Shown one piece after another: positions 1-64,000 of a stretch of 64,000 nt of DNA. The stretch lies in the sequence record MZ234025.1. One strand, 5' to 3'. The translations under genes and the position numbers were made by a program. This DNA is from Escherichia phage vB_EcoM-172859UKE1. How positions within the stretch are numbered: position 1 is the first letter of the stretch; each line of letters begins with the position of its first letter. The notes under the pieces are model-generated. The model was not told the DNA's origin, ran no database searches, and saw only the letters and a list, made by a program, of their open reading frames with translations.

Positions 1-981
1 ATGTTCAACGTTCAAATCAAAAAAGGTATCTATCGTAATAACGAAATCTCTGGTTCTTATGTCGCCACAAAGACCTGGTTCCCAGCAAAGCTTAATCCTG
101 AATGTTCCCACTTAGGTGATGGTAAAATTTTCGTTATGATTGATGGTTCTGAACGTGGAGTATGGGTCTTCAAATCAGACATCGTAATGGAAGGAGTTGA
201 GACATCGCCGGTTGCAGTTGTTGAAAGCACTGAAGATATGAAAACTCGTATCAACAAACGCTTTAAAGTAATGAACATGATGACGAATGGCATTATCGAT
301 GGCAAAATTCGTTCACTCATTATTTCAGGTGCAGCCGGTATTGGTAAGACGTATTCTCTGGATAAAGCACTTAATAATGCTAATGATAATGGTTTCATCA
401 AATACAAAAGCATTAATGGTAAAATCTCTGGTATTGGCCTTTACGAACAACTTTGGCTCAACCGTGATGCAGACAGCGTTCTCTTAATCGACGACGTTGA
501 CGTATTCTCAGATATGGACATCTTGAACCTTCTTAAAGCAGCATTAGATACCGGAGATAAACGCAAAGTTTGTTGGAGCACTGCGTCATCTTATCTCGAG
601 GATAAGGGTATCGATAAAGAATTTGAGTTTGAAGGTACTATCGTTTTCATTACAAACGTTGATATCGATAAAGAGTTAGAACGTGGTTCGAAACTTGCTC
701 CACACCTTCAAGCTTTAGTATCTCGTTCAGTGTATCTCGACCTTGGAGTACACTCTAATGAAGAGATTATGGTTCGAGTTGAAGATGTAATATTATCTAC
801 TGACATGATGCAGAAACGTGGTCTGACGGATGCAGAAACGTATAAAGCATTGTCCTGGATGAAGGCTAACGTATCTCGTCTTCGCAATGTATCATTACGT
901 ACGGCTCTTTATGTAGCAGATTTTATTTCAACTGATAAAGATGGTTGGGAGGAAATCTCTGAAGTAACTTTACTGAAATAA
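1..981 (+). CDS. P-loop ATPase-like protein; ATG sits at the window edge so the true N-terminus may lie upstream
   Basis: 326-aa ORF with Walker A-like GAAGIGKT and Walker B-like LLIDDVD; lies upstream of nrdC in the nrdC.x-type hyperplastic region. Confidence 0.55.
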   Translation: MFNVQIKKGIYRNNEISGSYVATKTWFPAKLNPECSHLGDGKIFVMIDGSERGVWVFKSDIVMEGVETSPVAVVESTEDMKTRINKRFKVMNMMTNGIIDGKIRSLIISGAAGIGKTYSLDKALNNANDNGFIKYKSINGKISGIGLYEQLWLNRDADSVLLIDDVDVFSDMDILNLLKAALDTGDKRKVCWSTASSYLEDKGIDKEFEFEGTIVFITNVDIDKELERGSKLAPHLQALVSRSVYLDLGVHSNEEIMVRVEDVILSTDMMQKRGLTDAETYKALSWMKANVSRLRNVSLRTALYVADFISTDKDGWEEISEVTLLK

Positions 982-1119
982 GCTTATAGGAAGTTCTGAG
1001 GTAACAAAAGCCATAAAGATGAATAATCATATGGCTTACCTCAAAGAAGGACACCAGGAACCTACTGAGGACATAGAAATATTTAAAAATAATGATGTAC
1101 AAATCAAAGAGGATATGTT

Positions 1120-1407
1120 ATGGATTTTATGCAAAAAATTAAAGCCGCAGTAGAACTCTATGCTCATCGTATGGTTAGTTCTACGATGCAATATAGTGAG
1201 GAGGTTCGCCAGGACTCTTCCTTGAAAGGAAAAACTAAAGCCTTAATTACCTTAGATCGTTTGCAAAAGAATGCCATAGAGATGCTCCAGTACGACAAGG
1301 GTGTATATAAGAAAGAACAGGAAGAGAAACTTAAATCTGAAAAATTACAGAAAATACCGAAGTCTGTTTGGTTCAGTGGAAAAAATACCGAAAAAAGTTT
1401 CTTTTAG
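1120..1407 (+). CDS. hypothetical protein
   Basis: 95-aa ORF, ATG preceded by GAGGA; no recognisable motif. Confidence 0.35.
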   Translation: MDFMQKIKAAVELYAHRMVSSTMQYSEEVRQDSSLKGKTKALITLDRLQKNAIEMLQYDKGVYKKEQEEKLKSEKLQKIPKSVWFSGKNTEKSFF

Positions 1408-1409
1408 TT

Positions 1410-1443
1410 GTTTACAAGGTCTATGGTTATGTTATTATAGACC
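1410..1443 (+). promoter_or_regulatory. T4-type early promoter (PeSL-like): -35 GTTTAC, -10 TATTAT enclosed by inverted repeat GGTCTAT/ATAGACC
   Basis: GTTTAC at 1410-1415, 17-bp spacer, TATTAT at 1433-1438; inverted repeat arms 1418-1424 and 1437-1443. Confidence 0.6.
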
Positions 1444-1465
1444 TATCAACTACTGGAGGTAAAAC

Positions 1466-1993
1466 ATGAACGCTAAAGATATTTTCAACCTGGTAAATTA
1501 TAACGACGGTAAATTTAAATCTGAAGCACAAAGCAAGTTCTTTAATGACGTTGCTTATGGTAACGAGATTACCGTGGACGGAGGTCAGATTTTCAAATCT
1601 CGCTGGAATTGGATTGTTATCATCGATTCAGTTGGAATTGTGGAAGTCTACAAAAACACTAACAAAAAACGTACATTATTCTGGTCTCGTGAAACTAACG
1701 AGCAGTACAAAAAGGATAAAGCATCTCGTTTATCCAAAGTAACCCAGGAAGATATCGAGTTTATCAAGAAAGATATCGAGATGTACGAAAATTTAATCGC
1801 TGAAGACCAGGCAGTACTCGATAAGTTTGATGAAATTAAAGCTTCTCGTGAAATCCCTGACTTCATGAAAGAATCAGTAAACGAACGATACGCTCTCACT
1901 TCAGAACGTATTGCAAACTATACAAAACAGAAAGCAGAACGTATTAGTACTCTTCGGAAATTTGAAGAACGTTTAAAGACGGTTCACGCATAA
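1466..1993 (+). CDS. hypothetical protein
   Basis: 175-aa ORF with GGAGG RBS directly downstream of an early promoter. Confidence 0.55.
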   Translation: MNAKDIFNLVNYNDGKFKSEAQSKFFNDVAYGNEITVDGGQIFKSRWNWIVIIDSVGIVEVYKNTNKKRTLFWSRETNEQYKKDKASRLSKVTQEDIEFIKKDIEMYENLIAEDQAVLDKFDEIKASREIPDFMKESVNERYALTSERIANYTKQKAERISTLRKFEERLKTVHA

Positions 1994-1995
1994 AC

Positions 1996-2020
1996 GCTTT
2001 ACCCAAGGACGGGTTATAAT
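1996..2020 (+). promoter_or_regulatory. possible degenerate early promoter with ACCC-aaggac-GGGT hairpin and TATAAT
   Basis: TATAAT at 2015-2020 preceded by small hairpin with AAGGAC loop; -35 spacing is poor. Confidence 0.3.
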
Positions 2021-2055
2021 GGTTTTGAGTTCCAATTCAATCTGAGGAAATAGTT

Positions 2056-3051
2056 ATGAGCATTACATCTGATGCGGTAAAACATGAAATTAACGGTTTA
2101 TGTGCTTCACAGATTAAAGTATGGTTTAAAGACCATAATGATCGCAGGGCACTTAATTATGAACAAATTGCTATCCAAGTTCATCAATTACTGACTAGTA
2201 AATTTGATTTTCATATGCCGTCTGAAATCTATACTAATCTACCGCGAGCGCTTATTAAAGCATGTAAAGGTTACGGAAAATCAATGGCCGATGGAATCTT
2301 CAGCGCGCTGAATAAACTTAACGTTCTGTCGATGATTAACTCTAACAACATCCTGCGTAATCTAGGACGTACTGATTTGTTCGGTCGTGAACAGTGTAAA
2401 ATGCCTTTGAAATGGATTATTGCTCATCTTAACGAGAACCAAACACGTTTTATGGCCGTAACAGCACGTTTACAAATGGGCCTAGATCGTCAGATGAACT
2501 TTAAAACTCATCCACGTTATTCAGGTTCAACTGACTTTTATAAATGTGAGCTTCAAAAGGTTGCAGGCAAAACTGTCTTAGTAGTTCGTGTAACGTTTGA
2601 AGGACGACGTCAAGGATATTTTGACCTAATTGGCTCTGGTCTTAAACATTGCGGATTTATCGACGAAGTTGATATCAAGCGAGACGGCATTGGATACCGT
2701 ATTGGGTATGTTTGTACTCTTAAAGAAGAGATTTCAGGACCAGCACCAGGACTAAAAGACGTTAGATATAAAGACGAGCTCATTGAAGAAATAAAAGAAG
2801 TTGAATATGATATCAACCAAGAAGATGCTCTTAAAGACCTTATTGACGAACTAAACCAAGACGTTATTCCGGTTCAGAAATTTGAATCAAAACATGCTGA
2901 GCAAATCAAATACTTTGAAGCTTTGATTAACGAACTTAATGTAACTATTCAACAGACTGATGATGAAATCTCACGATTAGCAGGCTTAAATGGTAAAAAT
3001 AAAACAGAACGAGCTAATCTTATTCAAGTAGTAAAACTTCTTAAGGAATGA
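2056..3051 (+). CDS. hypothetical protein with C-terminal coiled-coil-like region
   Basis: 331-aa ORF; heptad-like charged/hydrophobic C-terminus. Confidence 0.55.
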   Translation: MSITSDAVKHEINGLCASQIKVWFKDHNDRRALNYEQIAIQVHQLLTSKFDFHMPSEIYTNLPRALIKACKGYGKSMADGIFSALNKLNVLSMINSNNILRNLGRTDLFGREQCKMPLKWIIAHLNENQTRFMAVTARLQMGLDRQMNFKTHPRYSGSTDFYKCELQKVAGKTVLVVRVTFEGRRQGYFDLIGSGLKHCGFIDEVDIKRDGIGYRIGYVCTLKEEISGPAPGLKDVRYKDELIEEIKEVEYDINQEDALKDLIDELNQDVIPVQKFESKHAEQIKYFEALINELNVTIQQTDDEISRLAGLNGKNKTERANLIQVVKLLKE

Positions 3052-3080
3052 TGTACAACCAAGGATGGTTGGAGTATAAT
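3052..3080 (+). promoter_or_regulatory. early promoter (PeSL-like): -35 TGTACA, hairpin CAACC-aaggat-GGTTG, -10 TATAAT
   Basis: TGTACA 3052-3057, TATAAT 3075-3080, 17-bp spacer containing stem-loop. Confidence 0.6.
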
Positions 3081-3106
3081 AAATTTTTCAACATGAGGAA
3101 TATAAA

Positions 3107-4042
3107 ATGGCTTTTATTACACGTAGAGAACTTATCAAAGAATTTACCTCGAACGCATATACTCCAGGACCTAATCCTATCCGTATGCCTGTAAAGACTC
3201 CTGAAGAGATTGAGGAAATCTGTTCATATTATGGGATTACTTCTCGTAAGTTTACTCAATTTGAATGCGTTACTAACACACCCGTTAAAGAGTTCATTAA
3301 AAATGGTGAGTTCAGCCGTTTATTAGCCAAACAGAAACTTCGTAATTTTTGTATCGGCGGTGAAGGACAATATTTCGCTAAACAGTTCCGAAATAACCTT
3401 AACAATCTGATGGCCATTGCTTCTCGTATTCGTCCTCAAGCAATTAACATGAAACATTTGAAATATACTTACGATAAGTTAGAAATCATGGTTATCAGTG
3501 AGAACGAGTTCACTCTTACGTATAAACCTAAGAATGATAACGTTGCTCGTGTATTCCACCAAGCGTTGGAAGTGTTAGGTGATAATATCCACCAGATTAA
3601 AGCAATTTATTCTCGTGAGCTTAATATTATCAACCCTATCAAGAATAAGGGCCATATCGCTATCCAGGCTCGTGTATCTATTGGTAAAAAGGTTCCTGCG
3701 CCACGGTGGCACAAAGACTCTGAATACTATCAAAATCTTAAAAAGGAAAATGCAACGTTCGAAGCGTCAATTACTACAACCCCAATTGGCAATGCTGAAG
3801 TTCAAGGTGCATATTTTACTGCTCCATCTATATACACTTCACCGTCGACTAAACTGGAAATCTCTAACGGTCTTCTTCCTGCCGAAGATTACTATTATAA
3901 TCAAATCAAAGCCACTGTGGACCAACTGTCTGTTGAACTTGACAAAGCACAAGCTAAGCTTCGTGATGCTCAACAAGTAGTTACCAAGCTCCAGTTGCAG
4001 TACTCTAAACTTTTTAACGCAATGAATGCATTAAAATCATAA
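3107..4042 (+). CDS. hypothetical protein with C-terminal coiled-coil-like region
   Basis: 311-aa ORF following PeSL-like promoter. Confidence 0.55.
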   Translation: MAFITRRELIKEFTSNAYTPGPNPIRMPVKTPEEIEEICSYYGITSRKFTQFECVTNTPVKEFIKNGEFSRLLAKQKLRNFCIGGEGQYFAKQFRNNLNNLMAIASRIRPQAINMKHLKYTYDKLEIMVISENEFTLTYKPKNDNVARVFHQALEVLGDNIHQIKAIYSRELNIINPIKNKGHIAIQARVSIGKKVPAPRWHKDSEYYQNLKKENATFEASITTTPIGNAEVQGAYFTAPSIYTSPSTKLEISNGLLPAEDYYYNQIKATVDQLSVELDKAQAKLRDAQQVVTKLQLQYSKLFNAMNALKS

Positions 4043-4046
4043 ATCA

Positions 4047-4076
4047 GTTTACAACCAAGGATGGTTGGAGTATAAT
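4047..4076 (+). promoter_or_regulatory. early promoter (PeSL-like): GTTTAC, hairpin CAACC-aaggat-GGTTG, TATAAT
   Basis: GTTTAC 4047-4052, TATAAT 4071-4076. Confidence 0.6.
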
Positions 4077-4104
4077 GAACCTATCTTAACGAGAGGAAAA
4101 TATT

Positions 4105-5055
4105 ATGACACGTTCACATTACATTGATTATTTTGCCGGTCTTATCGCTAAAGTTCATGCTCAGCGCGCTTCTGGTGCACTAGGATTTGATGTTCCACAC
4201 CGAGATGTAGTAAGTGGTATTCTTCGCGATTTTGGTACATACACAGGCCAAGAAAATCATATCTGTAAAGATACTCAGAATGCGTATTCTCATTCATTAG
4301 GGACACTGCTTCAATGGTTCAAACGTTCTCGTTTATTATCTTCTACTGTAGCTCGTGATAACATCAAAAACTTTATGAAGCCGAGCTTTATTAAATCTGT
4401 GACATCTAAAACTGATTTAGTTGAATTTACTATTATTAACGATGTTAAAAAGACTCATTTGGCTGATTGGTTATCTACCATTCCTGAAACTAAATTTGCT
4501 GATAAATTTGCTTGTGAATTCAATAACCAAGTGAATATGCTTTTTAAACATTCACGTAAATTATTCACAGGCGGTGATGGTCGTACAAATAAAGTTCATG
4601 TTAAAGATTGGGTTACTGCAGTATTCAAACCAACTGGTAATGGTAACGCATCATTGTCAATTGATATCCAGGTTCCTTATTACTACTCGCGTAATCTAGG
4701 TACCATGAAAGCCGAAGAAATTAATAAGCGCAACAAAACCGTTCGTTCGCTGTCTTATAAACTTTGTATGATGTTACAGACTATGGATGTTGTTGAAATG
4801 TTCAGCGAAACCGAAGATAATGGTTCAATGTTATACAGTTCTCGCATTCAAATTAAGTTGAAGAACCCTAACGAGTATAAGCCTAAGCCTATTAAAGAGC
4901 CTAAAGCAGAAAAAGTTGATAACTTAAGAGAAGAACGCGAATATCTCAAATCTCGTCTGAAAGAAGTCGAAGCCCAGATTGCAGAACAAACTAAATCGTT
5001 AAAAGCTCTGAATGCGAAAGCGGATGGTTTACGAAATGCTATTGAGGTGTTATAA
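4105..5055 (+). CDS. hypothetical protein with C-terminal coiled-coil-like region
   Basis: 316-aa ORF; C-terminal LKSRLKEVEAQIAEQTKSLKAL heptad pattern. Confidence 0.55.
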   Translation: MTRSHYIDYFAGLIAKVHAQRASGALGFDVPHRDVVSGILRDFGTYTGQENHICKDTQNAYSHSLGTLLQWFKRSRLLSSTVARDNIKNFMKPSFIKSVTSKTDLVEFTIINDVKKTHLADWLSTIPETKFADKFACEFNNQVNMLFKHSRKLFTGGDGRTNKVHVKDWVTAVFKPTGNGNASLSIDIQVPYYYSRNLGTMKAEEINKRNKTVRSLSYKLCMMLQTMDVVEMFSETEDNGSMLYSSRIQIKLKNPNEYKPKPIKEPKAEKVDNLREEREYLKSRLKEVEAQIAEQTKSLKALNAKADGLRNAIEVL

Positions 5056-5360
5056 TGAAACTACGTCTTTTAGAGGATATTGATATGAGCACTAATCATG
5101 GCTTGGTTAAGTTTATTGACGATAGTTCAAAGATTGAATTTGTTCAGCGAGATAAAATCCACGGTGAAGAAGAGTTCGTTCCTCCGGCATGGAACGAAAT
5201 AATGAAAATGGTTGAACGCCGTGAAAATGCTGCCAAATCGGCAGCAAAACATCCATGTCCGGAATGTGGAACTATCCAAGTCCAACTGGTTAACTGGACC
5301 ACTGATAACTTGAAATTGAAATGCCGTAAATGCTTCCACAAATTTGAGAGAACATTATAA
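5055..5360 (+). CDS. zinc-ribbon protein
   Basis: 101-aa ORF with CPECG...CRKC four-Cys arrangement; ATGA overlap with upstream gene. Confidence 0.5.
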   Translation: MKLRLLEDIDMSTNHGLVKFIDDSSKIEFVQRDKIHGEEEFVPPAWNEIMKMVERRENAAKSAAKHPCPECGTIQVQLVNWTTDNLKLKCRKCFHKFERTL

Positions 5361-5773
5361 TGAGATATAGCCTTCGTTGTTTTATCGCAGCTTTAGTTTT
5401 TGCTATTATTCCATTCATTTGGAACAGCCAGAATACTTACATGGAAACTAAAGTAATTCCTGTGGAGGTAGTGGAATTAATCTCAGGCCAATCTACAGGA
5501 AAATATTCTAAATTAGAATTTATTGCAGTCTATAAAGATGAGCAAGGACGAGTTTTTGACAGGCGTGTATCGCCATCGTTTTATACGCTTCTGAATAAAG
5601 GTGATACGATAGCTATAGAAATTCGTGAGATGGATATCAAACAAACTACTAAAGATAACTTGATTTGGTTCTTTGGTACAGTGTTGTTGGTTTCTATCTG
5701 TATCACAGGTTTTATTACATGTATTGTATTTGGCATTGCATATTTAATCGATGAAAGGAAAAATAATGTTTAA
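5360..5773 (+). CDS. membrane protein
   Basis: 137-aa ORF with N- and C-terminal hydrophobic helices. Confidence 0.45.
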   Translation: MRYSLRCFIAALVFAIIPFIWNSQNTYMETKVIPVEVVELISGQSTGKYSKLEFIAVYKDEQGRVFDRRVSPSFYTLLNKGDTIAIEIREMDIKQTTKDNLIWFFGTVLLVSICITGFITCIVFGIAYLIDERKNNV

Positions 5774-6029
5774 AGTGTATGGGTATGACTCTACTATTCA
5801 TAAATGCATTTATTGCGATAATGCGAAACGATTGCTGACTGTTAAGAAACAACCATTCGAATTCATTAATGTTATGCCAGAAAAAGGTGTATTCGATAAA
5901 GAAAAAATTGCTGAGCTTCTGGCTAAGCTTGGACGTGAAACACATGTTGGATTGACGATGCCTCAGGTGTTTGCTCCTGATGGAACTTCGATCGGTGGCT
6001 TTGACCAACTACGAGAATATTTTAAATGA
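5766..6029 (+). CDS. nrdC: thioredoxin/glutaredoxin NrdC
   Basis: MFKVYGYDSTIHKCIYCDNAKRLL... closely matches T4 NrdC as remembered; CxxC active site; start moved to internal ATG after AGGAAA RBS. Confidence 0.85.
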   Translation: MFKVYGYDSTIHKCIYCDNAKRLLTVKKQPFEFINVMPEKGVFDKEKIAELLAKLGRETHVGLTMPQVFAPDGTSIGGFDQLREYFK

Positions 6030-6382
6030 CATATTCATTAAATCTTAAAGATTTCCAAGATGTATACGAAGTTTGTGCCAATGAACTTGGTCCTGATGCT
6101 CCAACTATTATTGAAGTTTTAAATGTGCTCCCTTCATCATTAGCTTACGAAGCCAAATCATGGGGTTGGAACGACACTGTCGTTCGTGATGACCTTTACG
6201 TCCTGATGAACGATATGATGGTTAAAAAGGCAGAACCGGTTGCACCAATGGTTACCATTACCGTTGAAGAATATAATCGCCTGCAAGCCATTGAAGAGCT
6301 TCTGTGGAACATTGAATGTGACCTGCCGTCAGGGCTAGAATCCTGGATTGATTATGAAGAGCTCAATAAACTCCGGGGTTAA
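6026..6382 (+). CDS. hypothetical protein
   Basis: 118-aa ORF, ATGA-coupled to nrdC. Confidence 0.45.
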   Translation: MTYSLNLKDFQDVYEVCANELGPDAPTIIEVLNVLPSSLAYEAKSWGWNDTVVRDDLYVLMNDMMVKKAEPVAPMVTITVEEYNRLQAIEELLWNIECDLPSGLESWIDYEELNKLRG

Positions 6383-6510
6383 ACCGTGGTATTCTGCTCG
6401 TTGGGAGACTGTCGAGCCAGACGTTGAAACAGTTTACAACGACGAAGAAACGTGTTATGATGAACCTTCAATAAATGAATTAATTGATATGGAAATGGGA
6501 AGAGATTATT

Positions 6511-6681
6511 ATGCAAGTTAAATTATTGTACCGTTTATTAAAAAATGGCAAACATGATTGGTATTTGCTTATTAAAACCGATCCGAATTTTTTCTCTGGA
6601 CAACCATTTACAGTTCGTCCTACTAAACGTCAGCTTCGCAAAGCTAAACGTTCTCATCGTAACTTTTATAGAGAATATTGA
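6511..6681 (+). CDS. small basic hypothetical protein
   Basis: 56-aa ORF from ATG after GGAAGAG; overlaps an alternative frame, so uncertain. Confidence 0.3.
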   Translation: MQVKLLYRLLKNGKHDWYLLIKTDPNFFSGQPFTVRPTKRQLRKAKRSHRNFYREY

Positions 6682-6682
6682 T

Positions 6683-7096
6683 ATGAATATTTCTGAAACT
6701 CGCGGTAAATGGTTCAAGATCGTTAAAGAAGATGAAGAACTACAAGTCAAGTTTCCTGAATTAAAGAAAGATACGATCATCAAGGTAATTGGTACTACTA
6801 CCGAAGATGGTTATGGCGACCATGGCATTATCGAAGTGATGTTGAACACAGGTGAGAAACTTTGCATCTATGACCGTGATACTTCTCTTTGGTGCTTCTG
6901 GGAATCCCATTCAATAGATGAACTCGAAGAAATTGACCAAGTAGTTTGTGATGGTGGACTTGGCGAATTCGAAGGTGAACGTATTTCTTATGCTTTAGCT
7001 AAATTAGCCGGACAAGAAAATAACGACGGCTATGAAGGTAACCTGATGCAAGCAGCCGCAGAATACATTGAATATTTAGAAAGACGTTTAAGTTAA
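6683..7096 (+). CDS. hypothetical protein
   Basis: 138-aa ORF from internal ATG (MNISETRGKWF...) of the 6545..7096 frame. Confidence 0.45.
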   Translation: MNISETRGKWFKIVKEDEELQVKFPELKKDTIIKVIGTTTEDGYGDHGIIEVMLNTGEKLCIYDRDTSLWCFWESHSIDELEEIDQVVCDGGLGEFEGERISYALAKLAGQENNDGYEGNLMQAAAEYIEYLERRLS

Positions 7097-7101
7097 TAAA
7101 T

Positions 7102-7130
7102 ACCCTTATCTATTTAAGGTAAGGGTTTAT
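7102..7130 (+). terminator. possible stem-loop/weak terminator
   Basis: ACCCTTA...TAAGGGT inverted repeat followed by TTAT. Confidence 0.3.
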
Positions 7131-7131
7131 C

Positions 7132-7605
7132 ATGTTATTATCAGGCGCAAAATATAAAGAAGAAAAACAAAAATTTTATGATGCACAGAATGGTAAGTGT
7201 CCTATTTGCCACCGTGAATTAGACCCTGATGTCCAAGGTAACCATCTTGACCACGACCACGAATTAAACGGGCCAAAAGCAGGTAGAGTTCGTGGGTTAC
7301 TCTGTAATCTGTGCAACGCAGCAGAAGGTCAAATGAAGCATAAGTTCAACCGTTCAGGTCTTAAAGGTCGTGATGTCGACTACCTAGAATGGCTTGAAGC
7401 TCTTCTTGCTTATTTGAAACAAGATTATTCTGATAATAATATCCATCCTAATTTTGTTCCGGACAAAACTAAAGAGTTCTCAAGACTAGGTAAAGAGGAA
7501 ATGATGGCCGAGATGCTTCAAAGAGGATTTGAATATAATGAATCTGATACTAAAACACAATTAATAGCTTCATTCAAAAAGCAGCTTAGAAAGAGTTTAA
7601 AATGA
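7132..7605 (+). CDS. 49: endonuclease VII (Holliday junction resolvase)
   Basis: 157 aa, same length as T4 gp49; zinc-binding CPICH...CNLCN motifs; adjacent to nrdD. Confidence 0.9.
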   Translation: MLLSGAKYKEEKQKFYDAQNGKCPICHRELDPDVQGNHLDHDHELNGPKAGRVRGLLCNLCNAAEGQMKHKFNRSGLKGRDVDYLEWLEALLAYLKQDYSDNNIHPNFVPDKTKEFSRLGKEEMMAEMLQRGFEYNESDTKTQLIASFKKQLRKSLK

Positions 7606-9419
7606 AAATTGAAAAAGAAATTGAAGGACTGATTCATAAAACTAATAAAGATCTTTTGAACGAGAATGCTAATAAAGATTCTCGTGTTTTTCCAACTCAA
7701 CGGGACCTTATGGCTGGTATTGTGTCTAAGCACATTGCCAAAAATATGGTCCCGTCTTTTATTATGAAAGCACATGAAAGCGGAATTATCCATTTCCATG
7801 ATATTGATTATTCTCCTGCTCTTCCATTTACTAATTGCTGTTTAGTAGATTTAAAAGGAATGCTTGAAAACGGATTTAAGCTTGGTAATGCACAGATTGA
7901 AACTCCTAAATCGATTGGTGTTGCTACTGCAATTATGGCACAAATTACTGCACAGGTTGCTTCACATCAGTACGGCGGAACGACTTTTGCTAATGTAGAT
8001 AAAGTACTTTCTCCTTATGTTAAACGCACCTATGCAAAACATATTGAGGATGCAGAAAAATGGCAAATCGCTGATGCGTTGAATTATGCCCAATCTAAAA
8101 CAGAAAAAGACGTATACGATGCATTCCAAGCGTATGAATACGAAGTAAATACTCTCTTTAGTTCAAACGGACAAACGCCTTTTGTAACAATTACATTTGG
8201 TACTGGAACCGACTGGACTGAACGAATTATTCAGAAGGCAATTCTTAAAAACCGCATTAAAGGCCTTGGTCGTGATGGAATAACTCCTATTTTCCCTAAA
8301 CTTGTTATGTTCGTTGAAGAGGGTGTCAATCTTTATAAAGACGACCCGAACTACGATATTAAGCAGCTTGCTCTAGAGTGTGCAAGCAAAAGAATGTATC
8401 CTGATATTATTTCAGTTAAGAACAATAAAGCTATCACTGGTTCATCTATTCCTGTTTCTCCAATGGGTTGTCGTAGTTTCTTGAGTGTATGGAAAGATTC
8501 GACTGGAAATGAAATTCTTGATGGACGTAATAATCTTGGTGTTGTAACACTGAATCTTCCTCGTATCGCATTAGATTCTTATATTGGAACACAATTTAAC
8601 GAACAGAAATTTGTTGAATTATTCAATGAACGAATGGACCTGTGTTTTGAAGCTTTGATGTGTAGAATTAGTTCTTTAAAGGGTGTTAAAGCAACTGTAG
8701 CTCCTATTCTTTACCAAGAAGGTGCATTCGGGGTTCGTCTTAAACCTGATGACGATATAATTGAGTTATTTAAAAACGGTAGAAGTTCAGTGTCCCTAGG
8801 ATACATTGGTATTCACGAATTGAATATTCTTGTCGGTCGTGATATTGGACAAGAAATTTTAACTAAAATGAATGCCCGTCTTAAACAGTGGACAGAAAGA
8901 ACCGGATTTGCTTTTAGTTTATATTCTACTCCTGCTGAAAACCTTTGTTATCGTTTCTGTAAACTCGATACTGAAAAATATGGAAGTGTAAAGGATGTTA
9001 CTGATAAAGGATGGTACACTAACAGTTTCCACGTTTCAGTAGAAGAAAATATCACTCCGTTTGAAAAGATTTCTCGTGAAGCACCGTATCATTTCATTGC
9101 GACGGGTGGTCACATTTCTTATGTTGAACTTCCAGATATGAAAAACAACCTAAAAGGACTTGAGGCTGTATGGGATTATGCTGCACAACATTTAGATTAT
9201 TTTGGTGTTAATATGCCAGTAGATAAATGTTTTACATGCGGAAGTACCCATGAAATGACTCCTACTGAAACCGGATTTGTTTGTTCTATTTGTGGAGAAA
9301 CTGACCCTAAAAAGATGAACACCATAAGAAGAACATGCGGTTATCTTGGAAATCCTAACGAACGCGGATTTAATCTCGGCAAAAATAAAGAAATCATGCA
9401 TAGGGTTAAACACCAATGA
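7602..9419 (+). CDS. nrdD: anaerobic ribonucleoside-triphosphate reductase
   Basis: 605 aa; C-terminal glycyl-radical region RRTCGYLG and Zn-ribbon CFTCG...CSICG; uninterrupted (no intron). Confidence 0.95.
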   Translation: MKIEKEIEGLIHKTNKDLLNENANKDSRVFPTQRDLMAGIVSKHIAKNMVPSFIMKAHESGIIHFHDIDYSPALPFTNCCLVDLKGMLENGFKLGNAQIETPKSIGVATAIMAQITAQVASHQYGGTTFANVDKVLSPYVKRTYAKHIEDAEKWQIADALNYAQSKTEKDVYDAFQAYEYEVNTLFSSNGQTPFVTITFGTGTDWTERIIQKAILKNRIKGLGRDGITPIFPKLVMFVEEGVNLYKDDPNYDIKQLALECASKRMYPDIISVKNNKAITGSSIPVSPMGCRSFLSVWKDSTGNEILDGRNNLGVVTLNLPRIALDSYIGTQFNEQKFVELFNERMDLCFEALMCRISSLKGVKATVAPILYQEGAFGVRLKPDDDIIELFKNGRSSVSLGYIGIHELNILVGRDIGQEILTKMNARLKQWTERTGFAFSLYSTPAENLCYRFCKLDTEKYGSVKDVTDKGWYTNSFHVSVEENITPFEKISREAPYHFIATGGHISYVELPDMKNNLKGLEAVWDYAAQHLDYFGVNMPVDKCFTCGSTHEMTPTETGFVCSICGETDPKKMNTIRRTCGYLGNPNERGFNLGKNKEIMHRVKHQ

Positions 9420-9886
9420 ATTATGATAGATTTTATCCTTGCGATTTTGTGAATGGCCCTGGTTGCAGGGTCGTTCTTTTCGTTACAGGTTGTTTGCATA
9501 AATGCGAAGGGTGTTATAATAAATCAACATGGAACGCTAGAAATGGTATTCCATTCACGGGTGAAACACTAGAGCAATTAATTGAATGTTTGAATAATGA
9601 TTATATAGAAGGATTAACTATAACTGGAGGAGACCCTCTCTATCCAGATAACAGAGATGTTGTTCATTGCATTGCTCAAACAGTAAAAAATCTTTATCCC
9701 AATAAAAGCATTTGGTTGTGGACAGGATATAAGTTTGAAGATATTAAACAACTAGAAATGCTTAAATATGTTGATGTTATTATTGATGGGAAGTATGAGA
9801 AAAATCTTCCGACTAAAAAGATGTGGCGAGGATCAGATAATCAGCGACTTTGGTCAAATACCGATGGGGTGTGGAAACATGATTAA
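9416..9886 (+). CDS. nrdG: anaerobic RNR activating protein (radical SAM)
   Basis: 156 aa; CxxxCxxC-type cluster (CLHKCEGCYN); ATGA-coupled to nrdD. Confidence 0.9.
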   Translation: MNYDRFYPCDFVNGPGCRVVLFVTGCLHKCEGCYNKSTWNARNGIPFTGETLEQLIECLNNDYIEGLTITGGDPLYPDNRDVVHCIAQTVKNLYPNKSIWLWTGYKFEDIKQLEMLKYVDVIIDGKYEKNLPTKKMWRGSDNQRLWSNTDGVWKHD

Positions 9887-9996
9887 ATTGAATTACATTA
9901 TGGATACTATAAATGATATGATTTTTCGTTTTGGTCCAGAATTTTATTCGCAGTATAGTTTGGTGTTTATCAATGCTTAGTTAATTAAGGGTAAAT

Positions 9997-10212
9997 ATGT
10001 ATAAATTTCGTAAAGGTTTAGCTGATTTTCTTACAACTGTAACGTTCTTTTTGTTTATGGCAGTTGGAGCTATTTTTCTTATTCCTTTTACTGTTGTATT
10101 TTTCTTGATTAGTTTAATTTCTCCGGAAAAGGGTTTATCCTCCAGCGAATTCAATGAACGTTTGGACAAAATTACTAATAAACTGAATTCTGTTCTTGAT
10201 AAAAAGGCTTAA
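9997..10212 (+). CDS. small membrane protein
   Basis: 71-aa ORF with long hydrophobic segment. Confidence 0.4.
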   Translation: MYKFRKGLADFLTTVTFFLFMAVGAIFLIPFTVVFFLISLISPEKGLSSSEFNERLDKITNKLNSVLDKKA

Positions 10213-10214
10213 TT

Positions 10215-10532
10215 ATGATTAGTTTTGAGCGGTATGTGGTAGAGAGTTGGAAAGGTTTTGATATGTTCGGTAATGACTATTATTTTTACGAATGTAATCT
10301 AAATCCTAGTTTTTGGGCTGGACGTGAACGAGATCTCGAAGAAATTAATGCTCGTGCCGAATTGTTAGGTGAACTGCCTACAGTTTATTTTACCTTTGAT
10401 GAATCTGGATTTGTTATCCAGGTTTATTTTCCTGAAGAAAACTCTGGCGAGGATTCTGTTAATCCTCCTTATTGGGCTTACCAAGGAATTATTTCTCGTG
10501 GAACAAAACTCGAACTTAAAGAACAAGATTGA
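10215..10532 (+). CDS. hypothetical protein
   Basis: 105-aa ORF. Confidence 0.45.
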   Translation: MISFERYVVESWKGFDMFGNDYYFYECNLNPSFWAGRERDLEEINARAELLGELPTVYFTFDESGFVIQVYFPEENSGEDSVNPPYWAYQGIISRGTKLELKEQD

Positions 10533-10821
10533 AATTTATGGCATCCCTGAAGAAGTAGGACGTTGTCCGGGATGTTATACTGTTACAAAACTTTTAAAGG
10601 AGCTCAATGCTCCTTATACATTTTATAAAGTCCTCACTAATAATGGTAAGATTGAATATGACCGTCCTTTAATCGTATCTCTTGCTAAACGTGCAGGATT
10701 CACTTCACTTAATATTCGTTATCCTGTCATATTTTTAAATGATAAGAAACAAAAGAATATTGCAGAGTTTAAAAAGTCCTTGATTTCATTAGGATATGAC
10801 TCCGATATCATAGAAGATTGA
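10498..10821 (+). CDS. glutaredoxin-like protein (NrdH-like); start uncertain, proposed GTG
   Basis: Glutaredoxin-like KIEIYGIPEEVGRCPGCY; no in-frame ATG near domain start; GTG at 10498 with AAGGA ~10 nt upstream. Confidence 0.45.
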   Translation: MEQNSNLKNKIEIYGIPEEVGRCPGCYTVTKLLKELNAPYTFYKVLTNNGKIEYDRPLIVSLAKRAGFTSLNIRYPVIFLNDKKQKNIAEFKKSLISLGYDSDIIED

Positions 10822-10930
10822 CCAGGTGCCGCCTGGTCTTCTTTATCTCATTTCTAATATAATCCATTGGAATCTTCACTTCACTATCTCCTTGTGCCAC
10901 TCTCAAATCAAAAAATATTTTCATAAAACA

Positions 10931-10959
10931 GTTTACATCCTCAATAGATGTGTTAAGAT
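10931..10959 (+). promoter_or_regulatory. early promoter GTTTAC / TAAGAT with flanking inverted repeat TAGATG/CATCTA
   Basis: GTTTAC 10931-10936, 17-bp spacer, -10 at 10954-10959. Confidence 0.5.
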
Positions 10960-10986
10960 TAAACCATCTACTATAGAGGAAAATAA

Positions 10987-11170
10987 AATGACAATTGAAG
11001 ATAAAGAAATTAAGGTCGACCAGTACTATTCTGTCAACGGTAATGCAGTACAGATAACCAGAGTTTCAAGCCTGGATGTTTGGTACCGTTCAATCAAATA
11101 TCCAGAAATTGGTGAAATGCTTTGTGACCGTGGTATCTTCTGTTCAATTGCTAAGGAAATTAAGCCATGA
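10987..11170 (+). CDS. hypothetical protein
   Basis: 61-aa ORF from ATG after GAGGAAAATAAA RBS downstream of promoter. Confidence 0.4.
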
Positions 11171-11415
11171 TTAGTTTAGATTCAAAGAAAGTTGTTCTAA
11201 CCCTTAAAGTTAATGATGAGCGTCTAGTATTCGTTACCATTTCAGATTTGCATGTTGAAATTGCTAATGGCGTCCGTACTTATCAAACGTCTAAAACACA
11301 ATGGGACTATATCCCAATGTTGACTCTTACTCAGCGTTTAGAATCAATCGGTCTTAAAGACCTTTCAGTAAGTGAAGTGAATTTTATCAAACGTATTGTA
11401 TCAATCAACCTCTGA
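11167..11415 (+). CDS. hypothetical protein
   Basis: 82-aa ORF, ATGA-coupled. Confidence 0.4.
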   Translation: MISLDSKKVVLTLKVNDERLVFVTISDLHVEIANGVRTYQTSKTQWDYIPMLTLTQRLESIGLKDLSVSEVNFIKRIVSINL

Positions 11416-11422
11416 GGTACTT

Positions 11423-11716
11423 ATGGGTAAAACGTATCGTCGTAAAGATTTGAAAGTTCGTGATTATGACTATTTTGGTAAACGTAAAGCTCCTGACGGT
11501 GTTAGCCACAAAGACATGGTTGAAAACATTTTCCGCTCAGATAAATGGAAACGTATGAAAGGCGTTGATTCCGAAGTCAAGAACGAAATGAATCGACAAC
11601 TCCGCAAAGAAGTTCGTAAGTTGAAAAAAGATGTTTACAGTAAAGAAGATTATGATTATAATACTTCTCATACTGAAGCCAAACGTAAAGCTAACGAATG
11701 TTATCGTTACAGTTGA
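11423..11716 (+). CDS. hypothetical basic protein
   Basis: 97-aa Lys/Arg-rich ORF from ATG after GAGGTACTT. Confidence 0.45.
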   Translation: MGKTYRRKDLKVRDYDYFGKRKAPDGVSHKDMVENIFRSDKWKRMKGVDSEVKNEMNRQLRKEVRKLKKDVYSKEDYDYNTSHTEAKRKANECYRYS

Positions 11717-11723
11717 GGAAATT

Positions 11724-11858
11724 ATGAACATCAAACGAATGCTTTTTAAGCAGGGATTATATACTTTAAATGCTAATCCAAAGGGTGATACAACTAAATG
11801 GTCTGTAAATGACTGGATTAAGTTCATCGATGAAAATGGGGCGTGGAACACAAAATGA
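11724..11858 (+). CDS. hypothetical small protein
   Basis: 44-aa ORF after GAGGAAATT RBS. Confidence 0.35.
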   Translation: MNIKRMLFKQGLYTLNANPKGDTTKWSVNDWIKFIDENGAWNTK

Positions 11859-12055
11859 ATCCTGAAAATATTGTGTCATGGCAACTTCGTGAAGAACGTG
11901 CCGAATTCTTTGCCAATATGAAACTCAACGGTGTTGAGGATGAAGACTTTTTACGTTGGTTCTGGATTTACAAATACAAAGAATGTCAACATGCTGTGCT
12001 ATTGACTTGCGCAACTATGTACGAAGGCTGGAAAGGCGCTAAAAAGTTCGGTTAA
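11855..12055 (+). CDS. hypothetical protein
   Basis: 66-aa ORF from ATG at 11855. Confidence 0.4.
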   Translation: MNPENIVSWQLREERAEFFANMKLNGVEDEDFLRWFWIYKYKECQHAVLLTCATMYEGWKGAKKFG

Positions 12056-12058
12056 TAA

Positions 12059-12099
12059 TATACAACGATAGGAAGACGAATGTTATTATCTTCCTATCG
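12059..12099 (+). promoter_or_regulatory. PeSL-like element: ATACAA, 11-bp inverted repeat CGATAGGAAGA/TCTTCCTATCG with TATTAT in loop
   Basis: Perfect 11-bp stem 12066-12076 / 12089-12099 with -10-like hexamer in loop. Confidence 0.45.
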
Positions 12100-12120
12100 T
12101 CTTAAAATGAGGAAAATATC

Positions 12121-12360
12121 ATGGCCCAAGAATTAGATTTTATCAAATTCAAAAAACACCTCGACGTTAAAATTGGGGATTCAATTGTTAGGATTGAGTA
12201 TGACATTTTAACAGATGCTATTACTGTTAGTTGTGATGGAAATAGTTTCAGCTTCGATACAACCGAAAACAAATACCCAATCTATAAAGGCATCTTTGAT
12301 ATGGGTGTTGATATTACTCCACGTGATACAAATTACTTACTTTTCATGCTTAAAAAATAG
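12121..12360 (+). CDS. hypothetical protein
   Basis: 79-aa ORF after GAGGAAAATATC. Confidence 0.45.
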   Translation: MAQELDFIKFKKHLDVKIGDSIVRIEYDILTDAITVSCDGNSFSFDTTENKYPIYKGIFDMGVDITPRDTNYLLFMLKK

Positions 12361-12395
12361 TATACAAACTCTTGAGAGATGAGTATAATTCTCTC
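12361..12395 (+). promoter_or_regulatory. early promoter TATACA / TATAAT flanked by inverted repeat GAGAGA/TCTCTC
   Basis: -10 TATAAT 12384-12389; near-identical to promoter at 57631. Confidence 0.55.
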
Positions 12396-12426
12396 GTTGG
12401 ATAATAAAATAACCGAGGAAAATAAT

Positions 12427-12759
12427 ATGTCTACTAAAATCAAAAACGTAGTTAATTCTTTCGCTTTCGATAAAGTTGTTGCTCTTCTGGAATCCGGCAA
12501 TATTGTTACTCCTCAAGTTCTTGACGCGTGGGAATTCCGTCTTTATGAAATCATGCAAAAACACGACCAGAAAATTGGACGTAATTCTATTCGCGAAATT
12601 CTAGTACAATATATTCTTTCTGAATTTGACGTTGCTGCATTTGGTGTTGAATCTAAAGCTTATCAGAAACATGAAATCTCTGAAAAAACTATCCGTCGTA
12701 TGAAAAATCAACGTAAGAAAAAATTCGCTGACTTGAAAATTGTTAAGGCGGTAAAATGA
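12427..12759 (+). CDS. hypothetical protein
   Basis: 110-aa ORF from ATG after GAGGAAAATAAT. Confidence 0.45.
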   Translation: MSTKIKNVVNSFAFDKVVALLESGNIVTPQVLDAWEFRLYEIMQKHDQKIGRNSIREILVQYILSEFDVAAFGVESKAYQKHEISEKTIRRMKNQRKKKFADLKIVKAVK

Positions 12760-12983
12760 GCGTATTAACAGAAACTTTGATTAATGACCTGCGTCTAGCT
12801 GGTTACGAAGTTGGTACAAATAGTTTAGGTCTTCCTCAGATTGAAGGTCCTGGATTTATTCTGGAATACGAATTCAAACAATGGTGGTTATATGCTACAG
12901 TTGACGATGCGTTGAATATTGATTTCGTTGACCAATTTGATTCATTGGATGCTGCTCTTGAAGCAGCAAAGGAACTAGAATGA
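12756..12983 (+). CDS. hypothetical acidic protein
   Basis: 75-aa ORF, ATGA-coupled. Confidence 0.45.
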   Translation: MSVLTETLINDLRLAGYEVGTNSLGLPQIEGPGFILEYEFKQWWLYATVDDALNIDFVDQFDSLDAALEAAKELE

Positions 12984-13249
12984 AACTATCTCGAATCGCT
13001 ATAACTGAAGAAAAGCTGGGCGAATTTTATGTTGACGAATACATGAAAGTCACGTATTTTCCATTCGTTAAAGGTGTCGGTTTTTGGGAAACTCATGTAT
13101 CTCAATTAAACGAAGGCGACTATAATGAAACACATGAGAACTTTTTAGATTTTCTTTATAATGCCGGTCTTACTGAGCTTTATATCGATATCCATGAGTT
13201 CAAACGTTTAATGGAAAAAGTGTTTCAGGCCTATTGTTTGCTCCGATAG
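12980..13249 (+). CDS. hypothetical protein
   Basis: 89-aa ORF, ATGA-coupled. Confidence 0.45.
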   Translation: MKLSRIAITEEKLGEFYVDEYMKVTYFPFVKGVGFWETHVSQLNEGDYNETHENFLDFLYNAGLTELYIDIHEFKRLMEKVFQAYCLLR

Positions 13250-13256
13250 TATCTCG

Positions 13257-13299
13257 TGCTTTAAGATAGGTCTCTAAATATTATGATATAATAGACCTA
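13257..13299 (+). promoter_or_regulatory. possible middle/early promoter region upstream of gene 55: MotA-box-like TGCTTTA plus inverted repeat TAGGTCT/AGACCTA around TATAAT
   Basis: TGCTTTA at 13257-13263; TATAAT 13287-13292 inside inverted repeat; spacing imperfect. Confidence 0.35.
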
Positions 13300-13321
13300 T
13301 GAATTGAGCCAAGAGGTACTT

Positions 13322-13879
13322 ATGACTGAACAAAAACCTAAAAATAACTATGTGAATAATAAAGAGCTTCTCGCCGCTATAATCGAGTGGAAAAAGGAGC
13401 TCTTAAATAATAAAGACCCAAACAAAATTATTCGTCAGAATGATACCATCGGTTTAGCAATTATGCTTATTGCCGAAGGCCTGTCCAAACGTTTCAACTT
13501 TTCAGGATATACCCAGTCTTGGAAGCAGGAGATGATTGCAGATGGGATTGAAGCCTCTATTAAGGGACTTCATAATTTCGACGAAACTAAGTACAATAAC
13601 CCACATGCATACATAACTCGAGCTTGTTTTAATGCTTTTGTCCAACGTATCAAAAAAGAACGTAAGGAAGTTGCAAAGAAATATAGTTACTTCGTTCATA
13701 ATGTCTACGACAGTCATGACGATGATATGGTAGCGTTAGTAGATGAAACGTTTATTCAAGACATCTACGATAAAATGACGCATTATGAAGAATCCGCTTA
13801 TAAAGCTCCTGGGGCTGAAAAGAAGGAAGTTGTTAGCGATTCGCCTAGTTTGGATTTTTTATATGAGGATGACAATTGA
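13322..13879 (+). CDS. 55: late-transcription sigma factor gp55
   Basis: 185 aa from ATG at 13322; ...[21 protein letters not shown]...[31 protein letters not shown]... near-identical to T4 gp55 as remembered. Confidence 0.9.
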
Positions 13880-14078
13880 CATCTCTAACTACTTAGAAGA
13901 ACCTTTTGACGAAGCAATCCCTTATTTGGTAAAACTGTTGGGTCGTGAATTTAAAATTAATTTTGACATCGACCCTTTGAACCCACACGACGTGTCATTT
14001 TCGATAAATGGGACTCCAGTTGAGTACGAGTTCTGTATTGAAGAGGATGGACGTTTTTATTTTAATTTAATGAGATAA
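13863..14078 (+). CDS. hypothetical protein
   Basis: 71-aa ORF overlapping the end of gene 55. Confidence 0.4.
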
Positions 14079-14079
14079 T

Positions 14080-14403
14080 ATGACTACCGAGATTATTGAA
14101 AATAAAGAAGCAGAAGATGCAGTAGCTAAAATGCTACAAGAAATCCAAAAGAAAAATGAAGCTGAAGCACGTAAAAAATCCGAAAAGATTCTTAAAAAGA
14201 ATCGTTTTGAACTAAACCGTCTTTATGCTCATGCTCAAGAAGCAGCAATTCAAAACAACTTCGAAGCTTACGAATATGCTATTAAGAAATCTCGGGATAT
14301 TCTACGACAACCATATAATGACAAGTTAATTAAAATCCAGTGGGTTACTACTCGTCAGGCTATTGAGGACATCATTAATGGCGCTAGTTCAAACAAAGTT
14401 TAA
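14080..14403 (+). CDS. hypothetical protein
   Basis: 107-aa ORF, Lys/Glu-rich. Confidence 0.45.
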   Translation: MTTEIIENKEAEDAVAKMLQEIQKKNEAEARKKSEKILKKNRFELNRLYAHAQEAAIQNNFEAYEYAIKKSRDILRQPYNDKLIKIQWVTTRQAIEDIINGASSNKV

Positions 14404-14584
14404 ACGTCTGAAGCTGAACGCAGGGTTCACCCTTAAATTAGGTGGTCCTCTTTGTGTTAAAATCTCTGAAAAGGAATATCACGACGGTTCTATTACAGAA
14501 ATTTGTCCACCTGTTGTAAAGGCAGACCCAAAACAACTCGTGTGGGTTGATTCATTTCAAGTTAAGAAATGGTGGAAACGATGA
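14378..14584 (+). CDS. hypothetical protein
   Basis: 68-aa ORF from first in-frame ATG (track ORF begins at a TTG). Confidence 0.35.
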   Translation: MALVQTKFKRLKLNAGFTLKLGGPLCVKISEKEYHDGSITEICPPVVKADPKQLVWVDSFQVKKWWKR

Positions 14585-14623
14585 GAGAAATCGATTTAGG
14601 TATTTTCTGAGAGGTGATTATGC

Positions 14624-14797
14624 ATGACGAACGACCCGACCTCTGAAAATTTCGATAAAATCCGTAAAGGCAAAGCAGAAAGAATGAGACGTTTTAAAGA
14701 GTCTTATGATAAAGCTAAAGCCGAAGGAACTATTACATACAAGCCCATTCGATTTAAAAGTTCAAATGAGCCTCTGTACGGTGTACTATGTGGATAG
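14624..14797 (+). CDS. hypothetical basic protein
   Basis: 57-aa ORF after GAGGTG RBS; ends at terminator hairpin. Confidence 0.4.
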   Translation: MTNDPTSENFDKIRKGKAERMRRFKESYDKAKAEGTITYKPIRFKSSNEPLYGVLCG

Positions 14798-14825
14798 GAA
14801 CTCTTCGGAGTTCCTTTTTTTTTTG
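14796..14825 (+). terminator. rho-independent terminator
   Basis: GGAACTC-ttcg-GAGTTCC hairpin followed by 10 T. Confidence 0.8.
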
Positions 14826-14847
14826 CTTTATAAACGGATGATAGAAT
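14821..14847 (+). promoter_or_regulatory. MotA-dependent middle promoter (MotA box TGCTTTA + -10 TAGAAT)
   Basis: TGCTTTA 14824-14830, 11-bp spacer, TAGAAT 14842-14847; upstream of gene 47. Confidence 0.6.
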
Positions 14848-14870
14848 GAATTAACTAATGAGGAAATAAT

Positions 14871-15890
14871 ATGAAAATTTTGCACTTAGGCGACTTCCAT
14901 ATCGGAGTCAAACAAGACGACCCATGGGTTCAAGATATTCAACGTGATGGTATTCGTCAAGCAATTGAATACTCTAAGAAACATGGGATTAAAACTTGGA
15001 TTCAGTACGGTGACTGGTTTGACGTCCGTAAAGCAATAACGCATCGTACAATGGAATTCAATCGTGAAATCGTTGATATGATTTCTAAAGCAGGCATTCA
15101 CGTTCATGTCACGATAGGAAACCATGACATGGCGTTTAAGAATACAATAACACCTAACACTGTTTCTGAATTGTTAACTCAATTTGAAAACTTTACTATT
15201 TACGAACATCCAACTACTGTAGATTTTGACGGATGTCTGATTGATATCGTTCCATGGATGTGTGAAGAAAATACGGGTGAAATCTTAGAGCACATCAAGA
15301 CTTCTTCTGCAGCGTATTGTGTTGGTCACTGGGAACTGAATGGCTTCTATTTCTATAAAGGAATGAAGTCTCATGGGCTTGAACCTGATTTCTTAAAGAC
15401 CTATAAACAAGTCTGGTCCGGCCACTTCCACACAATCTCTGAAGCTGCTAACGTCAAATATATTGGGACACCATGGACCCTTACTGCAGGCGATGAGAAC
15501 GACCCGCGCGGATTCTGGGTATTCGACACTGATGTTGAACGTATGGAATTTATTCCTAATGAAACAACATGGCATCGACGAATCACTTATCCGTTTAAAG
15601 GCAAAATCAATTATTCTGATTATACTAATCTAGCCGTACGTGTTATAGTATCAGAAATTGATTCAGAGTTGACTAAGTTTGAATCTGAACTTGAAAAAGT
15701 AGTTCACTCTCTTCGTATGGTTTCTAAAGTTGATAACAGTGTTGAATCTGATGACGACCAGGAAATCGAGATTAAATCACTTCAAGATATCATTAAAGAA
15801 TATATTGACGCGATTCCAGATATCTCAGACGAAGACAGAGAAGCGCTGGTCAAATATTCCAACGAACTTTATATTGAGGCAACACAATGA
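14871..15890 (+). CDS. 47: recombination endonuclease subunit gp47 (Mre11-like)
   Basis: 339 aa; calcineurin-like phosphoesterase motifs LHLGDFH and GNHD. Confidence 0.9.
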   Translation: MKILHLGDFHIGVKQDDPWVQDIQRDGIRQAIEYSKKHGIKTWIQYGDWFDVRKAITHRTMEFNREIVDMISKAGIHVHVTIGNHDMAFKNTITPNTVSELLTQFENFTIYEHPTTVDFDGCLIDIVPWMCEENTGEILEHIKTSSAAYCVGHWELNGFYFYKGMKSHGLEPDFLKTYKQVWSGHFHTISEAANVKYIGTPWTLTAGDENDPRGFWVFDTDVERMEFIPNETTWHRRITYPFKGKINYSDYTNLAVRVIVSEIDSELTKFESELEKVVHSLRMVSKVDNSVESDDDQEIEIKSLQDIIKEYIDAIPDISDEDREALVKYSNELYIEATQ

Positions 15891-16144
15891 CTTTAGATGA
15901 ATTTAACAATGCTGGACTCAGGCTTGAAGTTGAAATGGACGTTAAAGATGATGATGGATTCGAGAACACTATCAAGTATTGGATTGAGCCATTACGCGTT
16001 GAAGGCAATGAAGTTAAAGCAGTTCATGTCTGCACCGACTGGGCTATTGAATTTAGCTTTAATATAATGGACAACGATACTCCTGGCTCTATTCTTAAAA
16101 TGACTGAAGCATGTATCAAGGATGCGTATAATGACGAAGACTGA
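15887..16144 (+). CDS. hypothetical protein
   Basis: 85-aa acidic ORF, ATGA-coupled to gene 47. Confidence 0.45.
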   Translation: MTLDEFNNAGLRLEVEMDVKDDDGFENTIKYWIEPLRVEGNEVKAVHVCTDWAIEFSFNIMDNDTPGSILKMTEACIKDAYNDED

Positions 16145-16991
16145 TTATGAAACTCAAATTTATAAAATTCTTAAAACCTCCTTCCCTTCGTGGGAAGGAC
16201 TTGATGAGTATTTAAATTTTATAAAAACTAATTCCACTAATAAAGTAAAAGGACTGACTCAGGTTCACCATATACTACCAAAATCTATTTTTCCAGATTT
16301 TAAAACATGTAAATGGAACTTGTGTCATTTAAGTCATTATAACCATTTTATTGCACATAGCATTTTGGCAAAAACTGGCAACCACAAGATGATTAACGCG
16401 CTTCAAAGAATGTATACCGGGCGATTTAATTTAAATTGTACAACGCATGAACTAAATAATATAGCCGAGGCGTATTCTTTAGAATTCGAAAATGTTTGTA
16501 AAGTTAATTCTATAAAAATGACATTATACTATTCCAATCAGGATAATAGAATTAAGATTAGTCAAGCTTTAAAAGCATGGTTTAAAAATCCGGAAAATTT
16601 AAAGAAACACAGAATTATGACAAGTTCAAAGGAATTTAAAGAAACCGTCTCTATTATGACCCAAAAGTGGTTCAGTGACCCTATTAATAAACAAAAACAT
16701 TTGGATGCTTGTCGTAAAATATCTAAAACAGCCGAATATAGAGAATCATTATCGGCTGGAGTTTCACGCAGTTGGAAAAATCCTAAAGTTAGAGACACTC
16801 ATTTGAAATCTAGAAGAAAAGGATATCATTGGGAAAATTTTGATATGCTTTACGTTGAATGGGTTAAAATGAACAAACCTAAATATGTGACTTTTTCTAA
16901 AAATTTAGTCAATTTAGGATATCCTATACAAAGTTCTTTACAGGCTTTAGTTTCTGAATTCATGAGGAAAAATTTAAGTGAAAACATTTAA
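16131..16991 (+). mobile_element. free-standing HNH homing endonuclease gene between genes 47 and 46
   Basis: HNH-like motif VHHILPKS...CKWNLCHLSHYNHFIAH; T4 has no such gene between 47 and 46 as far as I recall; 3' end overlaps the gene 46 start. Confidence 0.65.
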
Positions 16992-18666
16992 ATTAAATCG
17001 TGTTCGTTATAAAAATATAATGTCTGTTGGGCAAAATTTTATCGATATCCAATTAGATAAAGTCCAAAAGACCTTAATCACAGGTAAAAATGGCGGTGGT
17101 AAATCTACGATGTTAGAAGCCATTACTTTCGGACTTTTCGGTAAACCATTTCGTGACGTTAAGAAAGGACAAATCATTAATAGCACGAACAAGAAAGAGC
17201 TCTTAGTCGAGCTTTGGATGGAATTCGATGATAAAAAATACTTCATTAGACGTGGCCAAAAGCCCAATATTTTCGAAATCTCCGTTGACGGTGTTCGTCT
17301 TGATGAATCTGCCAGCAGTCGTGACTTCCAAGAAGAATTTGAACGTAGCATCGGAATGTCATACGCGTCTTTTAAACAAATCGTTGTGCTTGGGACGGCA
17401 GGGTATACCCCTTTCATGGCTCTTAGCACCCCTGCTCGTAGAAAACTTGTCGAAGACCTTTTAGAAGTCGGCACACTCGCTGAAATGGATAAAATCAATA
17501 AGTCTCAAGTTCGAGAACTTAATTCCCAGGGACAAGTTCTCGATGCCAAGAAAGATGGTATTATCCAACAAATTAAGATTTATAACGAGAATATCGAACG
17601 TCAAAAGAAATTATCTGGTGATAATGTAGCGCGTCTACAGAATATGTATGACGACCTAGCCAAAGAAGCTCGTTCATTAAAAGCAGAAATCGAAGAAGCT
17701 AATGAGCGACTACTTAATATCGTTCTTGATGAAGACCCTACTGAGGCATTCAATAAGATAGGACAAGAAGCATTCTTGATTAAATCTAAAATTGACTCAT
17801 ATAACAAAGTTATTAAGATGTATCATGACGGTGGCACATGTCCTACTTGTGCATCACAGTTGCACCAGGGTGATCCTATTGTCTCTAAGATTACCGATAA
17901 GCTTCATGAATGTAATAACTCATTCGAGCAACTTACCTGTCACAGAGATAATCTGAGTGTCCTAGTGGACGAATATAGAGCTAATGTTAAGACTAAACAG
18001 GACCTTGCATCTGATATTCGTACCAAGAAACAAGCAATGATTGCCACTATTGATAAAGCTAAGAAAGTTAAAGCTGCAATAGAACAAGCCTCGGCGGAAT
18101 TTATCGACCATGCCGATGAGATAGCTTTGCTTCAAAAAGAACTTGATAAAATCATTAAAACAAAATCGGATATCGTTCTTGAAAAATACCATCGTGGTAT
18201 TATCACAGATATGTTAAAAGATTCTGGTATTAAAGGTGCTATCATTAAAAAATATGTGCCTCTGTTCAACAAGCAGATTAACCATTATCTTAAAATCATG
18301 GAAGCCGATTACGTGTTTTCTATTGATGAAGAATTCAATGAATCTATAAAATCACGTGGCCGTGAAGATTTTAGTTATGCTTCATTTAGTCAAGGTGAAA
18401 AGGCACGTATCGATATCGCATTGTTGTTTACATGGCGAGATATTGCTGAAAAGGTCTCTGGTGTTAAAATCAACACTCTGATTCTTGATGAGGTTTTTGA
18501 TGGGGCAGTTGATTCTGAAGCTGTTAAGGCTATAGATACCATTCTTGGAAGTTTACAAAATACTAACGTGTTCATTATTTCTCATAGGGACCATGACCCT
18601 CAACGTTATGGACAACATTTGCAAATGAGCAAAGTTGGACGATTTACTGTAATGACTGTTTCATAA
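16978..18666 (+). CDS. 46: recombination endonuclease subunit gp46 (Rad50/SbcC-like ATPase), GTG start
   Basis: Walker A GKNGGGKST, Zn-hook-like CPTC, C-terminal LILDEVFDG; first codon is GTG at 16978. Confidence 0.9.
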   Translation: MKTFKLNRVRYKNIMSVGQNFIDIQLDKVQKTLITGKNGGGKSTMLEAITFGLFGKPFRDVKKGQIINSTNKKELLVELWMEFDDKKYFIRRGQKPNIFEISVDGVRLDESASSRDFQEEFERSIGMSYASFKQIVVLGTAGYTPFMALSTPARRKLVEDLLEVGTLAEMDKINKSQVRELNSQGQVLDAKKDGIIQQIKIYNENIERQKKLSGDNVARLQNMYDDLAKEARSLKAEIEEANERLLNIVLDEDPTEAFNKIGQEAFLIKSKIDSYNKVIKMYHDGGTCPTCASQLHQGDPIVSKITDKLHECNNSFEQLTCHRDNLSVLVDEYRANVKTKQDLASDIRTKKQAMIATIDKAKKVKAAIEQASAEFIDHADEIALLQKELDKIIKTKSDIVLEKYHRGIITDMLKDSGIKGAIIKKYVPLFNKQINHYLKIMEADYVFSIDEEFNESIKSRGREDFSYASFSQGEKARIDIALLFTWRDIAEKVSGVKINTLILDEVFDGAVDSEAVKAIDTILGSLQNTNVFIISHRDHDPQRYGQHLQMSKVGRFTVMTVS

Positions 18667-18670
18667 ACGC

Positions 18671-18701
18671 TTTAACACGATGTGGTTATAATGACCACAT
18701 C
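18671..18701 (+). promoter_or_regulatory. possible promoter with TATAAT in loop of inverted repeat GATGTGGT/ACCACATC
   Basis: TTTAAC ... TATAAT 18687-18692; 8-bp inverted repeat arms; -35 spacing short. Confidence 0.3.
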
Positions 18702-18720
18702 AAATTAAATGGAGAACAAC

Positions 18721-18909
18721 ATGGAGTATTCAACCGGCCAACATCTTCTCGTTGTCCCTGAAATTAAAAAATATGTTTTGACCAATACGTTTTCAGGTGA
18801 AGAACATATTGTTACTGAACAAATGCTCAAATCTGCTTTTAAAGATGAGTATAATAAAATAATGTCTAATCGCAATTCCGCATGGACAGTTACCGACTTC
18901 TACGAATAA
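18721..18909 (+). CDS. hypothetical protein
   Basis: 62-aa ORF; GGAG 6 nt upstream of second ATG. Confidence 0.4.
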   Translation: MEYSTGQHLLVVPEIKKYVLTNTFSGEEHIVTEQMLKSAFKDEYNKIMSNRNSAWTVTDFYE

Positions 18910-18921
18910 GAGAGAAATAAT

Positions 18922-19338
18922 ATGTTTACTACTGCTAAAGGTTTCACTGCTGCTGATCTGAAAGTTACTTCTATCCGTACTGACGCTAACCCACATAACC
19001 ATAATCGTGTTCGTAAAGCATGGGTCCTGCATTGTGATGACGCAAGTGCTAAAAAACTCCAATCTTTGCCACAAGAAACTCGTTTTATGATTTATGGTTT
19101 TATTGATAACGATGTGTCTGATATGTGGATTCATTTGATGCGTAAGCACTATAAAGATTCTATCGAAGCAGGTGCTAAAATCGTTCTTGATAAAGACGGT
19201 TCTGAACGCCTTGAAGATTTTTACTGTGTTGATGCCGACGAACAACTAATTGCAGCTGGCGAAATTGTTGCTTCTAAAATTCCAGAATATATTGAATCAC
19301 TGCCTGAAGCTATTAAAAAGCAGATGGTTGCTGCATAA
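18922..19338 (+). CDS. hypothetical protein at the position of T4 rpbA
   Basis: 138-aa ORF between 46 and 45; identity not verified. Confidence 0.45.
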   Translation: MFTTAKGFTAADLKVTSIRTDANPHNHNRVRKAWVLHCDDASAKKLQSLPQETRFMIYGFIDNDVSDMWIHLMRKHYKDSIEAGAKIVLDKDGSERLEDFYCVDADEQLIAAGEIVASKIPEYIESLPEAIKKQMVAA

Positions 19339-19380
19339 TAAATTTGTTATAAACTTTGAATTGTCTTGAAAGGAAATAAA

Positions 19381-20067
19381 ATGAAACTGTCTAAAGATAC
19401 TATCGCTATTCTGAAAAACTTTGCCTCTATTAACTCTGGCATTCTGCTGAGTCAAGGTAAATTTATTATGACTCGTGCAGTTAATGGCACCACTTATGCG
19501 GAAGCAAATATCTCTGATGAAATTGATTTTGACGTAGCACTTTATGATTTGAATAGCTTCTTAAGCATTTTGAGTCTAGTGTCTGATGATGCCGAAATTT
19601 CAATGCATACTGATGGCAATATTAAAATTGCAGATACACGTTCCACAGTTTATTGGCCTGCTGCCGACAAGAGCACCATTGTTTTTCCTAATAAGCCAAT
19701 TCAATTCCCAGTGGCTTCTGTGATTACTGAAATTAAAGCTGAAGACCTTCAACAATTGCTTCGAGTTTCACGTGGACTTCAGATTGATACAATTGCTATT
19801 ACAAATAAAGATGGTAAAATTGTTATCAATGGCTATAATAAAGTTGAAGATTCCGGACTAACTCGTCCTAAGTATTCTTTGACTCTTACTGATTATGACG
19901 GTTCTAATAACTTTAACTTCGTAATCAATATGGCTAATATGAAAATCCAGCCAGGTAACTATAAAGTAATGTTGTGGGGAGCTGGTGATAAAGTTGCAGC
20001 TAAGTTTGAAAGCTCTCAAGTAAGTTATGTTATTGCGATGGAAGCCGATTCTACTCACGACTTCTAA
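19381..20067 (+). CDS. 45: sliding clamp gp45
   Basis: 228 aa from ATG at 19381; MKLSKDTIAILKNFASINSGI... very close to T4 gp45 as remembered. Confidence 0.95.
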   Translation: MKLSKDTIAILKNFASINSGILLSQGKFIMTRAVNGTTYAEANISDEIDFDVALYDLNSFLSILSLVSDDAEISMHTDGNIKIADTRSTVYWPAADKSTIVFPNKPIQFPVASVITEIKAEDLQQLLRVSRGLQIDTIAITNKDGKIVINGYNKVEDSGLTRPKYSLTLTDYDGSNNFNFVINMANMKIQPGNYKVMLWGAGDKVAAKFESSQVSYVIAMEADSTHDF

Positions 20068-20073
20068 GTCAAA

Positions 20074-20097
20074 GCTTTACGTTTATTGTGATACGAT
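20074..20097 (+). promoter_or_regulatory. possible MotA-dependent middle promoter upstream of gene 44
   Basis: GCTTTA 20074-20079 (one mismatch to MotA box), 12-bp spacer, TACGAT 20092-20097. Confidence 0.4.
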
Positions 20098-20100
20098 TAT

Positions 20101-20116
20101 GGAGGAGAAATCCTCC
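20101..20116 (+). promoter_or_regulatory. 5' leader stem-loop GGAGGA-gaaa-TCCTCC ahead of gene 44
   Basis: Perfect 6-bp stem with GNRA-type loop between promoter -10 and the gene 44 RBS. Confidence 0.4.
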
Positions 20117-20142
20117 AGTTTAATGATAATGAGGAAAATTAC

Positions 20143-21105
20143 ATGATTACTATCAATTCCAAAGAACACATTCTAGAACAGAAATATCGTCCTTCTTCCA
20201 TTGACGAATGTATTCTGCCTGCGTATGACCATGAAACATTCAAGTCTTTAGTATCTAAAGGAAAACTTCCTCATATTATTTTACACTCTCCATCTCCTGG
20301 TACCGGTAAAACAACCGTAGCAAAAGCATTATGTAATGATATCAATGCCGAAATGATGTTCGTCAACGGTTCTGATTGTAAGATTGATTTTGTGCGTGGT
20401 CCGTTAACTGCATTCGCTCGTTCAGTCTCAATGGAAGGCAAACCTAAAGTTATTGTTATTGATGAATTTGACCGTAGTGGCCTCGCCGAATCACAACGTC
20501 ACCTTCGTACATTCATGGAAGAATTCTCTAGTAACTGTTCTATTATTATTACTGCCAACAACATCGATGGAATTATTGAACCATTACGTAGTCGTTGTCG
20601 AGTTATCGAATTCGGACGTCCAACCGAAGAAGATAAAATCTCGATGATGAAGAAAATGATTCATCGTATGGTTGAAATCTGTAAGAATGAAAATATTGAA
20701 ATCGCTGATATGAAAGTTGTTGCAGCTCTGGTTAAAAAGAACTTCCCGGACTTTCGACGTACAATTGGTCAATTAGACCAGTACTCGTCTAAAGGTGTTC
20801 TTGATGCAGGTATTTTGTCAATTGTAACCAATGATCGTGGCACGGTAGATGATGTCATAGAAGCAATGAAGAACAAAGATATCAAACAACTTCGTGCATT
20901 AGCTCCAAAATATGCTGCAGATTATTCATGGTTCATCGATAAATTAGTTTCTGAGTGTTATGACAAAGTTGCACCAGGTAAAAGTATTATTTCGCTTTAT
21001 GAAATTGCAGGCGAAAATAATAAGTTTCATGGATTAGCAAGTAATATTGAATTACATGTTATGTATATGCTTCTTCAACTGACCTGCGAACTAACTTGGA
21101 AATAA
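20143..21105 (+). CDS. 44: clamp loader large subunit gp44 (AAA+)
   Basis: Walker [11 protein letters not shown], Walker [12 protein letters not shown]-like motif. Confidence 0.95.
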
Positions 21106-21106
21106 T

Positions 21107-21670
21107 ATGAACTTATTCGATGATGACGTCCAGCTTAACGAGCACCAAATTGCATGGAAGTCTAATGACGCTGATGCGATTCAAAAATGTGCTGATATGT
21201 TTAAAGAAAAACCTGAGAATGAATTCTTTAAAATCATTAATGCTATTAATGAAAAGAAATCTATGTCAATTGCTCAGGTCGACTACTCAAAATTTATGGT
21301 TGAGAACTCATTATCCCAGTTCCCGGAATGTATGCCAGCTGTTTACATGATGAACTTAGTCGGTTCTGAATTAAGTGATGAAGCGCACTTCAACTATATG
21401 ATGGCGGCAATTCCACGTGGCCGACGATTCTCTAAATGGGCTAAACTAGTCGAAGACACTTCAGAGTTACTAGTTATCAAACTGTTGATGAAACATTACA
21501 CAATCAACATGAATGATGCTACTGAGTACAAGCGGCTCCTTGAAAAAAATAACAAGTTGCCAATAGTCCTTAAAGAACTGAAGGCCATGGTCACTGATGA
21601 GTTTCTCAAAGAAGTTACAAAAAATGTGAAAGAACAAAAACAATTTAAAAAATTAGCATTGGAATGGTAA
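21107..21670 (+). CDS. 62: clamp loader small subunit gp62
   Basis: 187 aa immediately after 44, as in T4. Confidence 0.85.
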
Positions 21671-21672
21671 AA

Positions 21673-22041
21673 ATGATTGAAATTAAATTGAAGAACCCTG
21701 AAGATTTTCTGAAAGTCAAAGAGACTTTGACCCGTATGGGCATCGCTAATAACAAGGATAAAGTCCTTTATCAGTCCTGTCATATCCTCCAAAAGCAAGG
21801 TAAATACTACATCGTCCACTTTAAAGAAATGCTGCGTATGGATGGACGTCAGGTTGATATTGACGGTGAAGACTATCAGCGACGTGATTCGATTGCTCAG
21901 TTGCTTGAAGACTGGGGATTGATTGTTATTGAAGACTCTGCTCGTGAAGATCTGTTTGGCCTGACTAATAACTTCCGTGTTATCTCTTTTAAACAGAAAG
22001 ATGACTGGACTTTGAAAGCAAAATATACAATTGGTAATTAA
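21673..22041 (+). CDS. regA: translational repressor RegA
   Basis: 122 aa; MIEIKLKNPEDFLKVKETLTRMGIANNKDKVLYQSCHILQK... near-identical to T4 RegA as remembered. Confidence 0.9.
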   Translation: MIEIKLKNPEDFLKVKETLTRMGIANNKDKVLYQSCHILQKQGKYYIVHFKEMLRMDGRQVDIDGEDYQRRDSIAQLLEDWGLIVIEDSAREDLFGLTNNFRVISFKQKDDWTLKAKYTIGN

Positions 22042-22045
22042 AGCA

Positions 22046-22066
22046 ATGGGACTTCGGTCCCATTTG
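22046..22066 (+). terminator. stem-loop/weak terminator after regA
   Basis: GGGAC-ttcg-GTCCC hairpin followed by ATTT. Confidence 0.5.
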
Positions 22067-22122
22067 GAGTATAATAAGTTCATCAACAAACAAAAGACAA
22101 TAACTCGTCTAAAGGAAATTAA

Positions 22123-24834
22123 ATGAAAGAATTTTACTTAACGGTTGAACAGATTGGTGATTCAATTTTTGAACGTTACATCGATTCTAATGGCCGTGAA
22201 CGTACTCGTGAAGTAGAATATAAACCATCACTGTTTGCTCATTGTCCAGAAAGTCAGGCTACGAAATATTTCGATATCTACGGTAAGCCGTGTACTCGTA
22301 AGTTGTTCGCTAATATGCGTGATGCCTCCCAATGGATTAAACGCATGGAAGATATCGGACTTGAAGCACTTGGCATGGACGATTTCAAATTGGCGTATTT
22401 GTCTGACACTTATAACTATGAAATCAAATACGACCATACAAAAATTCGTGTGGCTAACTTCGACATCGAAGTAACATCTCCGGATGGGTTCCCTGAGCCG
22501 TCACAAGCAAAACATCCTATTGATGCTATCACCCATTATGACTCAATTGACGACAGGTTCTACGTATTTGATCTATTGAATTCTCCATATGGTAATGTAG
22601 AAGAATGGTCTATTGAAATCGCTGCTAAGCTTCAAGAACAAGGTGGTGATGAAGTTCCATCTGAAATTATCGATAAAATCATTTATATGCCGTTCGATAA
22701 CGAAAAAGAATTGTTGATGGAATATCTCAACTTCTGGCAACAGAAAACTCCTGTCATTTTGACTGGATGGAACGTTGAGTCATTTGATATTCCATATGTG
22801 TATAACCGAATCAAGAATATTTTTGGCGAATCTACTGCGAAACGTTTATCACCACATCGTAAAACTCGTGTTAAAGTTATCGAAAACATGTATGGTTCTC
22901 GTGAAATCATTACATTGTTCGGTATCTCTGTTCTTGATTACATTGACCTTTACAAAAAATTCTCTTTTACCAATCAACCGTCGTATTCTCTGGATTACAT
23001 TTCAGAATTTGAATTGAACGTTGGTAAACTGAAATATGACGGCCCTATTTCTAAGCTTCGTGAAAGCAATCACCAACGATATATTTCTTATAACATTATC
23101 GATGTGTATCGTGTATTGCAAATTGATGCTAAGCGTCAGTTCATCAACTTGAGCTTGGACATGGGTTATTATGCTAAGATACAGATTCAATCTGTGTTTA
23201 GCCCAATTAAAACATGGGATGCTATTATTTTTAATAGCCTTAAAGAACAAAACAAGGTGATTCCACAAGGTCGTTCGCATCCAGTTCAACCTTACCCGGG
23301 TGCTTTTGTTAAGGAACCTATTCCAAATCGATACAAATATGTGATGAGCTTCGACCTCACATCTCTGTATCCAAGCATCATTCGCCAAGTGAATATTAGC
23401 CCGGAAACAATAGCAGGAACGTTTAAAGTAGCTCCACTGCATGATTATATTAACGCAATCGCTGAACGTCCTTCAGATGTGTACAGTTGCTCTCCTAACG
23501 GCATGATGTATTATAAAGACCGTGATGGTGTAGTTCCAACTGAAATCACTAAAGTCTTTAATCAACGTAAAGAACATAAAGGTTATATGCTTGCGGCTCA
23601 ACGTAATGGTGAAATAATTAAAGAGGCATTGCATAATCCTAATCTTTCTGTTGACGAACCATTAGATGTTGATTATCGTTTCGACTTCAGTGATGAGATT
23701 AAAGAAAAGATTAAAAAGTTGTCCGCTAAGTCTCTTAATGAAATGTTGTTTAGAGCTCAACGTACTGAAGTTGCAGGTATGACTGCACAGATTAACCGTA
23801 AATTGCTCATCAACTCACTTTATGGTGCACTTGGCAACGTTTGGTTCCGTTATTATGATTTGCGTAATGCTACTGCAATCACAACATTCGGGCAAATGGC
23901 TTTACAGTGGATTGAACGTAAAGTTAATGAATACCTGAATGAAGTTTGTGGTACAGAAGGTGAAGCTTTCGTTCTTTATGGTGATACAGACTCCATTTAC
24001 GTATCTGCGGATAAAATTATTGATAAGGTTGGTGAATCTAAATTCCGTGATACTAACCATTGGGTAGACTTCTTAGATAAGTTTGCACGTGAACGTATGG
24101 AACCAGCTATTGATAGAGGTTTCCGTGAAATGTGTGAATACATGAACAATAAACAACACTTAATGTTCATGGACCGAGAAGCTATCGCTGGTCCTCCGCT
24201 TGGTTCTAAAGGTATTGGCGGATTTTGGACTGGTAAGAAACGTTATGCATTAAACGTGTGGGATATGGAAGGTACTCGTTACGCTGAGCCTAAACTCAAA
24301 ATCATGGGTCTAGAGACTCAGAAATCTTCGACTCCTAAAGCAGTACAGAAAGCTCTTAAAGAATGTATTCGTCGTATGCTTCAAGAAGGTGAAGAATCAT
24401 TACAAGAATATTTTAAAGAGTTTGAAAAAGAATTCCGTCAATTGAATTATATTAGCATCGCGTCGGTATCTTCTGCGAATAACATTGCTAAATATGACGT
24501 CGGTGGATTCCCTGGTCCCAAATGCCCGTTCCATATTCGTGGAATTCTGACGTATAACCGAGCTATCAAAGGTAATATTGATGCACCACAAGTTGTAGAA
24601 GGTGAAAAAGTATATGTTCTGCCTTTACGTGAAGGAAACCCATTCGGTGATAAATGTATCGCATGGCCTTCTGGTACTGAAATCACAGATTTAATTAAAG
24701 ACGATGTACTTCATTGGATGGACTACACTGTTCTCCTTGAGAAGACATTTATTAAACCACTTGAAGGATTCACATCAGCAGCTAAACTCGATTACGAGAA
24801 GAAAGCATCTCTGTTCGATATGTTTGATTTTTGA
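22123..24834 (+). CDS. 43: DNA polymerase gp43 (family B)
   Basis: 903 aa; exonuclease FDIE, polymerase motifs SLYPS and YGDTDS. Confidence 0.97.
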   Translation: MKEFYLTVEQIGDSIFERYIDSNGRERTREVEYKPSLFAHCPESQATKYFDIYGKPCTRKLFANMRDASQWIKRMEDIGLEALGMDDFKLAYLSDTYNYEIKYDHTKIRVANFDIEVTSPDGFPEPSQAKHPIDAITHYDSIDDRFYVFDLLNSPYGNVEEWSIEIAAKLQEQGGDEVPSEIIDKIIYMPFDNEKELLMEYLNFWQQKTPVILTGWNVESFDIPYVYNRIKNIFGESTAKRLSPHRKTRVKVIENMYGSREIITLFGISVLDYIDLYKKFSFTNQPSYSLDYISEFELNVGKLKYDGPISKLRESNHQRYISYNIIDVYRVLQIDAKRQFINLSLDMGYYAKIQIQSVFSPIKTWDAIIFNSLKEQNKVIPQGRSHPVQPYPGAFVKEPIPNRYKYVMSFDLTSLYPSIIRQVNISPETIAGTFKVAPLHDYINAIAERPSDVYSCSPNGMMYYKDRDGVVPTEITKVFNQRKEHKGYMLAAQRNGEIIKEALHNPNLSVDEPLDVDYRFDFSDEIKEKIKKLSAKSLNEMLFRAQRTEVAGMTAQINRKLLINSLYGALGNVWFRYYDLRNATAITTFGQMALQWIERKVNEYLNEVCGTEGEAFVLYGDTDSIYVSADKIIDKVGESKFRDTNHWVDFLDKFARERMEPAIDRGFREMCEYMNNKQHLMFMDREAIAGPPLGSKGIGGFWTGKKRYALNVWDMEGTRYAEPKLKIMGLETQKSSTPKAVQKALKECIRRMLQEGEESLQEYFKEFEKEFRQLNYISIASVSSANNIAKYDVGGFPGPKCPFHIRGILTYNRAIKGNIDAPQVVEGEKVYVLPLREGNPFGDKCIAWPSGTEITDLIKDDVLHWMDYTVLLEKTFIKPLEGFTSAAKLDYEKKASLFDMFDF

Positions 24835-24874
24835 TATAATGCCAAGGACGGCCAACTAATTAAATGAGAGAAAT

Positions 24875-25510
24875 ATGAAAACTACTCCTATTACTATCGC
24901 TATTGACGCAATCGTAAAACAAGCTTCATCTCTTGCCACTATGGCTAAAGTAATTAGTCAAAACCCTGCTCGTTATAATGCTATTCTAGAAACTCTTCGA
25001 CGCCCTGGACTTAGTAATTATGAAAGCCGGGTAATTATTACAGGTGTTGGTAAGAATGCTAATATCGCAACTAAAGCTTCCGAGACTTTTGCTTCACTAG
25101 GTATTCCTAGCATGTATTTGAATACCGGGCATTATTCTCATGGTGACGCAGGATTTATTGCACCTAATGATGTATTAGTTCACATCAGTCGTTCTGGTAA
25201 GACTGAAGAAATGATAGGTGTTGCTAAACATCTTCGTATGATTCGTCCTCAGGTTAAACAGATTCTGTTACATTGTAACCCTGACATTCCACAAGAATAC
25301 GAAGCTCTTTTTGATTATACGTTCTGTACCGGTATCGCGGTAGAAGTTGACGAGAACTCTTTAGCTCCGACAATGTCCACTACATTGTTGTTAGCGCTTA
25401 TCGATACGTTCGCTATCAACCTTTCGTCTGAACGTGGATTTACCTCTAATGATTTCCTTAAGTTCCATCCAGGCGGTGCACTAGGTGCCATGTTACGAGG
25501 CGAACAATGA
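24875..25510 (+). CDS. SIS-domain sugar-phosphate isomerase (KdsD/GutQ-like arabinose-5-phosphate isomerase-like)
   Basis: 211 aa; ...TGVGKNANIATKASETFASLGIPS..., YSHGDAGF, ISRSGKTEE and C-terminal HPGGALG resemble SIS domain of A5P isomerases. Confidence 0.75.
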   Translation: MKTTPITIAIDAIVKQASSLATMAKVISQNPARYNAILETLRRPGLSNYESRVIITGVGKNANIATKASETFASLGIPSMYLNTGHYSHGDAGFIAPNDVLVHISRSGKTEEMIGVAKHLRMIRPQVKQILLHCNPDIPQEYEALFDYTFCTGIAVEVDENSLAPTMSTTLLLALIDTFAINLSSERGFTSNDFLKFHPGGALGAMLRGEQ

Positions 25511-25650
25511 AAGCAATAACAATAGGACTTTTACTATTGATGCTTGTCATGACTATCTACTGGAGCTTAACGGCTCCGGTAATGATTCCAACACTTGTAA
25601 TTGGATGGATTATGATTGGACTACAAGCAAAGTATGAATGCTTTAACTAG
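25507..25650 (+). CDS. possible small hydrophobic peptide
   Basis: 47-aa ORF with two hydrophobic stretches, ATGA-coupled. Confidence 0.3.
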   Translation: MKAITIGLLLLMLVMTIYWSLTAPVMIPTLVIGWIMIGLQAKYECFN

Positions 25651-25691
25651 AATAGTGTACAATACTCCTACTTACCAATGAGGACTTCAAC

Positions 25692-27377
25692 ATGAAAAAA
25701 GCTGTTATTCTTGGTGCTGGATTGGCAACTCGTTTATATCCAATAACGCATCATATTCCTAAGGTGCTTGTTAACTATAAACAAGACACTATTCTGAGCA
25801 ATTTGTATACAATTTATTCTGACCTTGGCGCAGATGAAATTATTGTAGTAGTTCATTCAAAATTTGCTGAAACTGTTCGAGCTTATTGTGAGCAAGAAGG
25901 GTTCAATGTGACTATTCGTACAGTTGATGAAGCGTATGGTTCTGCTTATGCTCTTGCTAAATTACACAAAGATTTAGACGGCCATAATGTAATTGTTAAC
26001 TGGTGTGATATTATTCCTGATTTTGGTTCATGGTCTTGGAATGTTAACGCAATCTATGTTAAGGGTGACGAATGTCGATATAATTTCGACGGTGAAAATA
26101 TCACTAACGTAGGTTCAACAGGTGGTAATGTTGTAGGAATTTATCAGTTCAAAGACTGGGAATTCTATATGGGTTCTACCGATGAGGAAATTCATGAATA
26201 CTGCAAAGGACGTGATTTCGTAGAATTCCTTTACAGCGGCGCATTCAATAAATCAGAGCTTATGAATATCATCGACCTTGGTGATATGCCTAAACTTGAA
26301 AAGGCCCATGAAGTTCGTGAACTGAACCGTAGTTTTAATGCAGTTGAAATTGGCGAAGAAACTGTAACTAAATTCGCATTAACCGAACAGGGTCGAGCTC
26401 TTCAGAAAGATGAGATTTCGTGGTATTTGAAAGTGAAATCAGATTCAGTTCCTCAGTTAGTTTCTGTTAATGAAAATAACTTTGAAATGGAACGCATTAA
26501 AGGTAAGCCGGCATTTGAATATATTAAATCAAAATCAAGTCTTGCTCGTCCACAAATTGTTGATGCAATTTTAGATGCACTGAAATTCAGCACAGACACT
26601 TATTTTGTAAGTCCTGAAACTGTTCGTCGTGATTTCACTAAAGAATTCTATACGAAAGTTATTGATCGTTGTGAAAGCATTCAACCATTGATTGATTCAT
26701 TTGGTAAAATCACACACGTGAACTACACTAAGATTGGACGTCTGAAGCCAATGCTGAAACAAGCTTTAGAACACCTTATTCGTTATCATAACCGTTCTCA
26801 GGGACAGTACTCTGTTATTCATGGTGACCCGAACTTCAGTAATACTATGATTACTGATAACGGCGAAGTCAAGTTTATCGACCCTCGTGGATATTTTGGT
26901 GAAACCAAGATTTACGGGCCAAAATTGTATGATGAAGCTAAAGTGCTTTATGCTGTTTCAGGTTATGATGAATTCAATGCTAATCCGACCTGGGGGCAGT
27001 TTACTATTGATGAAACAACTTGTAATGTGACTATTAACATCAATCCATTAGTTTACAAATATGGAAAGATGAGTTCGTTTAACGAGTATCATCATTTGGC
27101 AGTGGCAATTATCTGGATTGCATTAGGTGGTTATTTCAAGAATAATCCACTTAAAGCGGTAGCCGCATATTATAAAGGTATGGAACTTCTGACTAAGCAA
27201 TTACGTAACATGGGCCGTGTACTTCAAGACGGCTCTATTAGTTATGACGTAGCAGAACCTGTAACGGCTACTCTGATTACAAAAAATCCTGGTAAATGGG
27301 TACTAACTGATAAAGAAACTGGTGTTTCCTATCGTCCAATCGGTGGCGATATCACTCATCAATGGGAACGAATCTAA
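25692..27377 (+). CDS. bifunctional sugar-1-phosphate nucleotidyltransferase / kinase-like protein
   Basis: N-terminal AVILGAGLATRLYPIT (NTP-transferase G-x-G-x-R); C-terminal HGDPNFSN and IDPRG resemble APH/anomeric sugar kinase catalytic motifs. Confidence 0.7.
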   Translation: MKKAVILGAGLATRLYPITHHIPKVLVNYKQDTILSNLYTIYSDLGADEIIVVVHSKFAETVRAYCEQEGFNVTIRTVDEAYGSAYALAKLHKDLDGHNVIVNWCDIIPDFGSWSWNVNAIYVKGDECRYNFDGENITNVGSTGGNVVGIYQFKDWEFYMGSTDEEIHEYCKGRDFVEFLYSGAFNKSELMNIIDLGDMPKLEKAHEVRELNRSFNAVEIGEETVTKFALTEQGRALQKDEISWYLKVKSDSVPQLVSVNENNFEMERIKGKPAFEYIKSKSSLARPQIVDAILDALKFSTDTYFVSPETVRRDFTKEFYTKVIDRCESIQPLIDSFGKITHVNYTKIGRLKPMLKQALEHLIRYHNRSQGQYSVIHGDPNFSNTMITDNGEVKFIDPRGYFGETKIYGPKLYDEAKVLYAVSGYDEFNANPTWGQFTIDETTCNVTININPLVYKYGKMSSFNEYHHLAVAIIWIALGGYFKNNPLKAVAAYYKGMELLTKQLRNMGRVLQDGSISYDVAEPVTATLITKNPGKWVLTDKETGVSYRPIGGDITHQWERI

Positions 27378-27763
27378 TGCACCGTGTAGAAAACATGCTT
27401 AATCTTTGTTTTGATGTCGATGATTGTATAACAGAGTGGAATAACAATCGTGATTACGTGAACTTCAAACCAGACGTCGAAATGGTGTCTGCCATTAATG
27501 CTCTGTATGATGCAGGGCATACCATAACGCTTTACACTGCTCGCGGTATGAAGTCAGTAGGTCCTGGACGTATAGCAATTGACATTCTCCCAAGTCTGAT
27601 TCAGAACTTGGCAAACATTGGCTTGAAGTACCATAATTTGCTAACACATAAACCAGTATATGATTGGATTATCGACGACAAAGCTATGCGTCCTGACGAA
27701 TTCAAAGCTCTTATGAATAAAGGCGAATTCGAAACATTTAAACCATATAAACCGAATCTATAA
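27377..27763 (+). CDS. HAD-superfamily phosphatase
   Basis: FDVDDCIT (DxDxT motif I) near N-terminus; ~128 aa, size of KdsC/GmhB-type phosphatases; TAATG coupling. Confidence 0.7.
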   Translation: MHRVENMLNLCFDVDDCITEWNNNRDYVNFKPDVEMVSAINALYDAGHTITLYTARGMKSVGPGRIAIDILPSLIQNLANIGLKYHNLLTHKPVYDWIIDDKAMRPDEFKALMNKGEFETFKPYKPNL

Positions 27764-27820
27764 TAATTTAAGTAAGACATGCAAAAACCATCGCATCAAT
27801 TAACGCGAGACGCAAAATAA

Positions 27821-28981
27821 ATGAATACTTTTAAAATCGGAACGAATTTTGATTTAGCTCTTCTTGATAAAATCGTAGAGCTCAATAAAACTTATCCTAA
27901 TAGCTTGATAAATGAAGTATACGGCTCTACAAGAGAAATGGCTTTTGTAGCAGCCAGACCTGATTTTAGGCTTCCTGACGTTGACAAAAAGATGTTAGAA
28001 GATTACGTTAAACGTTGTAACGAATTAGGTATTTGCTTTAACTATACACTCAACACGATAAATCCTGGTTCAAAAAGAGAACTAGTTGAGTGGAAGAAGA
28101 AAGCTATTCAGGATTATGTTCAGTATCTTTGGTCAATAGGCGTATGGCGTATTACTATCGCTAACCCTGTTGTTATGGAAATTGTTCGTGAAGTCAATAA
28201 AGACATTGAGATTGAAGTTTCAACAATTCTACATGTCGATGCTGTAACTCAAATCAAATACTTGCATGACCAATATAATATCAAAAAGGTCTGCTGTGGA
28301 ATTCATAAGAACCGTTCAGTTTCTTTCCTGAAGCGTGCAGCAGAGTTTTGCAATAAGAACAATATAATATTTGAAGTTCTTGTAAATGAGTTCTGTTCTA
28401 ATGCTGGTAAAGGGTATACAACACATTGTAGCTATCGTGACTCTTGCTATATTTTCCATAGTACTGATGTTACAGCTGATGATGCTAAATCCTTAAACGG
28501 ATATCCTATGCAGCACTGTATTAAAGCTCGTGATACAGACCCATTTAACTGGTTGAGAACTCGTTTTGTTCGTCCTCAAGATTTGAAACTTTATAATGAT
28601 ATTGGTATCACTCAATTCAAAGTTTCAGGACGTACAGGTAGCACAGACTACATTTTGAAAGTTCTTGAAGCATACGCTTCTGAAAAGTTTGAAGGTAATT
28701 TGTTAGAACTGTGGAAGCCTTTAGAGACTATTTTCACTCTTGAAAACGAAACTGAGTTTTCACATACAGTAAATATTGAAACCTCTTTGTTAGATGGCTT
28801 TTTAGAAAAAAGGTGGTTCAGACATCCAGATTTCGATTGTGCTAATGAAATCTGCGGGACGACGTGTACATATTGTGAAAGATATTATAAACGTCAATTA
28901 TCTAAAAACGGGTTAGCAGAAAACTCTATATCTATTATTGATATAACTAACTCTGATGACGCTTTGAGGTACCCGGAATGA
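27821..28981 (+). CDS. U32-family-like Cys-rich protein (possible Fe-S enzyme)
   Basis: 386 aa; FNYTLNT, EVLVNEFCS...HCSYRDSC, FKVSGRTGS resemble U32 motifs; C-terminal CxxxCxxxCxYC. Confidence 0.55.
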   Translation: MNTFKIGTNFDLALLDKIVELNKTYPNSLINEVYGSTREMAFVAARPDFRLPDVDKKMLEDYVKRCNELGICFNYTLNTINPGSKRELVEWKKKAIQDYVQYLWSIGVWRITIANPVVMEIVREVNKDIEIEVSTILHVDAVTQIKYLHDQYNIKKVCCGIHKNRSVSFLKRAAEFCNKNNIIFEVLVNEFCSNAGKGYTTHCSYRDSCYIFHSTDVTADDAKSLNGYPMQHCIKARDTDPFNWLRTRFVRPQDLKLYNDIGITQFKVSGRTGSTDYILKVLEAYASEKFEGNLLELWKPLETIFTLENETEFSHTVNIETSLLDGFLEKRWFRHPDFDCANEICGTTCTYCERYYKRQLSKNGLAENSISIIDITNSDDALRYPE

Positions 28982-29061
28982 TTTCTAGAAAAACTTTTAA
29001 CCACCAACTTAATGAAGAGATTTTGACTATGAAACTGAACACTAATGACCAAATTCTTAAA

Positions 29062-29083
29062 CAGGCCCATCAGGGCCTGTTTG
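29062..29083 (+). terminator. GC-rich stem-loop (possible terminator) at the 3' edge of the sugar module
   Basis: CAGGCCC-atca-GGGCCTG perfect 7-bp stem followed by TTT. Confidence 0.35.
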
Positions 29084-29218
29084 AAACTAAAGCGGCTAAA
29101 GTGATTAAAGAAACCTGTTCAATTGGAATACTACGCTGATGCATTTCTTCATAGTGTTCTTGGAAGTATCGATGCTGAAGCTTTACGTTATATCAACATT
29201 GTCAAGAAATTCAAATAA

Positions 29219-29241
29219 GCTTTACGAATTGAGTATATAAT
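29219..29241 (+). promoter_or_regulatory. possible MotA-type middle promoter for gene 42
   Basis: GCTTTA 29219-29224, 11-bp spacer, TATAAT 29236-29241. Confidence 0.35.
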
Positions 29242-29260
29242 AAATTGTATTGAGGTAAAC

Positions 29261-29977
29261 ATGGGAAAACATAACACAATGAAATATATCAAAGCCGCAG
29301 ATTTTCAAACCGCATTTAAAGCAGTCAATCGTGAAATTTTAGAAAACCCGGAATTCGTAACTGATTCTCGTATTGGACGTTGTAATGAAATTGGGTCTAT
29401 GACAGTAGTTGTTGACACTCCATCATCATTCAAAATGACCGACCCACGTATTAACCGCATCTCTTATGAATATGCCGAAGACTTCTGGAAGTTTATGATT
29501 TCTGGTGGTACCAACGCAGAAGAAGCGTTTAAGGCATATCCTAATGTCGCTAAATTTATTTCTAAACCAAAATCAGATGTTTTGCCGGCGAACTTCAACA
29601 CTTTCTATGGTCCTCGCATTGCGGCCCAATTACCAGCTCTTCTAAAAGAACTTAAAGAGAAGCCTAACTCCCGAAGAGTTGTGTTCCAAATTCTAGAAAG
29701 TTCTGATCAGGCTTTGCTTGATTCAGACGAAACGCTTGAATATCCATGTACTGACTCAGTGACTTATTATATTCGTGATGGTAAGCTTTATACCCACTGT
29801 CATATGCGTTCTCAGAACTGTGCTGTTGTTATGCAGTTGGATTTTTATCTCCAAGGAAAATTACTTCATTATATCGCTAACGAATGTGGTGTAGAAGTTG
29901 GTGATTATACTCATACCATGGTAAGTGCCCATGTGTTTGAACGTGATTTTGATTATGTTAAAGGATTCCTTGACTAA
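29261..29977 (+). CDS. 42: dCMP hydroxymethylase gp42
   Basis: 238 aa thymidylate-synthase-fold protein; catalytic region EYPCTDSVTYYIRDGKL...HMRSQN parallels T4 gp42; lacks TS PCH motif. Confidence 0.85.
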   Translation: MGKHNTMKYIKAADFQTAFKAVNREILENPEFVTDSRIGRCNEIGSMTVVVDTPSSFKMTDPRINRISYEYAEDFWKFMISGGTNAEEAFKAYPNVAKFISKPKSDVLPANFNTFYGPRIAAQLPALLKELKEKPNSRRVVFQILESSDQALLDSDETLEYPCTDSVTYYIRDGKLYTHCHMRSQNCAVVMQLDFYLQGKLLHYIANECGVEVGDYTHTMVSAHVFERDFDYVKGFLD

Positions 29978-30876
29978 TGGCTATTTTCCGCGTACCTATT
30001 TTGAGTATGCGGTCTTATGAAACTGGACAGTATGCTATCCTTAAGGATGGCAACTTCCAACTTCATTTGCACCGTGCTAATCCGGGTGATGTGATTACAT
30101 ATCCACGTAATGCATCTGATATTAAAGAATGCGAACGTCTTTTTCCAGAATTTAAGTTTGTTCCATTATGGTATAAAGATAACGCGTATAACACTCGTAA
30201 ATATTTCTGGTCTGAAAATGAATTTGTGGTTGATTCATTAATTGCTTATTATGATTGTGATTTTCTAATCACAGATATCACTGGATATGACGGCGCTTTT
30301 GATGTAGAATTCAATTTCAATATCACTGCAGACCCTAATAAACCACGTTTTTATATTGACGAATTCTTAAAAACCGATATGTTGTCGGTTAATCGTTCAC
30401 TTCAAACTACTGTGTTGAATGAACGTCAAAAAGAAGTGCTGGTTAACGCAGGTGCAGATGGTAATAAGATTATCGTAACACAGAAAGTTATACGTCCTTC
30501 CATCATGCAGCGTCTTGTAGGTGATTTGGCTCCTATTCATCTAGATGGTATTTTTCATCCATTTCGAATTAGTGACCCATGCTATCGTTTTGAACAAGTG
30601 GTTGAATGTGCAATTCAATTAGGTCAACCGCTTTATATAACCGATCCAAATAATAGCTTCGACAGAAATAAGTATCCTGAAGAAGCGCTGATTCGAATTT
30701 TTAAACCAACTAAAACTGAGTACTATCAAATTCTTAAAGGACGTCCGAAGATTCAATATTTCGAAAATCCTGAAGAAGTATTCCATCCAGGTCTTGGCGA
30801 GTTCATCTACTTTAATGCTTTAATTTCTTCGCCGTATAATATACCTAAATACGAAGATGTTGTAATCGAGGAATAA
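29977..30876 (+). CDS. hypothetical protein occupying the beta-glucosyltransferase locus (candidate DNA sugar transferase)
   Basis: 299-aa ORF ATGA-coupled to gene 42; no similarity recognised to T4 beta-gt. Confidence 0.6.
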   Translation: MAIFRVPILSMRSYETGQYAILKDGNFQLHLHRANPGDVITYPRNASDIKECERLFPEFKFVPLWYKDNAYNTRKYFWSENEFVVDSLIAYYDCDFLITDITGYDGAFDVEFNFNITADPNKPRFYIDEFLKTDMLSVNRSLQTTVLNERQKEVLVNAGADGNKIIVTQKVIRPSIMQRLVGDLAPIHLDGIFHPFRISDPCYRFEQVVECAIQLGQPLYITDPNNSFDRNKYPEEALIRIFKPTKTEYYQILKGRPKIQYFENPEEVFHPGLGEFIYFNALISSPYNIPKYEDVVIEE

Positions 30877-30877
30877 A

Positions 30878-31426
30878 ATGGCTAAAATTATTTTAGTAGA
30901 TGGCCCGGATAATGCTGGTAAAACAACTTTCATTAATGACATAATGGAAATTAGTGAAAGATATGTAAAGATTGATTTCCCTAAAAGAACGGTTGATGGA
31001 CGTTTCGATGTTAAGTCTCGAAATGAAGTTGGCTGTTTCGAAACGATGTTGAATTATTTAGACCCTACTAAGATTTATCTATTAGACCGTGGATATATTA
31101 GTAACTGGGTTTATGGACGTATTCGTCAAGATGCGGACTCGGTTCTTGACGTTTATGAACAGGATTATGTTCGTCTTTGCCAAAACCATGATGTGTTCAC
31201 AATTATTTTAACACGTAACGAAATGACTGAAAGTTTTGAAGACGACCTTATTACTTTGTCTTCATTCGGTTTTAATACAGTCATTTCACATTTTGAAGAG
31301 TTTGCAATTCATAACAAAATCCAAACGTATCAATTACTTAATCATGATGGTGCTAACAAAGTTATAGGATTTAATGCAAGCGAACGTAATGATTTGATTA
31401 CAGAAATCATCAAATGGGCTCGTTAA
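30878..31426 (+). CDS. P-loop kinase (NMP/sugar kinase-like)
   Basis: N-terminal Walker A GPDNAGKTT and LDRGY region typical of small P-loop kinases. Confidence 0.6.
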   Translation: MAKIILVDGPDNAGKTTFINDIMEISERYVKIDFPKRTVDGRFDVKSRNEVGCFETMLNYLDPTKIYLLDRGYISNWVYGRIRQDADSVLDVYEQDYVRLCQNHDVFTIILTRNEMTESFEDDLITLSSFGFNTVISHFEEFAIHNKIQTYQLLNHDGANKVIGFNASERNDLITEIIKWAR

Positions 31427-31444
31427 GAGCCATTTAAAGTTTTA

Positions 31445-31471
31445 AATGCTGTATAACCCTTAGTATATAAT
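31445..31471 (+). promoter_or_regulatory. possible MotA-dependent middle promoter for uvsX
   Basis: AAATGCTGTA (one mismatch to MotA box), 12-bp spacer, TATAAT 31466-31471. Confidence 0.35.
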
Positions 31472-31524
31472 CATCTTATCTTTTAAACATGAGTAAAATA
31501 TAATGATGCCTATGGAAAAATACA

Positions 31525-32697
31525 ATGTCTGATTTAAAATCTCGTCTGATTAAAGCTTCTACTTCTAAAATGACTGCAGACTTGACTAAGTCTAAGCTGT
31601 TTAATAATCGTGATGAAGTCCCTACTCGTATTCCGATGTTGAATATTGCATTAGGTGGTGCACTGAATGCAGGGTTGCAATCAGGCTTGACTATTTTTGC
31701 TGCACCTTCTAAACATTTTAAAACATTGTTTGGACTGACCATGGTTGCAGCATATATGAAGAAATATAAAGATGCAATTTGTTTGTTCTATGATTCAGAA
31801 TTTGGTGCTTCAGAATCTTATTTTCGTTCAATGGGTGTTGATTTAGACCGTGTAGTTCATACTCCGATTCAATCTGTCGAACAACTTAAAGTTGATATGA
31901 CTAATCAGCTTGACGCGATTGAACGCGGTGATAAAGTTATTATCTTTATCGATTCAATCGGTAATACTGCATCTAAGAAAGAAACTGAAGATGCATTGAA
32001 CGAGAAAGTTGTAGGTGATATGTCTCGTGCTAAGGCACTTAAATCTCTTTTCCGTATTGTGACCCCGTATCTGACTATTAAAGATATTCCGTGTGTTGCA
32101 ATTAACCATACCGCAATGGAAATTGGCGGATTGTATCCTAAAGAGATTATGGGCGGTGGTACAGGTATTCTTTATTCTGCCAACACAGTGTTTTTTATCT
32201 CTAAACGTCAGGTTAAAGAAGGTACAGAATTGACCGGTTATGACTTCACGTTGAAAGCAGAAAAATCTCGCACTGTTAAAGAAAAATCTACTTTCCCAAT
32301 CACGGTTAATTTTGATGGTGGTATCGACCCATTCAGCGGCTTGCTAGAAATGGCAACTGAAATTGGTTTTGTAGTTAAGCCTAAAGCTGGTTGGTATGCT
32401 CGCGAATTCCTTGACGAAGAAACAGGTGAAATGATTCGTGAAGAAAAATCATGGCGTGCTAAAGCTACTGATTGTGTAGAATTCTGGGGACCTTTGTTTA
32501 AACACAAACCTTTCCGAGATGCAATTGAAACTAAATATAAACTAGGTGCTATCTCTTCTATTAAAGAAGTTGATGACGCTGTTAACGACCTTATTAATTG
32601 CAAAGCAACAACTAAAGTTCCGGTTAAAACTTCTGATGCTCCGTCTGCAGCAGATATAGAAAACGACCTTGACGAAATGGAAGATTTCGATGAATAA
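31525..32697 (+). CDS. uvsX: recombinase UvsX (RecA-like)
   Basis: 390 aa; MSDLKSRLIKASTSK... and Walker A GPSKHFKT closely match T4 UvsX. Confidence 0.95.
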   Translation: MSDLKSRLIKASTSKMTADLTKSKLFNNRDEVPTRIPMLNIALGGALNAGLQSGLTIFAAPSKHFKTLFGLTMVAAYMKKYKDAICLFYDSEFGASESYFRSMGVDLDRVVHTPIQSVEQLKVDMTNQLDAIERGDKVIIFIDSIGNTASKKETEDALNEKVVGDMSRAKALKSLFRIVTPYLTIKDIPCVAINHTAMEIGGLYPKEIMGGGTGILYSANTVFFISKRQVKEGTELTGYDFTLKAEKSRTVKEKSTFPITVNFDGGIDPFSGLLEMATEIGFVVKPKAGWYAREFLDEETGEMIREEKSWRAKATDCVEFWGPLFKHKPFRDAIETKYKLGAISSIKEVDDAVNDLINCKATTKVPVKTSDAPSAADIENDLDEMEDFDE

Positions 32698-33031
32698 TCT
32701 CGATGATTTAAATCTAGAAATCGTTGATGAATCCCCTTCTTCGGAAGGGGAAGACATTCGCAAAGAACGAGTGTTTAATGAATCTCTTAAAATTGTCCGT
32801 TCAGCAATGGAAAATGTCATTCAAGAGATTCTGATTACACTTGAAGACGGTTCTCATCATATAGTCTATATTACAAAACTAGACTGGGTTGATGGTAAAA
32901 TCGTAATGGACTTTGCAGTTCTTGACCAGGACAGAAAATCAGAACTTGCACCACATGTTGAAAAATGTGTTACAATGCAAGTACAACAAGCTTTTAATGA
33001 ACGAACCAAGAAAAAATTTAAATTCTTTTAA
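32690..33031 (+). CDS. hypothetical protein at the position of gene 40
   Basis: 113-aa ORF between uvsX and 41; start taken at first ATG (track start is TTG). Confidence 0.5.
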   Translation: MNNLDDLNLEIVDESPSSEGEDIRKERVFNESLKIVRSAMENVIQEILITLEDGSHHIVYITKLDWVDGKIVMDFAVLDQDRKSELAPHVEKCVTMQVQQAFNERTKKKFKFF

Positions 33032-33040
33032 GGAGTTATC

Positions 33041-34483
33041 GTGGTAGAAATTATTTTGTCTCATCTAGTATATGACCAGGCTTATTTTTCTAAGGTCTGG
33101 CCTTATATGGATTCTGAGTATTTTGAGCGTGGACCGGCAAAAAACGTCTTTAAAATTATAAAGAGCCACGTTAACGAATATAATGCAATGCCATCTATCA
33201 ATGCATTAAAGGTGGCTTTAGATAACAGTTCTTTAACTGAAGCCGAATATAAAGGAACTTCAGACCTAATTGAAAAATTGGCTGATACTCCTGAAGACCA
33301 CGAATGGTTGGTTAAAGAAACTGAGAAATATGTCCAGCAAAAAGCGATGTATAATGCTACATCCAAAATCATTGAGATTCAGTCTAATGCTGAACTACCT
33401 CCAGAACAACGTAACAAGAAAATGCCTGACGTAGGAGCTATTCCTGATATTATGCGTCAAGCACTTTCAATTTCGTTCGATAGTTATGTTGGACATGACT
33501 GGATGGAAGACTACGAAGCACGCTGGCTTTCTTATCTAAATAAAGCACGTAAGGTCCCGTTCAAATTAAACATTTTGAATAAAATCACTAAAGGTGGTGC
33601 TGAAACAGGTACACTGAATGTTTTAATGGCTGGTGTTAACGTTGGTAAATCTTTAGGCCTTTGTTCACTCGCTGCAGATTATCTTCAAACAGGTCATAAT
33701 GTTCTTTATATTTCCATGGAAATGGCTGAAGAAGTTTGTGCTAAGCGTATAGATGCAAACATGCTTGACGTATCACTCGATGATATCGATGATGGTAACG
33801 TATCTTATGCTGAATATAAAGCCAAGATGGAAAAATGGCGTTCAAAATCCACATTAGGACGTTTAGTAGTTAAACAGTATCCTACTGGTGGAGCTAATGC
33901 TAATACATTTCGTGCATTGCTTAATGAGTTAAAACTTAAGAAGAACTTTGTGCCATCTGTAATCATGGTTGATTACTTAGGTATTTGTGGGTCTTGTCGT
34001 ATCAGAGTTTACACTGAAAATAGCTACACCTTAGTTAAAGCTATCGCAGAAGAACTTCGTGCATTAGCAGTAGAATCTGAAACAGTTCTATGGACTGCAG
34101 CTCAAGTAGGACGTGCAGCATGGGATGCTTCGGATATGAACATGAGCGATATTGCAGAATCAGCAGGTTTACCAGCAACAGCAGATTTCATGTTGGCCGT
34201 AATTGAAACCGAAGAACTTGCACAAGCTGAACAACAACTTATCAAACAAATCAAATCACGATACGGTGATAAGAATAAGTGGAATAAATTCCTGATGGGT
34301 GTACGTAAAGGCAACCAGAAATGGATTGAGATTGAGCAAGAAGGCATGAACACACCTAACACAGTAAATGAAAACGCAGGTGCTCAGATGCGTCAGGCAG
34401 AGGTGAATCGTACGGAACGCGTAGGTAAAGCCAAAGCAACACGTGCTGACCTAGATAGCTTAGCCAATGAGTTAAAATTTTAA
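33041..34483 (+). CDS. 41: replicative DNA helicase gp41 (DnaB-like), GTG start
   Basis: 480 aa; MVEIILSHL..., Walker A GVNVGKSLG; first codon GTG 4 nt after AAGGAG. Confidence 0.95.
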   Translation: MVEIILSHLVYDQAYFSKVWPYMDSEYFERGPAKNVFKIIKSHVNEYNAMPSINALKVALDNSSLTEAEYKGTSDLIEKLADTPEDHEWLVKETEKYVQQKAMYNATSKIIEIQSNAELPPEQRNKKMPDVGAIPDIMRQALSISFDSYVGHDWMEDYEARWLSYLNKARKVPFKLNILNKITKGGAETGTLNVLMAGVNVGKSLGLCSLAADYLQTGHNVLYISMEMAEEVCAKRIDANMLDVSLDDIDDGNVSYAEYKAKMEKWRSKSTLGRLVVKQYPTGGANANTFRALLNELKLKKNFVPSVIMVDYLGICGSCRIRVYTENSYTLVKAIAEELRALAVESETVLWTAAQVGRAAWDASDMNMSDIAESAGLPATADFMLAVIETEELAQAEQQLIKQIKSRYGDKNKWNKFLMGVRKGNQKWIEIEQEGMNTPNTVNENAGAQMRQAEVNRTERVGKAKATRADLDSLANELKF

Positions 34484-34488
34484 TAAAA

Positions 34489-34512
34489 AGGAGACTTCGG
34501 TCTCCTTTCGGG
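34489..34512 (+). terminator. stem-loop/terminator after gene 41
   Basis: GGAGAC-ttcg-GTCTCC hairpin followed by TTT. Confidence 0.55.
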
Positions 34513-34542
34513 GTTTACATCTTCCTCTAGGCATGATATGAT
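34513..34542 (+). promoter_or_regulatory. early promoter GTTTAC / TATGAT
   Basis: GTTTAC 34513-34518, 18-bp spacer, TATGAT 34537-34542. Confidence 0.5.
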
Positions 34543-34571
34543 GAACTTACCCCAACCAAGAGGAAAACATT

Positions 34572-34946
34572 ATGAATATGTCTCAAGCAATTTTTACTGC
34601 AATCACCGAAAACACAACTGTTGAAGTAGTTTCTCCACTGGCAACCTACGTTATTCTTGCTCCTAAAACTATTGTATCTCGTATGGAAAACACAGGCAAA
34701 CGTATCGTACAAATAGTTGGAGCCGGAAATCAAAAACTTGATTATCTACGAACCATCAAAGCTTATGAACATTTCCAACTCGAAAAAGGTTCTCCTATTC
34801 AGGTAGAACTCGTAAATGGTGATATCGTTCGAGCAATGTTCCATCATTTCTATGCATTGAATGACCCATCTAAAGCGGTTCGTTTAATTGCATACGATGC
34901 AAACCAAAACGAAATCAACGCAGATATATCTAAATTACGTTTTTAA
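34572..34946 (+). CDS. hypothetical protein
   Basis: 124-aa ORF after AGAGGAAAACATT RBS. Confidence 0.5.
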   Translation: MNMSQAIFTAITENTTVEVVSPLATYVILAPKTIVSRMENTGKRIVQIVGAGNQKLDYLRTIKAYEHFQLEKGSPIQVELVNGDIVRAMFHHFYALNDPSKAVRLIAYDANQNEINADISKLRF

Positions 34947-34995
34947 GTTTACTTCTCCAGTAGTTGTGTTATTATAGACCTATCAACTACTGGAG
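34947..34995 (+). promoter_or_regulatory. early promoter (PeSL-like) with 12-bp inverted repeat CTCCAGTAGTTG/CAACTACTGGAG enclosing -10
   Basis: GTTTAC 34947-34952, TATTAT 34970-34975; 28 bp (34968-34995) identical to 1431-1458. Confidence 0.6.
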
Positions 34996-35001
34996 AACAA
35001 A

Positions 35002-35319
35002 ATGAAAACCATCGATTGTAAAGCAGAATTTAAGATTTTTTATCACGGTTCAAGTAGTTCAGCTAACATCGAAAACATGCTTTGTCCTCCTGAGGAAACA
35101 GGAGTTCTGTCTGAAACTGGACGTAAGAAAAACTTGGATCGTGTATTCTTTACTGAAGATATAGGTTTAGCAAAGATTTATGCAGGACGAGCAGCACGCT
35201 CTTATGGAGGTGAACCACGTCTCTATCGAGTAATTTCTCCGGTAGATGTAGTTCAAATGAATGATACTAAAGGTGCTACAGTTTATCACGCTGAATGGGC
35301 ATTTTGCGAGGAAATATGA
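35002..35319 (+). CDS. hypothetical protein
   Basis: 105-aa ORF. Confidence 0.5.
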   Translation: MKTIDCKAEFKIFYHGSSSSANIENMLCPPEETGVLSETGRKKNLDRVFFTEDIGLAKIYAGRAARSYGGEPRLYRVISPVDVVQMNDTKGATVYHAEWAFCEEI

Positions 35320-35504
35320 GCAAATTAACTAAAGTTACTTTTATTGGCTGGTTTAAAAATGATAATATGTTCACTAAAGATATCATGTTATCAGGCGACC
35401 GTGAAGAAATCGAGTGGGTTGCGGTACAACTCGCTGAAGTGAACAGTGCACTTGTTAAAGCATTTCTTAATGATGAGAAAGTTTTCGAAGCAGATTTTCG
35501 ATAA
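35316..35504 (+). CDS. possible Dmd-like antitoxin
   Basis: 62-aa ORF (MSKLTKVTFIGWFKNDNMFTK...) next to gene 41 region where T4 has dmd; resemblance from memory only. Confidence 0.45.
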   Translation: MSKLTKVTFIGWFKNDNMFTKDIMLSGDREEIEWVAVQLAEVNSALVKAFLNDEKVFEADFR

Positions 35505-35517
35505 TTTTAAAATAACT

Positions 35518-35547
35518 GTTTACAAGCACCACATACTGTGTTACTAT
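35518..35547 (+). promoter_or_regulatory. early promoter GTTTAC / TACTAT
   Basis: GTTTAC 35518-35523, 18-bp spacer, TACTAT 35542-35547. Confidence 0.55.
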
Positions 35548-35575
35548 CTTTCTATCAACTACAGAGGAAATTGAA

Positions 35576-35944
35576 ATGAAAAAATTAATCGCTTTAGCAA
35601 TGGTATTTGGATTAACCGGATGTGGTGCCCATGGCTTTATCCCTAATAACGTTGGCCAACTGATTTACAATCCGAATGTTAAACAATATGAACAACCTAA
35701 AGTTGAAGTGGAAGACCCGGTTACTGTAGGTAATCGAATGATTCAAGCTGATGCTCATGCTCAACGTTATCGTGATTCTGATACTGTAGCATTGTCAAAA
35801 GAACAACGCGTTAAAGAACATTGCTTACAGGCTACTGAAATCGCATTCATTCGCTATGTTGAAACAACCGGTAAAGAGCCTACCCAGAAACAAATCGCGA
35901 ATAACTACGTCCAGTGTATTGAACGTTTAAACAAATTTAATTAA
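35576..35944 (+). CDS. lipoprotein
   Basis: Signal peptide with lipobox LTGC (MKKLIALAMVFGLTGCG). Confidence 0.6.
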   Translation: MKKLIALAMVFGLTGCGAHGFIPNNVGQLIYNPNVKQYEQPKVEVEDPVTVGNRMIQADAHAQRYRDSDTVALSKEQRVKEHCLQATEIAFIRYVETTGKEPTQKQIANNYVQCIERLNKFN

Positions 35945-35947
35945 TTG

Positions 35948-35977
35948 GTTTACACCAAAGTTAAAACAAGATACTAT
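35948..35977 (+). promoter_or_regulatory. early promoter GTTTAC / TACTAT
   Basis: GTTTAC 35948-35953, 18-bp spacer, TACTAT 35972-35977. Confidence 0.5.
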
Positions 35978-36005
35978 AAACATAACAAATCAAGAGGAAA
36001 TTAAC

Positions 36006-36254
36006 ATGGAATTATTCGTAGCTAGTTCAGTAGCAGTTTTAATCGCAGGTATTGGTTCAATCATCATTTACATGTTGCCTTGGGTAATCGCACTTATTCG
36101 TGGCACAAAAAGCACAACAGCAATCTTCTTCGTATCTTTACTCTTTAACTGGACGATGGTTGGTTGGATTGGAACTTTAATTTGGTCTATCGTTGCCGAA
36201 AAGAAATCTGCTCTACAGCCTCAACAAGTAATTATTATTCGCGAAAAAGAATAA
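36006..36254 (+). CDS. superinfection immunity protein (Imm-like membrane protein)
   Basis: 82 aa, two TM helices; YMLPWVIALIRG...NWTMVGWIGTLIW fits Imm superinfection-immunity family pattern. Confidence 0.6.
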   Translation: MELFVASSVAVLIAGIGSIIIYMLPWVIALIRGTKSTTAIFFVSLLFNWTMVGWIGTLIWSIVAEKKSALQPQQVIIIREKE

Positions 36255-36259
36255 ACTTG

Positions 36260-36294
36260 TTTACATTATAGATGGACTATAGTATAGTAGTCCT
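36260..36294 (+). promoter_or_regulatory. early promoter GTTTAC / TATAGT with inverted repeat GGACTA/TAGTCC
   Basis: GTTTAC 36260-36265, TATAGT 36284-36289. Confidence 0.55.
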
Positions 36295-36317
36295 ATCAAA
36301 TCAACTAAGGAGTTAAA

Positions 36318-36611
36318 ATGAAAAAGTTATCATTGGCAGCAATCTTACTTGCAGTATCATGTGCACCGGCTCCAGTTACGGCAGGTTATGATAAAGACCT
36401 CTGTGAGTGGTCAATGACTGCAAATCAAGAAGATGTTGAACAACAAATCTTCTCTGATATCATGAACATCACTAAACGAGACCGTCCTAATATGGTTAAT
36501 AAAGTTGTTGAACAACTTAAGTCTGGCGGTAACATGCAGTACAACTATGTTTTGTATTGTGACCCTAATTTCGATAACAAAGATATCGTAACCGAAATCA
36601 CAGGTGAATAA
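36318..36611 (+). CDS. secreted protein, possible Spackle-like
   Basis: 97 aa with cleavable signal peptide; size and locus match T4 sp, sequence identity not verified. Confidence 0.45.
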   Translation: MKKLSLAAILLAVSCAPAPVTAGYDKDLCEWSMTANQEDVEQQIFSDIMNITKRDRPNMVNKVVEQLKSGGNMQYNYVLYCDPNFDNKDIVTEITGE

Positions 36612-36612
36612 C

Positions 36613-37263
36613 ATGATTTATTACATGCACAAAAATGCGCCATTTAAATATGGTAAATTTCCTAATGCGCAATGTTATAATATAACGCCGAATGAAAATA
36701 ATAACGGATATCATATTGGTGTAATTTTTGTAATTGTTAAAGATAACGAAATCGTTGCCTGGGCAGATTTTAAAGGTACAACATATGATGTTAATCCTGT
36801 GCCTTTCACATATTACAATATAATGGATTTGGCATATGATTATAATTGGTTTAATCATGACGCGTTGGTTCATATTGAAGGTGTAGGATTTGACATCTCC
36901 TATTCTAGCTATTCATTATGTCCTATGAGCCGAGCTCACGGTAAAGATGTATCATATCTTTCAATTCGGAAACGTGTAAACTTCAAACGTAGTACAGAGT
37001 ATGTTGGTGGACTCTTTGTTAAAGATAATAAAATAACCCGTATTAGTTATCCTCTAAGTGTAGGTCAAAAAGATGTTGATGTTGATTTAGACTTAACTGA
37101 AAATAACATTAATCATATTGCTTCTGTATATTTTGATATCGATGAAAAAATTGTAGTGTGTGGATACGAATTACCACCTGAAGAAAAGGCTGAAGCAATT
37201 GAAGTCGAATTAGAAATTTCTGTTGATGACCAAATATTTAATGCATTTATGAATCGAGGTTAA
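36613..37263 (+). CDS. hypothetical protein
   Basis: 216-aa ORF from ATG after AGGTGA (track start is GTG). Confidence 0.5.
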   Translation: MIYYMHKNAPFKYGKFPNAQCYNITPNENNNGYHIGVIFVIVKDNEIVAWADFKGTTYDVNPVPFTYYNIMDLAYDYNWFNHDALVHIEGVGFDISYSSYSLCPMSRAHGKDVSYLSIRKRVNFKRSTEYVGGLFVKDNKITRISYPLSVGQKDVDVDLDLTENNINHIASVYFDIDEKIVVCGYELPPEEKAEAIEVELEISVDDQIFNAFMNRG

Positions 37264-37264
37264 A

Positions 37265-37462
37265 ATGACTACTGCAATTTGCACGGGTTCTAAAATTAGT
37301 GTTTTTACAAGTTTTGAAGATTATGAAGTTGTTTCAAAACACCAATACCATATTAGCGTAAAAGCTAATGATGGTGTAATTTGGAATATTCCACAGTATG
37401 AAGGCACTACATATGAAGTCACAGATATAAATGGTGACAAAGCAATCTTTGTAATTGATTAA
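37265..37462 (+). CDS. hypothetical protein
   Basis: 65-aa ORF, TAAAATG-coupled. Confidence 0.45.
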   Translation: MTTAICTGSKISVFTSFEDYEVVSKHQYHISVKANDGVIWNIPQYEGTTYEVTDINGDKAIFVID

Positions 37463-37481
37463 ATATACTCAGGAGGTACCT

Positions 37482-37949
37482 ATGGGTATTATTAACACTG
37501 CAATAGATTCTGTTTACGCATATAAGTTTATTCGACTAATGCAAAAACCTTTTACCGAATGGAAAGCATACGAAGCCAAAATCATCGATGAACGTGGAAG
37601 TGTTCTTAAACGTCCTTCCACTCCTGAAGAGAAAGCGGCTTATACACCTTTTCATGCTTCAGTTCGTTCAATGAAGCGAATGATGAGCACTGTTCCAGGT
37701 CTTAATGGAATGGCCTCAATGATGTCTGCCTGGAGTGCTGTAGCTTCACGCTATAACATTACGGAAGAACAGCAGAAAGAAATATTTAAAGAACTCCCTT
37801 TATTTGAGGATATGGTTGCTGGTGATTCAGGTGGCAGCCCTCAAGCTATTGCATCAGGAACAACTACAGGTGCAGTAGTAAATAAAGGTCCAGAACAAAT
37901 TCCTTCCAAGAAAAGAAAGCGAATTAAAGTAAATATTAATAAGTTGTGA
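37482..37949 (+). CDS. hypothetical protein
   Basis: 155-aa ORF from ATG after AGGAGGT. Confidence 0.5.
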   Translation: MGIINTAIDSVYAYKFIRLMQKPFTEWKAYEAKIIDERGSVLKRPSTPEEKAAYTPFHASVRSMKRMMSTVPGLNGMASMMSAWSAVASRYNITEEQQKEIFKELPLFEDMVAGDSGGSPQAIASGTTTGAVVNKGPEQIPSKKRKRIKVNINKL

Positions 37950-37956
37950 TAAGATG

Positions 37957-37976
37957 GCCTTATTAATTTAAGGCCT
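37957..37976 (+). promoter_or_regulatory. stem-loop GGCCTTA/TAAGGCC immediately upstream of the gene 61 RBS
   Basis: Perfect 7-bp inverted repeat with 6-nt loop, no T-tract; followed by GGAG and ATG of gene 61. Confidence 0.35.
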
Positions 37977-37988
37977 CTGGAGAATACT

Positions 37989-39011
37989 ATGGCTGAATGG
38001 ATAGATAATGAATTTGCTTATCGCGCGTTTTCTCACCTACCTCGTTTTAGACAAATCAATAATTCAAGCACATTTAAATTAACATTTCGATGTCCAGTTT
38101 GTGGCGACTCCCAGACAGATGCAATGAAAGCTCGCGGATGGTATTATGGCGGTACTCCTGGTAATGTACATTGTTATAATTGCCAATACCACAATACAAT
38201 TTCCGGATACTTAAAAGAGTATGATGAAGAGCTTTATCGCGAATATCTAATGGAAGTTCGTAAAGAAAAAGCTAGAATGGAACCAAAGATTGAAAAGGTT
38301 CCTGAACATAAACCAGAACCGGAGAAAAAGACTATAAATTCTTTGCCGTCTTGTTCTCGTCTGGACAAGCTGCCCGAAGAGCATCCTATTGTGAAATATG
38401 TTAAGTCTCGGTGTATTCCTAAAGAATCGTGGAACAGATTATGGTTCACATTAGAATGGCCTAAATTGGTCAACAAGATTCAACCTGGTACGTATAAGAA
38501 AGAGATTCCCGAACCACGTTTAGTGATTCCTATTTTTAATAAAGACGGGAAGGCCGAGTCATTCCAAGGACGTGCACTTCGTAAAGATGCTCCTCAGAAA
38601 TATATCACTATTAAAGCGTTTGAGTCTGCAACAAAAATTTATGGTGTTGAACGTGTTAAGGAAGGAGACGTCTGGGTAATGGAAGGTCCTATTGATAGTT
38701 TATTCATACCCAATGCAATCGCTATTACAGGCGGCTCAATAGATTTAGATGTGGTACCATTTAAAGAACGTCGGGTATGGGTAATGGATAATGAACCTAG
38801 GCATCCAGATACTATAGCTCGTATGAAGCGATTAGTTGATGCAGGCGAACGTGTCATGTTCTGGGACCGAGCTCCATGGAGATCAAAGGATGTGAATGAT
38901 ATGGTAATGAAAGAAAATGCAACACCACAAGAAATTTTAGAATACATGAAACAGAATATTTCAAGTGGGTTGCATGCTAAAATGAGATTATCTCATTATT
39001 CTAAGATTTAA
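37989..39011 (+). CDS. 61: DNA primase gp61
   Basis: 340 aa; zinc ribbon FRCPVCGDS...HCYNC and ...WIDNEFAYRA... closely match T4 gp61. Confidence 0.95.
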   Translation: MAEWIDNEFAYRAFSHLPRFRQINNSSTFKLTFRCPVCGDSQTDAMKARGWYYGGTPGNVHCYNCQYHNTISGYLKEYDEELYREYLMEVRKEKARMEPKIEKVPEHKPEPEKKTINSLPSCSRLDKLPEEHPIVKYVKSRCIPKESWNRLWFTLEWPKLVNKIQPGTYKKEIPEPRLVIPIFNKDGKAESFQGRALRKDAPQKYITIKAFESATKIYGVERVKEGDVWVMEGPIDSLFIPNAIAITGGSIDLDVVPFKERRVWVMDNEPRHPDTIARMKRLVDAGERVMFWDRAPWRSKDVNDMVMKENATPQEILEYMKQNISSGLHAKMRLSHYSKI

Positions 39012-39205
39012 ACAAGCCCTATAATAGCAAAGGCCAAATCGACTACAGTATCCAATGGAACAGAAGGAACTATAATACCATTAGCAACTAACAATGGTGC
39101 GATACCGAAGTTCCATGAAATAATGCCACCTACAACTATTGCGGCGATAGCAGTTTTCTTTTTATTGCCTTTAATAGCATTGATTAACGATGGAAGTTTA
39201 AACAT
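39008..39205 (-). CDS. small membrane protein (convergent with gene 61)
   Basis: 65-aa hydrophobic ORF on - strand with strong AAGGAG RBS; 3' end overlaps gene 61 stop. Confidence 0.5.
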   Translation of the reverse strand: MFKLPSLINAIKGNKKKTAIAAIVVGGIISWNFGIAPLLVANGIIVPSVPLDTVVDLAFAIIGLV

Positions 39206-39293
39206 AATATCTCCTTAGTTACCTATTATTTATTACGCTTTATAAAATTAATGTTAGAATTAACTCTCTTATACTGAATTGAAAGGAAAAATA

Positions 39294-39815
39294 ATGGCAC
39301 ACTTTAACGAATGTTCACAACTTATTTCTGGTGTTGATAAAGCAGAAGAAGCTTATTTTAATGCTCTGATTCACGAAGATAAAGACCCACTGCAGGTAAT
39401 GCTTGATATGCAGAAATCTTTACAGGTTCGTCTGGCAAATGACAAGCCTGAACATAACAAACATCCTGATGAATTGGCTACTGCTGGTGATGTTGTTGAT
39501 TGGCTGCGTAATCAGAAAGATTATATTGATGATGAATTCCGTGAACTGCTGACTTCACTTGGTGGTATGAGCAATGGTGAAAAAGCCGCCAGCAGTGTAT
39601 GGAAGCCGTGGAAGGCACAACATGCTGAATATCGTAATCGTCGTATCGATGAACTGTCTCCTGAAGACCAGCTTGAAATTAAATTTGAGATGATTGATAT
39701 TCTGCACTTTGTTCTGAACATGTTCCAAGGTCTTGGGCTTTCTGCTGAAGAAATCTTTAAACTTTACTACTTGAAAAACCAACACAACTTTGAACGCCAG
39801 GATAACGGTTACTAA
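39294..39815 (+). CDS. 56: dCTP pyrophosphatase gp56 (MazG-like)
   Basis: MAHFNECSQLISGVDKAEEAYF...DPLQVMLDMQKSLQVRLAN closely matches T4 gp56; start at first ATG. Confidence 0.9.
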   Translation: MAHFNECSQLISGVDKAEEAYFNALIHEDKDPLQVMLDMQKSLQVRLANDKPEHNKHPDELATAGDVVDWLRNQKDYIDDEFRELLTSLGGMSNGEKAASSVWKPWKAQHAEYRNRRIDELSPEDQLEIKFEMIDILHFVLNMFQGLGLSAEEIFKLYYLKNQHNFERQDNGY

Positions 39816-39821
39816 TTAAGT

Positions 39822-39829
39822 TATAAATA
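39822..39829 (+). promoter_or_regulatory. late promoter TATAAATA upstream of soc
   Basis: Exact TATAAATA ~30 nt upstream of the soc start. Confidence 0.5.
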
Positions 39830-39860
39830 CACCTGTAATTAAACAACAAAGGAGTTAATT

Positions 39861-40097
39861 ATGGGTGGTTACGTTAATATCAAAACCTTTACACATCCGG
39901 CTGGCGAAGGCAAAGAAGTTAAAGGTATGGAAGTTTCTGTACCGTTTGAGATTTATTCAAACGAACATCGAATTGCAGATTCCCATTACCAAATCTTTCC
40001 GTCAGAAAAGGCAGCTTATTCTGATGTCGTTTCTGATGCAGCAACTTGGAAAACTAAGAACGCTGCAATGTTTACCCCTACGCCAGTAAGCGGTTAA
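39861..40097 (+). CDS. soc: small outer capsid protein Soc
   Basis: 78 aa; GYVNIKTF...HYQIFPSEKAAYS resembles T4 Soc. Confidence 0.8.
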   Translation: MGGYVNIKTFTHPAGEGKEVKGMEVSVPFEIYSNEHRIADSHYQIFPSEKAAYSDVVSDAATWKTKNAAMFTPTPVSG

Positions 40098-40104
40098 ATA
40101 ATTT

Positions 40105-40136
40105 AAGGAATCCTTCGGGATTCCTTTTTTTTTTTG
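40105..40136 (+). terminator. rho-independent terminator
   Basis: AGGAATCC-ttcg-GGATTCCT hairpin followed by 11 T. Confidence 0.85.
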
Positions 40137-40144
40137 TTTCTACA

Positions 40145-40174
40145 GTTTACAACCACTAAAAACTGTGTTAAGAT
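40145..40174 (+). promoter_or_regulatory. early promoter GTTTAC / TAAGAT
   Basis: GTTTAC 40145-40150, 18-bp spacer, TAAGAT 40169-40174. Confidence 0.5.
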
Positions 40175-40202
40175 ATTCTTACTTACTCAAGAGGAGAACA
40201 AT

Positions 40203-40430
40203 ATGTTAAATCGTTGGATTAAACCTAATAACACATTAGGTGCTTTGATTGCTCAAGAAGTTTCGTTGAAATACGGTCTTGGATATTACGATGATGTAGT
40301 CGTACACTCATTCATGATGGATGGTGAAGACGTCAAATTTAATGCCGAAATCCGTTGGGATGATGGTGGTGTTCGTTTTGTTCGAGGAACAATTAATGCT
40401 TACGATACTGAAGAAGTTGTTTGCTGTTAA
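40203..40430 (+). CDS. hypothetical protein
   Basis: 75-aa ORF from ATG after AAGAGGAGAACAAT. Confidence 0.45.
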   Translation: MLNRWIKPNNTLGALIAQEVSLKYGLGYYDDVVVHSFMMDGEDVKFNAEIRWDDGGVRFVRGTINAYDTEEVVCC

Positions 40431-40445
40431 ACCAGGCGAAGGTAT

Positions 40446-40632
40446 GATGCCTATTCCTGATACACATGAAAAGGCTTGGGAATACATTGGTGACGGCATG
40501 ATGGAAGAAGTTATTCGTCCTAAGTCTGCTTCAAACTCTTCAAGTTATAATCATTCATACGTATCGTCTTGGTCTGGTGATTCTGGGTCAAGTTATTCTG
40601 ATTGTGATTCAAGCTCAGGGAGCTGCGAATGA
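40446..40632 (+). CDS. hypothetical protein with Ser-rich low-complexity C-terminus
   Basis: 62-aa ORF; tail SSSYNHSYVSSWSGDSGSSYSDCDSSSGSCE. Confidence 0.35.
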
Positions 40633-40808
40633 ACAAGATAGTTAAATGGTTTAAAAGCTGGGACGATGGTGTCGGTCCAGAAGATTGGCTGGATGTTCTT
40701 GAAGAGAATATGGCTAAAGAATTCCAGAAACATGAAGAAAAGCTCGTCGAAGATGAAGGCGAACGTATTGTAAAACTTTATATGGGTGAACCATCGAGGA
40801 AATTATAA
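40629..40808 (+). CDS. hypothetical protein
   Basis: 59-aa ORF, ATGA-coupled. Confidence 0.35.
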   Translation: MNKIVKWFKSWDDGVGPEDWLDVLEENMAKEFQKHEEKLVEDEGERIVKLYMGEPSRKL

Positions 40809-41272
40809 TGGATGCTATGCTATTTAAAATGTATTTGCTTGAAGCCAAGTCATTTAAACATATACCAGTGGAAGATAAGACTCCACTAGAAATAGCTATT
40901 CTCATTAACAAAAGTCTAAATAATCCGCAATATATCGTAGAAGAATTCTGCAAATTGCAGATTCCTAAAGGTTACAAAATTCGTGTAGAGCGAGTTGGAG
41001 CTATTACTCGTTCTAAAAATTCTCCGTTTAGTCTTGAAGAAGGCATAAAGGACTTAGGTTATGAATCTACGGAAAATGCAGTTTATGTGAATCCTGAAAA
41101 GCGTTTAGACTTGTTTGAAAAGCGAGACCATAAGTATTTTGCCAAAAAATACTTTATTACATCATTAGCAGATTTAGTCCATTTGCAACGAGCTATTTGG
41201 AAATTTTTTAAGACAAAAGGTGTAGCACTAGAAACATTCTCTGAACCGGCTAGTTTTTATCTAGGTGAATAA
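40808..41272 (+). CDS. hypothetical protein
   Basis: 154-aa ORF. Confidence 0.5.
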   Translation: MDAMLFKMYLLEAKSFKHIPVEDKTPLEIAILINKSLNNPQYIVEEFCKLQIPKGYKIRVERVGAITRSKNSPFSLEEGIKDLGYESTENAVYVNPEKRLDLFEKRDHKYFAKKYFITSLADLVHLQRAIWKFFKTKGVALETFSEPASFYLGE

Positions 41273-41273
41273 T

Positions 41274-41453
41274 ATGGACCTTATGAGTATGTTTGACGAG
41301 CCTGAAGTTGAGGCTCCTAAAGTGCATCGTAGTGAACTTGTTGATGAACTAGATAGTATTATACAACGACACGGCTTTAGTTTACCTGTTGAAGCCCTGA
41401 AAGACCTTGCATCTTATTATGACGACCCTCCACCATGGAGTCCTTGGAAATGA
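41274..41453 (+). CDS. hypothetical acidic protein
   Basis: 59-aa ORF from first ATG (track start GTG). Confidence 0.4.
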   Translation: MDLMSMFDEPEVEAPKVHRSELVDELDSIIQRHGFSLPVEALKDLASYYDDPPPWSPWK

Positions 41454-41614
41454 AAGAGAAATTGAAAGAGAAATTCTTACTAGAAATCAAGGAAAAAGAC
41501 TTTGAGACATGGTATCGAATGGTGAAAGGGCTGACATTGCTTTTTAAAGCATCGTTATTCATGTTAGAACAACCTGGTCCTGATGGGCCTTTAGTAGGAA
41601 AGCTTAAAAAGTAG
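41450..41614 (+). CDS. hypothetical protein
   Basis: 54-aa ORF, ATGA-coupled. Confidence 0.3.
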   Translation: MKEKLKEKFLLEIKEKDFETWYRMVKGLTLLFKASLFMLEQPGPDGPLVGKLKK

Positions 41615-41642
41615 TTTACATTCCCTCCTCTCGTGTTATGAT
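41614..41642 (+). promoter_or_regulatory. early promoter GTTTAC / TATGAT
   Basis: GTTTAC 41614-41619, 17-bp spacer, TATGAT 41637-41642. Confidence 0.5.
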
Positions 41643-41669
41643 AGGCTTATCTTTAAATGGAGGTCTATC

Positions 41670-42251
41670 ATGACATGTCAATCTGAACTTCAAGAACGCG
41701 AATACCTAACAAATCTGATTGATAGCAAATTCACCCGCCAAGAACAAAACATTCTCTGGGCCTGCACCGATTCTAAGGAAGACCCGGATTTCCACTATGA
41801 ATTAGACCATCTTGTTCGTAAGCATATGACTTCTACAGTGCCAGTAGAACTCTACCGTGGTGTAACTCCAGAAGAAGTAGAACGTCTTTCCCTTCTTTCT
41901 GTGGGATGCCATTGGTCTCCTGGACGAGTAACATCGTTCACAACTGATTTCAGTACAGCTCGTCAATTCTCCGGGAGATGGGAATATCAGACGTACACTA
42001 TTCTTAGTCTCAGGAATGCTCCATTCATTTTTGATTACTACCAAAACATGGTTAACATTGTACTTGCCGGAAAGAACCCTAAGCATGTTATGGAAGAAAC
42101 GCGTGTTGACGTCCTAGATATGATTGAATCTGAACAAGAATACATGGTCTCAGGTATCTCTAGATTTGAGATTGTGGAAATTGAAGAGTTAGAGTATGAC
42201 CCTTTGTCTCGAGTATACAAAATCATTCACTTAAAGATGTTGAATTTTTAG
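41670..42251 (+). CDS. mono-ADP-ribosyltransferase (ModA/ModB-like)
   Basis: 193 aa; R-S-E-type motif set: LYRGV, SFTTDFSTARQF, EQEYMV; locus matches T4 modA/modB. Confidence 0.65.
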   Translation: MTCQSELQEREYLTNLIDSKFTRQEQNILWACTDSKEDPDFHYELDHLVRKHMTSTVPVELYRGVTPEEVERLSLLSVGCHWSPGRVTSFTTDFSTARQFSGRWEYQTYTILSLRNAPFIFDYYQNMVNIVLAGKNPKHVMEETRVDVLDMIESEQEYMVSGISRFEIVEIEELEYDPLSRVYKIIHLKMLNF

Positions 42252-42252
42252 T

Positions 42253-42280
42253 GTACAAACTCTACCTACGATGATACTAT
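42253..42280 (+). promoter_or_regulatory. early promoter TGTACA / TACTAT
   Basis: TGTACA 42253-42258, 16-bp spacer, TACTAT 42275-42280. Confidence 0.5.
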
Positions 42281-42308
42281 ACTTTTATCAACCACAGGAG
42301 AAACCTAA

Positions 42309-42917
42309 ATGTTTATGCCGTATAACGAGTGTGAAATTGAAGAAATGGTTCGTCGTGCTCAAAACCCCGAATATCAAGATGTATTGCAGTACGAAATTGA
42401 TAGTCAATTCAGCGACATTGAACAAAGTGTACTGTGGCAGTGTATGGAAAACAAGCCAGACTGTATTCAACAGGAGTTAAGTTCAATCGTTCGTAGAAAT
42501 TGGACGTCTTCTGTTCCTGAGACAATGTATCGTGGAATCTCTAAGAAAACTATGGCCACACTCGATGATAAAGGTATTGGTAGTATTATTAAATTTGACA
42601 GAGTAATGAGCTTCAGCCCAGTGTTCGGTGTAGCACGTAACTTTGCTTCGTATAATTTTTACGGAACATTTAATATGTTCTGCATCAAAGATGCACCATT
42701 TGCTTTCAACTTCCGTGAACATATGCTTAATATGATTCTGGCTGCACCATCTTGTGAGTTCAATGGAGCTTTCCCTGAAGCGACAAGACGGTCTAATGCT
42801 AGACTTATATCTGACGAATGTGAATTTATGCTCCCTATAGGGACTACACTGCGTGTAGATTCTATTATTCAAGATGGACGTTATACAATCTGGAATCTGT
42901 CTATTGTCAGTTACTGA
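42309..42917 (+). CDS. mono-ADP-ribosyltransferase (ModA/ModB-like paralog)
   Basis: 202 aa; MYRGI, SFSPVFGVARNF, ECEFML in the same order as the upstream paralog. Confidence 0.65.
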   Translation: MFMPYNECEIEEMVRRAQNPEYQDVLQYEIDSQFSDIEQSVLWQCMENKPDCIQQELSSIVRRNWTSSVPETMYRGISKKTMATLDDKGIGSIIKFDRVMSFSPVFGVARNFASYNFYGTFNMFCIKDAPFAFNFREHMLNMILAAPSCEFNGAFPEATRRSNARLISDECEFMLPIGTTLRVDSIIQDGRYTIWNLSIVSY

Positions 42918-42992
42918 CTGAATTGGAATAACCGGATGGAACTCAGAACCATTATAACACATAAAAAATTAAAGCATTTTATGAAAAAAGAG

Positions 42993-43020
42993 TGTACACT
43001 ACCTGAGGGCATGATATTAT
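42993..43020 (+). promoter_or_regulatory. early promoter TGTACA / TATTAT
   Basis: TGTACA 42993-42998, 16-bp spacer, TATTAT 43015-43020. Confidence 0.45.
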
Positions 43021-43069
43021 AAGCTTATCAGCTAAATGACCTAACGTCCGTAAGACAGAGGAAAATATT

Positions 43070-43816
43070 ATGTTGTCAAATAATAAAATTAACAAAATCA
43101 ATCGTCGTCTTGACCACACCAGAGCTTCTGCGAAGAGACGCTCTAAGGATTTTAACTTAGACTTTAATTACCTTAAAAACATTCTTGATCAAAAGGTCTG
43201 CGCTTACTCAGGTGAATCTTTTAATAACTCTGTTGAAGGTGAGAAATTATCCTTAGAACGTTTTAATAATGATATCGGCTACATTAAAGGTAATGTTATC
43301 CCAGTTAAGAAAAAATATAACACGGCTCGTTCTGATTTAACATTAGAAGAACTTATTGAGAAACGTGATGCCATTGCAAGACGTATCGCTAATCCTTCCG
43401 CCCGTAAAGTAGAGAAACTTAATCTCGACGAGAAGAAATGGGCCCAAATTAAAAAGGTTTATGGTACTATTTTAAAAATCCGAGCAAAACGTGAAAATCG
43501 TGTTAAGCATATGGCAAACATGATGAAAAATCAACCTTTATCTAACGAATCTAAACTTAGAATTGTTGCTTTGAAAGCACGCATTAATGGCTCACATCAA
43601 GCAGAAGGCCATGAACTTACTAAACTCAACGTTCTTCTTAAAGGCTCTGACTGGAAAACTAAAACTAAATTAACTGACGCTGAATCGCTTTTCGATACAT
43701 ATGATAAAGTTATCCAAGGTCTGCAACGTTTTGAAAAGATTGGTTTCATTGGTAAATTAAAATTGAAACGTGGCTTACCACTTAGCGCATCATTATTCCA
43801 ACTGATTAAAGGTTAA
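43070..43816 (+). CDS. Srd-like protein (position of T4 srd)
   Basis: 248-aa basic protein between modB-like and dda, as in T4; sequence identity not verified. Confidence 0.5.
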   Translation: MLSNNKINKINRRLDHTRASAKRRSKDFNLDFNYLKNILDQKVCAYSGESFNNSVEGEKLSLERFNNDIGYIKGNVIPVKKKYNTARSDLTLEELIEKRDAIARRIANPSARKVEKLNLDEKKWAQIKKVYGTILKIRAKRENRVKHMANMMKNQPLSNESKLRIVALKARINGSHQAEGHELTKLNVLLKGSDWKTKTKLTDAESLFDTYDKVIQGLQRFEKIGFIGKLKLKRGLPLSASLFQLIKG

Positions 43817-43818
43817 TT

Positions 43819-44130
43819 ATGGTTTATGTATATGCAATAGTTTATCGAGATATGGAAGGATTTACTGTCCCGGTTCCACTTGATGAGCATCGTCCTGCAG
43901 TATTTTTTAGAAAAGATATTGCAGATAAAGTTTTCGATACTTTGAAAACACAGTATAAAACGGATTTAAAAATGGGAGTTCTAAGAATGGTCGAAACTCC
44001 GCGTAAGTTCTGGTTTAATAAGCTTGAAATGAAACACGTTAAACTAGATGCGGAGACGCAAAAATTGTATCAACGAATCCTGGACACAGGACGTATTGTT
44101 AGTATTCCAATTGCAGGGACTTTACGATGA
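43819..44130 (+). CDS. hypothetical protein
   Basis: 103-aa ORF immediately upstream of dda. Confidence 0.5.
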   Translation: MVYVYAIVYRDMEGFTVPVPLDEHRPAVFFRKDIADKVFDTLKTQYKTDLKMGVLRMVETPRKFWFNKLEMKHVKLDAETQKLYQRILDTGRIVSIPIAGTLR

Positions 44131-45440
44131 CATTTGATGATTTGACTGAAGGCCAGAAAAACGCCTTCAACGTTGTTATGAACGCTATTAAAGAAAAGAA
44201 ACATCACGTAACTATTAATGGGCCTGCTGGTACAGGTAAAACAACCCTTACTAGATTCATCGTTGAAGCCCTTATTTCTTCTGGAGAATCAGGTATTATT
44301 TTAGCAGCCCCTACACATGCTGCTAAAAAGGTTCTAAGCAAACTTGCGGGTCAAGAAGCATCGACTATTCATAGCATTCTTAAAATCAACCCAACTACAT
44401 ACGAAGAAAACGTATTATTTGAACAGAAAAAGGTTCCAGACTTAGCCTTGTGTCGTGTACTGTTATTTGATGAAGCGTCAATGTGCGACCGTTCTCTGTT
44501 TAAAATAATGTTAGCTAGTATCCCTAAATGGTGTACAGTAATTGGAATCGGCGACCGATGCCAGATTCGTCCGGTAGACCCAGGCGAATCAACTGCGTAT
44601 CTAAGTCCTTTCTTCACTCACAAAGACTTCGTGCAATGCAACCTTACAGAAGTTAAACGTAGCAATGCACCAATTATTGATGTTGCGACTGATATTCGTA
44701 ACGGCAAATGGATTTACGATAAAGTAGTTGATGGGCACGGTGTTCACGGATATACAGACCTTAAATCGTATATGATGAACTATTTTAACGTCGTTAAAAC
44801 TCCTGAAGACCTTTTCGAAAATCGAATGATGGCATTCACAAATAAGTCGGTGGACAAGTTAAATTCAATTATTCGCCGAAAACTTCTTGAAACAGAAAAA
44901 CCATTTATTAAAGACGAAGTCATTGTTCTACAAGAGCCGTTTACTAAGACATATAAGCTAGATGGTAAAAATATGACCGAAATGCTTTTCAATAACGGTC
45001 AATTCGTTCGTATTCGAGATGCTGTAGAAACTTCTACATTCGTTAAAGCACGTGGTGTTTCAGGCGAATATATGATACGATACTGGAATCTTACAGTAGA
45101 AACGTATGGGGATGATGAAGAATACATCCGCGAAGATATAAAGGTTATTTCTTCTGAAGAAGAGCTTTATAAATTCAATTTGTTTTTGGCTAAGACCGCA
45201 GAAACATACAAATTTTGGAATAAAGGTGGTAAAGCTCCATGGAGCGAATTCTGGGATGCTAAACGTATGTTCACTAAGGTGAAGGCACTACCAGTATCAA
45301 CCTTCCATAAGGCCCAGGGTATGTCTGTTGACACGGCCTTTGTTTATACACCGTGTATCCATTACGCCGATTCAGAATTAGCTAAACAGTTATTGTATGT
45401 CGGCACAACTCGTGGTCGGTTTGACGTCCATTTTATTTGA
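44127..45440 (+). CDS. dda: DNA helicase Dda (SF1)
   Basis: 437 aa; MTFDDLTEGQKNAFN...HHVTINGPAGTGKTTL near-identical to T4 Dda. Confidence 0.95.
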   Translation: MTFDDLTEGQKNAFNVVMNAIKEKKHHVTINGPAGTGKTTLTRFIVEALISSGESGIILAAPTHAAKKVLSKLAGQEASTIHSILKINPTTYEENVLFEQKKVPDLALCRVLLFDEASMCDRSLFKIMLASIPKWCTVIGIGDRCQIRPVDPGESTAYLSPFFTHKDFVQCNLTEVKRSNAPIIDVATDIRNGKWIYDKVVDGHGVHGYTDLKSYMMNYFNVVKTPEDLFENRMMAFTNKSVDKLNSIIRRKLLETEKPFIKDEVIVLQEPFTKTYKLDGKNMTEMLFNNGQFVRIRDAVETSTFVKARGVSGEYMIRYWNLTVETYGDDEEYIREDIKVISSEEELYKFNLFLAKTAETYKFWNKGGKAPWSEFWDAKRMFTKVKALPVSTFHKAQGMSVDTAFVYTPCIHYADSELAKQLLYVGTTRGRFDVHFI

Positions 45441-45449
45441 GAGAAAATT

Positions 45450-46127
45450 ATGAGCACTGATGTTATTATAGATTTTGAAACATTCGGCAATACATCAAAA
45501 GCGGCTGTTATTGACCTTGCGGTTATTGCATATAATTCCGACCCTGAAGTTGTTGAATCATTTGAAGAACTTGTTCAACGAGGTAAGCGAATTAAATTTA
45601 ATTTAGCTTCTCAGAAAGGGAAGCGAGTTTTCGCTAAATCCACTATGAAATGGTGGAAAGAACAATCGGCTGAAGCACGTAAAAACTTGGCTCCGTCTGA
45701 AGACGATGTCACTACGCTTGAAGGCATTAAAATCTTTTTAGACTATTGCCGAGCTAATAAAGTTGACCAATGGAAATCACAGATGTGGTGTCGTGGTATG
45801 AGCTTTGACTTCCCGATATTGGTCGATTTGATTCGTGACCTCTATCGTGATGAAGGTGTTCCTGAACCAGAGATTGATACTGATAAATTAGAACCGGTTA
45901 AATTCTGGGCTCAACGTGATATTCGTACGGCAATCGAAGCTTACTCGTTGACACGAGGATTAAGTATGTGTCCATTACCGATGGGTACGCTAAAAGGATT
46001 CGTTGCCCATGATAGTATTCATGATTGTGCTAAAGATATTTTGATGTTAAAATATGCTCAGCGTTATGCGCTTGGTCTTGAAGATGTCCCTGAGAATCCT
46101 GACCCGTTAAGTGTAAAACAGCGATAA
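45450..46127 (+). CDS. dexA: exonuclease A (DexA-like, DEDD-type)
   Basis: 225 aa; N-terminal VIIDFETFG exonuclease motif; follows dda as in T4. Confidence 0.7.
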   Translation: MSTDVIIDFETFGNTSKAAVIDLAVIAYNSDPEVVESFEELVQRGKRIKFNLASQKGKRVFAKSTMKWWKEQSAEARKNLAPSEDDVTTLEGIKIFLDYCRANKVDQWKSQMWCRGMSFDFPILVDLIRDLYRDEGVPEPEIDTDKLEPVKFWAQRDIRTAIEAYSLTRGLSMCPLPMGTLKGFVAHDSIHDCAKDILMLKYAQRYALGLEDVPENPDPLSVKQR

Positions 46128-46132
46128 AATCA

Positions 46133-46162
46133 GTTTACAACCAAGGACGGTTGGAGTATAAT
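46133..46162 (+). promoter_or_regulatory. early promoter (PeSL-like) GTTTAC, hairpin CAACC-aaggac-GGTTG, TATAAT
   Basis: GTTTAC 46133-46138, TATAAT 46157-46162. Confidence 0.6.
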
Positions 46163-46192
46163 CTTTCTATCTTAACCAAACGGGAAACAATT

Positions 46193-46687
46193 ATGAATAT
46201 CAATACTACGTCTACTTACATCCTGAAAGACGAAAAACAAATCAACTGGTACGGTGCTTCAGTGCGAGCTTATGAAAAGTTTTGTGAAATTTTAGGTGCC
46301 ACTCAAGGTAATAGTTTCACTATTGTTAACTTCATTAAACAAGTTGAAGGCCCTTGGTTATTCTTAGAAATTAAAAATTCATACGGTACAATTTCTACTA
46401 CTGCCATCCCAAGCACCGACTTTGAACTGTTGATTGAAGAAGCACCTGTTAAAGATGGTCTCCACTTTGATATGGATATCGTTTGTATGTACGGTACTCT
46501 GATTAAGCCTATTGAGCCTACTGATTTATTGTGTAAATATGTTTCAATTCGACGCCCATTCGATGGTCCAGTAAATGGATGGGTAACTGATCAGTGGATT
46601 GAAGATGGGGTTGAACTTCTGAACGTTGTTCATGCCGGTGATTTTAGTGTGGTTCCACGTAGTGCAGTAGTTAATATTCTAAATTAA
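46193..46687 (+). CDS. hypothetical protein, member of tandem paralog family (C-terminal DQWIEDG...GDF motif)
   Basis: 164-aa ORF from ATG at 46193 (track start is TTG inside promoter). Confidence 0.5.
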   Translation: MNINTTSTYILKDEKQINWYGASVRAYEKFCEILGATQGNSFTIVNFIKQVEGPWLFLEIKNSYGTISTTAIPSTDFELLIEEAPVKDGLHFDMDIVCMYGTLIKPIEPTDLLCKYVSIRRPFDGPVNGWVTDQWIEDGVELLNVVHAGDFSVVPRSAVVNILN

Positions 46688-46690
46688 TGT

Positions 46691-46719
46691 TGTACATCCA
46701 AGGATGGATGGAGTATAAT
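46691..46719 (+). promoter_or_regulatory. early promoter (PeSL-like) TGTACA, hairpin CATCC-aaggat-GGATG, TATAAT
   Basis: TGTACA 46691-46696, TATAAT 46714-46719. Confidence 0.6.
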
Positions 46720-46748
46720 GAATTCAATTTAACAAAGAGAGAAAAATT

Positions 46749-47204
46749 ATGATTACTATTGGTGAAATTAAGCGTGTATCAACTGCATCCCGGTCTAAAG
46801 CCGCAGGTCGTCTGGTTGAAGTGGTAGGACTTCGCACAAATGGCATGGGACGCATTAAAGAAGTTAAAGTTCGAATCATTCCTAGTTTTGGACGTCAGGA
46901 TACTCAGCACGCTTACGTAAGTCCTAAATTCTTGGAAACTCCTGTGAGCGCTCATTTTGCTTCTACTGAACCTAATGCACAGTTCAAATGGGCCTTGTGT
47001 AAAGGTGTTGAATTCCAGACTGATAAAGAATTTGACTTCATCGATGAATACGGTTATCCAAGCAAAACTGATACTATGTGCGGCTTCATTAGTGACCAAT
47101 GGGTTGAAGATGGTGAAAAGTTATACAATATCGTATTCTTAGGTGACTTCCGAGTTGTTAAAGAATCTGAAATCACTCGTTATGTGTCTCCTCGTAAAGC
47201 TTAA
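46749..47204 (+). CDS. hypothetical protein, tandem paralog family member
   Basis: 151 aa; shares STASRSKAAGRLVEV and C-terminal ISDQWVEDGEKLYNIVFLGDF with the next ORF. Confidence 0.5.
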   Translation: MITIGEIKRVSTASRSKAAGRLVEVVGLRTNGMGRIKEVKVRIIPSFGRQDTQHAYVSPKFLETPVSAHFASTEPNAQFKWALCKGVEFQTDKEFDFIDEYGYPSKTDTMCGFISDQWVEDGEKLYNIVFLGDFRVVKESEITRYVSPRKA

Positions 47205-47213
47205 GGAATTATT

Positions 47214-47633
47214 ATGAATATTGTAAATCTCTCTACAGGTGATTACGTATATGTATCTGTTGCTTCTCGCTCTAAAGTTGCCGGGAAGTTGGTTGAAGTT
47301 CTTTCTGTGAGTGATCCGGTTTTTGGTCGTAACCAAGTTAAAGTTCGTGACGCCGATGGTAACATTGGTTACGTTAAAAGCCAATTTATTGAACCAGAAG
47401 AAAAAGCGTTCAAATGGAAACTGGGCAGATCAGTTTTAGTTGTAAAAGACTACGAGTTCACCATTGCCGCTGCGACAGATGGAACACCGTGGACAACGAA
47501 TCAAGTTGCTGGTTTTATTTCGGACCAATGGGTGGAAGATGGTGTTAAGCTTTATAACATTGTTTTCGCTGGGCAGTTCATGGTAGTTCCTGAGTTCCAA
47601 ATCAAAAAATATTGTCCAGCATCTTTTGCATAA
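47214..47633 (+). CDS. hypothetical protein, tandem paralog family member
   Basis: 139 aa; SVASRSKVAGKLVEV and ISDQWVEDGVKLYNIVFAGQF. Confidence 0.5.
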   Translation: MNIVNLSTGDYVYVSVASRSKVAGKLVEVLSVSDPVFGRNQVKVRDADGNIGYVKSQFIEPEEKAFKWKLGRSVLVVKDYEFTIAAATDGTPWTTNQVAGFISDQWVEDGVKLYNIVFAGQFMVVPEFQIKKYCPASFA

Positions 47634-47637
47634 AGTT

Positions 47638-47666
47638 GTTTACTTCTCCTCCGGTTTTGATATTAT
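47638..47666 (+). promoter_or_regulatory. early promoter GTTTAC / TATTAT
   Basis: GTTTAC 47638-47643, 17-bp spacer, TATTAT 47661-47666. Confidence 0.55.
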
Positions 47667-47692
47667 AACCATATCAACCAGAGGAGAATAAT

Positions 47693-48217
47693 ATGTTAGT
47701 TTACCGCGTAGAACGTAGTTTTTGTACTCAACGTGAATCATTACCAGGAATTGCTATCGAAGATGGTAAAGCCGTCAGAATTTGGGAAACCTCTTGGAAT
47801 AAAGAACCTCGTTCGCCGTATGGTTGGTCGGGCACCGACAACTCTGAAGAAACATGGGAGTTCCTTGATAAGCATGGAATACTCTCAGGTAACTTCTACC
47901 ATCACGGCGACAACTATAATGTCCCTAATCGTCCTACAGTAAATGAAGACAAACTCCTTGAACAAAATATCTTAAGATACTATAGAATTGAGCACACATT
48001 TGAATTGAGTGAAGATTGGGCTCAAGGGTTCTATTTTGGATTTGAAAGTGTTGACGCGGTTTATGCATGGTTTGATGACCAGGTGGATGTTGAACTCTTG
48101 AAAGCTAAAGGATACTACATCGCGGTCTATGAAGCACCTGATTTCATCCTCGGAAGTTGTCAATTAATGTTTAGACGTTCATTGGCAGAACAAGTTGATT
48201 TTATTTTGCTAAAATGA
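47693..48217 (+). CDS. hypothetical protein
   Basis: 174-aa ORF after AGAGGAGAATAAT RBS. Confidence 0.5.
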   Translation: MLVYRVERSFCTQRESLPGIAIEDGKAVRIWETSWNKEPRSPYGWSGTDNSEETWEFLDKHGILSGNFYHHGDNYNVPNRPTVNEDKLLEQNILRYYRIEHTFELSEDWAQGFYFGFESVDAVYAWFDDQVDVELLKAKGYYIAVYEAPDFILGSCQLMFRRSLAEQVDFILLK

Positions 48218-48251
48218 TGTACAACAACTATGGTCTATGATACTATAGACC
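48218..48251 (+). promoter_or_regulatory. early promoter TGTACA / TACTAT within inverted repeat GGTCTAT/ATAGACC
   Basis: TGTACA 48218-48223, 17-bp spacer, TACTAT 48241-48246. Confidence 0.55.
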
Positions 48252-48274
48252 TATCAAAACAAGAGGAGAATATT

Positions 48275-48502
48275 ATGAAACGTCAAATCATTAAAAACGT
48301 AACTACTGATTCAAACATCGATGAGTTTGAAGATGTTCTGTTTAATCCTGATTTAGTTGTTGTACAGAAAAACTGGACCGAATTTTTATGCTACACTGAA
48401 GTGGTTTACGTTTATGAAAAACTCGGCGATGAAATGCCTATCTATGGTATCTTCCGTGAAATCACTGAAAACGGTACAACTTATTGGAAGGAAACTTACT
48501 AA
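48275..48502 (+). CDS. hypothetical protein
   Basis: 75-aa ORF from ATG after AAGAGGAGAATATT. Confidence 0.45.
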
Positions 48503-48915
48503 TGGCTAATAAATTCCGCGTTAACTCATGGTACCAATTTATAGATAAACGTGCCCAAGAAGAGTTTATTAAAGACCACACTGATAATGGGATTTATGCA
48601 CGACGTCTTGGCATGGAACCATTTAAAGTATTAGATGTTGACCATCTTGGTCGTCCTACTAAAATTGTGACATCTACTGGCACGGTTGGATACGCAACAG
48701 GCGGTGATATCCTTGATGAAAACTTTATCTGGCTCTCCACGAATGAAGCAGAGTTCTTTGACGAAGTTGAAAATCCATATCTAGCGTCCGAAGAGCAAGA
48801 TTCTGGTGAACTTGACGAATTGTCTGAATTTCCGGTGATGACGATTACTATCGAAAATAACGACCAGGCATGGTCTTTGTATCAAATGTTGAAAGCTCAC
48901 TTTAAGGAACAATAA
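48502..48915 (+). CDS. hypothetical acidic protein
   Basis: 137-aa ORF from TAATG-coupled ATG. Confidence 0.45.
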
Positions 48916-49094
48916 TGCCGTTATACGACTATAAATGTCAATCTGAAGATTGTGGTCATGAATATGAAAAAATTAAAAGGATTTCTGAACGAGAAAACGA
49001 TGTTTGCCCTGAATGTCATCGTCTGTCTACTCGTCGGGTTTCTGCTCCTAAACATGTGAACGGTGGTTTTTACGACTTACTTAAGAAGGGTTAA
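48915..49094 (+). CDS. zinc-ribbon protein (FmdB-like CxxC...CPxC)
   Basis: 59-aa ORF (below the ORF-track cutoff): [19 protein letters not shown]...DVCPECH. Confidence 0.4.
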   Translation: MPLYDYKCQSEDCGHEYEKIKRISERENDVCPECHRLSTRRVSAPKHVNGGFYDLLKKG

Positions 49095-49096
49095 TT

Positions 49097-49522
49097 ATGG
49101 CTTTTAAAGGTTTTGAAGTTGGTAAGAAATATCGTATTATCAAAGGACAGGAAGATAATTTCTTGAGAATTCTTAATACGACTGGTAAACGTCTTAATAC
49201 TAATCTGCATACTACTTTATTGTCCAAAGATTTTATTGTGGAAGAGATGATTGGTTACGGCGTTTCTGTGATTGCTGTAGAAGCCGTAGGCGATTATGGC
49301 CGAACTATTCATAGTATGCAAGGTGATATTCTGCTTTATGGTGCAGAATTTAAATTCTTTGAAGAAGTTCCGGAACCAGATACAGCTGTCGATTTCAAAA
49401 AAGGCTCTATAGAATTTGTTGATGGTTCGGTGATCGTATCAGGCGATGTGGTCATTACAGTTAAAAGTGAACAAGGGCGTTTGGCTGCAATTGATGCACT
49501 TCAGAAAATTAAATTTAAATAA
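49097..49522 (+). CDS. hypothetical protein
   Basis: 141-aa ORF ending at a terminator. Confidence 0.5.
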   Translation: MAFKGFEVGKKYRIIKGQEDNFLRILNTTGKRLNTNLHTTLLSKDFIVEEMIGYGVSVIAVEAVGDYGRTIHSMQGDILLYGAEFKFFEEVPEPDTAVDFKKGSIEFVDGSVIVSGDVVITVKSEQGRLAAIDALQKIKFK

Positions 49523-49540
49523 GGGCTTCGGCCCTTTTTG
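49521..49540 (+). terminator. rho-independent terminator
   Basis: GGGC-ttcg-GCCC hairpin followed by TTTTT. Confidence 0.7.
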
Positions 49541-49563
49541 CTTTAGATTTCGGATGATAGAAT
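49537..49563 (+). promoter_or_regulatory. MotA-dependent middle promoter (TGCTTTA + TAGAAT) for gene 39
   Basis: TGCTTTA 49539-49545, 12-bp spacer, TAGAAT 49558-49563; shares CGGATGATAGAAT with promoter at 14821. Confidence 0.6.
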
Positions 49564-49585
49564 ACCTTCATAACGAGGAGACAAC

Positions 49586-51403
49586 ATGATTAAAAATGAA
49601 ATTAAGGTATTGTCAGATGTAGAACATATTAAGAAACGCAGTGGCATGTATATTGGTTCTTCGGCCAAAGAAGCCCACGAGCGTTTTTTGTTTGGTAAAT
49701 ATCAACAAGTTGAATATGTTCCTGGTCTGGTTAAATTAATCGATGAGATTATTGACAACTCGGTTGATGAAGCTATTCGTACATCATTTAAGTTTGCAAA
49801 TAAAATTGATGTGCAAATTAAAAATAATCAAGTTTCGGTGGAAGATAACGGACGTGGTATTCCTCAAGGTTTAGTTACCGACCAAAATGGTGAACAGATT
49901 CCTGGGCCTGTAGCAGCCTGGACTATTCCAAAGGCTGGTGGTAACTTTGGCGATGACTCTGAACGCAAGACTGGTGGTATGAACGGCGTCGGGAGTAGTT
50001 TAACTAATATCTTCTCTACGTTGTTTACAGGCATCACGTCAGATGGCGAAAATGAAATCACTGTTAACTGTTCAAACGGAATGGAAAACAAATCATGGTC
50101 TTCTAAGAAATCTAAAGGTAAAGGCACTAAAGTAATCTTCACTCCTGATTTCACTTCATTTGAAGAGCATAATTTATCTCAAATTTATTTAGATATTACT
50201 TTAGACCGACTTCAAACATTGGCAGTCGTTTATCCTGACATCAAGTTCACATTTAATGGTAAAAAGGTTGATGGTAATTTTAAACGATTTGCTAAACAAT
50301 TTGGTGAAGATAACATCATTCAAGAAAATGATAAAGTCTCTATAGCATTCACAACATCACCAGATGGCTTCCGTCATTTAACTTATGTGAATAACATCCA
50401 TACTAAAAATGGTGGTCATCATGTTGAATGCGTAATGGATGATATCTGCGAACATCTTTTGCCAGGTATTAAAAAGAAATATAAGGGTATTGAAGTCACT
50501 AAAGCTCGTGTTAAAGAATGTCTCACAATGTTGATGTTTATTAGAGACATGAGCAATATGCGTTTTGATTCTCAGACTAAAGAACGTTTAACGTCAACGT
50601 ATGGTGATATTCGTAATCATATCCAATTAGATGCTAAGAAAATTGCTCAGGCACTTCTTAAAAACGAAGCCTTGATTATGCCTATTGTTGAAGCAGCATT
50701 AGCTCGTAAATTGGCGGCAGAAAAGGCTGCGGAAACTAAAGCAGCTAAAAAGGCAACTAAAGCTAAGGTTCATAAGCATATTAAAGCTAACCAATGTGGT
50801 AAAGACGCAGATACGACATTGTTCTTAACAGAAGGTGATTCGGCAATTGGTTATCTCATTGATGTTCGTGACCGTGAACTACACGGCGGATTCCCATTAC
50901 GTGGTAAGGTGATGAATAGCTGGGGTATGTCGTATGCTGATATGATGAAGAACAAAGAGCTCTTTGATATCTGTGCTATCACAGGTCTTATTCTTGGTGA
51001 AAAGGCAGAGAATACGAACTATCGTAATATTGCAATTATGACCGATGCCGATCATGATGGTCTTGGAAGTATTTATCCGGCTTTGCTTGCTTTCTTTAGT
51101 AATTGGCCCGAATTGTTCGAACAAGGACGTATTCGCTTTGTTAAAACGCCTGTAATTATTGCACAAATTGGCAAAACTCAAAAATGGTTTTATACTGTAG
51201 CTGAGTATGAAGAAGTTAAAGATACACTGCCTAAGCATAGTATTCGATACATCAAGGGATTGGGCTCCCTTGAAAAGTCAGAATATCGTGAAATGATTCA
51301 GAATCCTGTGTACGACGTAGTTAAACTTCCTGAAAATTGGAAAGAACTCTTTGAAATGTTGTTGGGTGATGATTCAGAACTTCGTAAAGAATGGATGTCC
51401 TAA
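49586..51403 (+). CDS. 39: DNA topoisomerase II large subunit (gp39 fused with gp60-equivalent C-terminus)
   Basis: 605 aa; GHKL ATPase motifs plus TOPRIM-like region in one uninterrupted ORF. Confidence 0.9.
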   Translation: MIKNEIKVLSDVEHIKKRSGMYIGSSAKEAHERFLFGKYQQVEYVPGLVKLIDEIIDNSVDEAIRTSFKFANKIDVQIKNNQVSVEDNGRGIPQGLVTDQNGEQIPGPVAAWTIPKAGGNFGDDSERKTGGMNGVGSSLTNIFSTLFTGITSDGENEITVNCSNGMENKSWSSKKSKGKGTKVIFTPDFTSFEEHNLSQIYLDITLDRLQTLAVVYPDIKFTFNGKKVDGNFKRFAKQFGEDNIIQENDKVSIAFTTSPDGFRHLTYVNNIHTKNGGHHVECVMDDICEHLLPGIKKKYKGIEVTKARVKECLTMLMFIRDMSNMRFDSQTKERLTSTYGDIRNHIQLDAKKIAQALLKNEALIMPIVEAALARKLAAEKAAETKAAKKATKAKVHKHIKANQCGKDADTTLFLTEGDSAIGYLIDVRDRELHGGFPLRGKVMNSWGMSYADMMKNKELFDICAITGLILGEKAENTNYRNIAIMTDADHDGLGSIYPALLAFFSNWPELFEQGRIRFVKTPVIIAQIGKTQKWFYTVAEYEEVKDTLPKHSIRYIKGLGSLEKSEYREMIQNPVYDVVKLPENWKELFEMLLGDDSELRKEWMS

Positions 51404-51426
51404 GCTCCTTCGGGAGCTTCATTTTA
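51403..51426 (+). terminator. rho-independent terminator
   Basis: AGCTCC-ttcg-GGAGCT hairpin followed by T-rich run. Confidence 0.6.
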
Positions 51427-51445
51427 ATTTTAATAAGGCTTAATT

Positions 51446-52546
51446 ATGAAAGTTATGTTTATCCCATCTCGTGCAGCCCCATTTAATCCTGACCGTGTAC
51501 AAGGTGGCCTTGAAGCAGTACATTTAAATGTGTTGAAATATCTTGTGTCCATCGGTGCTGATATTGATTATATCGGCTTTGATAATGACACGTTTGGTGA
51601 CTGGAAAGTTACACACCATCCTGTTGGTCATCTGGCTAAATTCAGTCTAGGTATGAGTTATACTATGGCTCGTAAGATTGTTGAACTAGCCAGCATTAAT
51701 GAATACGATTTCGTTGTTACAATGGAACCGACCAAACTAACGGTCCAAGCAATTAAAGATGCTGGACTCTCTAAAGTTCATAAGAATTTTATGGCTACAC
51801 CGTTTGAACCAGTGTCTCGTGGTATTGTTCAAATTTGGGATCAGACTATCCAGATTCACAAGAACGGTGGGAAGAGCTATGCTCCTACTAAAGCATTCCG
51901 TGAATTTGAACGTAAATATTGTCATATGACTTCAGCTCTTACTGACAAAATTGATTATGACTACTGGCGTGAAAATCCATTATTTGAACCTGATGACTAC
52001 CCGGTTATTTGTTTGAATGAAAAACCTGAAGTTCTTCCGGCAACTGAGTTGATTATTAGTGCTCAACGTTATGACACTAAGATGCGTCGCACTGATGTTG
52101 CTCTTGAAGCAATTAAAGCACTAGGCGAAAATGGTATTGGTTATTGTCCAAGCAAATGGGCACCACCAGCTAAATATCCTGTTATTATTGATGCTCCACA
52201 CAGTGAAATCATGGAACGTCTTAAAACAGCTAAAGCACTTATTAATACATGCCCTGACACAGGTACGGTAGAGAATAGTTCTATTGAAGCTATCTCTAAA
52301 GGTGTCCCTGTAATCCAGTTAGTTTTTAAGGATTATCCTCATGCGACATTCGAATACGATCCAGATACTGTGCGTGTAGAAATTGATTCCTCTACTCCTA
52401 AGAAAGAAGTAGTTGCGCTTTACACAAAAGCTGTATTAGAATTCACTGACACATACGAAGCTCGAGTTAAACGTGCTGAAGCAGTATGGAAGAAGTATAA
52501 CCGAGATGCAGTTGTTGCGATGTGGGATAAAATCTTCACAGCGTAA
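51446..52546 (+). CDS. putative GT-B-fold glycosyltransferase
   Basis: 366 aa; MKVMFIPS start and C-terminal TGTVENSSIEAISKGVPVIQ resembling GT4-type motif; weak inference. Confidence 0.5.
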   Translation: MKVMFIPSRAAPFNPDRVQGGLEAVHLNVLKYLVSIGADIDYIGFDNDTFGDWKVTHHPVGHLAKFSLGMSYTMARKIVELASINEYDFVVTMEPTKLTVQAIKDAGLSKVHKNFMATPFEPVSRGIVQIWDQTIQIHKNGGKSYAPTKAFREFERKYCHMTSALTDKIDYDYWRENPLFEPDDYPVICLNEKPEVLPATELIISAQRYDTKMRRTDVALEAIKALGENGIGYCPSKWAPPAKYPVIIDAPHSEIMERLKTAKALINTCPDTGTVENSSIEAISKGVPVIQLVFKDYPHATFEYDPDTVRVEIDSSTPKKEVVALYTKAVLEFTDTYEARVKRAEAVWKKYNRDAVVAMWDKIFTA

Positions 52547-52638
52547 ATCCTGAATAGCCTGAGGCACTATTACACATAAGATGATAAATTATATGGTCTT
52601 TAGTAATAGTGCCCTAGGAATCTACTGAAGAGAATATT

Positions 52639-52839
52639 ATGAGAACATATAACGTGGACTTGGAACTTTTTGATAAAGCAGTGCTCCGGGAATTCCGGCT
52701 TATCCAAAGATTTTTTGATATCGAGTCAGCAGAGTCCTTTAAAGAACGCTTTAAAGAAATTAGATATAAAATACAAACCGATACAGCTACTAAAGAAGAA
52801 CTTCTTGAAGTAGCAGAAATTTTTAAACGTAACTTGTGA
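52639..52839 (+). CDS. hypothetical protein (rIIA.1 position)
   Basis: 66-aa ORF immediately upstream of rIIA. Confidence 0.45.
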   Translation: MRTYNVDLELFDKAVLREFRLIQRFFDIESAESFKERFKEIRYKIQTDTATKEELLEVAEIFKRNL

Positions 52840-52851
52840 TGAGAGAAAAAT

Positions 52852-55065
52852 ATGATTATTGAAACGGCTAAAGAAACGATTATTGGTTCAGGCGGTAAGA
52901 GCACAGCATTTACTATTCAAGGCAATAGCAAAGTTTATAAGATTTTGTCTAATGACCTTTATACAAACAAAGAATTGGCTTGTGTACGTGAATTAATCAC
53001 AAACTGTATCGATGGACAAATTCTTAACGGTTGCACTGATAAGTTTATTGTTCAGGCTCCAGGTCGTTTAGACCCACGTTTTGTAGTTCGAGACTTTGGT
53101 CCTGGTATGAGTGATTTCACCATTCGAGGTAATGACGAAGAGCCAGGAATCTATAACTCATATTTTGCTTCAACTAAAACATCGAGTAACGATTTCATTG
53201 GTGGATTCGGACTCGGCTCTAAAGCTCCACTAGCATATACCGATACGTTTAACCTTACGTCTTATCACAACGGTGAAGTTCGTGGTTACGTAATCTACCA
53301 AGATGACACGGGTCCACAAATTAAGCCAACCTTTGTAGATAAGATGGGCCCTGATGACCGTACGGGTGTAGAAGTAGTTGTACCGGTTAACCCAGAAGAT
53401 TTTGAAAAGTTCGCATCCGAAATTGCTTATGTTATGCGTCCTCTCGGCGATATTGCAGAAGTTCGTGGTGTTAAAGATATTAAATACTTCCCGGAATTCG
53501 ATGATGTTTATTTAGCCAAGGAAGCTCCATGGGGTGAACGTGGTAATATCATGGCTGTTTATGGCGGTATTGTATATCCAATCGGAAGTGTTATTAAAGA
53601 ACAAACATGGATGATGACACGATGCACTACAGCTTATATTAAATTCCCAATGGGTGAACTAGATGTTGCTCCGTCTCGCGAAGCATTGTCATTTGATAAA
53701 CGTACAGTAGCAAATATCCATAAACGCGTTGCAGAAATCGATGCTAAATTGTTCGCTGAAGATTCTAAGAAATGGATTGATTGTAAATACCCACGACATG
53801 TGTTCCGCGAAATTGATTCTCTTGGCTATACCGCTCGTAAATACATGGAAAAGGCCGGGTCTAATATTGAATCACTGAAATACTCTAAAGAACAACTAAC
53901 TTATTCTGAGTTGTACAAACGTTTTAAAATGGGACCTGAGTGGTGTAATCTTGGTGTCGTATACGATATCGTTGAATCCCCTCGTCTTCGTCGTATTCGT
54001 GAAAGTGGTAGCTCATCATCAACCATTTCAATTAACAGCCTGATTGGCATTAACATTAAAAACGTTGAAATTGTTATTGACGATGTTAAGGGACGCGTTC
54101 CATTAATGCGAGCTCTTAATTCAATTGAAATGTCTAAAGACGAGGTTAAATTATCCGGTAAAGTTCCACGCGGTTTTGGTAAAAGCGTACTATTCGTTGA
54201 CCCTACAGACGAAGACGCAATGAAACTTCTGGAACGCCTTAAAGTTATCTTTGATGGCGACAACATTAACATGTACAAGACTTCAGAGCTTTTACAAATC
54301 GTTAAGCCATGGATTGAAGTCAGGAAACGGACTAATGAGCCTCGTCCTAAATCCCCGAGTGCTCATCGATTCTTTAAGAATGAAAACGATGTTTGGGTAT
54401 CAGAAGACCTCTTTATTCCGGCAAGTGAAGCAGATGAAATCCAAGGTTATGCTATAGTTCGTAATCGTTCTAATGCTGAATGTCTTGACGCAGATAAAGG
54501 TTGGTTGAACTATGACTCCAATTTCTTGACCCGTATTGCTGATTTGTCAGGTATTAAAGAGTTCACTGTAGTTCGTCCACAGATTGCTAAGAAAGTTCGT
54601 AAACTTGGTGAAGTAGAATGCTTGTTCGAAAAATCAATTAATGACTATATTACGCTAATTGATAAAGTGGATTATGATGAGTATGTATCACCAAGTCGTA
54701 GAGCACAGCCTTATTTGAATCATATTACTCGTAACGAAGAGCTTAACTTCCTTAGTAAGTATTTTAGCTCTAAGAACAAAGAAATCAGTAAAGACTTTGC
54801 AAAACTCTCAACAGTAAATAATCGTTGGGGATGGAATCGATTCGCAGGTGCTACTAATACAGACCTGAATAAGAAGTTAGAATTGTGTGCTAAAATTTTC
54901 GATAAGCTTAAAGATAATGCTTACGATAATGATGATAAAATGGTTATTGAATTCGAAACCAATTATCATATTGTGTCAGAATACATGGGACGACGTGGTA
55001 CTCTTTCCAAAGAACAGGTCGCTCAAATCGTTAAATTCATGAAGGCCGTGGAAGCGGCCAAATAA
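52852..55065 (+). CDS. rIIA: rIIA membrane-associated protein
   Basis: 737 aa; N-terminal ATPase-like region ...ELITNCID...GPGMSD...FIGGFGLGSKA closely matches T4 rIIA. Confidence 0.9.
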   Translation: MIIETAKETIIGSGGKSTAFTIQGNSKVYKILSNDLYTNKELACVRELITNCIDGQILNGCTDKFIVQAPGRLDPRFVVRDFGPGMSDFTIRGNDEEPGIYNSYFASTKTSSNDFIGGFGLGSKAPLAYTDTFNLTSYHNGEVRGYVIYQDDTGPQIKPTFVDKMGPDDRTGVEVVVPVNPEDFEKFASEIAYVMRPLGDIAEVRGVKDIKYFPEFDDVYLAKEAPWGERGNIMAVYGGIVYPIGSVIKEQTWMMTRCTTAYIKFPMGELDVAPSREALSFDKRTVANIHKRVAEIDAKLFAEDSKKWIDCKYPRHVFREIDSLGYTARKYMEKAGSNIESLKYSKEQLTYSELYKRFKMGPEWCNLGVVYDIVESPRLRRIRESGSSSSTISINSLIGINIKNVEIVIDDVKGRVPLMRALNSIEMSKDEVKLSGKVPRGFGKSVLFVDPTDEDAMKLLERLKVIFDGDNINMYKTSELLQIVKPWIEVRKRTNEPRPKSPSAHRFFKNENDVWVSEDLFIPASEADEIQGYAIVRNRSNAECLDADKGWLNYDSNFLTRIADLSGIKEFTVVRPQIAKKVRKLGEVECLFEKSINDYITLIDKVDYDEYVSPSRRAQPYLNHITRNEELNFLSKYFSSKNKEISKDFAKLSTVNNRWGWNRFAGATNTDLNKKLELCAKIFDKLKDNAYDNDDKMVIEFETNYHIVSEYMGRRGTLSKEQVAQIVKFMKAVEAAK

Positions 55066-55074
55066 GGAAACATT

Positions 55075-56022
55075 ATGTACAATATTAAATGCTTGTCCCA
55101 AGAAGAACAGTTAGAAGCTTACGGCCTGGTTGAATCAGGCAAATGGACTCGTAAAGAAATTGCCGATTACTTCGACATTTCAACAGATACTCTTCGTAAG
55201 ATTGTTAAGAATTTTAAAGCAGAAGGCGTTGTCCCTGAAGCAAACGATGCCTCTTATGTAATCGAAGAAGTTCCAGAAAATGATGAACCTATTATCGGCG
55301 GACATCGTCCTGAAATCGTATGGAACGCGTCATCTAAATTTATTTCAATTATTGAAGGACGCGTAGCATACAATGCGACTCCATCAAGTCATGCAAATTT
55401 TGAAGAAATTAAAGCTAATCTGGTCGCAGGAAACCTTAGTAAAGCTGTCGAACTTATTAACATCAAGAAAGCTATTAGTAAGTTTGTTGACGGTAATGTC
55501 GTTATTGAAGGTGGTAGTTTATTTTATCAAGGTATAGAGATTCGTTCTGGCCTGGTTAATCGTATTATTGATTCTATGGAAAAAGGCGAAGACTTTAAAT
55601 TCTATCTACCGTTCCTTGAAAACCTGTTAGAAAACCCAAGCGAAAAAGCTGTACAACGTTTATTCGACTTCTTGGTTGCAAATGATATTGAAATCACTGA
55701 AGATGGGCATTTCTACGCGTGGAAAGTAGTTCGTAAAGATTATTTAGATTGCTATAGCGGTACATTTGATAACTCACCAGGTAAAGTTGTTTCAATGCCT
55801 CGTACTCGTGTTAACGATGATGATACACAAACCTGCTCCCGTGGTCTACATGTTTGCGCTAAATCGTATATTCGTTACTTTGGTTCTAGCTCAGATAAAG
55901 TTGTTAAGGTTAAAGTTCATCCACGTGATGTTGTATCTATCCCAGTTGACTATGGCGATGCTAAGATGCGTACTTGTCGTTATGAAGTAATTTCAGACGT
56001 TACTGAATTATTTGCAGAATAA
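55075..56022 (+). CDS. rIIB: rIIB protein
   Basis: 315 aa; MYNIKCL... and C-terminal ...PGKVVSMPRTRVNDDDTQTCSRGLHVC... match T4 rIIB. Confidence 0.9.
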   Translation: MYNIKCLSQEEQLEAYGLVESGKWTRKEIADYFDISTDTLRKIVKNFKAEGVVPEANDASYVIEEVPENDEPIIGGHRPEIVWNASSKFISIIEGRVAYNATPSSHANFEEIKANLVAGNLSKAVELINIKKAISKFVDGNVVIEGGSLFYQGIEIRSGLVNRIIDSMEKGEDFKFYLPFLENLLENPSEKAVQRLFDFLVANDIEITEDGHFYAWKVVRKDYLDCYSGTFDNSPGKVVSMPRTRVNDDDTQTCSRGLHVCAKSYIRYFGSSSDKVVKVKVHPRDVVSIPVDYGDAKMRTCRYEVISDVTELFAE

Positions 56023-56027
56023 TAATT

Positions 56028-56050
56028 GGGGACTTCGGTCCCCTTTTTTC
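56028..56050 (+). terminator. rho-independent terminator
   Basis: GGGGAC-ttcg-GTCCCC hairpin followed by TTTTTT. Confidence 0.8.
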
Positions 56051-56063
56051 TTTAGGGGTAATT

Positions 56064-56351
56064 ATGATTCATCCATTTGACGTATCAGAATCCAAAATTG
56101 CTAATCTTCGTGGTCATCATAAGTGTAAATCAGTTTATTGTGCTAAATTGGTAAAACATCCTGGCGATGCACACTATGGTTGGTTAGAATGCGACGAAGT
56201 TGTTATTGAAATCCCACTGGTAGATGCAGAATATCTTGAAGAAGGTGACCGCATTTATTTTGGCGAACTACACATCAGAGGTATCTATGGTAAAGACGAA
56301 CTTGGGACTGTTGAGACTGAAGAATCTTCCGACATTTATCCTGTCGAATGA
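56064..56351 (+). CDS. hypothetical protein
   Basis: 95-aa ORF. Confidence 0.45.
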   Translation: MIHPFDVSESKIANLRGHHKCKSVYCAKLVKHPGDAHYGWLECDEVVIEIPLVDAEYLEEGDRIYFGELHIRGIYGKDELGTVETEESSDIYPVE

Positions 56352-56367
56352 GTTTTTGACTAGTGAA

Positions 56368-56844
56368 ATGAAGGTGAAGATTGCTGACACTGCTCGGTAT
56401 TCCCTGAGCCAAAATCCTGACCAAAACAAAGAAGACGTTGTTCGACGTTGTAAGGTTGCAGTCTTTGCAGAGTATGTAGTAGCAAATTGGCTAGACGGAT
56501 ATGTTAATAAAGGTAATGAAGACGTAGAAGACCCGTACACGTATGCATGGGACGTTTTAGCTCATCCTAAATACTGCGGGTTACGTGTCGAAGTCAAGAC
56601 GCACCAGATCGATTCTAAATGGATTTCGGTTACCACAGGATACAGTGGTGATTATCCAGGTGGCAACGGAATCAACATAGGGCCCTTCTTGAATCATCGA
56701 GTCGCAGATTGCATTATTATATTAGATGTCAAAGAAACCTCACCTGACGTCTTCTCTTATTCTATAAAGTTCGTGGGAGACCATGAGGACCTAAAGAAAA
56801 TCGTCCGCAAGAGCAACTACAACGGGTGGTATCTTCATCTTTAA
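56368..56844 (+). CDS. hypothetical protein with PD-(D/E)xK-like motif (possible nuclease)
   Basis: 158-aa ORF from internal ATG; D...EVK arrangement (DPYTYAWD...RVEVKT); start uncertain. Confidence 0.4.
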   Translation: MKVKIADTARYSLSQNPDQNKEDVVRRCKVAVFAEYVVANWLDGYVNKGNEDVEDPYTYAWDVLAHPKYCGLRVEVKTHQIDSKWISVTTGYSGDYPGGNGINIGPFLNHRVADCIIILDVKETSPDVFSYSIKFVGDHEDLKKIVRKSNYNGWYLHL

Positions 56845-56856
56845 TTTCATAAAAGT

Positions 56857-56892
56857 GTTTACAACTAAGTAGGACTATGATATAGTAGTCCT
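56857..56892 (+). promoter_or_regulatory. early promoter GTTTAC / TATAGT within inverted repeat AGGACTA/TAGTCCT
   Basis: GTTTAC 56857-56862, 18-bp spacer, TATAGT 56881-56886. Confidence 0.55.
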
Positions 56893-56912
56893 ATCTAAAA
56901 GAGGATAACATT

Positions 56913-57176
56913 ATGAAATTTAAATTTTTCTACGCAAAACATAAAGTAACAGGCGAATTTGTTTCAATGTACAACACCGCCGATGACGAAGGGATGATTT
57001 ATACCCATTTGGGTCTATCTCATTGGGACTCAGACGTGCCTTATATGTCATCTGAAGCCGAAATAACTCGTTTAGTTAACGGACATATGAACGACCATTT
57101 TAGTGTTATTCTTTCTAAAGACCTTAAAGAGGTTATCAACAAAGGATATATGGAACTCGCGGAAGTTGAGATATGA
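56913..57176 (+). CDS. hypothetical protein
   Basis: 87-aa ORF. Confidence 0.5.
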   Translation: MKFKFFYAKHKVTGEFVSMYNTADDEGMIYTHLGLSHWDSDVPYMSSEAEITRLVNGHMNDHFSVILSKDLKEVINKGYMELAEVEI

Positions 57177-57368
57177 GTTCTAAAATGTGGATCGGAATAT
57201 GGTTGCTTAGTATCCCTATGATTTGTATAATATCTTCAATTGCATTGAGGTACTTATGAAAAATGCACTTCTTATTGTACTAAGAACAATTTGTGATACG
57301 GGTTTTTACATTGCATGTTCGTTCACTGGAACATGGTTGGCTTTAACATATTTTAATGTAATTTAATT

Positions 57369-57406
57369 GTTTACATCAAGGTAGGATTATGGTATAGTAG
57401 TCCTAC
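57369..57406 (+). promoter_or_regulatory. early promoter GTTTAC / TATAGT within inverted repeat GTAGGA/TCCTAC
   Basis: GTTTAC 57369-57374, 18-bp spacer, TATAGT 57393-57398. Confidence 0.55.
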
Positions 57407-57426
57407 TGAAACATGAGGAACACAAA

Positions 57427-57627
57427 ATGGCTAAGCTTTTTAAAGATGTTGAAATTGGTGAAAAATTTGTCCTGAATAATGGTCAGCAGCTTATTCGTGT
57501 AGCTTCTATCGCCGGACAAACTCATAACTGTATCGCCCCAACGTGTTGGACTCGATTCTTTATTGAAGATGACACTGAATGTTTAACTGTTGAAGAGCTT
57601 TTTGAACGTTCTGATATAGCCGAATAA
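57427..57627 (+). CDS. hypothetical protein
   Basis: 66-aa ORF after GAGGAACACAAA RBS. Confidence 0.45.
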   Translation: MAKLFKDVEIGEKFVLNNGQQLIRVASIAGQTHNCIAPTCWTRFFIEDDTECLTVEELFERSDIAE

Positions 57628-57630
57628 AAT

Positions 57631-57665
57631 TGTACAAACTCTTGAGAGCAGAGTATAATGCTCTC
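57631..57665 (+). promoter_or_regulatory. early promoter TGTACA / TATAAT flanked by inverted repeat GAGAGC/GCTCTC
   Basis: TGTACA 57631-57636, 17-bp spacer, TATAAT 57654-57659. Confidence 0.55.
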
Positions 57666-57703
57666 ATGGATTACAAAAACATTAATCAATTGAGGAAATT
57701 AGC

Positions 57704-58150
57704 ATGTCCAAATATTTAACTCGTAAAGACCTTCTGGCAGTTGGCGGTGAAGTTGTTGCAGTAGTTCGTAACGGCGAATACGGTTCTGAAGTTTCTAAAG
57801 AGTTTCGTTCTCGTGAAGGTTTTTACTTCTTTGTTAAAGGTTCATCTGATTGGCGACAAGTAGCAGCACGATTCTTTGTAGGACGTCAACGTTCTAAACA
57901 AGGGTTGGATGCAATTCTTTCTCACATTCGTCAAGGCCGTTCGCAACTAGCCCGTACTATGGGCACTAACAATATTGAATATGATGTAATCTTTGTTGCA
58001 GCTAAGAACATGAAACCACTGACCACTGGTTATGGTAAAGGTCAATTGACTCTGGCATTCACTCGCAACCATACATCAGAATATCAAACACTCACTGAAA
58101 TGAACCGTCTTCTGGCAGATAATTTCAAATTCATTCTGCAGAGTTACTAA
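57704..58150 (+). CDS. ndd: nucleoid disruption protein Ndd
   Basis: 148 aa; ...[26 protein letters not shown]...[16 protein letters not shown] closely matches T4 Ndd. Confidence 0.85.
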
Positions 58151-58202
58151 TTTATACAGGCCTATTAAGTTGGGCCTTTAATTTATTTTTGAGGTAATTA
58201 AA

Positions 58203-58349
58203 ATGATAGCATGGATTATTGCATTGCTGTGTTGGTCGTTTTTATTCGTTAACACTTTAGTTACAGGCGAAACAACAGTATTTCAACAGGCCGTATCACA
58301 AGGTACCTTAGCGGTCTTAGCTCTTCTTAACGTGTTAAAAGGCGAGTAA
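58203..58349 (+). CDS. small membrane peptide
   Basis: 48-aa hydrophobic ORF after GAGGTAATTAAA. Confidence 0.35.
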   Translation: MIAWIIALLCWSFLFVNTLVTGETTVFQQAVSQGTLAVLALLNVLKGE

Positions 58350-58489
58350 TGATTAAGAAAATCGTAGCAGGAGCCTTCGGGCTCTTGTTGTTGATTACGG
58401 TTCTGTACTACGGTGTGATGTTTGGGCTAATCCAAGTAGTGCTTTTCATTTCAGATGTTATAATGGTTATTCGTTCATTAATATGGTGA
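58349..58489 (+). CDS. small membrane peptide
   Basis: 46-aa hydrophobic ORF, TAATG-coupled. Confidence 0.35.
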   Translation: MIKKIVAGAFGLLLLITVLYYGVMFGLIQVVLFISDVIMVIRSLIW

Positions 58490-58493
58490 AAAT

Positions 58494-59819
58494 ATGCAAT
58501 TGAATTCTCGTAATCTAAAAAGTATTATTGATAACGAAGCCTTAGCATATGCGATGTACACCGTTGAAAACCGTGCAATCCCAAACATGATTGATGGATT
58601 TAAGCCGGTTCAACGTTTTGTGGTTCATCGTGCGTTAGATTTGGCTCGTGGTAATAAAGAAAAATTTCATAAACTTGCGTCAATTGCAGGCGGTGTTGCA
58701 GATTTAGGTTATCACCATGGTGAATCTTCTGCACAAGATGCAGGTGCATTGATGGCTAACACATGGAACAACAACTATCCACTGTTAGATGGCCAAGGCA
58801 ACTTTGGTTCTCGAACAGTCCAAAAAGCTGCAGCATCTCGTTATATTTTTGCTCGTGTAAGTAAAAATTTCTATAACGTATATAAAGATACTGAATATGC
58901 TCCAGCTCATGAAGATAAAGAACACATTCCACCAAAATTCTATCTTCCTATTATTCCGACAGTTCTTTTGAATGGTGTCTCTGGTATTGCAACCGGTTAC
59001 GCAACAAATATTCTGCCTCATAGTTTTAAATCAGTCAAAAAGGCCGTATTACAAGCTCTTCAAGGTAAAAATGTCACTAAGCCAAAAGTTGAATTCCCGG
59101 AATTCCGTGGTGAAGTACATGAAGTTGATGGGCGTTATGAGATTCACGGAACATATAAGTTCACATCTCGCACTCAAATGCAGATAACTGAAATCCCATA
59201 TAAATTCGACCGTGAAACGTATGTGAGTAAGGTTCTCGACCCGTTGGAAGACAAAGGTCTAATCTCATGGGAAGACGATTGTGGTGAACACGGCTTTGGG
59301 TTTAAGGTGAAGTTCCGTAAAGAGTACTCGCTTCCTGATGATGAAGAGCTACGTCATGAAAAAATCATGAAAGATTTTAGTCTCATCGAACGTCGTTCAC
59401 AAAACATCACAGTGATTAATGAAAAGGGTAAATTAGCAGTCTACGATAACGTAGTGGACTTAATCAAAGATTTTGTTGAAGTCCGTAAGACTTACGTTCA
59501 GAAACGTATTGACAACAAAATCCTTGAATCTGAAAAAGCATTTAAACTTGCTTTTGCTAAGGCACACTTCATCAAAAAAGTTATTACAGGTGAAATTGTG
59601 ATTCAGGGCAAGACTCGTAAAGCTTTGACTGAAGAGCTAGCACAAATCGAAATGTATAAAGAACATGTCGATAAACTGGTAGGTCTTAACATCTTCCATA
59701 TCACTTCCGACGAAGCACGTAAACTGGCAGAAGAAGCTAAAGCTAAGAAAGAAGAAAATGAGTATTGGAAGTCTACTGATGTTGTGACAGAGTACACTAA
59801 AGACTTGGAGGCACTTTGA
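58494..59819 (+). CDS. 52: DNA topoisomerase II medium subunit gp52 (GyrA-like)
   Basis: 441 aa; MQLNSRNLKSIIDNEALAYAMYTVENRAIPNMIDGFKPVQRF near-identical to T4 gp52. Confidence 0.95.
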   Translation: MQLNSRNLKSIIDNEALAYAMYTVENRAIPNMIDGFKPVQRFVVHRALDLARGNKEKFHKLASIAGGVADLGYHHGESSAQDAGALMANTWNNNYPLLDGQGNFGSRTVQKAAASRYIFARVSKNFYNVYKDTEYAPAHEDKEHIPPKFYLPIIPTVLLNGVSGIATGYATNILPHSFKSVKKAVLQALQGKNVTKPKVEFPEFRGEVHEVDGRYEIHGTYKFTSRTQMQITEIPYKFDRETYVSKVLDPLEDKGLISWEDDCGEHGFGFKVKFRKEYSLPDDEELRHEKIMKDFSLIERRSQNITVINEKGKLAVYDNVVDLIKDFVEVRKTYVQKRIDNKILESEKAFKLAFAKAHFIKKVITGEIVIQGKTRKALTEELAQIEMYKEHVDKLVGLNIFHITSDEARKLAEEAKAKKEENEYWKSTDVVTEYTKDLEAL

Positions 59820-59895
59820 GTGCCCTAGTCTTAGGATTTCTCGGTGCAATAGCTGCACTAGTGATTTGGCTGTATTGGTTGGACAAACATGATTA

Positions 59896-59916
59896 GGGAG
59901 CTTCGGCTCCCTTTTG
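59896..59916 (+). terminator. rho-independent terminator
   Basis: GGGAGC-ttcg-GCTCCC hairpin followed by TTTT. Confidence 0.7.
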
Positions 59917-59936
59917 TGCATTTTTCTCACAAAACA

Positions 59937-59965
59937 GTTTACATGTGCTTCAAACATGATATTAT
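59937..59965 (+). promoter_or_regulatory. early promoter GTTTAC / TATTAT for motA
   Basis: GTTTAC 59937-59942, 17-bp spacer, TATTAT 59960-59965. Confidence 0.55.
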
Positions 59966-60004
59966 AGACCTATCAAAACAAAACAACCGAATTGGAGAAA
60001 TAAA

Positions 60005-60637
60005 ATGTCTAAAGTTGCTTACATCATCAAAGCTTCCGAAAACGCTCTTAATGAAAAAACTGCTGCAATAATGGTTTACATCATTAAGAACAACTTCACC
60101 ACTGCTGCCAATGTCCGTGAAGCTCTGGAAGCGGAATACAATGCATCGGTTGTTAACTCTAACATTGGTGTATTGATTAAGAAAGGTTTAGTCGAAAAAT
60201 CTGGTGATGGACTTATAGCAACAGGCGAAGCAATGGATATTATCCAAAAAGCTGCAGACCTATTTGCTCAAGAAAATGCTCCAGAACTTCTTCAGAAACG
60301 TAACACCAGAAAAGCACGTGGAGTTACTCCTGAAATGCATGAATTAGCAAACTTTGTTTTTGAAAATATTAAAGATAAAGTTGAAGTTAAAGAAATTGGT
60401 GAAAACCGTAGTAACTTGGAAGTTCGATTTGCAAAACGAGTTCTAGGTATTCGTCAGATCGAAATTCGTCGAGATGGTTCTCTTAGAATCTTTGCATACA
60501 ACATGTCAGAAACTGAATCAAAGCTGTTTACTTCTCTTGAAAATGATGTTAAGATTAAGATCGGTGGTAAATATACTTACATTGACTTCCCTAATGTGTC
60601 CAAAGAAATCATTACCCTTGTAACTAACGTACTGTGA
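60005..60637 (+). CDS. motA: middle transcription activator MotA
   Basis: 210 aa; MSKVAYIIKASENALNEKTA...NSNIGVLIKKGLVEKSGDGLI closely matches T4 MotA. Confidence 0.9.
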   Translation: MSKVAYIIKASENALNEKTAAIMVYIIKNNFTTAANVREALEAEYNASVVNSNIGVLIKKGLVEKSGDGLIATGEAMDIIQKAADLFAQENAPELLQKRNTRKARGVTPEMHELANFVFENIKDKVEVKEIGENRSNLEVRFAKRVLGIRQIEIRRDGSLRIFAYNMSETESKLFTSLENDVKIKIGGKYTYIDFPNVSKEIITLVTNVL

Positions 60638-60647
60638 GGAATACATA

Positions 60648-60977
60648 ATGAATAAGCTGAATATTATTAACGAACTTCGTAAATGTGCAGAACCTACTCA
60701 GGAAGGATGGGATATTTGGTACCACGGGGCTTATTTAGGGACAATTGTAAAGATTAAAGCAGGCCAATATATGGTTATTCGTGAAAATAATGACGCACCA
60801 TTTGGCCTTCGTAAAAACTACATGGCAGCGATCAGTTCATTTGTTGATGCCGCTTACGAAATCTATAAAGAAGATTATAAAGAATATCAGCAGTCACAAC
60901 CGGTTATTCGTTCGATCGGTGTAAATAAACAAGCACAAAAATCTATTTGGCAACGTATTAAAGGATGGTTTAAATGA
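60648..60977 (+). CDS. hypothetical protein
   Basis: 109-aa ORF. Confidence 0.5.
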
Positions 60978-61435
60978 AAACTTTTAAAGAACGTTTAGCT
61001 CTGTTAGATAAAGCTTTGTCGCGTGAGACTCCGGAAAGTCTGGCTGCTAAATTAGCTTCTTACGGCGGTGAATATACAGAACAAAATGTTTTAGATGAAG
61101 TTCCTGAAATCTGTTGGCAGACTCTGTATTGGGATGAAAACCAAAAGTATCAACGACGAATTGTCTGCGCAGCCAACCGTTTTAAATTAAAAGATGGACG
61201 AACTCTTATTATTCCAGGTGCTCGTCATTATTCTAAAGATATGGCAGAAGTTTTAGATGTAGTTAAACCTCAATTAGTTACTCAACAAGTTTGTGATGAT
61301 GACCAAGGGTTTATTGACCAATATAGTAATTATTGGACACGTGAAGAAGCAATGATTATTGCAACTTACGCTGGACAAGTACGTATTGAACGTGGTGGTA
61401 ATGAAAAAGAACTTTACTCTGAGGACCTTTACTAA
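60974..61435 (+). CDS. hypothetical protein
   Basis: 153-aa ORF, ATGA-coupled. Confidence 0.5.
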
Positions 61436-61716
61436 TGAATCTTAAACAACTCCAGATTGATGCTATTGAAGCCCACATTAATCATATCAAACGCCTGAAT
61501 GCTATGATGGAAGAAAATTATGGTATGTATGCTAATCAGCCTGGTTGGGATGCTTTAGACCATCCTTATTTGGTTAATTTATGTAAAGGTGATACGTTAG
61601 CAATTATTCGTGATGGGTTAAAACCTTTCTTGCGCGACATGTATATTAAAATGAACGAAGAAATTATTGGCTCGTTGCAATATCAATTAAGGAAATTAGA
61701 TGATGAGAATAATTGA
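61435..61716 (+). CDS. hypothetical protein
   Basis: 93-aa ORF, TAATG-coupled. Confidence 0.45.
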   Translation: MNLKQLQIDAIEAHINHIKRLNAMMEENYGMYANQPGWDALDHPYLVNLCKGDTLAIIRDGLKPFLRDMYIKMNEEIIGSLQYQLRKLDDENN

Positions 61717-61918
61717 TTCTAAAGCAGATTATTTTAATTCTGTTAATGATAAGAATAAAGCTTTAATTCGCCACTTTATTACTGAGATGGGATATACTAA
61801 CTCTAAAGATTTGAAAGAGCACATTATAGAATGTTCTGTGGCTAAAAAGTTTTCTTTTACCGATAAATGTTTAAACGAGGTTATAAAGCATTATGAACAA
61901 TCTTGTAGCAAAACATGA
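61700..61918 (+). CDS. hypothetical protein
   Basis: 72-aa ORF. Confidence 0.4.
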   Translation: MMRIIDSKADYFNSVNDKNKALIRHFITEMGYTNSKDLKEHIIECSVAKKFSFTDKCLNEVIKHYEQSCSKT

Positions 61919-62001
61919 TTTCAATAAGGCTTCTGTCCATAAGGACAAGAAGAAATCAGAACTTCAATCTAAACGCAAACAAAAACATAAGGGTAAAGAC
62001 T

Positions 62002-62301
62002 ATGCTTACTAAAATCAAAGAAAATCCTGCCACTGAACTTGTTATTCGTTGTGAAGAACTTGCAGAGCTTTATCAGGTTAACCGAGAAGTGTGTCGTAGT
62101 GTTATCGTAGATATGGCAGATGAAGTATGTTCTCGTATTCCTTTTAGTGTCGATTTCAATCACATGAAGCCTGGTGAAATCACTATCGTCTTTGGTTCTG
62201 ACTATACTGAAGAACGGGCTCTTAACGCCCTAGAATATGAAATGTCGTTTTTCGACATACAGGACTATATTGATAGTTATAAGGAACGATATGAGTCATA
62301 A
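62002..62301 (+). CDS. hypothetical protein
   Basis: 99-aa ORF from internal ATG (MLTKIKENP...); the N-terminal extension from 61915 looks low-complexity. Confidence 0.4.
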   Translation: MLTKIKENPATELVIRCEELAELYQVNREVCRSVIVDMADEVCSRIPFSVDFNHMKPGEITIVFGSDYTEERALNALEYEMSFFDIQDYIDSYKERYES

Positions 62302-62452
62302 TCTTCAGAACGTAGTAGAGGCCGAACGCGAGCGTGAGGCTTTAGTCTATAATGAACTATTAGCTCTGTTCTTAGCCTTAAACTCGTACGAACAGGAAGA
62401 CTACATTGATTACGTTAAAAGCGTAGAAAAAGCCGTTTACAATCAACACTGA
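62291..62452 (+). CDS. hypothetical small protein
   Basis: 53-aa ORF from ATG after AAGGAACGAT. Confidence 0.3.
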   Translation: MSHNLQNVVEAEREREALVYNELLALFLALNSYEQEDYIDYVKSVEKAVYNQH

Positions 62453-62464
62453 TAATGGTACTAT
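62435..62464 (+). promoter_or_regulatory. early promoter GTTTAC / TACTAT for asiA
   Basis: GTTTAC 62435-62440, 18-bp spacer, TACTAT 62459-62464. Confidence 0.5.
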
Positions 62465-62498
62465 ATCCATATCAACTAAGTGGAATGAATAAAACGTT

Positions 62499-62771
62499 AT
62501 GAATAAAGACATTGAAATCGTACGTGAAATTATTACTATTGCTTCTATTTTGATTAAATTCTCTAGGGAAGATATTGTTGAAGACCGAGCAAGTTTCATC
62601 GGATTCTTGAATGAGATTGGAATTAAAAAAGATGGTCGGCAGCTAAATCAGAATTCGTTCAGAAAACTAATTACAAATTTAACTGCCGAAGAAAAGAAAA
62701 CACTGATTAGTGAATTCAATGAAGGTTTTGAAAATATTTATCGTCATTTAGCGATGTATTCTAACAACTAA
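62499..62771 (+). CDS. asiA: anti-sigma-70 factor AsiA
   Basis: 90 aa; ...VREIITIASILIKFSREDIVEDRASFIGFLNEIG... near-identical to T4 AsiA. Confidence 0.9.
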   Translation: MNKDIEIVREIITIASILIKFSREDIVEDRASFIGFLNEIGIKKDGRQLNQNSFRKLITNLTAEEKKTLISEFNEGFENIYRHLAMYSNN

Positions 62772-63431
62772 TTATTTAGCCCTTCCTAGTATTCGGATCG
62801 CTTGGTTGCATATAGCCGCTAAGCGATCTTCCTCAAGTATATTACTCCCCTTATACCAATACATCGTCACAGTTCCGGCATAGATGTTATCCAAATTAAA
62901 GTATGGACAACTATACATATAAGAAAGTTCGGCAGTCTTAGATTTTGTAGGCAAAAATGCAAATTCTGATTTAGATGAGAAATGACGGCCACTTAAATGA
63001 ATTATATATTCATTGGCCGTTTTATCCACCGGGAATCCGCCAAGGGACTTTTCAGAAATTGTGCTAGGTAGTTTGCCTTCATAAGCTATAAGGTCGACAA
63101 AATAATTTAAGTTTTTAGGTCTGAAAGAATACACAGCACTAAAATCTGCACCAGATGAGATATGAACTATTTGCAGTTGTTCTAGAGCCGCAGATTCAAA
63201 ACGTAAAGCTCGTTCTTTTTGGATTATTTCAGTATAAGTATCATACTTAGCTCTTACATAATAATCCAGCAAAATACTTCCTTTGTACCATATTAGTGCC
63301 ATTAGGAACAAAAGAATAATTACCGCTACTCGAGACATTAAAACCTTTCCAGTAGCGTTATCTTTGAAAATACGATCTAGCAACCCAAATAGAATATCAC
63401 TAGGCGAAAATGATACTTTTGGTGTTGCCAT
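62772..63431 (-). CDS. t: holin T
   Basis: 219 aa on - strand; ...SFSPSDILFG.LDR.FKDNATGKVL.SRVAV... closely matches T4 holin. Confidence 0.9.
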   Translation of the reverse strand: MATPKVSFSPSDILFGLLDRIFKDNATGKVLMSRVAVIILLFLMALIWYKGSILLDYYVRAKYDTYTEIIQKERALRFESAALEQLQIVHISSGADFSAVYSFRPKNLNYFVDLIAYEGKLPSTISEKSLGGFPVDKTANEYIIHLSGRHFSSKSEFAFLPTKSKTAELSYMYSCPYFNLDNIYAGTVTMYWYKGSNILEEDRLAAICNQAIRILGRAK

Positions 63432-63440
63432 AATACCTCC

Positions 63441-63992
63441 TTACTTAAAGATATTTATAATCGCTTTGACAATAGATTTGTTTTCAAGGTCAGGGAATTT
63501 AGGGAATTCGCCGCCAAGATGTTCATGTTTTTCTAAAAGGGCAAAGAATTTTTTGAGCTCTTTAAATTTTCGTTTTTCTTCTCTATTAGCAACCTCTGCG
63601 TCAATAAGAGAACTTAAAACACTGAATAATTTATAGAGTTCATGAATTTTCTTATCACGTTGAACTACGCGTTTATATGCTTCATCTTCCTTCCACCCGT
63701 CGTCGGTCCAAATGTCAAATTCACCAGGTTCTTCTGTAGTAACATTTTGAAGAGCACCTGGAGTGTCAATAACAATTTTTTGCTTATCATAAGTCCATAC
63801 TGTTTTTCCACGATGGTCTTCAACATATACCCATTCTTGTTCACGTTCATCAAATACAACAGCATAGCCTTCTTTAGGGTCTAAAGGTTTTTTTGGTGTC
63901 GAATGAGCCGGAAATCCTACGCCTTTTAATGGTTTATAATTTTCTTCTTTGTAAAATTCTTTAGTGTCAAAATAATAATGATAGAGTTTCAT
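63441..63992 (-). CDS. 38: distal tail fibre assembly/adhesin protein gp38
   Basis: 183 aa on - strand; ...YHYYFDTKEFYKEENYKP... and ...FALLEKHEHLGGEFP... match T4 gp38. Confidence 0.8.
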   Translation of the reverse strand: MKLYHYYFDTKEFYKEENYKPLKGVGFPAHSTPKKPLDPKEGYAVVFDEREQEWVYVEDHRGKTVWTYDKQKIVIDTPGALQNVTTEEPGEFDIWTDDGWKEDEAYKRVVQRDKKIHELYKLFSVLSSLIDAEVANREEKRKFKELKKFFALLEKHEHLGGEFPKFPDLENKSIVKAIINIFK

Positions 63993-64000
63993 ATTATAAA

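Follow-up and report, generated by a model that had tools for sequence, protein, structure and literature searches.

Orthologues of T4 imm.1, imm, and sp lie side by side in an RB69-like Mosigvirus, with imm.1–imm away from its T4 locus

Spackle (Sp, gp61.3) and Imm of bacteriophage T4 are characterised superinfection-exclusion proteins. The mature form of T4 Spackle (Gly23–Glu97) has a C29/C81 disulfide, and contacts gp5 through S32-M33-T34-A35, Q37, and N76 (Shi et al., PMC7677548). T4 Imm is reported to bind gp29, the tape measure protein, at its helical-bundle domain, to be weakened in exclusion by the substitutions R33A and W50A, and to exclude T4 when expressed alone from a plasmid (preprint 10.64898/2026.03.06.709160). 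The corresponding genes occupy two places in the T4 genome, in the orders 43–imm.1–imm–42 and dmd–61.4–sp–61.2, with imm.1–imm about 6 kb from sp; at its stop codon, T4 imm overlaps with 42.1, a small hydrophobic ORF. The role of Imm.1 in exclusion "remains to be proven", and the protein has been scored as absent from the RB69 group (PMC5885020). In the reference genome of RB69 (NC_004928, RB69p035–p039), the genes are labelled in the order dmd–61.4–imm.1–imm–sp–61.2.

The DNA analysed here (the window) is a stretch of 64,000 nucleotides from Escherichia phage vB_EcoM-172859UKE1 (sequence record MZ234025.1). A query of 1.7 kb around imm.1–imm–sp found matches in 334 phage records, 155 of them at 95–99% identity, with Escherichia phages JS09, F31, and PhAPEC2 as the top matches (98%). 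By classification, the near relatives belong to Straboviridae, Tevenvirinae, genus Mosigvirus (RB69 group), and the source of the window, a T-even phage of RB69/JS09 type, is a member of the same genus. A preliminary description of the window had pointed to three small ORFs, which are present on the + strand at the positions given in Table 1 for imm.1, imm, and sp (hereafter ORF122, ORF82, and ORF97, respectively, for the encoded proteins). It had further placed them side by side, upstream of the primase gene; the three genes are indeed adjacent to each other, but are not directly upstream of primase, three genes (adfA/61.2, 61.1, and a 164-aa ORF) intervening. As found by tblastn across the window, imm.1, imm, and sp are present in a single copy each, all at 35576–36611.

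Table 1. Features around imm.1–imm–sp in the window, listed in local order, and genomic contexts of imm.1–imm in metagenomic relatives
Feature	Position	Strand	Description
Gene 41, helicase	33041–34483	+	First in local order
Two function-unassigned ORFs		+	Between gene 41 and dmd
dmd	35316–35504	+	Precedes imm.1 promoter
Early promoter motif before imm.1	35518–35547	+	GTTTACA-N17-TACTAT; identical in RB69
imm.1	35576–35944	+	122 aa, predicted lipoprotein, Pfam DUF5481
Early promoter motif before imm	35948–35977	+	GTTTACA-N17-TACTAT; inside 61-bp spacer
imm	36006–36254	+	82 aa, superinfection immunity inner-membrane protein
Early promoter motif before sp	36259–36288	+	GTTTACA-N17-TATAGT; overlaps inverted repeat GGACTA...TAGTCC
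sp	36318–36611	+	Spackle, predicted periplasmic gp5 tail lysozyme inhibitor, 97-aa precursor
adfA/61.2	36613–37263	+	AdfA, anti-DarT factor A; directly after sp
61.1, then 164-aa ORF		+	Between 61.2 and gene 61
Gene 61, primase	37989–39011	+	
Metagenomic L009, L010, L011 (two lineages)			imm.1–imm in T4-like 43..42 context
Metagenomic L008 (one lineage)			frd.3-family gene upstream of imm.1–imm

Identity and predicted targeting of the three proteins

ORF97, previously noted as a signal-peptide protein of Spackle size, is Spackle itself. It shares 64 of 97 residues with T4 Sp (66% identity; E = 2e-49), scores 141.1 bits against the Pfam profile PF25676 (T4_Spackle; cut-off, 27) over residues 1–96 of 96, belongs to phrog_1586 in PHROGs ("spackle periplasmic"), and matches PDB entries 6x6o and 7cn6, with the chain of the latter aligning from residue 23. 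The N-terminus, MKKLSLAAILLAVSCAPAPVTA followed by GYD, consists of MKK, a hydrophobic core, and small residues at positions −3 and −1, and constitutes a predicted Sec signal peptide; the predicted cleavage between Ala22 (in VTA22) and Gly23 would yield a mature protein of ~75 aa. Cys29 and Cys81, and the residues given above as making contact with gp5 in T4 (S32-M33-T34-A35, Q37, and N76), are all identical in ORF97. In addition, the position of the gene relative to dmd and 61.2 is the same as that of T4 sp.

ORF82, for which a two-TM Imm pattern had been proposed, is identical to T4 Imm (UniProt P08986) at 53 of 83 positions (64%) over the full length (E = 6e-37), and its C-terminal tail, QVIIIREKE, also matches that of the T4 protein. 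Its score for PF14373 (Imm_superinfect) is 56.9 bits versus 27.9, and it is a member of phrog_1039 in PHROGs ("immunity to superinfection"). Two hydrophobic segments are seen on the Kyte–Doolittle scale with a 19-residue window, at residues 1–34 (peak, 2.51) and 40–59 (peak, 1.62), and Arg32 and Trp49 correspond to Arg33 and Trp50 of T4 Imm. Small membrane proteins of many unrelated phages are grouped in the broad family PF14373, and the 82-aa protein might instead be an Imm-family paralogue with another membrane function, such as that of a holin- or antiholin-like protein. This is highly improbable in our judgement: the protein is collinear with T4 Imm from end to end, including the C-terminal tail, retains the equivalents of R33 and W50 as well as the upstream partner imm.1, and is the sole PF14373 member in the window and in each of the related genomes listed. 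A second imm at the 43–42 locus was also considered, and rejected because tblastn of the window and Pfam scans of the interval show none. In every phage record listed, imm is found at one place per record, and on these sequence comparisons ORF82 is the only imm orthologue of the phage.

ORF122 aligns with T4 Imm.1 over residues 3–118, that is, over the full length (33% identity; E = 3e-19), scores 38.2 bits against PF17578 (DUF5481; cut-off, 27), and has an RB69 orthologue annotated as imm.1. Because of this full-length alignment, the scoring of Imm.1 as absent from the RB69 group (PMC5885020) is contradicted. The N-terminus of ORF122, MKKLIALAMVFGLTGC, has a basic start and a hydrophobic core; its lipobox, LTGC16, is canonical, and position +2 is occupied by Gly, in keeping with the predicted lipoprotein that the preliminary description had recognised. 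The Imm.1 family is tiny, with eight representatives at 50% identity, several of which are fragments, among 1.84 billion proteins; these were obtained by an exhaustive profile search, a word-indexed search having returned only three matches. Among isolated phages, the family occurs only in Tequatrovirus and Mosigvirus. The lipobox is present in four of five lineages, all with a residue other than Asp at +2 (LTGC16 in the window, LAGC15 in T4, and TTGC and LVGC in homologues P0005 and P0008, respectively), and is lost in homologue P0002; in the lineage without the lipobox Cys, Imm.1 would be soluble in the periplasm. Because the +2 residue of ORF122 is Gly and not Asp, the E. coli sorting rule predicts anchoring to the outer membrane, where Imm.1 is probably held by its lipid moiety.

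The motifs YNPxxKxY and AYRxS are common to the Imm.1 proteins, and two cysteine residues (C83 and C114), both located on two confidently predicted C-terminal helices, are invariant in the family. An AlphaFold2 model of Imm.1, built from a five-sequence alignment, showed a mean pLDDT of 65, with only the C-terminal helical hairpin being confident, and gave no fold match in the PDB by Foldseek (best E = 2.9). Neither PADLOC nor NCBIfam gave a meaningful hit for the Imm.1, Imm, or Sp protein; for Imm.1, there was none in PADLOC, and those in NCBIfam were at chance level, far under the cut-offs. Searches of Pfam, PDB, and PADLOC detected no sequence or fold similarity of Imm.1 to known exclusion or defence proteins, and a search of the CRISPRi-ART T4 paper yielded nothing relevant on imm.1. 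Separately, a relationship of ORF122 or ORF82 to T4 gp61.4 was considered and rejected, gp61.4 being a soluble, unrelated protein of 85 aa.

All three proteins score above the curated cut-offs of their Pfam families (DUF5481, Imm_superinfect, and T4_Spackle), and the lipobox, the two hydrophobic stretches, and the signal peptide are all seen in the sequence. With targeting signals and family hits both present, the objection that the preliminary description had raised against itself (no such signals, or no family hits) therefore falls. The observation of three envelope-targeted small proteins is confirmed, and their reading as exclusion genes is supported, in the case of Imm and Sp by their orthology to the characterised exclusion proteins of T4.

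Early promoter motifs and the relocation of imm.1–imm

A general sigma-70 scan gave 24 sites versus 15 expected and was not discriminating; therefore, a phage-specific pattern, GTTTAC-N18-TANNNT, was used. This pattern occurs at 15 sites in the window, all on the + strand, versus 0.99 expected, and no shuffle reached 15. Three consecutive motifs precede imm.1, imm, and sp, their −10 hexamers ending 29–32 nt ahead of the respective start codons, and a ribosome-binding site (GAGG or AGGAG) is found before each of the genes. When compared with the consensus of the T4-group early promoter cassettes, TTTACW-N17-TAYWAT (PMC4122927), the motifs of imm.1 and imm fit exactly (TTTACA-N17-TACTAT), and that of sp (TTTACA-N17-TATAGT) has one mismatch. 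The earlier proposal that each gene has its own early promoter agrees with these putative promoters, which are strong matches to the T4-type motif. A short inverted repeat, GGACTA-N8-TAGTCC, is evident at the sp promoter only; the repeat search revealed no strong hairpins at the imm.1 and imm promoters, and no intrinsic terminator was found in the region 35500–36700. The sp promoter falls in a class in which the −10 box is covered by a short inverted repeat; two further members lie in the window, at 56857 and 57369, and another precedes T4 dmd. The sp promoter is closer to these promoters than to the T4 sp promoter, with which it shows 40% ungapped identity. Promoter similarity is modest, at 58–69% ungapped identity to the nearest T4 promoter versus 31–64% to the other motif sites in the window.

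The preliminary description had also noted that the Imm-like gene lies at a locus different from that of T4 imm, and this holds: the gene is found between 43 and 42 in T4 and between dmd and sp in the window. The 43–42 interval of the window (24875–28981) contains no imm, and encodes a SIS-domain isomerase, a nucleotidyltransferase/kinase, and a U32-family protein. The sugar-nucleotide genes in this interval are what we take to be RB69-type genes for hydroxymethylcytosine arabinosylation. An orthologue of 42.1 has been left behind at 25507–25650, where its overlap with the SIS-gene stop codon has the same ATGA arrangement as in T4 imm–42.1. In Gaprivervirus VR7, Dhakavirus IME341, and Jiaodavirus GF, imm is located just after 43 or before 42, without imm.1. 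Because T4 and these three other genera keep imm at 43/42, the 43–42 position is ancestral and the Mosigvirus position derived.

At the position found in the window, the 18 nt upstream of imm.1 (TTTAAAATAACTGTTTAC) exactly correspond to the T4 61.4/sp junction, the leader of imm.1 (CTATCAACTAC) matches the T4 imm.1 leader, and the promoter region of imm.1 thereby looks chimeric. Early-promoter cassettes (PeSLs) have been shown in T4-type phages to mediate the excision and insertion of small gene modules in the form of mini-circles (Arbiol et al., Comeau et al.; PMC2839356, PMC4122927). An apparently chimeric imm.1 promoter together with an sp promoter unlike that of T4 is what recombination between such cassettes would leave, and it is most likely that imm.1–imm moved in this manner (PeSL shuffling), a route that is plausible rather than proven. 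No convincing direct or inverted repeats flanking the imm.1–imm module were found beyond the promoters themselves. PeSL shuffling alone leaves the additional promoter in the 61-bp spacer between imm.1 and imm unaccounted for; in the metagenomic relatives, the two genes are separated by gaps of 7–14 bp, without a promoter-bearing spacer. The relocation provides a clear natural case of an early-gene module that passed from one promoter-flanked site to another, and fits the PeSL model of T4-type genome shuffling.

Proposed mechanism and meaning of the clustering

Taking the gene identities, the promoters, and the gene order together, we are largely confident that the segment represents the Mosigvirus orthologues of imm.1, imm, and sp, which would be expressed early and confer exclusion through Sp and Imm, the imm.1–imm pair having been relocated by cassette recombination. 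In this mechanism, the activities of which are modelled on the T4 experiments, expression of imm.1, imm, and sp would begin at once upon infection, with a separate sigma-70-type early promoter for each gene. Sp would be exported via Sec and cleaved after Ala22. When a T-even phage superinfects, the periplasmic Sp would bind and inhibit the lysozyme domain of gp5 at the tip of its tail, which could then not pass through the cell wall (as described for T4 in PMC7677548). Imm, located in the inner membrane, would bind gp29 of the incoming phage, and no DNA conduit would then be formed (as described for T4 in preprint 10.64898/2026.03.06.709160). Imm.1 would be exported and lipid-anchored, our best guess being an accessory function in the envelope that is linked to Imm. 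For the history of the locus, imm.1–imm would have left the 43–42 locus and landed in the promoter in front of sp. RB69-like phages accordingly carry both exclusion layers of T4, of which Spackle would act on the tail lysozyme and Imm on the tape-measure conduit. Given the sequence divergence of 34–36%, the specificity of exclusion could differ from that of T4, and the divergence of Imm.1, Imm, and Sp could be relevant to the partial exclusion known to occur between RB69 and T4.

It is a separate matter whether the side-by-side arrangement of these genes has a functional meaning. The region between 41 and 61 is a hyperplastic early region that collects accessory genes, and imm.1–imm may have settled there by chance; Sp and Imm would then be neighbours that act independently, without forming a true cassette in regulation or mechanism. 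Such adjacency without functional meaning is a serious possibility, to which we give slightly less than even credence. T4 imm and sp work from loci ~6 kb apart, and imm.1, imm, and sp each have a putative promoter and would therefore not be one operon. The neighbouring dmd and 61.2 (AdfA) are unrelated counter-defence genes, and the presence or absence of 61.4 is polymorphic at the same spot, which points to ongoing shuffling. Against this stands the fixation of the imm.1–imm–sp arrangement in ~150 Mosigvirus genomes, which is equally compatible with common descent; moreover, a chance neighbourhood would leave the gene identities undisputed and deny only that the clustering matters.

A closer relationship may be considered for Imm.1 and Imm. 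Imm.1 could be a third exclusion component and a partner of Imm, being a lipoprotein or periplasmic protein that either acts on the incoming tail tip, or positions or stabilises Imm. In all five divergent lineages found (31–47% identity to the window protein), imm.1 is immediately upstream of an Imm_superinfect gene, and the genomic setting of the pair is of three kinds (43..42, frd.3-side, and dmd..sp). The numbers of Imm and Imm.1 hits agree (501 versus 502 in Tequatrovirus, and 153 versus 154 in Mosigvirus), and Imm.1 is a predicted exported protein with two invariant Cys. However, imm.1 and imm with gaps of only 7–14 bp would co-migrate even without a functional link, Gaprivervirus, Dhakavirus, and Jiaodavirus have imm but no imm.1, and Imm alone excludes T4 (preprint 10.64898/2026.03.06.709160). 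One Imm.1 homologue is without the lipobox Cys, and the poor structural model (pLDDT 65), the lack of a fold match, the lack of a PADLOC hit, and the purely chance-level NCBIfam hits also weigh against such a partnership. On balance, a partnership of Imm.1 with Imm in exclusion is possible, although we consider it unlikely. The broader suggestion that Imm.1 is an overlooked third player in exclusion or envelope protection, coupled to Imm, and that imm.1–imm is one mobile two-gene module, is likewise put forward as a tentative one. In Mosigvirus, where the pair has come to lie next to sp, adjacent genes encode proteins whose predicted locations comprise the outer membrane, the periplasm, and the inner membrane. 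A hint of a functional link may be seen in Imm.1 being a conserved, apparently exported protein that is never apart from imm among the placed lineages. T5 Llp and the phi80 Cor-type exclusion lipoproteins act by blocking the outer-membrane receptor of the phage; as small early phage lipoproteins, they offer a conceivable analogy for Imm.1.

Comparison with the RB69 and T4 loci

The locus in the window closely resembles that of RB69 in having the same genes in the same order and on the same strand, with the three intergenic promoter regions being essentially identical, and more than 150 Mosigvirus records match at 97–98% nucleotide identity. It differs from the RB69 locus in that the 70-aa gene 61.4 between dmd and imm.1 is missing by a deletion of ~206 bp, which leaves dmd directly followed by the imm.1 promoter. 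The deletion is common to the window, F31, PhAPEC2, and others (aligned as a single BLAST piece), and 61.4 is kept in RB69, pEK20, and JS09. At the corresponding positions, many related records are annotated as "immunity protein", "superinfection immunity protein", and "spackle periplasmic protein". The arrangement is thus already known, having been annotated in RB69-like genomes since 2003 and being alike in ~150 other genomes, and is nothing new.

In comparison with T4 Spackle (gp61.3; PDB entries 6x6o, 6xc0, and 7cn6), the window protein has the same length of 97 aa, the same signal-peptide register, the C29–C81 pair, and the same location upstream of 61.2, and differences lie in the promoter and in the upstream neighbour, which is 61.4 in T4 and imm in the window. 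The likeness to T4 Imm.1 consists in the lipobox position, the YNPNVKxY and AYRxS motifs, the two conserved Cys, and the place upstream of imm; the T4 protein is 125 aa in length versus 122 aa in the window, the identity is only 33%, and the extra Cys pair of T4 (C33/C44) is missing in the window protein. Imm resembles its T4 counterpart in the 64% identity, the two hydrophobic stretches, the conservation of R33/W50, and the presence of imm.1 directly upstream. Its genomic setting is different: imm.1–imm lies between dmd and sp in the window and between 43 and 42 in T4, the 11-bp gap without a promoter between T4 imm.1 and imm is replaced by a 61-bp spacer with its own promoter motif, and imm, followed by the small 42.1 ORF in T4, is no longer so followed in the window.

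Junctions and small ORFs of the early region

At window positions 35505-35517, the dmd stop is joined to the imm.1 promoter, with gene 61.4 (70 aa) being absent and about 206 bp deleted. In RB69, pEK20, and JS09, by contrast, 61.4 sits between dmd and imm.1. Gene 61.4 is a presence/absence polymorphism inside Mosigvirus, which is also visible in the nucleotide BLAST of the imm.1-imm-sp region as matches in two pieces versus one. Separately, tblastn with T4 gp61.4 matches its FIKFAVRPTKRQIRQ segment, at 67% identity and E = 0.001, to an 18-aa stretch at 6607-6660 (plus strand, within ORF 6545-7096). Elsewhere in the early region there may thus be a distantly related paralogue, or a motif that the two proteins share.

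At the junction of sp and 61.2/AdfA (36609-36615), the sp stop TAA occupies 36609-36611 and the ATG of 61.2/AdfA lies one base further on, at 36613, with no promoter motif between the two codons. This spacing, together with the lack of an intervening motif, suggests co-transcription, and the anti-DarT factor gene probably shares its transcript with spackle. The ORF listing puts the AdfA ORF start further upstream, at GTG 36604, but translation is unlikely to begin there.

Two conserved ORFs of 124 and 105 aa, neither with a Pfam or NCBIfam match, occupy a position at which T4 has no genes; the stop of the latter overlaps the dmd start. The 65-aa ORF, for which no family match was obtained, is the sole minus-strand gene in this early region.

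Features of the gene 43-42 interval and early region, and the metagenomic Imm.1 homologue
Feature	Position	Strand	Remarks
DNA polymerase (gene 43)	22123-24834		left border of interval
Gene set	24875-28981	+	SIS-domain isomerase; 561-aa nucleotidyltransferase + kinase-like protein; 133-aa ORF; U32-peptidase-family protein
47-aa hydrophobic ORF	25507-25650	+	orthologous to RB69ORF054c and to T4 '42.1', sharing 52% identity with the latter
Gene 42 homologue	29261-29977		right border of interval
124-aa ORF	34572-34946	+	phrog_10668; conserved; between gene 41 and dmd
105-aa ORF	35002-35319	+	phrog_2110; conserved; between gene 41 and dmd
65-aa ORF	39008-39205	-	two hydrophobic stretches; immediately after primase; hypothetical in pEK20 annotation
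P0002	L008 718-1086		Imm.1 homologue, 47% identity; metagenomic contig SRR30535852_365571

Lipobox variation in Imm.1 and Spackle

In P0002, the lipobox Cys is replaced by Phe (LAGFSAHA), so that this homologue is probably soluble in the periplasm. Its gene follows a Phage_FRD3-family gene, and 7 bp beyond it an Imm gene begins, with a 49-aa ORF after that; by this order, the contig is a third genomic context of the imm.1-imm pair.

T4 Spackle (2259-2552, minus strand, in the T4 sequence L002) carries a lipobox-like LASC15 at residues 12-15 within its signal peptide, whereas the window orthologue has AVSC15, a misfit to the lipobox pattern. Because published structures have Gly23 as the mature end, this contrast is probably without consequence.

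The gene 43-42 interval

The place of imm.1-imm in T4 is taken in the window by the gene set at 24875-28981, probably the cluster for hydroxymethylcytosine sugar modification of the RB69 type. The 42.1 orthologue is missing from the ORF listing, made with a 60-aa minimum. In T4, the ATG of 42.1 overlaps the imm stop as ATGA; in the window, the ORF has this overlap with the SIS-domain gene's stop codon instead, so 42.1 remained at the 43-42 locus when imm.1-imm departed.

Follow-up and report, generated by a model that had tools for sequence, protein, structure and literature searches.

The window, i.e. the whole stretch of DNA that was analysed, comprises 64,000 nt of Escherichia phage vB_EcoM-172859UKE1 (MZ234025.1) and is 99.7% identical to Mosigvirus pEK20. 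The source phage is a Mosigvirus (JS09/RB69-like, T4-type coliphage). Three consecutive genes on the plus strand, which an earlier note on this DNA had described as a tandem array of 164, 151 and 139 aa, are located where that note placed them. ORF1 (46193..46687, 164 aa) is an intact motB.1 gene, ORF2 (46749..47204, 151 aa) is an ortholog of motB, and ORF3 (47214..47633, 139 aa) encodes a second MotB paralog (“MotB-like”). The order of genes in the window is dda-dexA-ORF1-ORF2-ORF3-motB.2-cef-goF, and the dexA-cef neighbourhood is kept in T4, RB69, ime09 and distant metagenomic relatives. In the annotations of JS09 and RB69, the same genes are named MotB, MotB-like and motB.1. The trio thus corresponds to early genes known from previous work as motB.1, motB and motB-like, and its paralogy is not new.

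The assignment of the locus to an early-gene region, made previously, agrees with the early promoters of sigma-70 type that are present in the dexA-cef interval. The promoter of ORF1, TTTACA-N17-TATAAT (46134..46162, plus strand), agrees with the consensus at 11 of 12 positions, and the promoter in front of ORF2, TGTACA-N17-TATAAT (46691..46719, plus strand), does so at 10 of 12. Both are found inside a 52-nt direct repeat with 73% identity between its copies (46136-46187 and 46693-46744). ORF3 begins 9 nt past the stop codon of ORF2, with an AAGGA ribosome-binding site in front. Since no separate promoter precedes ORF3, ORF2 and ORF3 are probably co-transcribed from the second promoter.

The earlier note had assigned promoter-hairpin cassettes to two of the genes, and its promoters were borne out better than its hairpins. 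The stems in the promoter spacers of ORF1 and ORF2 comprise just 4–5 bp (5 bp before ORF1), and folding of the intergenic regions showed no gain over shuffled sequence (z 0.21 before ORF1 and -1.05 before ORF2), leaving significant RNA or DNA hairpins in these spacers unsupported. In the cassette upstream of motB.2, the -10 box is covered by a strong stem (z -4.5). In architecture, the cassettes resemble the PeSL (promoter-early stem-loop) elements (PMC2839356) of T4-type phages (Arbiol 2010; Comeau 2014). In those elements, a repeated intergenic unit carries an early promoter TTTACW-N17-TAYWAT with a stem between the -35 and -10 boxes or over the -10 box, followed by a ribosome-binding site and a start codon, and the units flank non-essential early genes, the order of which varies between phages. 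The stems of the ORF1 and ORF2 cassettes sit where those elements have theirs, but they are short and not significant alone. It seems that they fit the published PeSL elements, albeit with weak hairpins. A search for known RNA families in positions 44000-50000 returned a single sub-threshold match to Y_RNA (23.5 bits; gathering score 38), which was taken as chance.

The three proteins share a C-terminal block, which reads VTDQWIEDGVELLNVVHAGDF in ORF1, ISDQWVEDGEKLYNIVFLGDF in ORF2 and ISDQWVEDGVKLYNIVFAGQF in ORF3, with the common core G-[WF]-[VI]-[TS]-D-Q-W-[VI]-E-D-G ... L-x-N-[IV]-V ... G. The GDF ending previously ascribed to the block does not extend to ORF3, where GQF is found. The pattern D[QR]W[VIL][EG]xG occurs exactly three times in the six frames of the whole 64-kb window, and the columns L, F, D, W, E, G, L, N, V and G are invariant across 19 diverse C-terminal domains, including those of all three window proteins. 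The N-terminal block noticed earlier in ORF2 and ORF3 is also present (STASRSKAAGRLVEV and SVASRSKVAGKLVEV, respectively). The BLASTP comparison of ORF2 with ORF3 yielded an E-value of 2e-29 (43% identity over 145 aa); ORF1 matched ORF2 with E 4e-10 over 36 aa and ORF3 with E 3e-11 over 29 aa. Smith-Waterman alignments gave z = 14.7, 15.4 and 42.6 against 2000 residue shuffles, none of which reached the real score, and the profile-profile comparison of the MotB and MotB.1 sub-families (hhalign) gave a probability of 98.7% (E 4e-16, 51 columns), confined to the C-terminal domain. Together with the Pfam matches given below, these values rule out chance or composition as the origin of the shared blocks, the very alternative against which the earlier note had proposed an alignment check.

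The N-terminal part of ORF1 is not significantly similar to its counterparts in ORF2 and ORF3; therefore, ORF1 is a paralog at the domain level only, and triplication of a whole gene is ruled out. In ORF1, the common C-terminal domain is joined to an LSm-like N-terminal domain that is unrelated to those of the other two proteins, which points to domain shuffling. The domains of ORF2 and ORF3 resemble each other at a level of 44–50%, no closer than they resemble MotB proteins of other genera. This rules out a recent local duplication, and the duplication behind ORF2 and ORF3 would be either old or horizontally acquired. Of the local duplication with divergence suggested previously, the paralogy is retained and the simple triplication is not.

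All three proteins score above the gathering score of 25 bits for the Pfam family PF17613 (motB), with 34.6 bits for ORF1, 124.7 for ORF2 and 81.8 for ORF3, and PHROG 1671 and 2333 were matched as well (ORF1 to phrog_2333 with E 3.5e-81). ORF1 aligns with T4 MotB.1 with E 4e-26 (37% identity over 134 aa), and a Foldseek search of BFVD with its model found the T4 protein P39415 (E 5.7e-9). ORF2 is 47% identical to T4 MotB (E 3e-41), and ORF3 is 39% identical to it. The S-[RK]-S-K-x-A-G motif and the KOW-like N-terminal domain are present in ORF2 and ORF3 and absent from ORF1. Judging by the sequences, ORF1 is placed in the MotB.1 branch, and ORF2 and ORF3 are assigned to MotB proper (category 1 of Patterson-West 2021).

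The distribution of the family among T4-like phages, which the earlier note had proposed to check, was examined; the genes are annotated as MotB and MotB.1 in near-identical genomes. The MotB family is confined to T4-like phages and is always located upstream of cef. A profile search with the C-terminal domain among 1.84 billion representatives returned 29 matches; two of them (P0184 and P0187) were spurious repeat proteins, and the rest were small proteins of T4-like phages. The “MotB-like” copy of the ORF3 type has already been annotated in about 200 phage records besides those of RB69 and JS09. No solved structures related by sequence were found at E up to 10. The combination of the shared C-terminal domain with differing N-terminal domains was described by Patterson-West et al. 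2021 (PMC7827196), who also reported two motB genes and one motB.1 gene in RB69. Since a Pfam entry for the family exists, T4 MotB has been characterised and the paralogy is published, also for the sister phage RB69, the trio carries little weight as a discovery.

The closest described arrangement is that of RB69, a phage of the same genus, where the genes motB, RB69ORF010c and motB.1 with RB69ORF012c follow the identical order dexA-motB.1-motB-motB-like-motB.2-cef. The literature notes a 29-aa peptide in RB69 besides the two motB genes and motB.1. Two 1-nt insertions break motB.1 of the RB69 reference into parts of 132 aa and 29 aa, whereas the window contains a single intact ORF of 164 aa. 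T4 MotB (NP_049626; PF17613) resembles ORF2 in the two-domain plan, the place upstream of cef and the early promoter, and ORF3 has the same two-domain plan. However, the linker IETIDTSHVGVD of T4 MotB, of roughly 12–25 residues, is missing from both ORF2 and ORF3, and T4 possesses one motB copy while the window phage possesses two in tandem.

ORF1 consists of an acidic LSm-like N-terminal domain (about residues 1–85), a disordered linker and a C-terminal domain of the MotB.1 type (residues 108–164; 46514..46684, plus strand), in which the DQW(I/V)EDG block is situated. The protein has a pI of 4.6 and a net charge of -9. In the AF2 model (pLDDT 78.6), the N-terminal domain shows strands at residues 8–11, 42–49, 55–61, 67–73 and 80–83 and a helix at residues 26–37, with pLDDT of about 80–87, compatible with a five-stranded bent antiparallel β-sheet. 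The N-terminal domain of MotB.1 has been described as an LSm-like fold and grouped with GoF and Frd.2 (Kim 2025, PMC12152347); BLASTP similarity between ORF1 and GoF of the window was not significant. Like T4 MotB.1 (category 2 of Patterson-West 2021), ORF1 has the LSm-like domain followed by the MotB.1-type C-terminal domain, but it differs by an extra motif, FDMDIVCMYGTLIKP (residues 92–106; 46466..46510, plus strand), which is short and conserved, in the linker. The linker is predicted with low confidence (pLDDT below 50 at residues 87–93 and 100–108), and the motif recurs at varying positions in family members of 145–250 aa.

As was found by a megablast search of phage records, MotB.1 of the T4 reference contains only 119 aa and its gene carries a 1-nt insertion, whereas other T4 records encode 143 aa. 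The reference motB.1 thus appears to be frameshifted, and the insertion appears to be unique to the reference record. Exact-pattern scans of IMG/VR with the frameshifted and the intact T4 alleles both gave 0 matches and were uninformative. The published MotB.1 constructs derive from this apparently frameshifted reference and are probably truncated. Since the published 119-aa protein is apparently frameshifted, the function of MotB.1 merits re-testing with the intact form of 143–164 aa.

ORF2 comprises a KOW-like N-terminal domain (residues 1–62) with a pI of 11.3 and a net charge of +8, followed by the C-terminal domain (residues 79–151). ORF3 is likewise built from these two domains, with a shorter linker between them, and has a pI of 6.3 and a net charge of 0. 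In both proteins, the KOW-like barrel carries the S-R-S-K-x-A-G loop; the pLDDT of the second AF2 model, besides that of ORF1, is 87.5. The strongly basic N-terminal domain is kept by ORF2 only, and the near-neutral pI of ORF3 differs from the pI of 9.2 of T4 MotB. The gap in charge between the tandem MotB copies suggests sub-functionalisation.

Even where the N-terminal domains differ, the shared C-terminal domain hardly varies between proteins. An HHpred analysis proposed a cold-shock-like OB-fold for this domain of MotB (PMC7827196). In the AF2 models, however, the topology is β1-β2-β3-β4, a 3-10 helix and β5, with strands of ORF1 at residues 116–119, 127–137, 140–147 and 150–155 and, after the 3-10 helix, 159–161. 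The arrangement of an OB-fold (β1-β2-β3-helix-β4-β5, with OB-fold structures as the nearest neighbours) is not seen in these models, and the domain models as an SH3/Tudor-like barrel rather than a classic OB-fold. Its charge ranges from acidic to neutral, and aromatic residues are abundant. With the small SH3-like barrels of the Tudor, KOW, PWWP and chromo types (e.g. 53BP1 tandem Tudor, Spt5 KOW, NusG), sequence identity is just 9–22%; the resemblance concerns the fold rather than demonstrated homology, and no evidence of an aromatic cage or of methyl-lysine reading was seen.

The preferred interpretation is that the trio represents the motB.1, motB and motB-like early genes of a Mosigvirus and that ORF2, by orthology to T4 MotB, performs a DNA-coating and H-NS-related role; this is considered likely. 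DNA is reportedly compacted by MotB, a result said to be that of Son et al. 2021 in NAR. T4 MotB is an abundant early protein (PMC6070864, PMC7827196) that is toxic to the host, binds DNA non-specifically, co-purifies with H-NS and StpA, and doubles the burst size (PMC6070864). It alters the H-NS footprint, and 75 host genes are up-regulated, of which roughly one third belong to the H-NS regulon (PMC7827196). By the same orthology, ORF2 would be produced abundantly from the first minute of infection onwards and would bind double-stranded DNA, host or phage, at high density and without sequence preference. It would then override the binding pattern of H-NS and StpA, and the resulting de-repression of H-NS-silenced genes would raise the phage yield. 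The suggestion of a host-takeover or anti-defence role made in the earlier note is consequently sustained for takeover, through T4 MotB, and not for dedicated anti-defence beyond countering H-NS silencing.

As for the part of MotB that binds DNA, the authors of the T4 work held either domain possible (PMC7827196). On the basis of the models and the domain charges, we argue that the basic N-terminal barrel is a more plausible DNA binder in the MotB ortholog than the C-terminal domain, so that the DNA-contacting part of ORF2 would be its strongly basic barrel. The shared C-terminal barrel would more likely be a common interaction or oligomerisation module than a DNA-binding surface. DNA coating is not simply transferable to ORF3 and ORF1, because neither is basic; they may be sub- or neo-functionalised relatives with different N-terminal heads on the same C-terminal function. 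Since the tandem copies differ strongly in charge, Mosigviruses lend themselves naturally to telling DNA coating apart from the family's other activity.

A tentative and not very probable extension of this interpretation is that the DQW(V/I)EDG domain, instead of being the DNA-binding OB-fold of the literature, is an acidic, aromatic-rich Tudor/SH3-like module that docks onto one conserved partner, either a host nucleoid protein such as H-NS/StpA or, through hetero-oligomerisation, another member of the family. In that case the paralogs would act as a set of three at the same nucleoid complex, with a basic KOW-like head for DNA, a neutral KOW-like head and an acidic LSm-like head, possibly for RNA. 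If so, the null phenotypes of T4 MotB.1 would stem partly from the frameshifted reference, which is without the last three strands of the C-terminal domain.

It is doubtful, though conceivable, that at least one protein of the trio, especially ORF1/MotB.1, acts on RNA as a chaperone or stability factor, with the LSm-, KOW- and Tudor-like barrels serving as RNA-binding modules. The N-terminal domain of ORF1 is orthologous to that of T4 MotB.1, which is classed with GoF, and GoF(D25Y) stabilises an mRNA (PMC12152347). Many RNA-associated barrels are found among the structural neighbours, and an acidic protein such as ORF1 is unlikely to be a non-specific DNA coater; its N-terminal head may be RNA-directed. 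However, an acidic protein is no obvious RNA binder either, and no RNA-binding motif was identified. In addition, an RNA reporter assay responded little to MotB.1, and deletion of motB.1 in T4 gave no phenotype (PMC12152347), although the construct was probably truncated.

It is quite unlikely that the paralogs are dedicated anti-defence proteins, each directed against a different host immune system, with duplication driven by an arms race. The early region is hyperplastic, with copy number, N-terminal domains and gene order varying between phages, and MotB counters H-NS silencing, which may be regarded as a defence. Nevertheless, no similarity to known anti-defence proteins was seen, and the C-terminal domain, instead of evolving fast, is extremely conserved. 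The ORF3 lineage is 84–100% identical across about 200 phages, and T4 MotB raises the burst size on ordinary laboratory hosts (PMC6070864).

Highly improbable is the reading of all three proteins as classical transcription regulators acting on RNA polymerase or specific phage promoters, which is suggested by the GenBank labels “transcriptional regulator” and “modifier of transcription” and by the resemblance of the KOW-like N-terminal barrel to the KOW domains of NusG and Spt5, which contact the transcription machinery. The Pfam KOW profile (PF00467) was not matched at E up to 1. The DNA binding of T4 MotB is without sequence specificity, and an RNA-seq comparison of a T4 motB-amber mutant with the wild type found no effect on early and middle genes and mild changes in only a few late genes (PMC6070864, PMC7827196).

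The three neighbouring plus-strand genes at 46193-46687 (ORF1, 164 aa), 46749-47204 (ORF2, 151 aa) and 47214-47633 (ORF3, 139 aa) belong to the MotB family of T4-type phages. All of them scored above the curated cut-off of 25 bits of Pfam PF17613 (motB), with 34.6, 124.7 and 81.8 bits, respectively, and the PHROGs assignments agreed. Direct comparison with T4 identified ORF1 as the ortholog of MotB.1 (37% identity over 134 aa, E 4e-26) and ORF2 as the ortholog of MotB (47%, E 3e-41); ORF3 is a second MotB, with 39% identity to T4 MotB. The next gene, ORF4 (47693-48217, 174 aa), corresponds to T4 MotB.2 (34%) and has no relation to ORF1-ORF3. The cluster is preceded by dda (44127-45440) and dexA (45450-46127), and ORF4 is followed by cef and then goF. 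The JS09 RefSeq annotation lists dda, dexA, "motB.1", "MotB", "MotB-like protein", "motB.2", cef and goF, and RB69 has the same order. The 4.2 kb surrounding ORF1-ORF3 is 99.7% identical to Escherichia phage vB_EcoM-pEK20 and 96-99% identical to more than 100 further Mosigvirus records (JS09/RB69-like T4-type phages).

Patterson-West et al. (2021) divided 102 homologs between MotB proper and MotB.1-like proteins, two groups with a common C-terminal domain and differing N-terminal domains, suggested a duplication, discussed the presence of more than one copy in several phages, and described two motB genes, one motB.1 and a 29-aa peptide in RB69 (PMC7827196). Kim et al. (2025) later assigned the N-terminal domain of MotB.1 to an LSm-like fold that it shares with GoF and Frd.2 (PMC12152347). 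The family that the cluster belongs to is known, and so is its gene arrangement, which earlier work has explicitly described for this genus. The earlier note, which had seen here duplicated and diverged early genes of a host-takeover type, was right in spirit but missed the identity of the family.

Its coordinates, lengths and quoted motifs were all correct on re-checking. ORF2 and ORF3 align over their full length (43% identity, E 2e-29), and of ORF1 only the C-terminal 29-36 residues align with ORF2 and ORF3 (E 4e-10 and 3e-11). The local alignment scores lay 14.7, 15.4 and 42.6 SD over the mean of 2000 shuffles, none of which scored as high; local alignment with shuffles found no similarity between the N-terminal parts of ORF1 and ORF2/ORF3. 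Profile-profile comparison of the sub-families gave a single match, in the C-terminal domain only (98.7% probability, E 4e-16, 51 columns), and translating the window in all six frames yields the core motif exactly three times. These results rule out a similarity that does not go beyond composition, the outcome that the note had named as refuting its proposal. The proposed paralogy holds over the whole length for ORF2 and ORF3, but ORF1 is related to them at the level of a domain, a relationship that the note took for paralogy of the whole gene.

AlphaFold2 models were built with family alignments for ORF1 (mean pLDDT 78.6, with linker residues 87-108 below 50) and ORF3 (pLDDT 87.5, pTM 0.73). 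In both, the shared domain consists of strands b1-b2-b3-b4, a 3-10 helix and b5, with b3 and b4 joined by a tight turn; the predicted strand order is SH3-like and not the b3-helix-b4 order of an OB-fold. No domain described as cold-shock or OB-fold was present among the best 60 structure matches. The OB-fold proposed by means of HHpred for the MotB C-terminal domain (PMC7827196) is therefore unsupported by these models. A KOW-like MotB N-terminal domain is supported by the models at the level of the fold; there was no sequence match to Pfam KOW, and no relative has a solved structure. The first Foldseek matches against viral models were MotB.1 and MotB proteins, including T4 P39415. The low-confidence linker of ORF1 contains the motif FDMDIVCMYGTLIKP (residues 92-106, window 46466-46510). 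Many family members carry related motifs of the form D-x-D-[VI]-x-x-[MA]-Y-x-x-x-[IVL]-x-P, located either between the two domains or ahead of the N-terminal one; T4 MotB.1, ORF2 and ORF3 have none. The linker motif may be a docking peptide.

Two reference copies of motB.1 appear to be frameshifted. The T4 reference gene (NC_000866.4/AF158101.6, 2292-2651, minus strand) has an extra G within the DQWIEDG codons, because of which the annotated protein (119 aa, "13.8 kDa", UniProt P39415) ends ...GGWVTDQWIGRWR; the sequence that would complete the conserved domain, EDGVELLNVVHAGEYSVVPRSAVVAILN, follows in the +1 frame. The extra G is found only in the two copies of the T4 reference record. In 13 other T4-named records motB.1 is 1 nt shorter, and both of those inspected, MT984581 and HM137666, annotate it as intact (143 aa). 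Since the MotB.1 constructs in the literature were designed from NC_000866.4, they probably end before the last three strands of the C-terminal domain. The RB69 reference gene (NC_004928, 3877-4373, minus strand) has two 1-nt insertions about 60 nt apart relative to ORF1, which break it up into a 132-aa protein, annotated as such, and a 29-aa peptide listed in the literature as "category 3"; the insertions are either sequencing errors or mutations of the laboratory strain.

Orthologs of ORF3 (at least 80% identity) were found in 207 phage records, and MotB-type matches in 779. The trio is also present in Tequatrovirus ime09, with motB.2 at its T4 position. When 1.84 billion cluster representatives were searched with a profile built from 19 diverse C-terminal domains, only 29 proteins matched, two of them spurious repeat proteins, and the most distant genuine members are encoded directly upstream of cef in T4-like contigs. 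The MotB family has a narrow distribution and a fixed genomic position. Its MotB.1-type C-terminal domain hardly varies and is joined to N-terminal regions of very different length and sequence, including KOW-type and duplicated LSm-like heads, in proteins of 126-251 aa, which points to domain shuffling. ORF2 and ORF3 share 44% identity in the N-terminal and 50% in the C-terminal domain, which is no higher than their similarity to the MotB proteins of other genera; their duplication is therefore old, or the second copy was gained laterally. Three metagenomic proteins, P0148, P0149 and P0151, join an ORF2- or T4-type MotB N-terminal domain to an ORF3-type C-terminal domain, and in contig L007 such a chimera (1373-1894) is the sole MotB-type gene ahead of cef. 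Such chimeras could have arisen when tandem copies underwent unequal crossing-over near the FKW junction, or could represent an ancestral form.

T4 MotB is expressed early and abundantly, is toxic in E. coli, binds unmodified and glucosyl-hmC DNA tightly and sequence-independently, and increases burst size 2-fold without significantly affecting the phage transcriptome (PMC6070864). It dominates the H-NS footprint at proV and upregulates 75 host genes, with the H-NS regulon accounting for about a third of these (PMC7827196). Later reviews count it among nucleoid-associated proteins, here encoded by a phage, and credit it with compacting DNA and relieving H-NS silencing. By orthology, a function of this type is the best account for ORF2. 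The N-terminal barrel of ORF2 is highly basic, with a pI of 11.3 and a net charge of +8, against acidic or neutral pI values of 4.6-6.4 for the shared C-terminal barrel. The whole ORF3 protein has a neutral pI of 6.3, and ORF1 an acidic one of 4.6 with a net charge of -9. Because of these charges, the N-terminal barrel of ORF2 is proposed to contact DNA. The C-terminal barrel, with a D-x-W-x-E-x-G hairpin and an N-x-V strand invariant among the 19 diverse domains, may have a common role in protein contact or oligomerisation. On this reading, ORF3 and ORF1 would be relatives that have diverged in function and would not simply add to the dose of a DNA-coating protein.

ORF1 and ORF2 each follow a strong sigma-70-type promoter, which matches the consensus at 11 of 12 positions for ORF1 (46134-46162) and at 10 of 12 for ORF2 (46691-46719). 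Both promoters lie in a 52-nt direct repeat (46136-46187 and 46693-46744, 73% identity) covering the -35 box through the ribosome-binding site. ORF3 has its own AAGGA site but no promoter and starts 9 nt past the stop codon of ORF2; it is therefore probably co-transcribed with ORF2. The promoter-hairpin cassettes claimed earlier are confirmed as regards the promoters, but the hairpins were over-read: they are 4-5 bp stems within the promoter spacers, and shuffled sequence folds just as well as the intergenic regions containing them (z 0.21 and -1.05). The placement of these weak stems between -35 and -10 is that published for promoter-early stem-loop (PeSL) cassettes of T4-type phages, which have the T4-type consensus TTTACW-N17-TAYWAT and stems that are likewise short (PMC2839356; PMC4122927). 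Together with the motB.2 cassette, both 52-nt cassettes are candidate PeSL elements, which have been proposed as drivers of gene shuffling in T4-type phages. The order is dexA-motB.2-motB.1-motB(-motB-like)-cef in T4 and ime09, and dexA-motB.1-motB-motB-like-motB.2-cef in the window (46193-48217) and RB69. This difference between the genera is consistent with cassette shuffling at repeated promoter units.

Upstream of motB.2, within 47639-47695, lies a strong stem-loop at 47644-47688 (-19.2 kcal/mol, z -4.5) that was more stable than every shuffle. The GAGGAG ribosome-binding site forms its 3' arm, paired with the upstream arm, and its loop holds the -10 box of motB.2's own promoter, TTTACT-N16-TATTAT. 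The ribosome-binding site would be hidden in read-through transcripts and not in those started at motB.2's own promoter; such a design is known for other T4 genes. For cef, the longest ORF (48230-48502, 90 aa, start at 48230) probably overstates the length of the gene. At 48258-48277 there are a ribosome-binding site and an ATG that are 90% identical to those of ORF4, and cef homologs are annotated at 75 aa, so the real start is likely 48275. The 5' arm of the motB.2 stem-loop is 89% complementary to the cef ribosome-binding region (48252-48270).

Follow-up and report, generated by a model that had tools for sequence, protein, structure and literature searches.

A probable second DNA arabinofuranosyltransferase gene of Mosigvirus, located between the topoisomerase gene and rIIA.1

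The gene found at 51446..52546 (+) of the window, by which we mean the whole stretch of 64,000 nucleotides of Escherichia phage vB_EcoM-172859UKE1 DNA that was analysed (record MZ234025.1), quite probably encodes the second DNA arabinofuranosyltransferase of Mosigvirus, an enzyme that would add β-D-arabinofuranose (β-D-Araf) to the first, α-linked Araf carried by the 5-hydroxycytosine (5hoC) of the phage DNA. This reading agrees with the proposal of Lee et al. 2026, the exact acceptor and linkage of the 366-aa enzyme being those that we infer. Established here are the identity of the gene, its fold, UDP as the ligand of a 97%-identical ortholog, the occurrence of the complete pathway in the window, and the phyletic pattern. 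Between the two roles that the first-pass annotation had suggested for the protein, a relocated α-gt-type enzyme or a second transferase adding a further sugar unit, it is the latter that gene content, phyletic pattern and literature best back. The gene is already known: it was a candidate arabinosyltransferase in 2018, the structures of the HY126 protein were released in 2025 and it was placed in the pathway in 2025-2026. The present work contributes a correct annotation and, with the match between copy number and sugar number, a comparative argument of independent origin; it is not a discovery.

The ORF runs from ATG to stop over 366 codons (366 aa). It is a real gene, since 366 stop-free codons at the base composition of the window have a chance of about 1e-12 per start, the protein is conserved at full length in Acinetobacter phages (41-44% identity) and in metagenomic relatives (33-39% identity), and the sequence is under purifying selection (dN/dS of 0.05 against RB69 and of 0.10 against locus L005). 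Its position between the topoisomerase gene and rIIA, as first annotated, is borne out with the refinement that rIIA.1 lies between the ORF and rIIA, and the accompanying remark that T4 lacks a glycosyltransferase at this place is right, as rIIA.1 and gene 60 of T4 are only 54 bp apart; Mosigvirus has the 366-aa ORF in that interval. The locus is composed as follows.

49586-51403: fused gp60+39 topoisomerase large subunit, 605 aa, upstream of the 366-aa ORF
51402..51419 (+): terminator-like hairpin, AAGCTCC-TTCG-GGAGCTT with a T-rich tail behind it, situated in the 42-nt spacer that separates the ORF from the topoisomerase gene
51446..52546 (+): the 366-aa ORF
52639-52839: rIIA.1, downstream of the 366-aa ORF
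52852-55065: rIIA, after rIIA.1

The hairpin is only suggestive, as it is a single such site and shuffles yield as many. The search for a promoter-like site in the 42-nt spacer gave none and a MotA-box-like sequence stands at 49537, ahead of the topoisomerase gene, from which we infer that the 366-aa ORF is probably co-transcribed with the topoisomerase gene, the timing of its expression being deduced in the same way. The sequence AAGG precedes its start codon. A recent horizontal acquisition of the ORF was considered and rejected: its GC content is 0.396 against 0.370 for the window, and both GC and GC3 resemble those of the neighbouring phage genes. Two observations concern the upstream side of the locus. 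The topoisomerase large subunit is a single ORF, as in RB69, whereas T4 has split genes, the translational bypass of gene 60 and the mobA insertion. In the Mosigvirus Escherichia phage NRG-P0074 (locus L002, 2161-2958), a homing endonuclease gene is found between the topoisomerase and transferase genes, where the window has the 42-nt spacer only.

The window belongs to Mosigvirus (RB69-like) and its gene order is that of RB69; over the 13 kb around the gene, identity reaches 99.4% with Shigella phage SSE1 and 98.3% with Escherichia phage HY126. The 366-aa ORF is the ortholog, at the same locus, of RB69 ORF003c/gp3 (96.4% identity, 13 substitutions), which Thomas et al. 2018 had picked out as an arabinosyltransferase, then thought to act on hmC. 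It is 97% identical (10 substitutions, E 7.5e-247) to the glycosyltransferase of phage HY126, whose structures, released on 2025-07-16, are described in the Foldseek library as the apo form (PDB 9IQZ) and the form with UDP (9IR0); a nucleotide-sugar donor is thus indicated through this ortholog. Copies that are 95-99.7% identical to the ORF are present in about 155 Mosigvirus-type records and are mostly annotated 'hypothetical protein', and some of the Acinetobacter homologs bear the annotation 'putative DNA alpha-glucosyltransferase'. No match to the protein was obtained in Pfam, even at E<=10, or in NCBIfam, and PHROG 8302 ('unknown function') matches it over residues 1-366 with an E of 2e-219. 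An HMMER scan of 1.84 billion representative proteins returned 11 at E<=0.001, all but one of them clear members of the family, a further large protein search provided one more usable sequence, and scans of IMG/VR and metagenome contigs for the family recovered Mosigvirus and Acinetobacter-phage copies only. As judged from these searches, the family is a very narrow lineage restricted to phages wherever the context is known. One of its distant members, P0010 (394 aa, JGI contig Ga0489998_000752, L017 3040-4224; 33-35% identity), lies in a fragment of a T4-like phage beside DNA ligase and phage DsbA genes, which makes a third genomic location of the family, on a short contig.

A second glycosyltransferase, as the ORF had been called in the first-pass annotation, implies a first one, and the 299-aa ORF at 29977-30876 (GT1 hereafter) is the candidate for it. 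It belongs to a module situated at 24.9-31.4 kb, between the DNA polymerase gene (22123-24834) and uvsX (31525-32697), which is the gp55-gp45 module of RB69.

24875..25510 (+): SIS-domain arabinose-5-phosphate isomerase (RB69 gp55); Pfam SIS, E 8e-10, role from the literature
25692..27377 (+): bifunctional sugar kinase and NDP-sugar pyrophosphorylase (RB69 gp52:53; HY126 AfhE), which makes UDP-arabinofuranose; Pfam NTP_transferase in the N-terminal part and weak kinase-family matches in the C-terminal part, role from the literature
27362..27763 (+): small HAD-like phosphatase (RB69 gp51; HY126 AfhF), by position and size; role from the literature only
27821..28981 (+): U32-family protein (RB69 gp50); Pfam Peptidase_U32, role in the pathway unexplained
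29261..29977 (+): thymidylate-synthase homolog, 5-hydroxy-dCMP synthase; Pfam Thymidylat_synt, 99% identity to RB69 ORF048c
29977..30876 (+): GT1, 299 aa, putative first arabinosyltransferase (RB69 gp46:47); 99.3% identity to RB69 ORF046c+047c
30878..31426 (+): small nucleotide kinase (RB69 gp45); weak P-loop Pfam matches only

According to citations of He et al. 2026, on HY126, AfhE and AfhF make UDP-arabinose, and the literature gives AfhF the conversion of Araf-1,5-bisphosphate into Araf-1-phosphate. The protein at 27362..27763 has no Pfam match, and the syntenic gene of Acinetobacter phage DLP1 is annotated HAD-like. Likewise, the DLP1 gene syntenic to 30878..31426 is annotated thymidylate kinase, to which RB69 gp45 has structural matches (Lee et al. 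2026). The U32-family protein of the RB69 module is listed in the same study just as a 'sugar or heterocycle reductase', and its counterpart in the module of Shewanella phage Thanatos-1 is TH1_065. As for GT1, scans against Pfam and NCBIfam gave no match, and neither BLASTP nor hhalign related it significantly to the 366-aa ORF.

The nature of the base and of the sugar departs from what had been supposed from the sequence, that is, a transferase working on hmC DNA or on mono-glycosylated DNA. The modified base is 5-hydroxycytosine, so that neither hmC nor glucosyl-hmC DNA is the substrate. The ThyA homolog of the window shares 99% identity with the enzyme of RB69, for which Lee et al. 2026 demonstrated the synthesis of 5-hydroxy-dCMP by experiment, against a mere 25% with T4 gp42. 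Moreover, Asn replaces the Asp conserved in gp42 and ThyA in the RS-x-D motif, in agreement with the D169N signature that these authors describe. The sugar is D-arabinofuranose: by NMR, the modification of RB69 is β-D-Araf-(1→3)-α-D-Araf-O5-dC, and the DNA of DLP3 carries a further β-D-Araf-(1→5) (Lee et al. 2026). In this work RB69 gp3 is labelled 'beta-arabinosyltransferase 2' and gp46:47 is assigned as the first arabinosyltransferase, both as proposals. The family does have a demonstrated activity, as gp76 and gp77 of DLP3 together use UDP-Araf in vitro to add arabinose to the DNA of RB69; each is inactive alone, both are needed for the third arabinose, and they are inactive on bare 5hoC DNA and extend DNA that is already arabinosylated (Lee et al. 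2026).

The comparative argument comes from the distribution of the two transferase candidates. Matches to GT1 occur in 348 phage records, from Mosigvirus, Dhakavirus/JS98, Klebsiella, Enterobacter, Serratia LC53, Yersinia, Proteus, Shewanella Thanatos and Acinetobacter phages. The family of the 366-aa ORF, even at E<=1, occurs in 211 records of Mosigvirus-type and Acinetobacter phages only, the Mosigvirus records having a single copy each and those of Acinetobacter phages two; in the groups that carry this family, GT1 is found in similar numbers. At the same threshold, no member of the family was detected in Thanatos, LC53, JS98 or the Klebsiella phages. In DLP1 the order of the module is isomerase, pyrophosphorylase/kinase, HAD, ThyA-like, GT1, kinase, homolog 1 and homolog 2. 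The 366-aa ORF shares 43% and 41% identity with these homologs, which have 58% identity between them, and is a co-ortholog of both. When the copies of the family are set against the published number of arabinoses per cytosine, the following correspondence appears.

Thanatos: 1 arabinose per cytosine, 0 copies of the family
RB69, NP (mono:di = 1:4) and Bas46/Bas47: 2 arabinoses per cytosine, 1 copy
DLP3: 3 arabinoses per cytosine, 2 copies

In Thanatos, the RB69-type phages and DLP3, the family thus has as many copies as there are sugars after the first one. Since the DNA of Thanatos is arabinosylated without any member of the family, a first-sugar transferase must exist outside it, and since the copy number tracks the number of arabinoses, the 366-aa ORF is best read as the transferase of the second sugar. 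A possible homolog in Thanatos, TH1_065 (378 aa, at the syntenic position), was tried and rejected: hhalign and BLASTP were negative and the protein belongs to the U32 family. Had the homology held, the phyletic argument would have been broken. In JS98 (L018, 2437-3024), which has GT1 and no second transferase, about 590 bp without annotation separate rIIA.1 from gene 39, at the place that the ORF occupies in Mosigvirus, and tblastn at E<=1 revealed no remnant of the transferase gene.

The rule of one gene for one sugar is not proven by this correspondence, because gp76 and gp77 of DLP3 worked only together. This joint requirement speaks for a reading in which the 366-aa protein is needed for di-arabinosylation only within an obligate complex, for example with GT1 or as a DNA-positioning homo-oligomer, and the label H of the example chain of 9IQZ, a hint of several copies in the asymmetric unit of the crystal, goes in the same direction. 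We consider such an arrangement improbable, though the likeliest of the alternatives: the single Mosigvirus copy keeps all the family-invariant residues, the UDP-binding C-terminal motif included, the HY126 ortholog binds UDP by itself in the crystal, and the 20 kb that separate the gene from GT1 offer no hint of a tight complex, none of these points being decisive.

The literature is in conflict over the GT1 family, which is the first arabinosyltransferase for Lee et al. 2026 and a UDP-xylose pyrophosphorylase for the authors of the Thanatos paper, in which TH1_063 (L019:6995-7897; 47.5% identical to the GT1 of the window) shows this activity in vitro and not transfer. Because of this report the first transferase is not firmly assigned, and one may ask whether the 366-aa protein could itself be the base-directed arabinosyltransferase acting on the 5-hydroxyl of 5hoC, GT1 being then devoted, for example, to sugar activation. 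The naming of ORF003c as arabinosyltransferase by Thomas et al. 2018 would suit this possibility, and a transferase activity of any GT1 homolog was not found in the literature searched. The arabinosylated DNA of Thanatos, the copy number that follows the count of extra sugars and the inactivity of the DLP3 homologs on 5hoC DNA, on the other hand, all speak against it and leave it with little probability, slightly less than that of the obligate complex. According to citations of Mahler et al. 2025, the loss of 'the arabinosyltransferase Aat' in Bas46 sensitises the phage to a plasmid-borne defence; Aat may be either of the two transferases considered here.

The 366-aa protein is a GT-B enzyme with two Rossmann-like β/α/β domains, between which lies the cleft of the active site, and with a helix at the C-terminus that goes back to the N-domain; its closest structural neighbours are members of GT4: the tll1591 α-1,2-glucosyltransferase, the sucrose-phosphate synthase 6KIH, BshA, PimB', PimA and WaaG, at an identity of just 11-15%. 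The GT4-like GT-B fold that had been proposed from the sequence therefore holds, and the E-x7-E-like motif that went with it is only approximately right: in the segment concerned (TGTVENSSIEAISKGVPVIQ, residues 272-291) the glutamates that never vary are E276 and E281, so that the motif is E-x4-E. Sequence models of GT4 fail to recognise the protein, a point that weighs against the reading preferred here. The models Glycos_transf_1, Glyco_trans_1_4 and Glyco_transf_4 gave no significant match to the 366-aa ORF, sub-threshold matches of GT4 type appeared in relatives only (GT4-conflict, E 0.0028; Glyco_trans_1_4, E 0.013), and profile searches of the alignments A1 and A2 against the PDB sequences reached the HY126 ortholog only and not the GT4 enzymes.

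In the family alignments used for this purpose (A1 to A3), the residues invariant down to 35% identity are G20-G21, E94, R125, Q207-R208-D210, R214, N267-T-C, G273-T-x-E276, E281-A-I and H299-A-T-x-E-x-D-P, and the Mosigvirus copies have no substitution at any of these positions. With its full-length homology and the conservation of these residues, the 366-aa ORF belongs to the phage DNA arabinofuranosyltransferase family (PHROG 8302). Thomas et al. 2018 had aligned Gly-20, Glu-281 and an arginine numbered 207 (R208 here) with functional residues of α-gt-like enzymes. UDP-Araf is likely to be bound in the C-terminal domain by R208, R214 and the loop and helix N267-T-C...G273-T-V-E276-x4-E281, the role of each residue being deduced from the alignments and the fold.

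Because the closest solved structures all act on lipids, small molecules or glycans, an acceptor other than DNA has also to be weighed, for instance a lipid of the host envelope, a precursor of LPS or a protein, in the manner of PimA, WaaG or BshA; one metagenomic relative moreover carries in its source the name 'glycosyltransferase involved in cell wall biosynthesis'. Such an acceptor is very unlikely. The family occurs only in phages that have the 5hoC/UDP-Araf module and lies inside this module in the Acinetobacter phages, the DLP3 homologs act on DNA in vitro, and the roughly 11 clusters among 1.84 billion proteins are all phage-like where the context is known. The relocated T4 α-gt-type glucosyltransferase acting on hmC DNA, which the shared GT-B fold, T4-like phage background and DNA-modifying role and the annotation of some Acinetobacter homologs could have favoured, is effectively refuted by the comparisons with the T4 enzymes: α-gt and β-gt are absent from the top 60 structural neighbours, and against the family profile or the 366-aa ORF each of them has an hhalign probability of 0.2% and a BLASTP E of at least 5.

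The pathway that we propose for the second-transferase reading would proceed in four steps. The dC of the phage would be replaced by 5-hydroxy-dC through the action of the ThyA-like synthase (29261-29977), while UDP-D-arabinofuranose would be made from a pentose-phosphate intermediate by the products of the genes at 24875-27763. The putative first transferase (29977-30876) would attach α-D-Araf to the O5 of the base, and the two-domain GT-B enzyme of 366 aa, acting on duplex DNA, would then link a second Araf to the first one through a β-1,3 bond. The resulting β-D-Araf-(1→3)-α-D-Araf-O5-dC would be a bulky modification shielding the genome from nucleases.

One further point weighs against the main reading: the closest structural neighbours of the enzyme are all retaining enzymes of GT4/GT5, and the linkage assigned to it in the literature is β. 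A β linkage formed on a GT4-like scaffold requires either a donor that is the β-anomer, with a retaining enzyme, or an inverting enzyme. If the donor is UDP-α-D-Araf, the protein might be an inverting transferase built on a GT4-like fold with a shortened E-x4-E motif, a suggestion that we regard as doubtful. By analogy, the invariant Glu94 of the N-domain could serve as general base in such an inverting enzyme; the general base of T4 β-gt is Asp100. Were the inverting character true, this family of about 11 clusters among 1.84 billion proteins would deserve a CAZy family to itself, one of transferases that extend glycans on DNA.

The enzyme can be placed among known systems as follows. Among the closest, besides RB69 gp3 and the HY126 glycosyltransferase, are gp77 and gp76 of DLP3, compared here through their DLP1 orthologs ADLP1_075 and ADLP1_074, which belong to the same family over their full length and have the invariant motifs in common. 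DLP3 and DLP1 have two paralogs inside the module whereas Mosigvirus has one copy 20 kb away from it, and the reaction shown for gp76 and gp77 is the addition of the third sugar (β-1,5) by both proteins, whereas the second sugar is proposed for the Mosigvirus enzyme. The GT4 transferases are retaining enzymes with an E-x7-E motif; the 366-aa protein differs by its E-x4-E motif, by the β product that the literature assigns to it and by its acceptor, a sugar on DNA. The T4 α- and β-glucosyltransferases are, like it, GT-B enzymes that act after replication in a T4-like phage to transfer a UDP-sugar onto a modified cytosine, but they put glucose onto the hydroxymethyl of the base and not arabinose onto a sugar, and their genes adjoin gene 47 and gene 42 and not the topoisomerase gene and rIIA.1. 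The 'TAGT' of T2/T6-type phages (gentiobiosyl-hmC) follows an analogous logic, as a second transferase that extends a first sugar to a disaccharide; according to its descriptions in the literature, its sugar, base and protein family are different.

Arabinosylated 5-hydroxycytosine is a recently defined hypermodification of phage DNA, by which many restriction enzymes are stopped, as are some CRISPR systems. As the number of sugars appears to tune the protection, the assignment of genes to sugars helps to predict the sensitivity of therapeutic Mosigvirus phages to bacterial defences.

Two tandem duplications were met in the course of these comparisons. In Shigella phage JK45 (L016, 2694-3104), whose record is labelled Tequatrovirus and whose region is itself Mosigvirus-like, an extra ORF of 411 nt straight after the transferase gene matches the C-terminal part of the transferase and represents a partial tandem duplication of its gene. 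In the window, two adjacent motB-like ORFs (46749-47204 and 47214-47633; 151 and 139 aa) have similar C-terminal halves; this pair, which T4 does not have, corresponds to motB and ORF010c ('similar to motB') of RB69 and is a tandem duplication.
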